Under the pieces are notes generated by a model. It worked only from the letters and a program-made list of their open reading frames with translations. It made no database searches and was not told where the DNA came from. Both the position numbers and the translations under genes were made by a program. 24,365 nucleotides of DNA from Candidatus Nanohalobium sp. (lineage in GTDB: Archaea; Nanohalarchaeota; Nanosalinia; Nanosalinales; Nanosalinaceae): assembly GCA_042217555.1 (NCBI GenBank), contig JBDGSL010000063.1, forward strand, positions 1 to 24,365, read 5' to 3'. The first letter of the stretch is position 1. Every line of letters starts with the position of its first letter. Below are positions 1-24,365 of this stretch, in pieces.

Positions 1-105
1 GGTTTAAATCGTAACAAAGAGTGGAAGAAGACCTATGACGGGGAACAGGTGTTTGAAGAGGCGAAGAAAGAGGTAGAGGAAGCTGAGAACGGTGTCACAA
101 TCTAG
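1..105 (+). CDS. 3' end of an unidentified gene entering from the left edge (…GLNRNKEWKKTYDGEQVFEEAKKEVEEAENGVTI*)
   Basis: Frame 1 is open from base 1 to TAG at 103-105, with E/K-rich codons. The stop overlaps the opposite-strand stop in CTAG. Confidence 0.6.
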   Translation, partial: GLNRNKEWKKTYDGEQVFEEAKKEVEEAENGVTI

Positions 106-671
106 AGGTCGTCGATTATGTCCTCCAGATTTTCTCTGAACCGGTCATACCCCATCGTGTTCTGCATGGATTGAGGGGACTTCCTCTGGTATCTGTAGAA
201 TAGTTCCTGCAGGATCTCCGTCTTTGGTTTAACCGGGTTGATTCCATGCGATTCGGCGTACTCTCCAAGAGCCACCGATTCTCTTCCCTGGCCCGGTGTC
301 TCCTCCATCCTGAAAGGTTCTACCTCCTTTTCCTCCAATACTATCTCCTTGCTGTAGTCCTCTTCGTATGAGTCGACGAGGCCGCGGAAGTAGAACCCGT
401 CGGCAGGATCTCCACCTTCTCTTATCATGCCGGCAGCTATCTTAACTTCTTTCCCACCTGTTTCCTGGCTGTGGTTCTCTGTGAAGACGATGTCGTTATC
501 CCTACCCGGTTCAGGTTCATCGTAACTGTTAAACCATTCCAGAGCTTTCCCAGCATCCATGCCGTACTCTTCCCTGCACAGCTCTTCCATGTCGCTGTAA
601 CTCTGAAACTCGGGGTAGAACTCCTGCAGTTCCTCAAAAGCCGCCATCTTCCTGTTTTGCTGCATTGACAT
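102..671 (-). CDS. Hypothetical acidic protein, 189 aa
   Basis: Long E/D-rich ORF with ATG start, preceded by GAGGGG; begins 12 nt after the upstream ORF stop. Confidence 0.7.
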   Translation of the reverse strand: MSMQQNRKMAAFEELQEFYPEFQSYSDMEELCREEYGMDAGKALEWFNSYDEPEPGRDNDIVFTENHSQETGGKEVKIAAGMIREGGDPADGFYFRGLVDSYEEDYSKEIVLEEKEVEPFRMEETPGQGRESVALGEYAESHGINPVKPKTEILQELFYRYQRKSPQSMQNTMGYDRFRENLEDIIDDL

Positions 672-683
672 CTTATCCCCTCT

Positions 684-1241
684 CTACGAACCTCTCTCAC
701 CTGTCAGGCCTATATCACGGCCATCGTACCGTTGAAGCACTTCTTCCACATCCTCTTCCGGTTCCTGCCAGGGATAGGTCTCGAAAACTATGTGTTCGCC
801 CGCCCTCATATTTTCCTCGTACTGAAGCACTGCCTCGGGAACGCCGTCGCTGCGACTGGAGTTAACAGGCATCCCGGCCTCCGGACGGACCTCATACGGC
901 AGATAACCGGTGCTGACATTGTTATCAACGCGTAAAGAAGACTTTCCTGGTATCCTGTCGGAGACCTCTTCAAGAGGCACTCTTCCATTTACCTTCATGT
1001 ACCCTGACTCGCCAGGTTCAAAACCCGGACTGTGCCCGTAGATAAGCACCTTCTCCCCATCAACTCCCGGATCCAGAGATGCGTTCAGAGCTGCGTAACC
1101 CTTCCTTACACCGGTTTTACCGCCGTTAACTATACGGCCCGGCCTTCCACTCTGCCTTACGAGATCTTCAAAGACCTCCTCACTGAGACCGGACTTCTCT
1201 ACAAAACTTTCAAAGTCATTCCAGCACTCTTCTCCACTCAT
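684..1241 (-). CDS. Hypothetical acidic protein (start reassigned to MSGEE)
   Basis: Acidic ORF. TTTAAATA (1264-1271, minus) lies 22 nt before the ATG at 1241, giving leaderless geometry. Confidence 0.7.
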   Translation of the reverse strand: MSGEECWNDFESFVEKSGLSEEVFEDLVRQSGRPGRIVNGGKTGVRKGYAALNASLDPGVDGEKVLIYGHSPGFEPGESGYMKVNGRVPLEEVSDRIPGKSSLRVDNNVSTGYLPYEVRPEAGMPVNSSRSDGVPEAVLQYEENMRAGEHIVFETYPWQEPEEDVEEVLQRYDGRDIGLTGERGS

Positions 1242-1380
1242 AACCAACAAGTATTGTTCTAAGTATTTAAACGTTGTGTTACACAGTTCTTACGGCTTTC
1301 CAGACAGTAAGCACTATTGTAGCTGTTAAAACTGTTAGAATCTGTATGCATTTCGTTGTTCTGGGAAACTTTTCTGTATC

Positions 1381-1561
1381 TTCGGTCGATGCCCCGGTAA
1401 TCTTCCTCCTGAGTTGAAGGAAAGAACGGAAACACTCCGACCTACTTTCTCCTGCATCACTTATACAGGATAACAGGTTTAGAGAAAGAATCTGGCGTGG
1501 CAGTCACACAGCTGGTGGATCTACCGTTCACATGTTTCAGATATGCTGCTGTGTGGGTCAT
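1381..1561 (-). ncRNA. Structured RNA element, copy 1 (conserved core)
   Basis: P1 CACACAGC/GCUGUGUG; P2 UCCUGUAU/AUGCAGGA; AGUA-GGUCGG…UCGACC-GAA; UUCCUUC-AACUCA-GGAGGAA. Homologous to copies 2 and 3. Confidence 0.7.
1457..1561 (-). CDS. Putative 34-aa micropeptide MTHTAAYLKHVNGRSTSCVTATPDSFSKPVILYK
   Basis: ATG 22 nt after the TATA box, TGA at 1457-1459. Same length and termini as copies 2 and 3. Confidence 0.45.
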   Translation of the reverse strand: MTHTAAYLKHVNGRSTSCVTATPDSFSKPVILYK

Positions 1562-1583
1562 GCCCAAGCCTTAGAATTCAGGA

Positions 1584-1591
1584 TTTAAAAA
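1584..1591 (-). promoter_or_regulatory. TATA box of element copy 1
   Basis: TTTTTAAA followed by TCCTGAA, 22 nt before the ATG. Confidence 0.65.
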
Positions 1592-1683
1592 CTTTCTGCA
1601 CGAAACTGTAGTTCTTCAGTTCCTGTGGGCGGAGTTATCCGGCGGTTTAGACCGGAGTTGTTACACAGAAGAAGGGTGTTTCT

Positions 1684-2163
1684 TCACTTTCTTCTAAAGG
1701 CCTGGTAGAAAAGGTCTCTGTCTGCGTTTCTGGAGCCCCAGGCAGTCAGTGAATCCTGTTTTTCGATGTTTTCGTCCAGTTTTTTCACAGCTTCCTCTGC
1801 TAGTTCACGTGTAACTTCTTTACCTTCCATGCTGTCTTCCACATCTGTTTTCACGACGTCTACACGTATGTAATTGTTCTCTGTGAATGGCAGAATATCT
1901 TTAACTGAGTAAAGTTTCGGAGTGATCTCTGAAATCTTCTCAGGGACTTCTTCTCCCCGGGCTTCCGCTATCCTGTAGCCCTGAAGATCTTCTTCAACAC
2001 TGACCTTCTTGACGTAATCAACTCCCTTCTCCAGCACAGAATAGCCCTGTAGCTCGTTGTATCCTTTTCTCTTCCTTTCTTCACTGTCTTCCAGCATTTC
2101 CATTCCGTTAACAAACTCTCTGCATCCAAGTTTCTCCAGTACATCATCCCTGTCGTATAGCAT
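1684..2163 (-). CDS. Hypothetical acidic protein, 159 aa
   Basis: E/K-rich ORF with ATG start; no recognisable motif. Confidence 0.7.
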   Translation of the reverse strand: MLYDRDDVLEKLGCREFVNGMEMLEDSEERKRKGYNELQGYSVLEKGVDYVKKVSVEEDLQGYRIAEARGEEVPEKISEITPKLYSVKDILPFTENNYIRVDVVKTDVEDSMEGKEVTRELAEEAVKKLDENIEKQDSLTAWGSRNADRDLFYQAFRRK

Positions 2164-2278
2164 TATATCTCTACCCTTATATTTACTTTATGAGGTCTCT
2201 AGATCCATATCCACTGTTTCAGGACCGAAAGATTATATACTGCTGCAGAAGAAACCAAGACAGGTTACAGACTATTCG

Positions 2279-2306
2279 AGAGAAAAGAAAGAGAAAGGGA
2301 AAAAGG
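2279..2306 (-). terminator. Oligo-pyrimidine terminator, probably ending the copy 2 transcript
   Basis: CCTTTTTCCCTTTCTCTTTCTTTTCTCT on the minus strand, an archaeal U-rich type. Confidence 0.5.
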
Positions 2307-2502
2307 TGTGAACTGCCGTCACGTTACGCGTTTTTTAGTTACATCGGGAAGGTTTCACGTCCGTTGTCGAAGCTGTAAGCGTGTTTTTTCCTGTTTCGTG
2401 TCTGGTGCGTCGGGTCGTGGATCTGCCCTGTTGCGTGGTGGAACCGGATTCTACGTTTTGGTATCTGTTTTTTCCTGGATGGTAAATGGCCGATTTTTTT
2501 GT

Positions 2503-2680
2503 TTCAGTTGGTTCCTTCGCCTGGTTCCCTGAGTTGGGATCCGGGCAAGGAGCCGCGCCAACCTACTTTACCCTGTCACGGTTTATACAGGGTAAACAGA
2601 TCGGACCCGATATTTGAGAAGATATACCTGGATCTCACCGAGTCCACATGCAGGGCCGGAAGATGACTCGTGTGAGACAT
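2503..2680 (-). ncRNA. Structured RNA element, copy 2 (conserved core)
   Basis: P1 UCUCAC-A-CGAGUC/GACUCG-GUGAGA; P2 UUACCCUGU/ACAGGGUAA; AGUA-GGUUGG…CCAACU-GAA; UCCC-AACUCA-GGGA. Confidence 0.72.
2576..2680 (-). CDS. Putative 34-aa micropeptide MSHTSHLPALHVDSVRSRYIFSNIGSDLFTLYKP
   Basis: ATG 22 nt after TTTATAAA; TGA at 2576-2578 in the P2 hairpin. Confidence 0.45.
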   Translation of the reverse strand: MSHTSHLPALHVDSVRSRYIFSNIGSDLFTLYKP

Positions 2681-2702
2681 ATCTATACTATACAATCCAG
2701 GG

Positions 2703-2710
2703 TTTATAAA
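2703..2710 (-). promoter_or_regulatory. TATA box of element copy 2
   Basis: TTTATAAA followed by CCCTGGA, identical to copy 3; 22 nt before the ATG. Confidence 0.7.
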
Positions 2711-2882
2711 CCTTGGGAAAGAAGCAGGTAAGACCTGAAATACTGCAGGAGAAGTTCTATTATCTGAAAGAATTGAGGATTAACTGTATGTCTCAGGCCT
2801 TAGAACAGAACCTTTAAAAAAGTTCCGATGTGTTATTGGCTGGTGAACACCTGTTTTAGGTGTTTTAAGCCGTGATTGAGGT

Positions 2883-2901
2883 AAAAAAGAAAGAAGAGAG
2901 G
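2883..2901 (-). terminator. Oligo-pyrimidine terminator, probably ending the copy 3 transcript
   Basis: CCTCTCTTCTTTCTTTTTT on the minus strand. Confidence 0.5.
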
Positions 2902-3114
2902 TCAAGGTTGTCGTGATTTGCCGTTCTTCTGTCCTGTGTGACCTGGTTTTATCGTGTCTCGTGTGAAACCTGTTTTCTCCATGAGGGTTTTTCCAAGTGG
3001 TTCGGATCTGATCTGCTGATGACGGAAGCGTTTGCTATTGTATACTGGGTTCTGGCTGTGTTTAAGTAGTTTTTATCCGGTTTTTCTCTTCAAGGAGGAA
3101 CATGTCCGGCATAT

Positions 3115-3297
3115 TTCGGTTGAGGTCTCTTGCCCGAGGTCCGCTGAGTTGCGGGCCAGGCCAGTTTTCCCCAACCTACTTATCCTGTATCAGAAATACA
3201 GGATAGTCAGATTGGAGAACCACTTAGAAATATAGGTCACACAGCGACGGCTGGACACGTTCATTCTGCCTGCCGCGAAATGTGCTGCGTGACTCAT
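3115..3297 (-). ncRNA. Structured RNA element, copy 3 (conserved core)
   Basis: P1 GUCACGCAGC/GCUGUGUGAC; P2 UAUCCUGUAU/AUACAGGAUA; AGUA-GGUUGGGG…CCUCAACC-GAA; CCGC-AACUCA-GCGG. Confidence 0.72.
3190..3297 (-). CDS. Putative 35-aa micropeptide MSHAAHFAAGRMNVSSRRCVTYISKWFSNLTILYF
   Basis: Internal ATG of track ORF 3190..3387, lying 22 nt after TTTATAAA; TGA in the P2 hairpin. Confidence 0.45.
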   Translation of the reverse strand: MSHAAHFAAGRMNVSSRRCVTYISKWFSNLTILYF

Positions 3298-3319
3298 ACC
3301 CTTACTTTGCATTCCAGGG

Positions 3320-3327
3320 TTTATAAA
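3320..3327 (-). promoter_or_regulatory. TATA box of element copy 3
   Basis: TTTATAAA followed by CCCTGGA, 22 nt before the ATG. Confidence 0.7.
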
Positions 3328-3416
3328 TGTTCGGTTCGATGTTACGCAGTCTTTCCAGATGCTGTAGTTACCATTAAAGTGTAACATTTAAGTGTTGTGT
3401 TTTTGTGTTTGTGACT

Positions 3417-4586
3417 ATGGAAGGTGTTTCGCTGGAGGAGTCGGAAGGGTTTCTCTCCGATCTTGAGGAGGTGAAACGTGAGCTGGAGAGGAAGCCTGAC
3501 AGGGCTGTTGAGCATCATGGCGTTGATGACACGGTTGAGGCAGCGCAGGAACTCTTGAAAGATATCAACTCCGGCGGTTATGTCGATCCTACTTTCTACG
3601 TGAAGAAGGCTGAGGGGAAGGAGGATGTGGGGCCTTTCCATGATTTAATTGATTTTGATCCACGTGAGGTTCTTGAAGATGGTTCTCCTGCTGATCTTGA
3701 TGGGAGAGAGGTTCAGGAGTTACGTAGGCAGGGTATAGAGCTGCGTAATGTGGTGGAGTACAGTGAAGATCTGTACGATGATCTGAGGCCTTACCTGCCT
3801 GAGGAGATGAGGGAGGCTGCTGAAGAGTACAGTAAAGGTAAAATCGAGGAGATGCAGATAGATCCCGAGAGTCTTCCATGGCTGGAAGGCGTTCATGCGC
3901 TTAGGGCGGCAGTGATGAGAAAGATGGACATGGCTGACTCCAGCTTCTTTGAGAACGGTCTTGACTACAGCGAGGAAAAAATGGAGAGGATATTTGAAGA
4001 CTACTTTGAGGAGTACGAGGAGGGCTTTCTTCCCAGGATCAGTCCTGAGTACAGTAAGGCGGTACTGAACTACCTCATAGATTCTGCAGAAGAGGAACTG
4101 GACCGGATAGAAGACGGGAGGACTGTGAAAAAAGAGCCACCAGGAGGCCGAAACCCGAGTTCTCAACAGGAGAAAGATGAAAAAGAAGTGCAGCCGGATT
4201 GGCTCTCCGACAGGGGAGAAACCCGGCTTGTATTTGACCGGGTTCCTGAAGGTCCAGAAGAGGTTTACAGGAAGGGAGCGAAGTTTCTGCATGAGTACGG
4301 TGGGATAGACCCGGATATTCTGGCCGAGGTGATAGCTCAGGCCCGGAACGACATGGATAAGAAAGGACTTGTGGAGGGTTACGACTTCAAAGAGGAGGAG
4401 CTTCCTGGCAGGGAGATCAGGGGTGCAGAGTACTTCAACGAACTGAAAGAGGCCTTCATGGATATAAGTGAAGACGAACTTGTGGATGCTGTTGGATACG
4501 GTAAGGGCAGGCTAAGGGACAGACAGAGGATTTTAGCAGGTATAAGGTACACGGAGAGAAACTTTATGAGGGAGGAAGAAGTTTAA
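3417..4586 (+). CDS. Hypothetical very acidic protein, about 389 aa (start MEGVS)
   Basis: Long ORF; TTTAAGTG (3387-3394) lies 22 nt before the ATG at 3417; T-rich tract after the stop. Confidence 0.8.
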   Translation: MEGVSLEESEGFLSDLEEVKRELERKPDRAVEHHGVDDTVEAAQELLKDINSGGYVDPTFYVKKAEGKEDVGPFHDLIDFDPREVLEDGSPADLDGREVQELRRQGIELRNVVEYSEDLYDDLRPYLPEEMREAAEEYSKGKIEEMQIDPESLPWLEGVHALRAAVMRKMDMADSSFFENGLDYSEEKMERIFEDYFEEYEEGFLPRISPEYSKAVLNYLIDSAEEELDRIEDGRTVKKEPPGGRNPSSQQEKDEKEVQPDWLSDRGETRLVFDRVPEGPEEVYRKGAKFLHEYGGIDPDILAEVIAQARNDMDKKGLVEGYDFKEEELPGREIRGAEYFNELKEAFMDISEDELVDAVGYGKGRLRDRQRILAGIRYTERNFMREEEV

Positions 4587-4620
4587 AGAGGTTTTTTGCT
4601 TTTTCTGTGTTTCTGATGGT

Positions 4621-5262
4621 TTAGAGTTCTTTCTTTATCTTCTCTGGGATTTCTTTTTCCTCATAGGCTATGCCCGAGGTAAGAAGCAGTTTCATGGCTT
4701 TCTGTATCTTCATGTCGATCTCCGTGTACTGTTCCTCCGGTATCATGACGAGGTTGCCCATTGTAGGATTAGGGCTGAAAGGTATGTAGACAGTTTTCAT
4801 CTCCTCGCCGGTCTTTTCCTCCACTGTTTCAGGAGCTTCAGAAGTTATAAGGCCGAGAGAGTAGAAGTTTTTCTCCGGGAACTCCACAAGTATGACGTCT
4901 TTGAACCTGCTTTCACCTCTGAAAGACCGTGATATCTGGTCTATAGTAGAGTACACTGTCCCGAACACCGGTATCTCCTTGATTACTGCCTCTGTCTTCA
5001 TTGAAAGCCTTTCGCTCGCTCTGTAACTGGAGATATAACCCATCAAAGTGATGACTCCGACTACAGTGAACGTTGCCAGGCCCTGGGCCACAATCTCGAT
5101 GTTGGCAGTGTACTGCGCCAGGTTAGTGCTTTTCACAATAGGATTAATGAAAAGAAAAACGTAGTCTGCAAGGAACTTGATGATCAGTACAGTTACAAGA
5201 AGCGGTAGCAGCATCACCATACCTGACTTGAAACTGTCCTTCACAAGCCTGTAAACTCCCAT
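4621..5262 (-). CDS. DUF502 family membrane protein
   Basis: Two N-terminal TM segments; IPVFGTVYSTIDQI, VILVEFP and VYIPFSPNPTMG motifs typical of DUF502. Confidence 0.85.
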   Translation of the reverse strand: MGVYRLVKDSFKSGMVMLLPLLVTVLIIKFLADYVFLFINPIVKSTNLAQYTANIEIVAQGLATFTVVGVITLMGYISSYRASERLSMKTEAVIKEIPVFGTVYSTIDQISRSFRGESRFKDVILVEFPEKNFYSLGLITSEAPETVEEKTGEEMKTVYIPFSPNPTMGNLVMIPEEQYTEIDMKIQKAMKLLLTSGIAYEEKEIPEKIKKEL

Positions 5263-5388
5263 AACTCCTTCTTGAATCTCGAAACTGAAAAACCCCGTGT
5301 CCTCAGAAAGAGAAGAGAGATCATCAAGAAAAACGGAACCTCCAGGAAAAAGATTTTTAAAACTTTAAGACTCTAATAGTTTTTGTGT

Positions 5389-7563
5389 ATGTCAATAAAA
5401 CTTGAAGTTGCTGGTACGCAGCCGGAAGACGCTGGTAAGAAAAAAGCTCTTATAGATCCCGAGGTGATGAGGTCTGAGGGTATCGAAAAAGGAGACCTCG
5501 TCAAGATAGAGGGGAATGACTCGACGGTCGCAGTCGCGGAACCGGGGTACAAACAGGATAGAAACCTGTCGGTCATCCGAATAGACGGTAACACGCGGAA
5601 GAACGCAGAGATCGGCATAGGTGAAGAAGCCTCTGTCTCAAAGGCGGAGGCGCGTGAAGCAAGGAAGGTGGTTCTGTCGCCGACATCCTCGATGATGATC
5701 AAGGGTGGGGAAAGCTACCTGGAGAAGGCTCTGAGAGGGAAGCCCTTGATGGAGGGAGACCGTTTCAGGGTGAAGCTGATCAGCTCCCCTGTCACTTTTG
5801 CGGTCGCTGAGACGGATCCGGGCTCCCCCGTAGTCGTTACAGGGAATACGCGCGTGACAATCTCCCAGGAGGCAGAGATCCCTGAAAGCGAGGAAGAGAA
5901 CATGGAAACTCCGGACGTGACCTACGAGGATATCGGAGGGCTGAACGACGAACTGGAACAGGTAAGAGAGATGATAGAGATGCCTCTGAGGAACCCGGAG
6001 ATATTCGAGGAGCTTGCGATAGAACCTCCTAAAGGAGTCATACTCCACGGCCCTCCAGGAACAGGAAAGACCATGATAGCGAAAGCCGTAGCCAACGAGG
6101 TCGACGCGAACTTCAAATCGATCTCCGGACCTGAGATAATGTCCAAGTACTACGGAGAGTCGGAGGGTGAACTTCGTGAGATCTTCGAAGAAGCAGAGGA
6201 AGAGTCGCCGACGATAATCTTCTTCGACGAGCTTGACTCCGTAGCACCGGGAAGAGAGGACTCCGGGGAGATGGAACGCAGAGTCGTAGCCCAGTTACTC
6301 TCGCTGATGGACGGCCTTGAGGCGCGTGAAGACGTCATCGTGATAGGTGCGACGAACAGGGTCGACGCCATCGATCCGGCGCTGAGAAGAGGAGGACGTT
6401 TCGACCGTGAAATAGAGATCGGCGTACCCGACAAAGAAGGAAGACACGAGATACTCCAGATCCACACCCGGGGAATGCCGTACAGCGAAGAAGTAGATCT
6501 CGAGGAGTACGCAGAGAGAACACACGGATTCGTCGGAGCCGACCTGGAAGCTTTCACCAAGGAGGCCGCTATGTCCGCGGTAAGGAAGATCCGCTCCGAT
6601 ATAGACACGGAAGAGGAAGTGCCTGCCGAGGTGCTTGAAGAGCTCCAGGTCGAGAAAGAGGACTTCGAGCAGGCACTGAACCTCGTCGAACCTTCCGCCA
6701 TGAGAGAGTTCTTCGTCGAGATACCTGATGTCTCATATGAGGACGTCGGAGGTCTCAACGCGACGAAGCAGGAGATGATGGAGGCCGTGGAATGGCCGCT
6801 GAAACACGGCGAGATGTTCGAACACATGGACACCGACTCGCCTAAAGGCATCCTCCTCTACGGGCCTCCAGGAACAGGTAAGACGCTGCTGGCGAAGGCT
6901 GTAGCCAACGCCTCCGACTCCAACTTCATACCGGTCAAAGGACCGGAACTCCTGAACAAGTACGTCGGAGAGTCAGAGAAAGCGGTCAGAGAAGTCTTCG
7001 AGAAAGCCAGGGAGAACTCGCCTGCCGTCGTCTTCTTCGACGAGATAGACGCCATAGCAGGTGAAAGAGACTCCTCGATGGGTTCAGAGTCCGAGGAAAG
7101 AGTTGTCTCCCAGCTGCTTACAGAGCTCGACGGCATAGAGGAGCTTGAAGACGTCGTCGTGATAGCAACGACAAACAGACCGGACATGATCGACCAGGCG
7201 CTGCTCAGACCCGGCAGACTCGACAGGACCATCGAAGTACCCGTACCCGACAGAGAGGCCAGGGAAGAGATTCTCAAAATCCATCTTGAAGGAAAGCCCG
7301 GGACAGAAGACGTGGACATAGAGGAACTCGCCGGGAGGACGGAAGGTTTCACAGGCAGCGACCTCGAAGCAGTCACACGTGAAGCCTCGATCCTCGCGAT
7401 GAGAGACTACAGGGAAAGACACAGTGAGGAAGAGCTCGGGGAAAACCTCGACCAACTCGAACTCACGCAGGGATACCTCGAAGAAGCAGTTGAGAAAGTA
7501 GGAGCATCCCTGGACGAAGAAGAACAGGAGAAATACCAGGGGCTCGCAGACACAGTCAGTTAG
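5389..7563 (+). CDS. cdc48: CDC48/VAT family AAA+ ATPase
   Basis: N-domain plus two AAA modules (GPPGTGKT twice, [33 protein letters not shown]). Confidence 0.97.
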
Positions 7564-7574
7564 ACAAGCTGTTC

Positions 7575-7595
7575 CCCTCTCTCTTTCTTTTTTCT
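7575..7595 (+). terminator. Oligo-pyrimidine terminator after cdc48
   Basis: C/T tract ending in a T run just after the stop. Confidence 0.45.
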
Positions 7596-7628
7596 GTAAC
7601 TTGGCCTCTCGGGTGTTCTCCCCGTTTT

Positions 7629-8759
7629 TTAGAATGTGTTGAGTTTGTTGTCCAGTATCATCTCTGTGATTTGTTCTATGTTTGCTAGTTCCTCTTCCGC
7701 TATCTTCCGGGCTTTTTCTCTGTCGGCTTCTGTCTGTATTTCAATGTTCTGTGGCTGGTTTAGGGGTGCTCCTATCTGTGAGAGGATCTTGACTTCTGCG
7801 AACTTCTCGGTTTCCGTGTTTATCCTGTGGGAGATTTTTTCTGCGAGCAGGTTGTAGATTTTTCCGACGTGTGTTACAGGGTTTTTACCTGAGGCTGCTT
7901 CCAGGCTCATCGATCTGTGAGGTGTTATCAATCCGTTTACCCGGTTGCCTCTGCCAACGCTGCCGTCATCTCCCATCTCGGCGGATGTACCCGTCTCCGT
8001 TATGTAAGCGGTTGCTTCTGTGTCTGCCGTGTTGACGTATACTTCTGGACTAAGTTCTTTATCCATGATTACTTCCCGGGCTTCCTGCTTCACCTGTTCA
8101 AGCACTTCGTCGTACTCTCTTCTGTCAGCTACCCTGGAGGATATCACAGCTGAAGCCACGGTTGTCTTCACAGTGTCTCCGTCGCGGAGGGCCATAACCT
8201 TGACATCCTCTCCGACTTCGCCGATGTTCCTCACCTCTTCTTCTATCTCCTGCACGGACTTTTCCACGGGTGAGAGCGGTGCGTGGCCGACTCCGAAACT
8301 GGTGTCGTTGGACCTTGGTTTTTCATCGGAGAAAACCGCTTTCAGATCGGTCGATGTCTCACCTATCATGGGTTTGAACTCGAAGTCCTCCGAACTCAAA
8401 GCCTTGAAGTTCTCATCGATATAGTTCCTGGCGGCTTCAAGCGCCAGTCTCTCAACCGGGATCTCTTCGTTCTGAAAACTGTGTGTGGCCCTGCCGGTAA
8501 GTATCAGTTTGATGGGCTGGATCAGTTCTCCGCCGCCGAACTCGGGCAGTGACTCACCTGCCACAAGCTGGGCCTCGTCAGTGTTGTGATGCAGTATATG
8601 ACCAAACCTGTCCCTGTACTCACGTGAAAGCTTTCTTGACACTGCTTCCGCTACACCGTCACATATAGAGTCAGGATGGCCTACACCCTTTCTCTCCACA
8701 AGTTCAGTACCTCTCTCCTTGACAGGATCTCCGTCCAACCTCTCGTATGAAAGATTCAT
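7629..8759 (-). CDS. mat: Archaeal-type S-adenosylmethionine synthetase
   Basis: ERKGVGHPDSICD, HHNTD, NDTSFGVG, GDDGSVGRGNRVNGLITP, GKNPVTHVGKIYN motifs. Confidence 0.96.
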   Translation of the reverse strand: MNLSYERLDGDPVKERGTELVERKGVGHPDSICDGVAEAVSRKLSREYRDRFGHILHHNTDEAQLVAGESLPEFGGGELIQPIKLILTGRATHSFQNEEIPVERLALEAARNYIDENFKALSSEDFEFKPMIGETSTDLKAVFSDEKPRSNDTSFGVGHAPLSPVEKSVQEIEEEVRNIGEVGEDVKVMALRDGDTVKTTVASAVISSRVADRREYDEVLEQVKQEAREVIMDKELSPEVYVNTADTEATAYITETGTSAEMGDDGSVGRGNRVNGLITPHRSMSLEAASGKNPVTHVGKIYNLLAEKISHRINTETEKFAEVKILSQIGAPLNQPQNIEIQTEADREKARKIAEEELANIEQITEMILDNKLNTF

Positions 8760-8789
8760 ACAAGAAAAGTTTGTGTCGGAAGGTTGAAG

Positions 8790-9131
8790 TCAGTGATGCT
8801 CCCTGATCTCGTGATTTTCCAGTAGAACCTTCCTAACCTTCTCCAGTTTCTCAAGATCTACATCTCCAGGCATGTACCTTTTCCGGGTTGAATCCGTACG
8901 TCTCTCCACTATATCCAGATCTTCAAGAACCTTCAGTGCTGAACCGGCTGTGCTGACAGGTAACGGGAACTCTTCCGCTACTTTGGAGGAGGTGAACGAA
9001 ACATTTTTCTTGACCTTGAAGTACCTCAGTGCAGATCTGAGAATGTAAAAGTTCGAGGTAAAACGGCTGTAGTTCCTGCCATCATGGTTCTTGGCGTCTA
9101 CCACCTCCTTCTTAATATCTTCAAGGCTCAT
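8790..9131 (-). CDS. Putative winged-helix DNA-binding protein
   Basis: FTSSKVAEEFPLPVSTAGSALKVLEDLDIVER has a wHTH pattern. Confidence 0.6.
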   Translation of the reverse strand: MSLEDIKKEVVDAKNHDGRNYSRFTSNFYILRSALRYFKVKKNVSFTSSKVAEEFPLPVSTAGSALKVLEDLDIVERRTDSTRKRYMPGDVDLEKLEKVRKVLLENHEIREHH

Positions 9132-9139
9132 GGAACTGA

Positions 9140-9439
9140 TTACCTGTTATACTCCGGTTTCTCCACTCCTATCCCGGCAAGCTTCAGATGTGCCGCGATC
9201 TGATGGGAACAGTTATCACCTTTAAACGGGCAGGGACAGAACGTCCTTCCAGTATCCACATCCACACCTACAACATACTCCGAGTGCTCACCCTCCACCT
9301 CTAACTGGTAGCGATCCCCTGAACGCATCTGTATAGACACACGGTCCTCATCTATCATCTTCCGAGCCTTACCCCATTTATGCAGATTCTCACGTTCACC
9401 ACGGGAAAACTCTTCATCGTTCAAAGCTTCAGTCAACAC
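9140..9439 (-). CDS. SWIM zinc-finger protein
   Basis: V-x-G…Y-x-V…CPCPFKGDNCSH (CxC-xn-CxH); GGAGG before the GTG start. Confidence 0.8.
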   Translation of the reverse strand: MLTEALNDEEFSRGERENLHKWGKARKMIDEDRVSIQMRSGDRYQLEVEGEHSEYVVGVDVDTGRTFCPCPFKGDNCSHQIAAHLKLAGIGVEKPEYNR

Positions 9440-9506
9440 CCTCTCTCCTCCTTCCTTATGAAATATAACTCAACCAGGAAAAGATAAAAAGAACACCTCA
9501 GATAAG

Positions 9507-10187
9507 ATGGGCATGTCTCAGAACTGGCCTACCGGAGAACAGAAACAGGAATACGAAGAAACAGGTTCCAAAGTAGAACCAAAGAAAGTACTGGAAGAAC
9601 TGGAAAAAGCAGTGGATACGGCCCGTAAAGAGGTTGGCCACGGCGAGACATACACATGGCTTAAACACGTGACACCGGACGGACACTTCTCAAACATCAT
9701 GTACAGGGCGACACAGGGAGAACCACTGACAAGAAAAAAAGGCTCCGTCAACGACGTAAGAGAAGAACTTGAAGACAACTGGGACCTGGAAAGCCTCGAA
9801 AAAGAAGTAAAAAAGCTGCCAGAGACAGACTACCGCCTATACTCTATTGATAGACAGCCGTGGAAGGAAAGTACAACATGGGAAACCTACTCCGCACTCA
9901 CCTGCCTGCTTCACAGAGAAGGAGAGAAAGAAAAAGTACTTGGCGAAAACCACCTTCACTACGAACTAGACACACAGCAGATAGAAAAACTCCTCGAATC
10001 AGAAGACATCACACAGAAAAAGATAAGAAAACTGGGAAAAGCATACATCGGCCTGGAAAAAACAGGGACAACACTGAAAGACGGCATAAAAATATACATA
10101 CAGGAACAAACAGTAGAAAACACAGTAAAAGACCTTGAAAACTACTCCTGCAAAGAAATACTCGAACCAACACAGAAAACTCACTGA
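9507..10187 (+). CDS. Hypothetical protein, 226 aa
   Basis: Long E/K-rich ORF, divergent from the SWIM gene. Confidence 0.75.
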   Translation: MGMSQNWPTGEQKQEYEETGSKVEPKKVLEELEKAVDTARKEVGHGETYTWLKHVTPDGHFSNIMYRATQGEPLTRKKGSVNDVREELEDNWDLESLEKEVKKLPETDYRLYSIDRQPWKESTTWETYSALTCLLHREGEKEKVLGENHLHYELDTQQIEKLLESEDITQKKIRKLGKAYIGLEKTGTTLKDGIKIYIQEQTVENTVKDLENYSCKEILEPTQKTH

Positions 10188-10237
10188 ACCCAGAACTCCA
10201 GAAAAAATATTCCCTCGACCGCACTCAAATACAAGAA

Positions 10238-10311
10238 TCCCGACTCCAGGATTTGAACCTGGGACAATCCGCTCTACAGGCGGACGCTCTGCCAGACTGA
10301 GCTAAGTCGGG
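10238..10311 (-). tRNA. tRNA-Tyr (GTA), intronless, CCA not encoded
   Basis: Cloverleaf: acceptor CCCGACT/AGTCGGG+A, anticodon arm TCCGC-CTGTAGA-GCGGA, T-loop TTCAAAT; C1:G72 and a short variable arm, as in archaeal Tyr. Confidence 0.95.
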
Positions 10312-10405
10312 TTTTTTGGTTTTAGCCGGTTAAGAAGTGCTTGGTTTTGCACCGGGAGGGCTAAGGTTAGGGGGGTTGGTATCCGTGTTTTTGGACAGAA
10401 TTTTT

Positions 10406-11776
10406 TTAAGTGGTGTCGGGTTTGAATCTTGTTGAGGCTGTTTTGCTTTCTGCTATTTTCTGGCCGTTCTGGTCTTTCAGGGTTGCGGATTGCAGTTTTG
10501 CTTTTCCTTCTACTTCTAGTTTGGGTTCTATCCTGTACTGGATTATTCTCTGGTCTCCTGGTTCGAGTTTTTCTATTTTCCAGTCGAGTACTGTGCCTTT
10601 GGATGTTTTCCTTACTTCTGGGGTGTTCATGTGGAAGGTTTTGGAGACGTTTGCTATGTCGGGTATGAAGTCTTCTAGCTGGAGTTGTCTGAATGTTTTG
10701 TCGGTTGTGTTTGTTATTTCTATCTTGACTTTGACTTCTCCTTTTTCGTATTCGGTGGTTTTCTGTATCTGTATTTCCTGTCCGAGTTTCTTGACGGCTG
10801 TGATGACGGCGGCGAGCAGGAGTGTTGCGGTCAGTGGTATCCAGTAACGTGTGGTGTATGAGGCTGTGTAGCTTTCACCGGGTTTCAGGTTGTTCTTCCA
10901 GGTGTAGATGGTGTTGCCTTCTACTTCCTTGGTTGTGTTGGGTTCGGGTGTTGTGGTGGTTATGGGTGTCAGGTAGGAAGGTATCTGAAGTGTTAGTGTT
11001 GCTTTGCTGGGCGAGTTACCTGTGTTCCGGACAGTCTGATTCTTGGAGAGTGTTAGTATCCTGTTTTCGGTCGATGAGTTCCTGGAGATGTTGACCACTT
11101 CTTCTATCCTGATGTTTTTCTCCGTTGAGACGTCTATTTCTCCGTTTACCCTGGTCCTGTACTTCAGCGTGTGGTTTCCGGGCCTGGAGTCAGGGCTTAC
11201 TCTGAAGCTGTAGTCGTAGATTCTTTCTCCGCCGGGAAGTATGGCTGTACCACTTTTTGACCTGGTCTGGTTTCGGTAAGCTGTTTCAACACTGTAATCG
11301 TTTAGAGGCGTGTTGTCAAGGTTTCTTACTCTTACTGATGTTTCCAGTACTTCTCCCGGGTTGAAACTGTTTTCTTCCAGTTTTACATCTTTTATCTGTA
11401 GTCTGTACGGCTGGCTGACCTGAAGGAACCCTGTAACTGTTTTGACATTTCCTGTTTCGACTTCTCTTGCCTTGAGCTTGAACCTGTATCTTTCCTGCAA
11501 CGCATTTTTAACCGGTGAGGCAGTTAGGTTGAATGTATTGCTGGATTCAGCGTCTACGTTGACGGTGCTGGAGGTGTAGAACCATGAGGAGCGTGGTGAG
11601 ATCAGTGAAATACTGTAACTGTGGTTATCTGTGTCTGTGTTGGATAGGTTGACCTGGTAGTCAGCGGGGCTTTCCGGGCCTGCAGTGTTTTCTTCAGGTT
11701 GCAGCGACAGGTTGAAGGCTGCTGCAGGAAGCACCATGAGAACTGTTACCAGGGCCAGTAAAGTTTTCTTTTTCAT
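10406..11776 (-). CDS. Membrane-anchored surface protein with beta-sandwich (CARDB/DUF11-like) domains
   Basis: Signal peptide MKKKTLLALVTVLMVLPAAA; V-x-N motifs; TM helix YWIPLTATLLLAAVITAV; C-terminal 'D-x-IP…W-x-I…L-x-PG…I-x-Y' domain. Confidence 0.7.
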   Translation of the reverse strand: MKKKTLLALVTVLMVLPAAAFNLSLQPEENTAGPESPADYQVNLSNTDTDNHSYSISLISPRSSWFYTSSTVNVDAESSNTFNLTASPVKNALQERYRFKLKAREVETGNVKTVTGFLQVSQPYRLQIKDVKLEENSFNPGEVLETSVRVRNLDNTPLNDYSVETAYRNQTRSKSGTAILPGGERIYDYSFRVSPDSRPGNHTLKYRTRVNGEIDVSTEKNIRIEEVVNISRNSSTENRILTLSKNQTVRNTGNSPSKATLTLQIPSYLTPITTTTPEPNTTKEVEGNTIYTWKNNLKPGESYTASYTTRYWIPLTATLLLAAVITAVKKLGQEIQIQKTTEYEKGEVKVKIEITNTTDKTFRQLQLEDFIPDIANVSKTFHMNTPEVRKTSKGTVLDWKIEKLEPGDQRIIQYRIEPKLEVEGKAKLQSATLKDQNGQKIAESKTASTRFKPDTT

Positions 11777-11819
11777 CTTGTACAGGTGTTTTTTGGACGT
11801 CCAGTTTATTAAAAACAGG

Positions 11820-12638
11820 TTACATGCCGGTGATAACTCTCAGGAATACCCGGAAACCTGTTCCAAGCCCTACTGAGTAGAAAGTGATCAGGACGATTCC
11901 TTTCAGCTGCTTATCTTCTATATCCTTCAGGATGTAAAGTGCCAGGCCCACCAGTGCTGCTTTCATCACCAGTACTCCAGGAGACCCCATCAAACGGTAG
12001 AATGTTCCGGCAAGTATCTGCTTGGGCACGTAGCTTTCCGGGGTAAGGTAGCTGCTTAGTGCAGAGGCTGATCCCTCGAAGAACTGGGAGAACGCTACCA
12101 GCACCAGCGGCGTTGAAATGTACTCATCTCTTGCCAGAAACCGATAAGCTCCGGTTAACACTGTTGTCAGTCCAATGGTTGCCGCGAAGTACAGAAAGTT
12201 GAAGCCGGTGAACACGGTAGTGGAAAAGGCCAGAAGCGGCAGTAAAAGTGTCAGACCGTAAATCGAAAGCTCTCTGTCCTCAAGGTAGTAAACTCCTGGC
12301 AGATAGAATAGCGCTATCAGCAGGTAGATCAACGGCGTCACCAGTACAGCGTCGAAAGGATAGGGTACTGCCGCTGCATCCTCAAGAAATCTTAGAGCAC
12401 CGCCCAGAAGTACAAAAGGCAGCGAATGTACAGCTGTGGAGCTGCTAAAGCTTACATCTTCTCTTCTGAAAAACCTGGCGGTAAAGTAGAGAATTGTTGC
12501 TGCCACGGAGGCATAGACAACTGTATTAACCGGGTTATAACCTGGTGCAGCTGTTACACTGTTCCAGGTCAGTTCCTGTACGTTCCTGGCGTCGGCCAGT
12601 ACCGGTCCGACAAGGTACTTCCAGATGAACTCTTTCAC
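11820..12638 (-). CDS. DUF63 family membrane protein
   Basis: GYNPVNT, GGALRFLED, LVTPLIY motifs; multiple TM helices. Confidence 0.85.
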   Translation of the reverse strand: MKEFIWKYLVGPVLADARNVQELTWNSVTAAPGYNPVNTVVYASVAATILYFTARFFRREDVSFSSSTAVHSLPFVLLGGALRFLEDAAAVPYPFDAVLVTPLIYLLIALFYLPGVYYLEDRELSIYGLTLLLPLLAFSTTVFTGFNFLYFAATIGLTTVLTGAYRFLARDEYISTPLVLVAFSQFFEGSASALSSYLTPESYVPKQILAGTFYRLMGSPGVLVMKAALVGLALYILKDIEDKQLKGIVLITFYSVGLGTGFRVFLRVITGM

Positions 12639-12639
12639 A

Positions 12640-12993
12640 TTACTCTTCTTTATCGGCAGGCTTCAAATGGTTTCTGGCCCAGCTCTCCAGTTCTTTAAGC
12701 ACAGGTTTCAGCTCTCTTCCGTTCTCGGTCAGGGAGTACTCGACCCTGTACGGTTGTTCGCGTACTACTTCTCTTTCCACCAGTCCTTTCTCCTGTAGGT
12801 CTTCAAGGCTTTCTGAAAGCACTTTACTTGATATGCCGTTTACATCTTCTTTCAACTGGTTGAAACCGGCAGGGCTTTCTACAAGCATAGATATTATCAC
12901 AGGGTGCCATTTCTTCCCCAGAAGGTTTGAAGCTGCAGTCATAGGACACCATTCCTCGCCTGCACACCATGTAGGAATCCTCTGCTCTGCCAT
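12640..12993 (-). CDS. HxlR family winged-helix transcriptional regulator
   Basis: CP…LGKKW…FNQL…GISSKVLSESL…VEYSLTENG. Confidence 0.92.
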   Translation of the reverse strand: MAEQRIPTWCAGEEWCPMTAASNLLGKKWHPVIISMLVESPAGFNQLKEDVNGISSKVLSESLEDLQEKGLVEREVVREQPYRVEYSLTENGRELKPVLKELESWARNHLKPADKEE

Positions 12994-13111
12994 ATTTAAT
13001 GAATGGTTCGAAAACCTTTTGTAGATAACAAGATGTTATCAGGTTACTTTTTCTCACTGGAGAAGAGGGGGGGAGGGGTTTTTTCTTTTTACATCTGTAA
13101 GTTTTCTGTGT

Positions 13112-13450
13112 ATGGTCGTGGTCCTGGATTCGACAGGTATGGAACTGGGAAAGCATGCTTACGCCCAGATGATGGATTTCGGGGTTGACCCGGAGTTGAG
13201 GGAGGAGGACGTGGTTGACGTGCCACGTGTTATATCGCAGTCAGATGAACGTTACTTCCTGTTTGTGGTTCTGGCAGAGGAAAGGTTTGTTGAACAGGTG
13301 ATGGGGAAAGTGCTTGACCTTGAGGAGGATGTCCACGTGGAGAAAGTTGTCCTGAAAAGGAAGGAAGAGGGCAGAGAAGTGTTTGAGAGGCGAGCAGCCC
13401 GGAAGGTAAGGGAGAAATCCGAGGTACTGGCCGAAGAGGTGGCAGGATGA
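13112..13450 (+). CDS. Hypothetical protein, 112 aa
   Basis: Acidic ORF overlapping the next gene by ATGA. Confidence 0.7.
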   Translation: MVVVLDSTGMELGKHAYAQMMDFGVDPELREEDVVDVPRVISQSDERYFLFVVLAEERFVEQVMGKVLDLEEDVHVEKVVLKRKEEGREVFERRAARKVREKSEVLAEEVAG

Positions 13451-13980
13451 AGCCTGATGCAGAGTTCATAGAGGAACAGCTTGGATACTACAGTGAGACA
13501 CAGGGTGTGCTACCGGAAAAGCTGCAGGAGTTTGGGGAAAAGTACCGGAGACAGGGTTATCTGACACAGGAGCAGCTCCACGGGATAGCCTATGAATCAA
13601 GTACTAGAAGCGCATACCATGTCAGAAAGAACCCGGAGGAGAGATGCAGAGAAGTCACGTCAAATGCTTTGAAACTGGAAGAAGACTTCTCAAGGATAAC
13701 ACTTCTCTGCGGTCTCAAAGGCTTCAAGGCACCTACAGCATCCTGTATACTTACAGCCCTCAACCCGGGGAGGCACGCCGTGGTTGACACACGTGTCTGG
13801 GCCTCACTTGAAAGACTTGGCTATCTGGAAGGCAGGAAGGAAAGCTTCGGCCCTGACGATTATGTGAAGATGATCGAATATTTACGTATAATCGCAGAAG
13901 AAACGGGTAAGACAACTGCAGAAACAGGGTACGCACTGTTCGCCTATGATGAACGTGTGAGGGAGGGAACCCTGCACTGA
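13447..13980 (+). CDS. Helix-hairpin-helix (HhH-GPD-like) protein, possible DNA glycosylase
   Basis: LCGLKGFKAPTASCIL…P…AVVDTRV resembles HhH followed by the V-D motif. Confidence 0.6.
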   Translation: MKPDAEFIEEQLGYYSETQGVLPEKLQEFGEKYRRQGYLTQEQLHGIAYESSTRSAYHVRKNPEERCREVTSNALKLEEDFSRITLLCGLKGFKAPTASCILTALNPGRHAVVDTRVWASLERLGYLEGRKESFGPDDYVKMIEYLRIIAEETGKTTAETGYALFAYDERVREGTLH

Positions 13981-15008
13981 ACAAGACGCCTCCACTTCAA
14001 CCGGGCTATGTAGAAGACCCGTACAAGATCTTTCAACCGGCGGGAGGGAAAGCCATTCCACAGTATTCTGCCACCCTGGACTATGAAACCTGTATCTCCT
14101 ACACTTGCGATTAGAGGCGCCTTACTTCCACTTATTTTCTTCTCTCCTCCCAGCAGGTTTTCAACTATTACGTCAGCCTGCTCCATTGCATTGTGCGCCG
14201 TCTTCTTCTCACCTGTATCTGCGTTATCGCCGCCTGCAAATATATCTTCATGTTCCACTGACCGCAGACGTTTATCTACTTCAAGTCCGGAAGCGTCGGC
14301 GTCAAGAGAGTCCTGCACCACGTAAGACGCTTCCACACCGCCACACCAGACCGCTATGTCTGCTTCTATGCTTTCACCGGAACGGAAAAACACCTTGCCG
14401 CCGTCTATCTCCACGACCTCCCGGCCGCCCAGGAAGTCAACATCAAGAGAGTTCAGAGTTTCAAGCACGGAGCCGGAGGCAGACCTGGAGAGCTGTGGCA
14501 TAGGCCTTTCAGCAGCCTCCACTACTGTAGTACTGACACCTGTCTCAGCCAGCTCTCCTGCCACCTCCACACCGAGATAGCCGGAACCCACGACCACACA
14601 GCTTTCAGCCTTATCCATCTCCGACTTCAACCGTTCAACTCCTTCAACATTCCACACATCAAACGCATCCGAGATATCAACACCGAAACTTCTAACCCTT
14701 CCTCCCAGACCCAGCACAAGACTATCGTAACCCAACACCCTGTCATCAAGTATTAACTTCTTCTCCCCGGCATCCACTTCTCTTACTCTTCCCTCAACAA
14801 GTTCAACGCCACAGCCATCCATAAAATCTTTCAGATCCAGGGTAAGACTGTCAACGCTGAAACGACCTCTCAAAACATCTACAAGTCCCGGTACAAAGAC
14901 ATGTGATAGATCCTCATCCACAAGCACCACTTCTTTCTCCGAGGCCAAGCCTAGGGCAACATTAACACCCAGAAAACCTCCGCCAGCAACCAAAACCTTC
15001 TCAGCCAC
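13944..15008 (-). CDS. NAD(P)/FAD-dependent oxidoreductase (NDH-2/SQR-like)
   Basis: GGGFLG, YDSLVLGLG, VVVGSGYLGVEVAGEL, IFAGGD. Likely GTG start at 15008 given the TATA position near 15033-15040. Confidence 0.88.
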   Translation of the reverse strand: MAEKVLVAGGGFLGVNVALGLASEKEVVLVDEDLSHVFVPGLVDVLRGRFSVDSLTLDLKDFMDGCGVELVEGRVREVDAGEKKLILDDRVLGYDSLVLGLGGRVRSFGVDISDAFDVWNVEGVERLKSEMDKAESCVVVGSGYLGVEVAGELAETGVSTTVVEAAERPMPQLSRSASGSVLETLNSLDVDFLGGREVVEIDGGKVFFRSGESIEADIAVWCGGVEASYVVQDSLDADASGLEVDKRLRSVEHEDIFAGGDNADTGEKKTAHNAMEQADVIVENLLGGEKKISGSKAPLIASVGDTGFIVQGGRILWNGFPSRRLKDLVRVFYIARLKWRRLVQCRVPSLTRSS

Positions 15009-15130
15009 AGTTAACAAAAACACAGAAAAACAGACTTAAAACCATCGACGCAGAAAGAACACTGTCTCCCTCCAGGATCGCGAAGAGAAACATGCCATCC
15101 TAAAAACCTGACTACAGTAAAGTTTTTTGC

Positions 15131-15766
15131 ATGGAAAACCCGGATCAAAAATTCAGATTCACCGCCCTGAAGCTCTGCACAGCTCTCACAGCAGTCTACG
15201 CTTTCCAGGCCGCAACCGGTTTCAACCCTGGTTTCCGTCCAGGAGAACCTTTCTTGAAGTTCTTCACCTCGATCTTCGGCCACTCCGGTATAGAACACCT
15301 GTTTAACAACCTGTTCTTCATAGGCCTGTTCGGGTCAGTCTACGAGAAAAGGACTTCATCCAGAGCCTTCCTACTGACCTTCCTGACCTCAGCGCTTTTC
15401 GGTAACCTGGCCGCATTCATATTCTACCCTGACTCCTTCATAATAGGTGCATCCGCAGGAGGCATGGGAGTGATGGCAGCCCTGGCAGTCTACCGTCCTA
15501 ACCAGATAGGCCTGGGTCTGGGAGTACCACTGCCGATGTGGGCAGTACTGTTATCCTACATCTTCATCGATCTATCAGGTCTGACCACCGCGACCGATGT
15601 TGCGAACGAAGCTCACCTGATGGGTGTTCTCGCCGGCGCCGCTATAGGATTCCAGCTTAGGGAGAAAAGCTACGGCAAAGGAATTAAGGTAAACGATGTC
15701 GAACTTGAAGAAGAGTCATGGAAACAGAAGATAAGAAGATGGGAGGAAAAATGGATGATGGATTAA
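15131..15766 (+). CDS. Rhomboid family intramembrane serine protease
   Basis: TSIFGH…HLFNN, catalytic GASAG and AHLMG; TM helices. Confidence 0.92.
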   Translation: MENPDQKFRFTALKLCTALTAVYAFQAATGFNPGFRPGEPFLKFFTSIFGHSGIEHLFNNLFFIGLFGSVYEKRTSSRAFLLTFLTSALFGNLAAFIFYPDSFIIGASAGGMGVMAALAVYRPNQIGLGLGVPLPMWAVLLSYIFIDLSGLTTATDVANEAHLMGVLAGAAIGFQLREKSYGKGIKVNDVELEEESWKQKIRRWEEKWMMD

Positions 15767-16092
15767 CGTATATCCACTCTCATATCTCCGTAAGCATCTT
15801 CAAGTCCTTCGGCCGCCTCCAAGACAGATCTATCTCTAGCGCCCTGGAACCTTGCGCTAACTCCTGAAGAGAGGACGTCTGCGGTTGCGTCCACAACCAT
15901 CCCATGTACTGAACCTGAAACAGCAGACTCTATAAAACCTAAACCGCTTCCTATCATCGCTATGTCTGAAATCTTGGTAAGTGTATCGTTTCTACTTACC
16001 TTTCTCTCTGCCAGTTCTCTGGCCTCTTCCTCACTGTAACGTGAGTCTGTCTCCTGCAGTTTTCGATCAGCTGATTCAAACCCTTGCTTCAT
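15763..16092 (-). CDS. Hypothetical protein, possibly the distal half of a split gene
   Basis: Acidic ORF with a G/S-rich hydrophobic segment; ATG at 16092 overlaps the upstream ORF. Confidence 0.5.
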   Translation of the reverse strand: MKQGFESADRKLQETDSRYSEEEARELAERKVSRNDTLTKISDIAMIGSGLGFIESAVSGSVHGMVVDATADVLSSGVSARFQGARDRSVLEAAEGLEDAYGDMRVDIR

Positions 16093-16324
16093 ACGGGTTG
16101 TCAAGAACGGTAGAAGCCATGTCCTCTAAAGTTCCTAGTAGATCGAACTTATCCTGCATTTCATCTTCCGCATAACTCGGATCTACCACGATCCTGTAGG
16201 CCGTATTGTTAACTGAGGAGTTTTCCAGTAGCTTAACCACGCCTTCAGGATTGTTTTCAGCTATCTCACCATAGGTAACACACTCTCCATTCTCAACCTG
16301 TTCAAGATAACCTGCAAGCTTCAC
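16076..16324 (-). CDS. Hypothetical protein, 82 aa
   Basis: Acidic ORF with GTG start. Confidence 0.5.
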   Translation of the reverse strand: MKLAGYLEQVENGECVTYGEIAENNPEGVVKLLENSSVNNTAYRIVVDPSYAEDEMQDKFDLLGTLEDMASTVLDNPYEARV

Positions 16325-16361
16325 ATTGTTGTTATTCTACAGTATCAGGCTCTGTAAACTA

Positions 16362-16781
16362 TTAGAGAGGGCTGAAGTCTCTGTCATCTGCTGAGTCTTC
16401 TTTCTCTTCATTGTCATTGCTTCTTCTTTTTCTCCCACCCTGGTTTCGGCTTCTGCCTTTTTTCTTCTGTTGGCTGTCATGACTCTGGTTTCCACGTCTC
16501 TGTCTTTTCTGCTGTCTCTGGTTGCTGTCCTGTTTCCGCTGTCTCTGAGTACTTCTCCCACCCTGGTTTTGCTGCCTGTCCTGCCCTTGTTGCTGTTGGC
16601 CTTGTTGTATCTGCTGTATGAAACGTTCCGTGTCTACCCCGGCTTCGTCCAGTGCGTTCAAGTGTCTTTCCAGTTGGCTGTTAACTATCTGCAGAAGTCT
16701 TGAAAGTTCTTTTTTCTCGTGGAGAAGTGTTTCTACTGCGCCTTTGTGTTTACCGACTTCTTCGCTCATGTCATTGTTCAT
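16362..16781 (-). CDS. Small helical protein with a Q/R-rich disordered tail
   Basis: Amphipathic N-terminal helices followed by QQIQQGQQQQGQDRQQNQ…; directly downstream of the TraB-family gene. Confidence 0.75.
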   Translation of the reverse strand: MNNDMSEEVGKHKGAVETLLHEKKELSRLLQIVNSQLERHLNALDEAGVDTERFIQQIQQGQQQQGQDRQQNQGGRSTQRQRKQDSNQRQQKRQRRGNQSHDSQQKKKGRSRNQGGRKRRSNDNEEKEDSADDRDFSPL

Positions 16782-16794
16782 GTTCTGGAGGGTT

Positions 16795-17931
16795 TTAAAG
16801 TCCGAGCAGTGAGGCTATGAATCCTGCAGAGATGAAGGTTGCGGCGGCGCTGCCCAGTGTTACGAAGAAGAAGGTTAGCAGAACTCTGCCGGCCTGGTTA
16901 CTCCAGAGCTGGCGGTACTTTTCCACCTCTGTCACGTCTTCAAGTTCCTTTACTGTAGGAGGGTGGAGCCTGGCCTCTGCGTATGAGGAGACCATGCCTG
17001 CGCCGAGAGCCGGGTCAAGGGATGTAAGCGGTGCGGCCAGGAAGGAGGTCACCCAGGTTGAGATATGTGAACGTGCGACCACGGCTCCAAGCATTGCCAG
17101 TAAACCGTTGGAAAGTATCCAGAACTTCACGCCCTCCACTCCTGTCGCGAATCCCACCTGGTAGAAGCTGTAGCCAAGTCCTGCGATTATAAAACCAGGG
17201 ATGCCGTAGCTAAGTACTTTGGTCCAGGAGATACCGGTGTCTCCGGAGATACTGTAACTTTTTCCGTCCCTCAACGCTTCAACCACTCCGTCGACATGAG
17301 CCGCACCTACGACAACCACTGCCTTCTCAAAATCCTTTTCAAGCAGCTTTTCCGCCATGTAAACATTTCTCTCCTCCAGGAAAACCCTGTTCAAGCTGGG
17401 AAATTCATCCCTCAACTCTTCAACCAGTGCGCCCAGCACCTCTTCCTCCTTCACCTTTTCAACATCTACCTGTTTTGACTCAGGTAGAAGCACAGAGCCT
17501 ATCAGCTTGAGTTTTTCCACAAAACCTAGCTCTGAGAAAGCCCGGCTCAAAGTCTCATTTATATCTCTGTCAAGCAGTACCTGTTTAGAACCGTACTCTT
17601 CAGCTGCTTCAACTGCTTCAAGCATCTCCGTACCTGGCTTCACACCTTCTCTTACACCTAGGCTTCGCTGATAGATAGAGAGCAGAAGATTCATCAACAG
17701 CAACGGGGCCTGACCATTCCGGATAGCCTCAGAAAGCTCCAGGTCACTCCAGCCAGAATCCTCCTTCAAGGACTTCAACCGGTTCTCATCCAGCTCAACG
17801 CCGACAACATCAGGTCTCTCACCTTCAACCGTCTCCCTGACCTCCTTCCTGCTCTCCTCAGAAACATGAGCAGTGCCAACAACCACTACCCTTCTTCCAT
17901 CCAGGTTTACTTCCCTTCTCACAGTTAGCAA
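16795..17931 (-). CDS. TraB/GumN (pheromone-shutdown TraB-like) family protein
   Basis: VGTAHVS, PDVVGVELD, PGTEM, LLDRDI, ERN, VVVVGAAH motifs plus C-terminal TM helices. Confidence 0.92.
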   Translation of the reverse strand: MLTVRREVNLDGRRVVVVGTAHVSEESRKEVRETVEGERPDVVGVELDENRLKSLKEDSGWSDLELSEAIRNGQAPLLLMNLLLSIYQRSLGVREGVKPGTEMLEAVEAAEEYGSKQVLLDRDINETLSRAFSELGFVEKLKLIGSVLLPESKQVDVEKVKEEEVLGALVEELRDEFPSLNRVFLEERNVYMAEKLLEKDFEKAVVVVGAAHVDGVVEALRDGKSYSISGDTGISWTKVLSYGIPGFIIAGLGYSFYQVGFATGVEGVKFWILSNGLLAMLGAVVARSHISTWVTSFLAAPLTSLDPALGAGMVSSYAEARLHPPTVKELEDVTEVEKYRQLWSNQAGRVLLTFFFVTLGSAAATFISAGFIASLLGL

Positions 17932-18019
17932 CTGTGATACATACCATCTTAAAATCCCTGTCTGATCACATGTACCAAGGGGTGAAGTATTTAACCTGTC
18001 GTCCAGTAATTGTTCAAGT

Positions 18020-18511
18020 ATGGATTTTGCCCGGTCGGTTTACGTCTACAAGGTTTTCAGAAATATCTTTATTGATGGTGAAAGTTACAGTGTCCAGCTT
18101 GAGTTAAAGCACGGCCTGGACGACGAGGAGGCGGAACAGGTTATACTTGAAGCCTCAGATAAGGACTTTCTTGAAGTAGTCAAGGATTCTGACCCACGGA
18201 GATACGAGATTAACTATGACCGGTTGCTGGAGCTGTGGTACAGCCTGTGGAGTGAAGAGATAGGTGAACGGCCTGTGACGCCAGAAAACTTTGAAAGCTT
18301 TCTCAGAAGTTACTGCAGATCATACTTCCAGGGAGAAAAACACTCTACAATGAAGGAAATGCTGGTCGACGAATTCTACCTTGCAATCAACAGCAAATCC
18401 GAGAAACTTGTGATGCCCGCTGATTTCAGAGAGCTGAGAGATACATTGAACGAGTTTGAAGGTAAGAGAGCGCCTGCAGAACACTTCCAGTACGGCCTCA
18501 ACCACAGATAA
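18020..18511 (+). CDS. Hypothetical acidic protein, 163 aa
   Basis: ORF with ATG start and a TATTTAA box upstream. Confidence 0.7.
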   Translation: MDFARSVYVYKVFRNIFIDGESYSVQLELKHGLDDEEAEQVILEASDKDFLEVVKDSDPRRYEINYDRLLELWYSLWSEEIGERPVTPENFESFLRSYCRSYFQGEKHSTMKEMLVDEFYLAINSKSEKLVMPADFRELRDTLNEFEGKRAPAEHFQYGLNHR

Positions 18512-18540
18512 CCCTCCTACCCCTCCCTCTCTTGACCGGC

Positions 18541-18590
18541 CTTATAAAGATGGAGGGTCTATCATTGTTTACAACTTAATAAGGAGGTGA
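18541..18590 (+). promoter_or_regulatory. TATA box (CTTATAAA) and strong Shine-Dalgarno (AAGGAGGTGA) of the cold-shock gene
   Basis: Both motifs are visible directly; the SD ends 10 nt before the ATG at 18601. Confidence 0.7.
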
Positions 18591-18600
18591 GTTTTTGTTT

Positions 18601-18798
18601 ATGCAAGGTACAGTAAAGTTCTTCCACGATGGAGACGGTTACGGATTCATCGAAACGGAAGAAATGGACGACGACGTTTTCTTCCACTTGAGCGAACTAC
18701 CTGAAGGAGTCGACGACGTAGAAGAAGGAGAAGAAGTCGAGTTCGACCAGGAAGAAGGCGACAGAGGTCCAAAAGCAGTCAACGTAGAACTGGCTTAA
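18601..18798 (+). CDS. cspA: Cold-shock domain protein
   Basis: GTVKFF, RNP1 GYGFI, RNP2 VFFH, GPKAVNV. Confidence 0.95.
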   Translation: MQGTVKFFHDGDGYGFIETEEMDDDVFFHLSELPEGVDDVEEGEEVEFDQEEGDRGPKAVNVELA

Positions 18799-18988
18799 AT
18801 AGAGACACTCTGCCCTTTCCCTGTTTTCTCAGGCAAAGGTTAGAGGCCCGATTCTACAAATTTACCCTATTTCTCAATTTTCCCTACCACTACTTCACAG
18901 TCTTCCAGCAGACATGTACAGTTACTATTTGTTCTACTCCTTCACACACACCTGAAGAAGCCTCCTGGCAAACGCACAAAACCGCATA

Positions 18989-19748
18989 TCAGCCCGGCGT
19001 TTCCAACCTGAGATCTACCAGGTATGCGAAAACCGTCCAGATACCGATATCAACCAGAAAAGCGGCAAAAGAGTAACCACGAGCGGATACACCGTAAAGT
19101 TCCAGGCTGCTGCCGATAAAAGACACGGCCGCCACCACGACAAAAGCATAGAAAAGACGGCGAGGCCCACGAACATACACAGGTTTACCGGATGTCTTCA
19201 GATCGCCGCAAAGCTTAAAGTCTGAAAACGGAGAGTTCCACGCAATACCCGTCCTCGTACAGCTATCCTCAAACAAGTGCAGAAAACCACCCAACAGATA
19301 ACCGGAAAGAAACAGGAATAGTAGCTGAAAGGAATAAAACCCGAGATAAGAGCTTAAAACCCATATATACAGCCCGGTAACAGAACTCATCGTGAAAAGA
19401 CCGAGCAAGGAATGAGAAAAACTCCTGTGCCAATCACCGAAACTGTAACTCGAGACACGGTCAAACAGCATCACCGCAGGAAGATATATCAGATACCTGG
19501 TAACATAACCGAAAACAGGGAACAGAGGAGCCACAAAATCATTTACAAAACGGCCAAAACCGCCTTCAACACCTCTAACTTTCCTGTGAAAAATCAGAGA
19601 ACCTGAAACATCAGCATCAGGAACAAGAGAACCTACAGCCACACCCAAAAAAAACCAGGAAAACACTCAAAGGCCGAACACCGATAAAAGGTGATGCAAA
19701 ACTTAAAAAACAGGTAGTAGATATCAAAAGATGGTGTCTGCCCAACAT
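18989..19748 (-). pseudogene. YdjM-like membrane metal-dependent hydrolase with a +1 frameshift in a T8 run (real or sequencing error)
   Basis: N-terminus MLGRHH… (ATG 19748) is out of frame with GSLVPDAD…HRSFSHS…HLFEDSCT. Removing one base of A8 at 19647-19654 joins them. Confidence 0.75.
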
Positions 19749-19858
19749 ACAGAAAAACACTGGCAGAGCCCGGTTAAAAAATAACTGTATCACATCCTCT
19801 GTACTTCCCAAGTGCCACTTCAAGACAATAAAAATAATTTTTGCCTCCATGTTGTTAC

Positions 19859-20401
19859 ATGAGTACAGGAAGAAGGAACACAGGAGAACCTGACAGCCTC
19901 GAATACTTCCTTTCTGGAAGATTCAATGGAGAAGACGTGGAAAAAAGAATGGACCAGATCTCAGGAGCAGTAAAACACACCCAAGAAATACTGGAAGAAA
20001 ACAACAGAAAAGCCATGAAACATGCTTCAAGAAACTTAAAAGAAGCAATGGACGACATGGACCAGTTATTCAAAGAAGAAAGACTTTGCTACCCCATAAA
20101 TACATCTCTTGTAGATGAAATAGGTGAAGAAATCGAAAAACTGGGGGTAGTAGTTATAGATAGTAACGCAAACTCCTACAGAGAAGCAATACCAAAACTG
20201 GAGGAAATAAACCGTAAACTTGGTGAAGCAGACCCAACAGCATCCTACAAAGGAGATCCAGCACCCAGAGCAATAATAGACTACAGCGAAGAACTGACCG
20301 AACTATTCAAAGACGCCCAGAAAACCAGGGAAAAAATACTGGAAGAAAACACATACAGCCTGGAAACCGTTCCCGAAAGATACAGAAACGAACTAAACTG
20401 A
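19859..20401 (+). CDS. Hypothetical helical protein
   Basis: E/K-rich ORF, ATG at 19859, followed by a C/T tract. Confidence 0.7.
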   Translation: MSTGRRNTGEPDSLEYFLSGRFNGEDVEKRMDQISGAVKHTQEILEENNRKAMKHASRNLKEAMDDMDQLFKEERLCYPINTSLVDEIGEEIEKLGVVVIDSNANSYREAIPKLEEINRKLGEADPTASYKGDPAPRAIIDYSEELTELFKDAQKTREKILEENTYSLETVPERYRNELN

Positions 20402-20443
20402 ATCATCCCTCTCTCTCCTTGGGACCGGCCGAAAAATTCCAAA

Positions 20444-20581
20444 AATTCAAAGACGGGGGCAGAAGAACAAGAAGCGGATAGGTTGAGATCAGAAGCATCC
20501 GCACAGAACGAAGCCGCAGTTCGGTTCTATCGAGAAAATGGGTTTGAAGATTACTCAGTTACACTGGAAGAAGATTTCTGA
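20444..20581 (+). pseudogene. C-terminal remnant of a GNAT acetyltransferase
   Basis: 20459-20581 translates to AEEQEADRLRSEASAQNEAAVRFYRENGFEDYSVTLEEDF*, containing GNAT motif B (N-x-x-A-x-x-FY-x-x-x-GF). No start codon or N-terminal half. Confidence 0.7.
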
Positions 20582-20640
20582 TATAGAGGCCATTCTGGCT
20601 CCTAAATAACCTTTAAATATATCTAGACCTAATTTTAGAC

Positions 20641-21468
20641 ATGTCAGAAGTCAAATGTCCGACCTGTGGTAAGGAAGATTTCAGTAATGAAAACTACATG
20701 AAGAGGCACCATAAATTGAAGCATGACGAAAGCCTTGTAGAAAAATACGAGTGCTCTGTAGATGGATGCGATAATAAGACACGTAACCCTAAATTCTGTA
20801 GCGATGAGTGTATGAGTAAAGCCCGTAGACAATATGAAGAATCTGAATGTAAGAATCTGGAATGCGATGAAGAAGTCTACAAGAAAGAATACTGTTCAAG
20901 AGATTGTGCCAACAGCCATACCTGGAGGAATAGAGACAATGCAGCAAAGAGGGATGAAGTAAGAGAGAAGCTTTCGGAGATGAGGACAGGAGAGAAAAAT
21001 CCATTCTACGGTGAGAAACATACCAAAGAAGCACTTAAAAAGATATCAGAATCCCAAACTGGAGAAAAACATCATTTCTATGGAGTCACTGGAAAAGACC
21101 ATCCGAGCTATGGGGTAGCATCAGGACTCAAACTTCAGACAGTAGAAGAAACAGGCCACACAGTGAGATCCAACTGGGAGAAAGAAATCGATCTGATGCT
21201 TCATGAAGCAGGAATAGACTACAAATACGAACCGAAAACATTCGAACTTCCCAAAGGGAACACCTACACACCGGACTTCATAATAAGAGGAGAAATAGTA
21301 ATCGAAGTCAAAGGCTGGCCAGACGACAAATCAAAGAAAAGAGCAGAACTATTCATGCAAGAATATCCAGAATATCAGTATATGGTGGTTGGAAACGAGA
21401 TACCATGCGAAAGATTTGTTAGTTGGAACAATCGCTCCAATCTGATTGAACTTCTAAAGCAGACCTAA
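20641..21468 (+). CDS. Zn-finger/NUMOD3/PD-(D/E)XK endonuclease (homing-endonuclease-like)
   Basis: C2H2 finger, two Cys-rich repeats (FCSDEC, YCSRDC), NUMOD3-like GEKNPFYGEKHT, and RSNWE…YEP…YTPDF…IEVKG nuclease core. Confidence 0.85.
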   Translation: MSEVKCPTCGKEDFSNENYMKRHHKLKHDESLVEKYECSVDGCDNKTRNPKFCSDECMSKARRQYEESECKNLECDEEVYKKEYCSRDCANSHTWRNRDNAAKRDEVREKLSEMRTGEKNPFYGEKHTKEALKKISESQTGEKHHFYGVTGKDHPSYGVASGLKLQTVEETGHTVRSNWEKEIDLMLHEAGIDYKYEPKTFELPKGNTYTPDFIIRGEIVIEVKGWPDDKSKKRAELFMQEYPEYQYMVVGNEIPCERFVSWNNRSNLIELLKQT

Positions 21469-22014
21469 ATTGACAACTAACCCAAACAATAAAATCAACA
21501 AATTGAGGGCTGTAAACTCAGCCGCTTCAATCGCGCCCTTGATTTTCATATTACGTATTTTCTCATTATGATCTAATGAGCTTTTATGGAACTTCATTAA
21601 TAGAAAATCTTTCTCATTCTTTGAGAGATTTTTCTCAAATTTTTCTGGTTCATCCAGCCCTCTAGTTGTCCTGTATGGCAAAAATAGAACCATTAGTGAA
21701 AGCAGCATTGAATAAGATAGAAATAAACCTGATATCAAATTCAGGAAATTATTTGAAATGAAAAAGCCTCTACCAAAAGCCAAAATTAGACCGTTGAGAG
21801 CTAAAACAACCGAAACCTTAGTATCTAAATTACTCCAATTTTCAGCTATTCTAGAATATCTCTCCTTCATGTAGTTGTGAGTTAGCTCAAATGAATCTTG
21901 ATTAATTCTCTTATACTCCTCTATAGATTCATCAACATCAACGCCATCAATTTCATCTTCACTTACCTTATTAGCATAAATTCTTCTTAACTTCTTCAAT
22001 TCATTAAACAGCTC
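21454..22014 (-). CDS. AT-rich membrane protein with Pycsar-effector-like pattern, apparently 5'-truncated
   Basis: LDTKVSVVLALNG-TM-TM-P…N…K…TM layout. No ATG or promoter; the frame runs back into the nrdJ terminator. Confidence 0.5.
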   Translation of the reverse strand, partial: ELFNELKKLRRIYANKVSEDEIDGVDVDESIEEYKRINQDSFELTHNYMKERYSRIAENWSNLDTKVSVVLALNGLILAFGRGFFISNNFLNLISGLFLSYSMLLSLMVLFLPYRTTRGLDEPEKFEKNLSKNEKDFLLMKFHKSSLDHNEKIRNMKIKGAIEAAEFTALNLLILLFGLVVNLGLL

Positions 22015-22017
22015 TAA

Positions 22018-22040
22018 GAAAGAAAAAGAAACAAGGAAAA
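22018..22040 (-). terminator. U-rich terminator after nrdJ
   Basis: TTTTCCTTGTTTCTTTTTCTTTC on the minus strand. Confidence 0.55.
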
Positions 22041-22056
22041 TTAATTTACACCTCTG

Positions 22057-24365
22057 TCAGCACTTTGAATATCCACATTCGGGGCATTTGTTGCATCCTT
22101 CTTGTAGGACGAGCATGCCTCCGCATTCTGGGCATTCTGGGTTTTCTCCGTCTTGTACGATGCTTGCTGCATCTGCCTGTTGTTCTGTCTCTGTCTTTGG
22201 CTTGGTCTCGCCCATGTCTTCCTGCTTCTCTTGTGGTGTCTCGTACTGGTCTACGGTTTGTTGTTCGCCGTCCTGTACCTGCATGTGGCGTTTCATTGCT
22301 TCTGCGATTGCGTCGGGTACTGAGTGGATCTGTGTTCCCTGGTCCCATGCGATCTGCGGGCTGCGGATGTCGTCGAGTTGTTTGATGACGTCTTCGCCTG
22401 TTGCACCGCTACGTAGGGCTAAAGAAGTCATTCTTCCTAGTGCCTGTGTGAAGCTCTGTGTGTAGCCTCCGGATTTGCCGAGGTTGGCGAATACTTCGAA
22501 CGGTCCGTTGTTTTCGCTGTTGTTGATTGTTACGAAGAGGTCTCCGTAGGCTGTTTCTATTTCCTGTGTGGTTCCCTGTGCGACTTTCGGCCTTTCCTTG
22601 ACGTTCGGCTTGTTGCCCATGTTGGTGTGTCCGCCTTCTGTGGATGTGTCGGCTTCGACTCCTTCCTGGGTTACTTCTTGGCTGAGGTCTTCGGTGTCTT
22701 CTTCCTGGACTTCCATGTCCGTGTCGCCGACAACTTCCTGGAACTCGTTGGACTGTATCAGTTCTTCCGTTCCGCCGAACTCTTCGATGACTTCGGAGAG
22801 CATATCCACCTTGTCCATGTCAGTCAACGTGTTCTCCTTGTTGGTCTGCATGACCTGTGTTTCTCTTGTTCCGTCACGGTAGACTGTCATGCCTTTGACG
22901 TCTTTGTCGTAGGCACGCATGTAGGCTTCCCTGACATCGTCCTTGGTTGCCTCGTTCGGGAAGTTGCATGTCTTGGAGATTCCGGAGTGGTTGTGTGCCT
23001 GGAATGCTGCCTGGATGTCGATGTGTTCCTCCGGTGTTACCTGGTCGGCTGTGGCGAAGATCTCCTTCACGTCTGCCGGAAGAACTTCGTCCGGGATGGA
23101 TTCGACGCCTTCCCATTCGTTGTTCTCCATCTTTTCCTGAGCAGCTGCCTTGACTTCCTCGATGTCGACGTCGTTGGCTTCCAGGGCTTTGATGAAGTAG
23201 TCGTCGAACTCGACGAGCATGTCTTCTCCCTGGATGTCCTTGGCGACGTTCTTGAAGTACGCCAGCGAATAAATCGGCTCGCATCCTCCGGAAGTGTTCC
23301 CGATCATGGAAGTTGTTCCGGTTGGAGCGATTGTCGTTGTGTTGTGGTTCCTCATCTTGAGTCCGTCCTCGAACTCTTCAGGATCAAGGCCTCCTGTGTA
23401 TGCGCGGAACCATTCCTCGTGTTCCGTCGGGTTTGCCCACTTGGATTTCTCCCATTCAGGGAACTCTCCTCTAACATCGGCAAGCCTGTTGGATTCCTCG
23501 ATTGAGAAGCGTGTGATGATCCTCTGGATCTCTTTCGCGGCTGCGACTGATTCGTCGCTTCCGTAGCGGATTCCCAGCTGGATCAGCATCTGTGCGAATC
23601 CCATGAGGCCCAGTCCGACTTTTCTGAGTGAGGAGACCTTGTCCTCGATCTCTTCAAGCGGGAAGTCGGACATTGTCACGACGTTGTCCAGGAAACGCAT
23701 TCCTGTCTTGGCTACGCGTTCGAACTCTTCCATGTCGAGTGCTTCCTGGATGTAGTCCTTCATCGCGTCCTCAAGTCCTTCCTGTGTGGAGAAGTCATAC
23801 TCTCCAGAGTGTTCCTGTTTCCATTCTGCAAAGCTTAAAGCAGTTTCATCGCCTTTATCATCCACAAGAAGGCTTAGGTTGATGTGTCCGAGGTTGCAGG
23901 CCTCGTAGTTCTCCAACGGCTGTTCACCACAGTTGTGAACTACTAATCCATTGGCTATGAAGCTGTGCGTGTCTGGCTCTGTCAGGTCGTAGACGTCTTC
24001 ATGTCCGTCCTTCTCTAAGGAGACTACTCTTGCCGTGAACTTTTCTCTGTAAGGTCCTCTTGTGTAGTTGGAGAGTTTCTCTTCGAGTTTCTGGTTTTTG
24101 TCTTCTCTGAGGAAGCCAATCTTTTCCTGGAACTCTAAGAGAGAGCCTTTACTGATCATCAAGTCGTGCTGTGCCTTGATGTCGTACTCCTTCATGCCTC
24201 CCTTGCCGTCCGGCATCTCTCTTCTTCCTTCTTCTCTTCTCTCCGTGTAAACCTTGCTGTAGATCCCGAAGTTGAGTAGCAGTTGCTGTGTCTCCTTGAG
24301 AAGTTCTTCGTCGCTGCTGGAAAGCCTTACAGACACTCCTTTTTCGACGTTGCCCTGTACGGAGC
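22057..24365 (-). CDS. nrdJ: Class II (AdoCbl-dependent) ribonucleotide reductase, intein-containing, 5' partial
   Basis: CGEQPL…[42 protein letters not shown]-like domain (SVPDAIA) and C-terminal CPEC…CPECGYSKC. Confidence 0.95.
23932..24365 (-). mobile_element. Intein (C-terminal part, LAGLIDADG endonuclease type) in nrdJ
   Basis: Block F VYDLTEP, block G GLVVHN followed by Cys+1 (23929-23931); endonuclease remnants LLLNFGI and FQEKIGF. Confidence 0.93.

Follow-up and report, generated by a model that had tools for sequence, protein, structure and literature searches.

The window, by which we mean the whole 24,365-nt stretch of nanohaloarchaeal DNA analysed here, encodes three diverged copies of what comparison of homologous sequences indicates is a stand-alone RNA gene. 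This gene combines a promoter of its own with a short, conserved open reading frame (ORF), three hairpins supported by covariation, a tail rich in A and C, and an end that resembles a terminator. Our tentative reading is that the RNA is a translation-switched binder that is read by ribosomes and then holds them. The gene was found in 28 of the 70 genomes of the phylum, all within one family of Nanohaloarchaea. To our knowledge, few structured non-coding RNA classes have been described for DPANN archaea; about half of a family with 1-Mb genomes has retained the RNA gene found here. Its signature is unusual, as the act and end point of translation appear to be selected above the peptide, there is no downstream gene to regulate, and a ribosome-binding word leads nowhere.

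Three copies of the gene in the window

All three copies lie on the minus strand (Table 1), with pairwise identities of 46-53%. A first-pass annotation had described them as diverged units with an ordered architecture, and every element was found where it had been placed. Shared by the copies are the P2 core CCUGUAU..CAGG, then AAGUAGGUYGG, then the P3 loop CAACUCAG, and a YGAA element that ends at 3115, 2503 and 1381 in copies 3, 2 and 1, respectively. The 1.31-Mb genome contains exactly three instances each of AAGTAGGTYGG and of the TATA-CCTG pattern, all of them inside the copies, and no fourth copy was found there by nhmmer.

Two promoter features proposed in that annotation hold for the window but not for the family. 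The gap of exactly 22 nt between TATA box and AUG widens to 22-28 nt among 52 family copies (22 nt in 32, 23 nt in 18, and 24 and 28 nt in one each), and in the TATA-YCCTGRA element, present in the window copies, the YCCTGRA after TATA is not conserved family-wide. The proposed end of the unit at ACYGAA had to be abandoned, as the RNA gene continues for 100-260 nt more, to the pyrimidine tract of copies 3 and 2; no terminator-like tract was found in copy 1. From AUG to the U-rich terminator-like tract, the predicted length of the unit is about 300 or 385 nt.

Table 1. Positions of the features of the RNA gene copies, and of an orphan promoter, in the window.
Copy	Feature	Positions	Strand	Remarks
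3	BRE	3334-3328	-
3	TATA box	3327-3320	-	22 nt upstream of AUG 3297
3	Leaderless ORF	3297-3190	-	35 codons + UGA (3192-3190, in P2 loop); peptide end I-L-Y-F
3	P1 hairpin	3293-3236	-	begins 2 nt past AUG
3	CCAAUCU strand	3215-3209	-	can pair with P3 5' strand (alternative helix)
3	P2 hairpin	3205-3182	-	loop holds last sense codon and stop; 96% of cells paired
3	P3 domain	3180-3115	-	AGUA 3180-3177; 21-bp interrupted hairpin 3176-3118; GAA 3117-3115
3	P3 loop C-AACUCA-G	3151-3144	-
3	A/C-rich, weakly folding tail	3114-2902	-	Shine-Dalgarno-like place 2960-2945 degenerate
3	Pyrimidine/U tract	2901-2881	-	terminator-like
	Orphan BRE/TATA	2826-2794	-	72% like copy 1 promoter; no AUG or unit behind
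2	TATA box	2710-2703	-	22 nt upstream of AUG 2680
2	Leaderless ORF	2680-2576	-	34 codons + UGA; end L-Y-K-P, hydrophobic-Tyr-X lost
2	P3 domain	2567-2503	-	AGUA 2567-2564; stem 2563-2506; loop 2536-2529; GAA 2505-2503
2	A/C-rich tail and pyrimidine tract	2502-2280	-	degenerate Shine-Dalgarno-like place 2362-2351; tract 2306-2280
1	TATA box	1591-1584	-	22 nt upstream of AUG 1561
1	Leaderless ORF	1561-1457	-	34 codons + UGA; end I-L-Y-K
1	P3 domain	1446-1381	-	AGUA 1446-1443; stem 1442-1384; loop 1416-1409; GAA 1383-1381
1	Short tail	1380-1272	-	without Shine-Dalgarno-like word; runs into next gene's TATA 1271-1263

Conserved hairpins

Covariation across homologues supports all three of the hairpins (P1, P2 and the long P3) that had been predicted to be conserved. 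Across the family 92% of cells are paired and 26 of 40 pairs have changed on both sides, while none of 500 shuffles was paired as highly and slid controls reached 29-45%. In P1, where 81% of cells are paired, all ten pairs show two-sided changes, and the region is predicted to be more stable (mean -20.9 kcal/mol) than that of 41 other leaderless genes (-11.2, sd 4.4), none of which is as stable. Within the window the fold z-scores are -5.03 for copy 3 and -3.83 for copy 2 (0/200 shuffles as good), and -1.37 for copy 1 (21/200). P3 is the most conserved part of the family and in copy 1 has diverged with compensatory changes. Its helix is flanked by invariant AGUA and GAA, a pattern also present in the genome's own 16S, which we take to be the loop E (sarcin-ricin) motif. 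A closing helix of a three-way junction (YCYG with CGGR) was not accepted, being 57.5% paired with 66 of 500 shuffles as high.

A conserved reading frame with a weakly constrained peptide

The ORF spans 30-55 codons across the family. A length of 35 codons is found in 41 of the 52 copies but is not strictly kept, as two copies reach 55. The possible dual function raised by the first-pass annotation is supported more strongly than proposed, in that both frame and stop position are conserved. In all 31 full-length genome copies the frame stays open until a stop at codon 31-39, whereas across this stretch one alternative frame is interrupted by a stop in 31 of them and the other in 27. Among 30 dereplicated copies the variable codons 6-17 and 22-27 contain no stops, against 18.1 and 13.2 expected, and the ORFs differ in length only by multiples of three nucleotides; among these differences is an insertion of 60 nt present in two lineages. 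All three stop codons are used (UGA 38, UAA 9 and UAG 1 in 48 copies), and the distance from stop to P3 is 13 nt in 46 of 52 copies and 10-14 nt in 50. The frame beyond the stop is not conserved, which speaks against read-through into a conserved protein.

The peptide sequences suggest only weak constraint. Their pN/pS is 0.93-1.04 (NG86), and for single-base codon changes in 20 independent pairs the ratio is 0.63 in frame versus 0.96 and 0.75 in the shifted frames. Only M1, L33 and Y34 are invariant among 33 aligned peptides, which are polar, Ser/Thr-rich and Leu-poor; compared with base shuffles, Leu occurs 6 times versus 54 expected and Ser, Phe, Tyr, Asn and Lys are raised. The peptide matched no Pfam family and had no usable match in an Atlas search, and a profile search returned four matches, namely two family members annotated as proteins and two repeat proteins. 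There are two departures from the conserved frame: in the second copy of genome G009, P3 is retained but the ORF reads through it, and in the metagenome copy L151 a 1-nt deletion ends the frame at codon 9.

A possible ribosome binder

Given the conservation of frame and stop, the RNA may be switched by its own translation. The leaderless AUG is probably occupied by a ribosome before P1 has folded; on reaching the stop, this ribosome likely melts P2 together with a competing helix. P3 would then form at the mRNA entrance where, with a start-less Shine-Dalgarno (SD)-like word in the tail, it would hold the ribosome or its small subunit. The purpose may be to damp or store ribosomes in a host-dependent cell. 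We infer the transcription and translation of the unit, and any ribosome contact, from sequence, and the P2-to-P3 switch from modelled folds.

Of 47 growing transcripts, 45 were predicted to form the competing, alternative helix, as were 30 of 47 full transcripts. P3a was predicted in 12 of 47 full transcripts and in 36 of 47 once the RNA had been removed as far as 15 nt beyond the first base of the stop, but in only 15 of 31 when a plain 30-nt footprint was blocked. The alternative helix is 82% paired, with none of its eight pairs covarying and 52 of 500 shuffles equally paired, and in only 17 of 47 copies does it outperform shuffled linkers.

SD-like matches of at least 6 nt, at two fixed places, are present in 29 of 48 tails versus 3.3 expected, and a start codon follows in just one of the 29. 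The same SD words precede 57 of 471 genes of the window's genome, and the anti-SD was found in all five complete relatives searched. In the other 19 tails, which include all three window copies and all four other copies of the window's genus, the word is absent or degenerate. An internal partner for it just 3' of P3 was rejected (-5.3 versus -5.1 kcal/mol in shuffles; p<0.05 in 3 of 36).

We count against the ribosome-binding reading the lack of covariation in the alternative helix, the 19 tails with a missing or degenerate SD-like word, the G009 copy that reads through P3, the broken frame of L151, the two 55-codon copies, the patchy occurrence of the gene within its taxonomic family and the free variation of the last codon of the ORF; in classic termination-arrest peptides the last codon is not known to vary freely. 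If the RNA does bind ribosomes, it would represent RNA-based translation control for which the literature searched describes no archaeal counterpart.

The peptide as product

Instead, the peptide could be the product, the leading alternative but one that we consider rather doubtful. Its hydrophobic-Tyr-X (HbYX) end would dock on the 20S alpha ring and open or block the gate, the RNA structure would ration and stabilise its message, and the family would encode a free proteasome-gate peptide. A hydrophobic-Tyr-X-stop end is found in 48 of 52 ORFs versus 4 of 697 long acidic ORFs of the genome, and PMC11475706 places HbYX ends in 0.93% of archaeal proteins. The genome encodes one alpha and two beta proteasome subunits and a Cdc48-like ATPase ending Y-Y-A. 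However, I-L-Y is encoded by the 5' strand of P2; its codons show no synonymous change in any of the 24 copies of the 35-codon class and change together with their pairing partners in G003 and G019; therefore, RNA pairing alone can explain them. In favour of the peptide, Tyr is retained in two copies with its base unpaired (the second copy of G002, and G019), and the G009 copy that reads through P3 still ends L-Y-V, using another Tyr codon outside P2. On the other hand, window copy 2, G019 and the single copy of G018 have lost the motif, the broken L151 is also without it, and P3 is conserved beyond the peptide. The amino-acid composition differs from base shuffles, but common ancestry could explain this bias, and the HbYX motif was noticed only after the data were examined.

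The peptide may have a second job beside the RNA role. A combined reading, in which a single round of leaderless translation sets the active fold, the loop-E hairpin at the mRNA entrance and the start-less SD decoy trap the ribosome and the released 35-residue HbYX peptide signals to the proteasome, seems unlikely; if true, it would link protein synthesis with protein breakdown in a dormancy-prone symbiont.

A trans-acting RNA

It is more unlikely still that the gene encodes a trans-acting regulatory RNA or protein sponge, with P3, through its invariant loop and loop E motif, binding a protein or pairing with targets and the ORF only protecting or refolding the RNA. Such a role would suit the conservation of P3, which persists in a copy with a different 5' half, and the unit's own promoter and terminator-like tract. 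In addition, PMC7002113 names a 266-nt intergenic RNA in a nanohaloarchaeon that is both conserved and expressed. A trans-acting role would, however, explain neither the constant spacing of 13 nt between stop and P3 nor the SD-like word. Moreover, the P3 loop did not covary with the 5' end or stop (by eye, 46-row alignment) and its complement had no match in three 16S stretches.

Distribution and genomic context

Homologue searches support the earlier proposal of a paralogous, independently promoted structured-RNA family in a DPANN archaeon. Carriers with complete genomes are Nanosalina sp. VS9-1, strain M3_22 and SG9. Among 49 other genomes of the same taxonomic family, 22 yielded no member, one of these a closed genome, so the RNA gene is not essential. 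That it had been recognised as no known archaeal RNA class agrees with Rfam 15, which matched only a tRNA and, weakly, cspA elsewhere in the window and gave seven chance-level matches (18-22 bits) in 14 homologous loci. In GTDB-wide pattern searches (67 and 29 stretches) only Nanohaloarchaea and one 'uncultured archaeon' passed the models. Weak P3-model matches in two non-carrier genomes (E 0.14 and 0.73) were antisense inside protein genes and were rejected. As for a co-occurring partner, aRF1/Pelota and baeRF10-like domains are in all 50 family genomes, so none tracks the RNA.

The genomic context bears on whether the unit is a leader-peptide attenuator of the SpeFL/TnaC type, with the U tract a conditional terminator for the downstream gene. 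The anatomy is that of speFL and the next gene is co-directional at 17 of 28 loci, but 9 loci meet a convergent gene or another copy (at 2 the next gene is absent). No conserved neighbour was found at the 28 loci, where the downstream genes share no family or pathway, and the gene after copy 1 carries its own TATA 22 nt from its AUG. As the U tract also lies 180-330 nt beyond the stop, outside the reach of a stalled ribosome, attenuation is improbable.

Least probable is a selfish or addiction element (a non-autonomous mobile element, an RNA toxin or a reverse transcriptase template RNA). It is suggested by varying neighbours, by the tandem copies that 3 of 28 genomes carry and by an RNA tree that follows genera only loosely. 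Against it, 25 of 28 carriers have a single copy, no terminal inverted repeats are present, neighbours at 9 of 28 loci find their best match within the same 24-kb window, no match lies next to any of the genome's 6 TnpB-like and 2 reverse transcriptase loci, reverse transcriptases are confined to 7 of 70 genomes (6 of these being among the 28 carriers) and do not track the RNA, and none of 10 and 5 pattern matches in viral contigs passes the models.

Comparison with known systems

Several known classes were rejected. RNase P RNA (C29, E 7e-11) and SRP RNA (C20, over cut-off) have separate genes in the genome. H/ACA or C/D guide RNAs would carry a K-turn or C/D boxes and an ACA box after the hairpin, but the family has no Rfam match and, by eye in the 46-row alignment, no conserved tandem G-A pairs or invariant ACA. 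A TnpB/IS200-IS605 omega RNA or MITE does not fit the lack of a tnpB link and of element ends and the few copies; a retron, DRT or DGR template RNA does not fit either, as the family is neither linked to nor co-occurs with a reverse transcriptase; and the polar peptides are unlike the conserved membrane-spanning peptide of type I toxin-antitoxin mRNAs. Bulge-helix-bulge intron, hammerhead, HDV-like, SECIS and T-box patterns did not fit by eye.

In tmRNA, according to PMC3968760, a tag of 8-35 residues is read by proteases and the stop of the short ORF lies in a helix unwound by the ribosome. The family likewise has the stop of its short ORF in a helix within a structured RNA. Unlike tmRNA, it starts at its own leaderless AUG, without a tRNA-like domain or pseudoknot ring; neither ARAGORN nor Rfam found a tmRNA, and the frame is open from the 5' AUG with no internal resume codon. 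The leader speFL, as described in 10.1101/604074, has about 34 codons, occurs with all three stops and has a 3' hairpin that the ribosome unwinds at the stop and an aromatic C-terminal part. Like speFL and tnaC, the family combines an ORF of about 34 codons, any stop, a hairpin at the stop and an aromatic C-terminal half, but it has no regulated operon, weak residue conservation and a free last codon; an orphan SD-like word takes the place of the rut site, and a large RNA domain is conserved.

With the HbYX activators PAN, Cdc48/VAT and PAN-2 the family shares the C-terminal motif, in a genome with 20S genes, but its predicted peptide is free and 30-59 residues long, without an ATPase or known fold, and the sequence encoding the motif also serves as one strand of an RNA helix. 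Loop E (sarcin-ricin) hairpins are found in 5S, 16S h27 and HCV IRES domains. The AGUA and GAA that flank P3 are like these, but the motif is generic and no longer likeness to this group's rRNAs was found. In the dual-function small RNAs SgrS/SgrT, SR1/SR1P and RNAIII, a conserved peptide is combined with an antisense seed. The family is similar in joining an ORF and a conserved non-coding part in one small predicted transcript; it differs in that no target pairing was found and in conserving its frame and stop position above the residues of the peptide.

The unit in the window and its relatives

The three minus-strand segments of shared architecture that the first-pass annotation described are present in the sequence as reported. 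Their pairwise identity is 46-53%, and the two rarest words common to all three have no other occurrence in the 1.31-Mb genome. On folding, copies 3 and 2 beat 200 of 200 shuffles; copy 1 does not. An Rfam search returned no match at the three copies, and the RNase P RNA and SRP RNA genes of the same genome sit at other places. In the tree, copy 2 clusters with copies from two other species of the genus (support 100/99), so the duplication that produced it is old; copy 1 forms a long branch, and most deep branches lack resolution.

A pattern search found relatives in 6 of 36 genomes of the same family. With a covariance model built from nine copies, the unit was found in 28 of the 70 genomes of the order (the whole phylum in our set), including 27 of the family's 49 other genomes and 16 of the 28 genomes at least 90% complete; the model found it in none of the 20 genomes of four other families. 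A relaxed pattern and a P3-only model each return the same 28 genomes. The named carriers are Nanohaloarchaea, Nanohalobium and Nanosalina among them. Of the 28 carriers, 25 encode one copy, two encode two and the window genome encodes three. No viral contig gave a match passing the models. Pattern search of metagenomes gave 24 loci, 20 of which were used after leaving out three duplicates and one truncated duplicate; as the pattern required UGA or UAA within the P2 loop, these loci speak for the frame ahead of the stop and not for the stop itself.

The unit is almost certainly a real gene under selection. The earlier proposal of a paralogous family of structured RNAs, possibly dual-function, is supported and extended by the relatives, the covarying hairpins and the kept reading frame.

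Features of the unit, the window and related genomes (L, loci; C, contigs; G000, genome of the window)
Feature	Location	Strand	Remark
Copy 3	AUG 3297	-
Copy 2	AUG 2680	-
Copy 1	AUG 1561	-
Orphan BRE/TATA	2794-2826	-	Between copies 3 and 2; resembles copy 1 promoter, no AUG after; similar word between both copies of G002
Acidic ORFs	102-671, 684-1250, 1684-2163, 3405-4586		Flank or separate the copies; none with a Pfam family over cut-off
Cold-shock protein gene	18459-18842	+	Weak match to bacterial cspA thermoregulator (21 bits, cut-off 78)
NUMOD3 / phage endonuclease I homing-endonuclease-like gene	20641-21468	+
Class II ribonucleotide reductase	22057-24365	-	Start resembles intein end (both named by eye); homing-endonuclease-like gene nearby
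Second copy of G009 (SG9)	L024:3947-4130
Long form, 55 codons	L142:447-740; L146; L157		Protein P0004
Release factor aRF1 gene	G000:C75:12335-15253	+	Intein-like insert of ~500 residues immediately past catalytic GGQ, beginning Cys, finishing His-Asn, then Ser; frames of 917-973 aa likewise in G005, G008, G012, G016, G035, G072
Reverse transcriptases	L208 (G000:C75:50621-54226); L209		Gene ahead of L208 resembles diversity-generating retroelement target (by eye)
Proteasome beta genes	L121, L122		Each followed by aCPSF1-like gene (by eye); only one alpha gene found in genome
Identical 5S starts	G000:C20 and C73

Reading frame and peptide

The TATA-to-AUG distance is 22-23 nt in 50 of 52 copies. 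Such spacing is that of leaderless genes, established in haloarchaea, and the gene after copy 1 has it too. The first in-frame stop lies at codon 31-39 in all 31 full-length genome copies, while the two other frames carry stops in 31 and 27 of them, and no stops fall within variable codons against 31 expected. Most ORFs (41 of 52) have 35 codons, and nine others have 30, 33, 33, 34, 34, 36, 38, 55 and 55, the linker of the long form carrying an in-frame insertion of 60 nt with two hairpins, which occurs in two distinct lineages. UGA, UAA and UAG all serve as stop, which ends 13 nt ahead of P3 in 46 of 52 copies and 10-14 nt in 50. The exceptions are L151, in which a 1-nt deletion (real or a sequencing error) closes the frame at codon 9, and the second copy of G009, a paralogue with a promoter, an intact P3 and a different 5' half, whose 59-codon frame runs through P3.

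The peptide evolves fast (pN/pS 0.93-1.04); a stricter count gives a ratio of 0.63 versus 0.96 and 0.75 in shifted frames. Against base shuffles, a comparison still including shared ancestry, it is low in Leu, Pro and Asp and high in Ser, Phe, Tyr, Asn and Lys. P1 begins 1-7 nt into the RNA, and its region folds far more stably than do 41 other leaderless genes at their starts, suggesting that a ribosome would initiate most readily while P1 is still incomplete.

Hairpins and a possible switch

Pairing was tested in the 31 genome copies over 40 pairs across P1, P2, P3a, P3b and P3c, one pair lying in a gap column. Together these are 92% paired, with 26 of the 40 pairs changed on both sides, counts that relatedness inflates; none of 500 shuffles scored as high, and slid controls gave 29-45%. 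AAGUAGGUYGG and ACYGAA from the first-pass annotation are the two strands of a single helix, P3a (98% paired). Invariant AGUA and GAA border this helix, in the arrangement of a loop E motif. The P3 loop, C-AACUCA-G, varies at a single position.

The 5' strand of P3a can alternatively pair with CCAAUCU ahead of P2 (82% paired, no covariation). Among 47 transcripts, folding predictions show this helix in 45 during growth and in 30 at full length. After removal of the upstream RNA, P3a is predicted to be favored in 36 of 47, and with a plain footprint blocked to form in only 15 of 31. A switch from the alternative helix to P3a is plausible.

The tail

Downstream of P3 lies 100-200 nt of A/C-rich sequence, examined in 48 copies (31 from genomes plus 17 of the 24 loci from metagenomes, excluding duplicates and truncated or damaged loci). 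By a fixed rule, a pyrimidine/U tract closes it in 39 of 48, giving a predicted RNA of ~300 or ~385 nt. In the short class the word AGGUGA(U), the most frequent Shine-Dalgarno (SD) word of the window genome, lies at +46; in the long class it lies at ~+148. SD consensus matches of at least 6 nt occur in 29 of 48 tails versus 3.3 expected, and only one of the 29 is followed by a start codon. The word is complementary to the 16S end in all five complete relatives, and no internal pairing partner was found directly after P3. It is degenerate throughout the window's genus, the three window copies included, which argues against its being essential. A further word, CAGCUA or ACGCUGC, is found in 13 and 17 of 48 tails versus 1.1 and 0.5 expected. 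ACGCUGC(C) equals the 3' end of the 5S rRNA on G000:C20, possibly by chance.

Possible functions

Since all kept features concern the ribosome and there is no downstream gene to regulate, we tentatively propose that the RNA may be a translation-switched binder or holder of ribosomes or small subunits. Translation would start at the first nucleotide, on the leaderless AUG. A ribosome terminating at the stop would have P3 at its mRNA entrance, judging the stop-to-P3 distance by general ribosome footprint sizes. The start-less SD word on its unstructured tether would, with P3, hold the ribosome or small subunit.

A somewhat unlikely alternative, compatible with ribosome holding, is that the unit is an mRNA for a peptide acting on the proteasome through a C-terminal HbYX motif (figures on which are drawn from PMC11475706). 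The peptide ends hydrophobic-Tyr-X in 48 of 52 copies, but these codons double as the 5' strand of P2, so RNA pairing can explain their conservation. Only the L-Y-V end of the G009 read-through copy, which lies outside P2, hints independently that the peptide end is selected. That the unit acts in trans, as a regulatory RNA or sponge, appears distinctly improbable. An attenuator is very unlikely, as neighboring genes vary in family and direction between loci, and a selfish element is scarcely credible: in 9 of 28 loci a neighbor best matches, within the window genome, a gene inside the window, which points to inheritance within one shuffled region rather than transposition.

Comparison with known systems

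No account of the unit RNA was found in the literature searched, most subscription journals lying outside its reach. PMC7002113 names STRG.4577.1, an expressed, conserved intergenic RNA of 266 nt from a nanohaloarchaeon, which may or may not be the same RNA; identity could bear on expression and novelty. The unit is a new RNA family, its architecture matching none of the classes tested. It is like the message domain of tmRNA (PMC3968760) and speFL (10.1101/604074) in anatomy, but it fails the defining tests of each.
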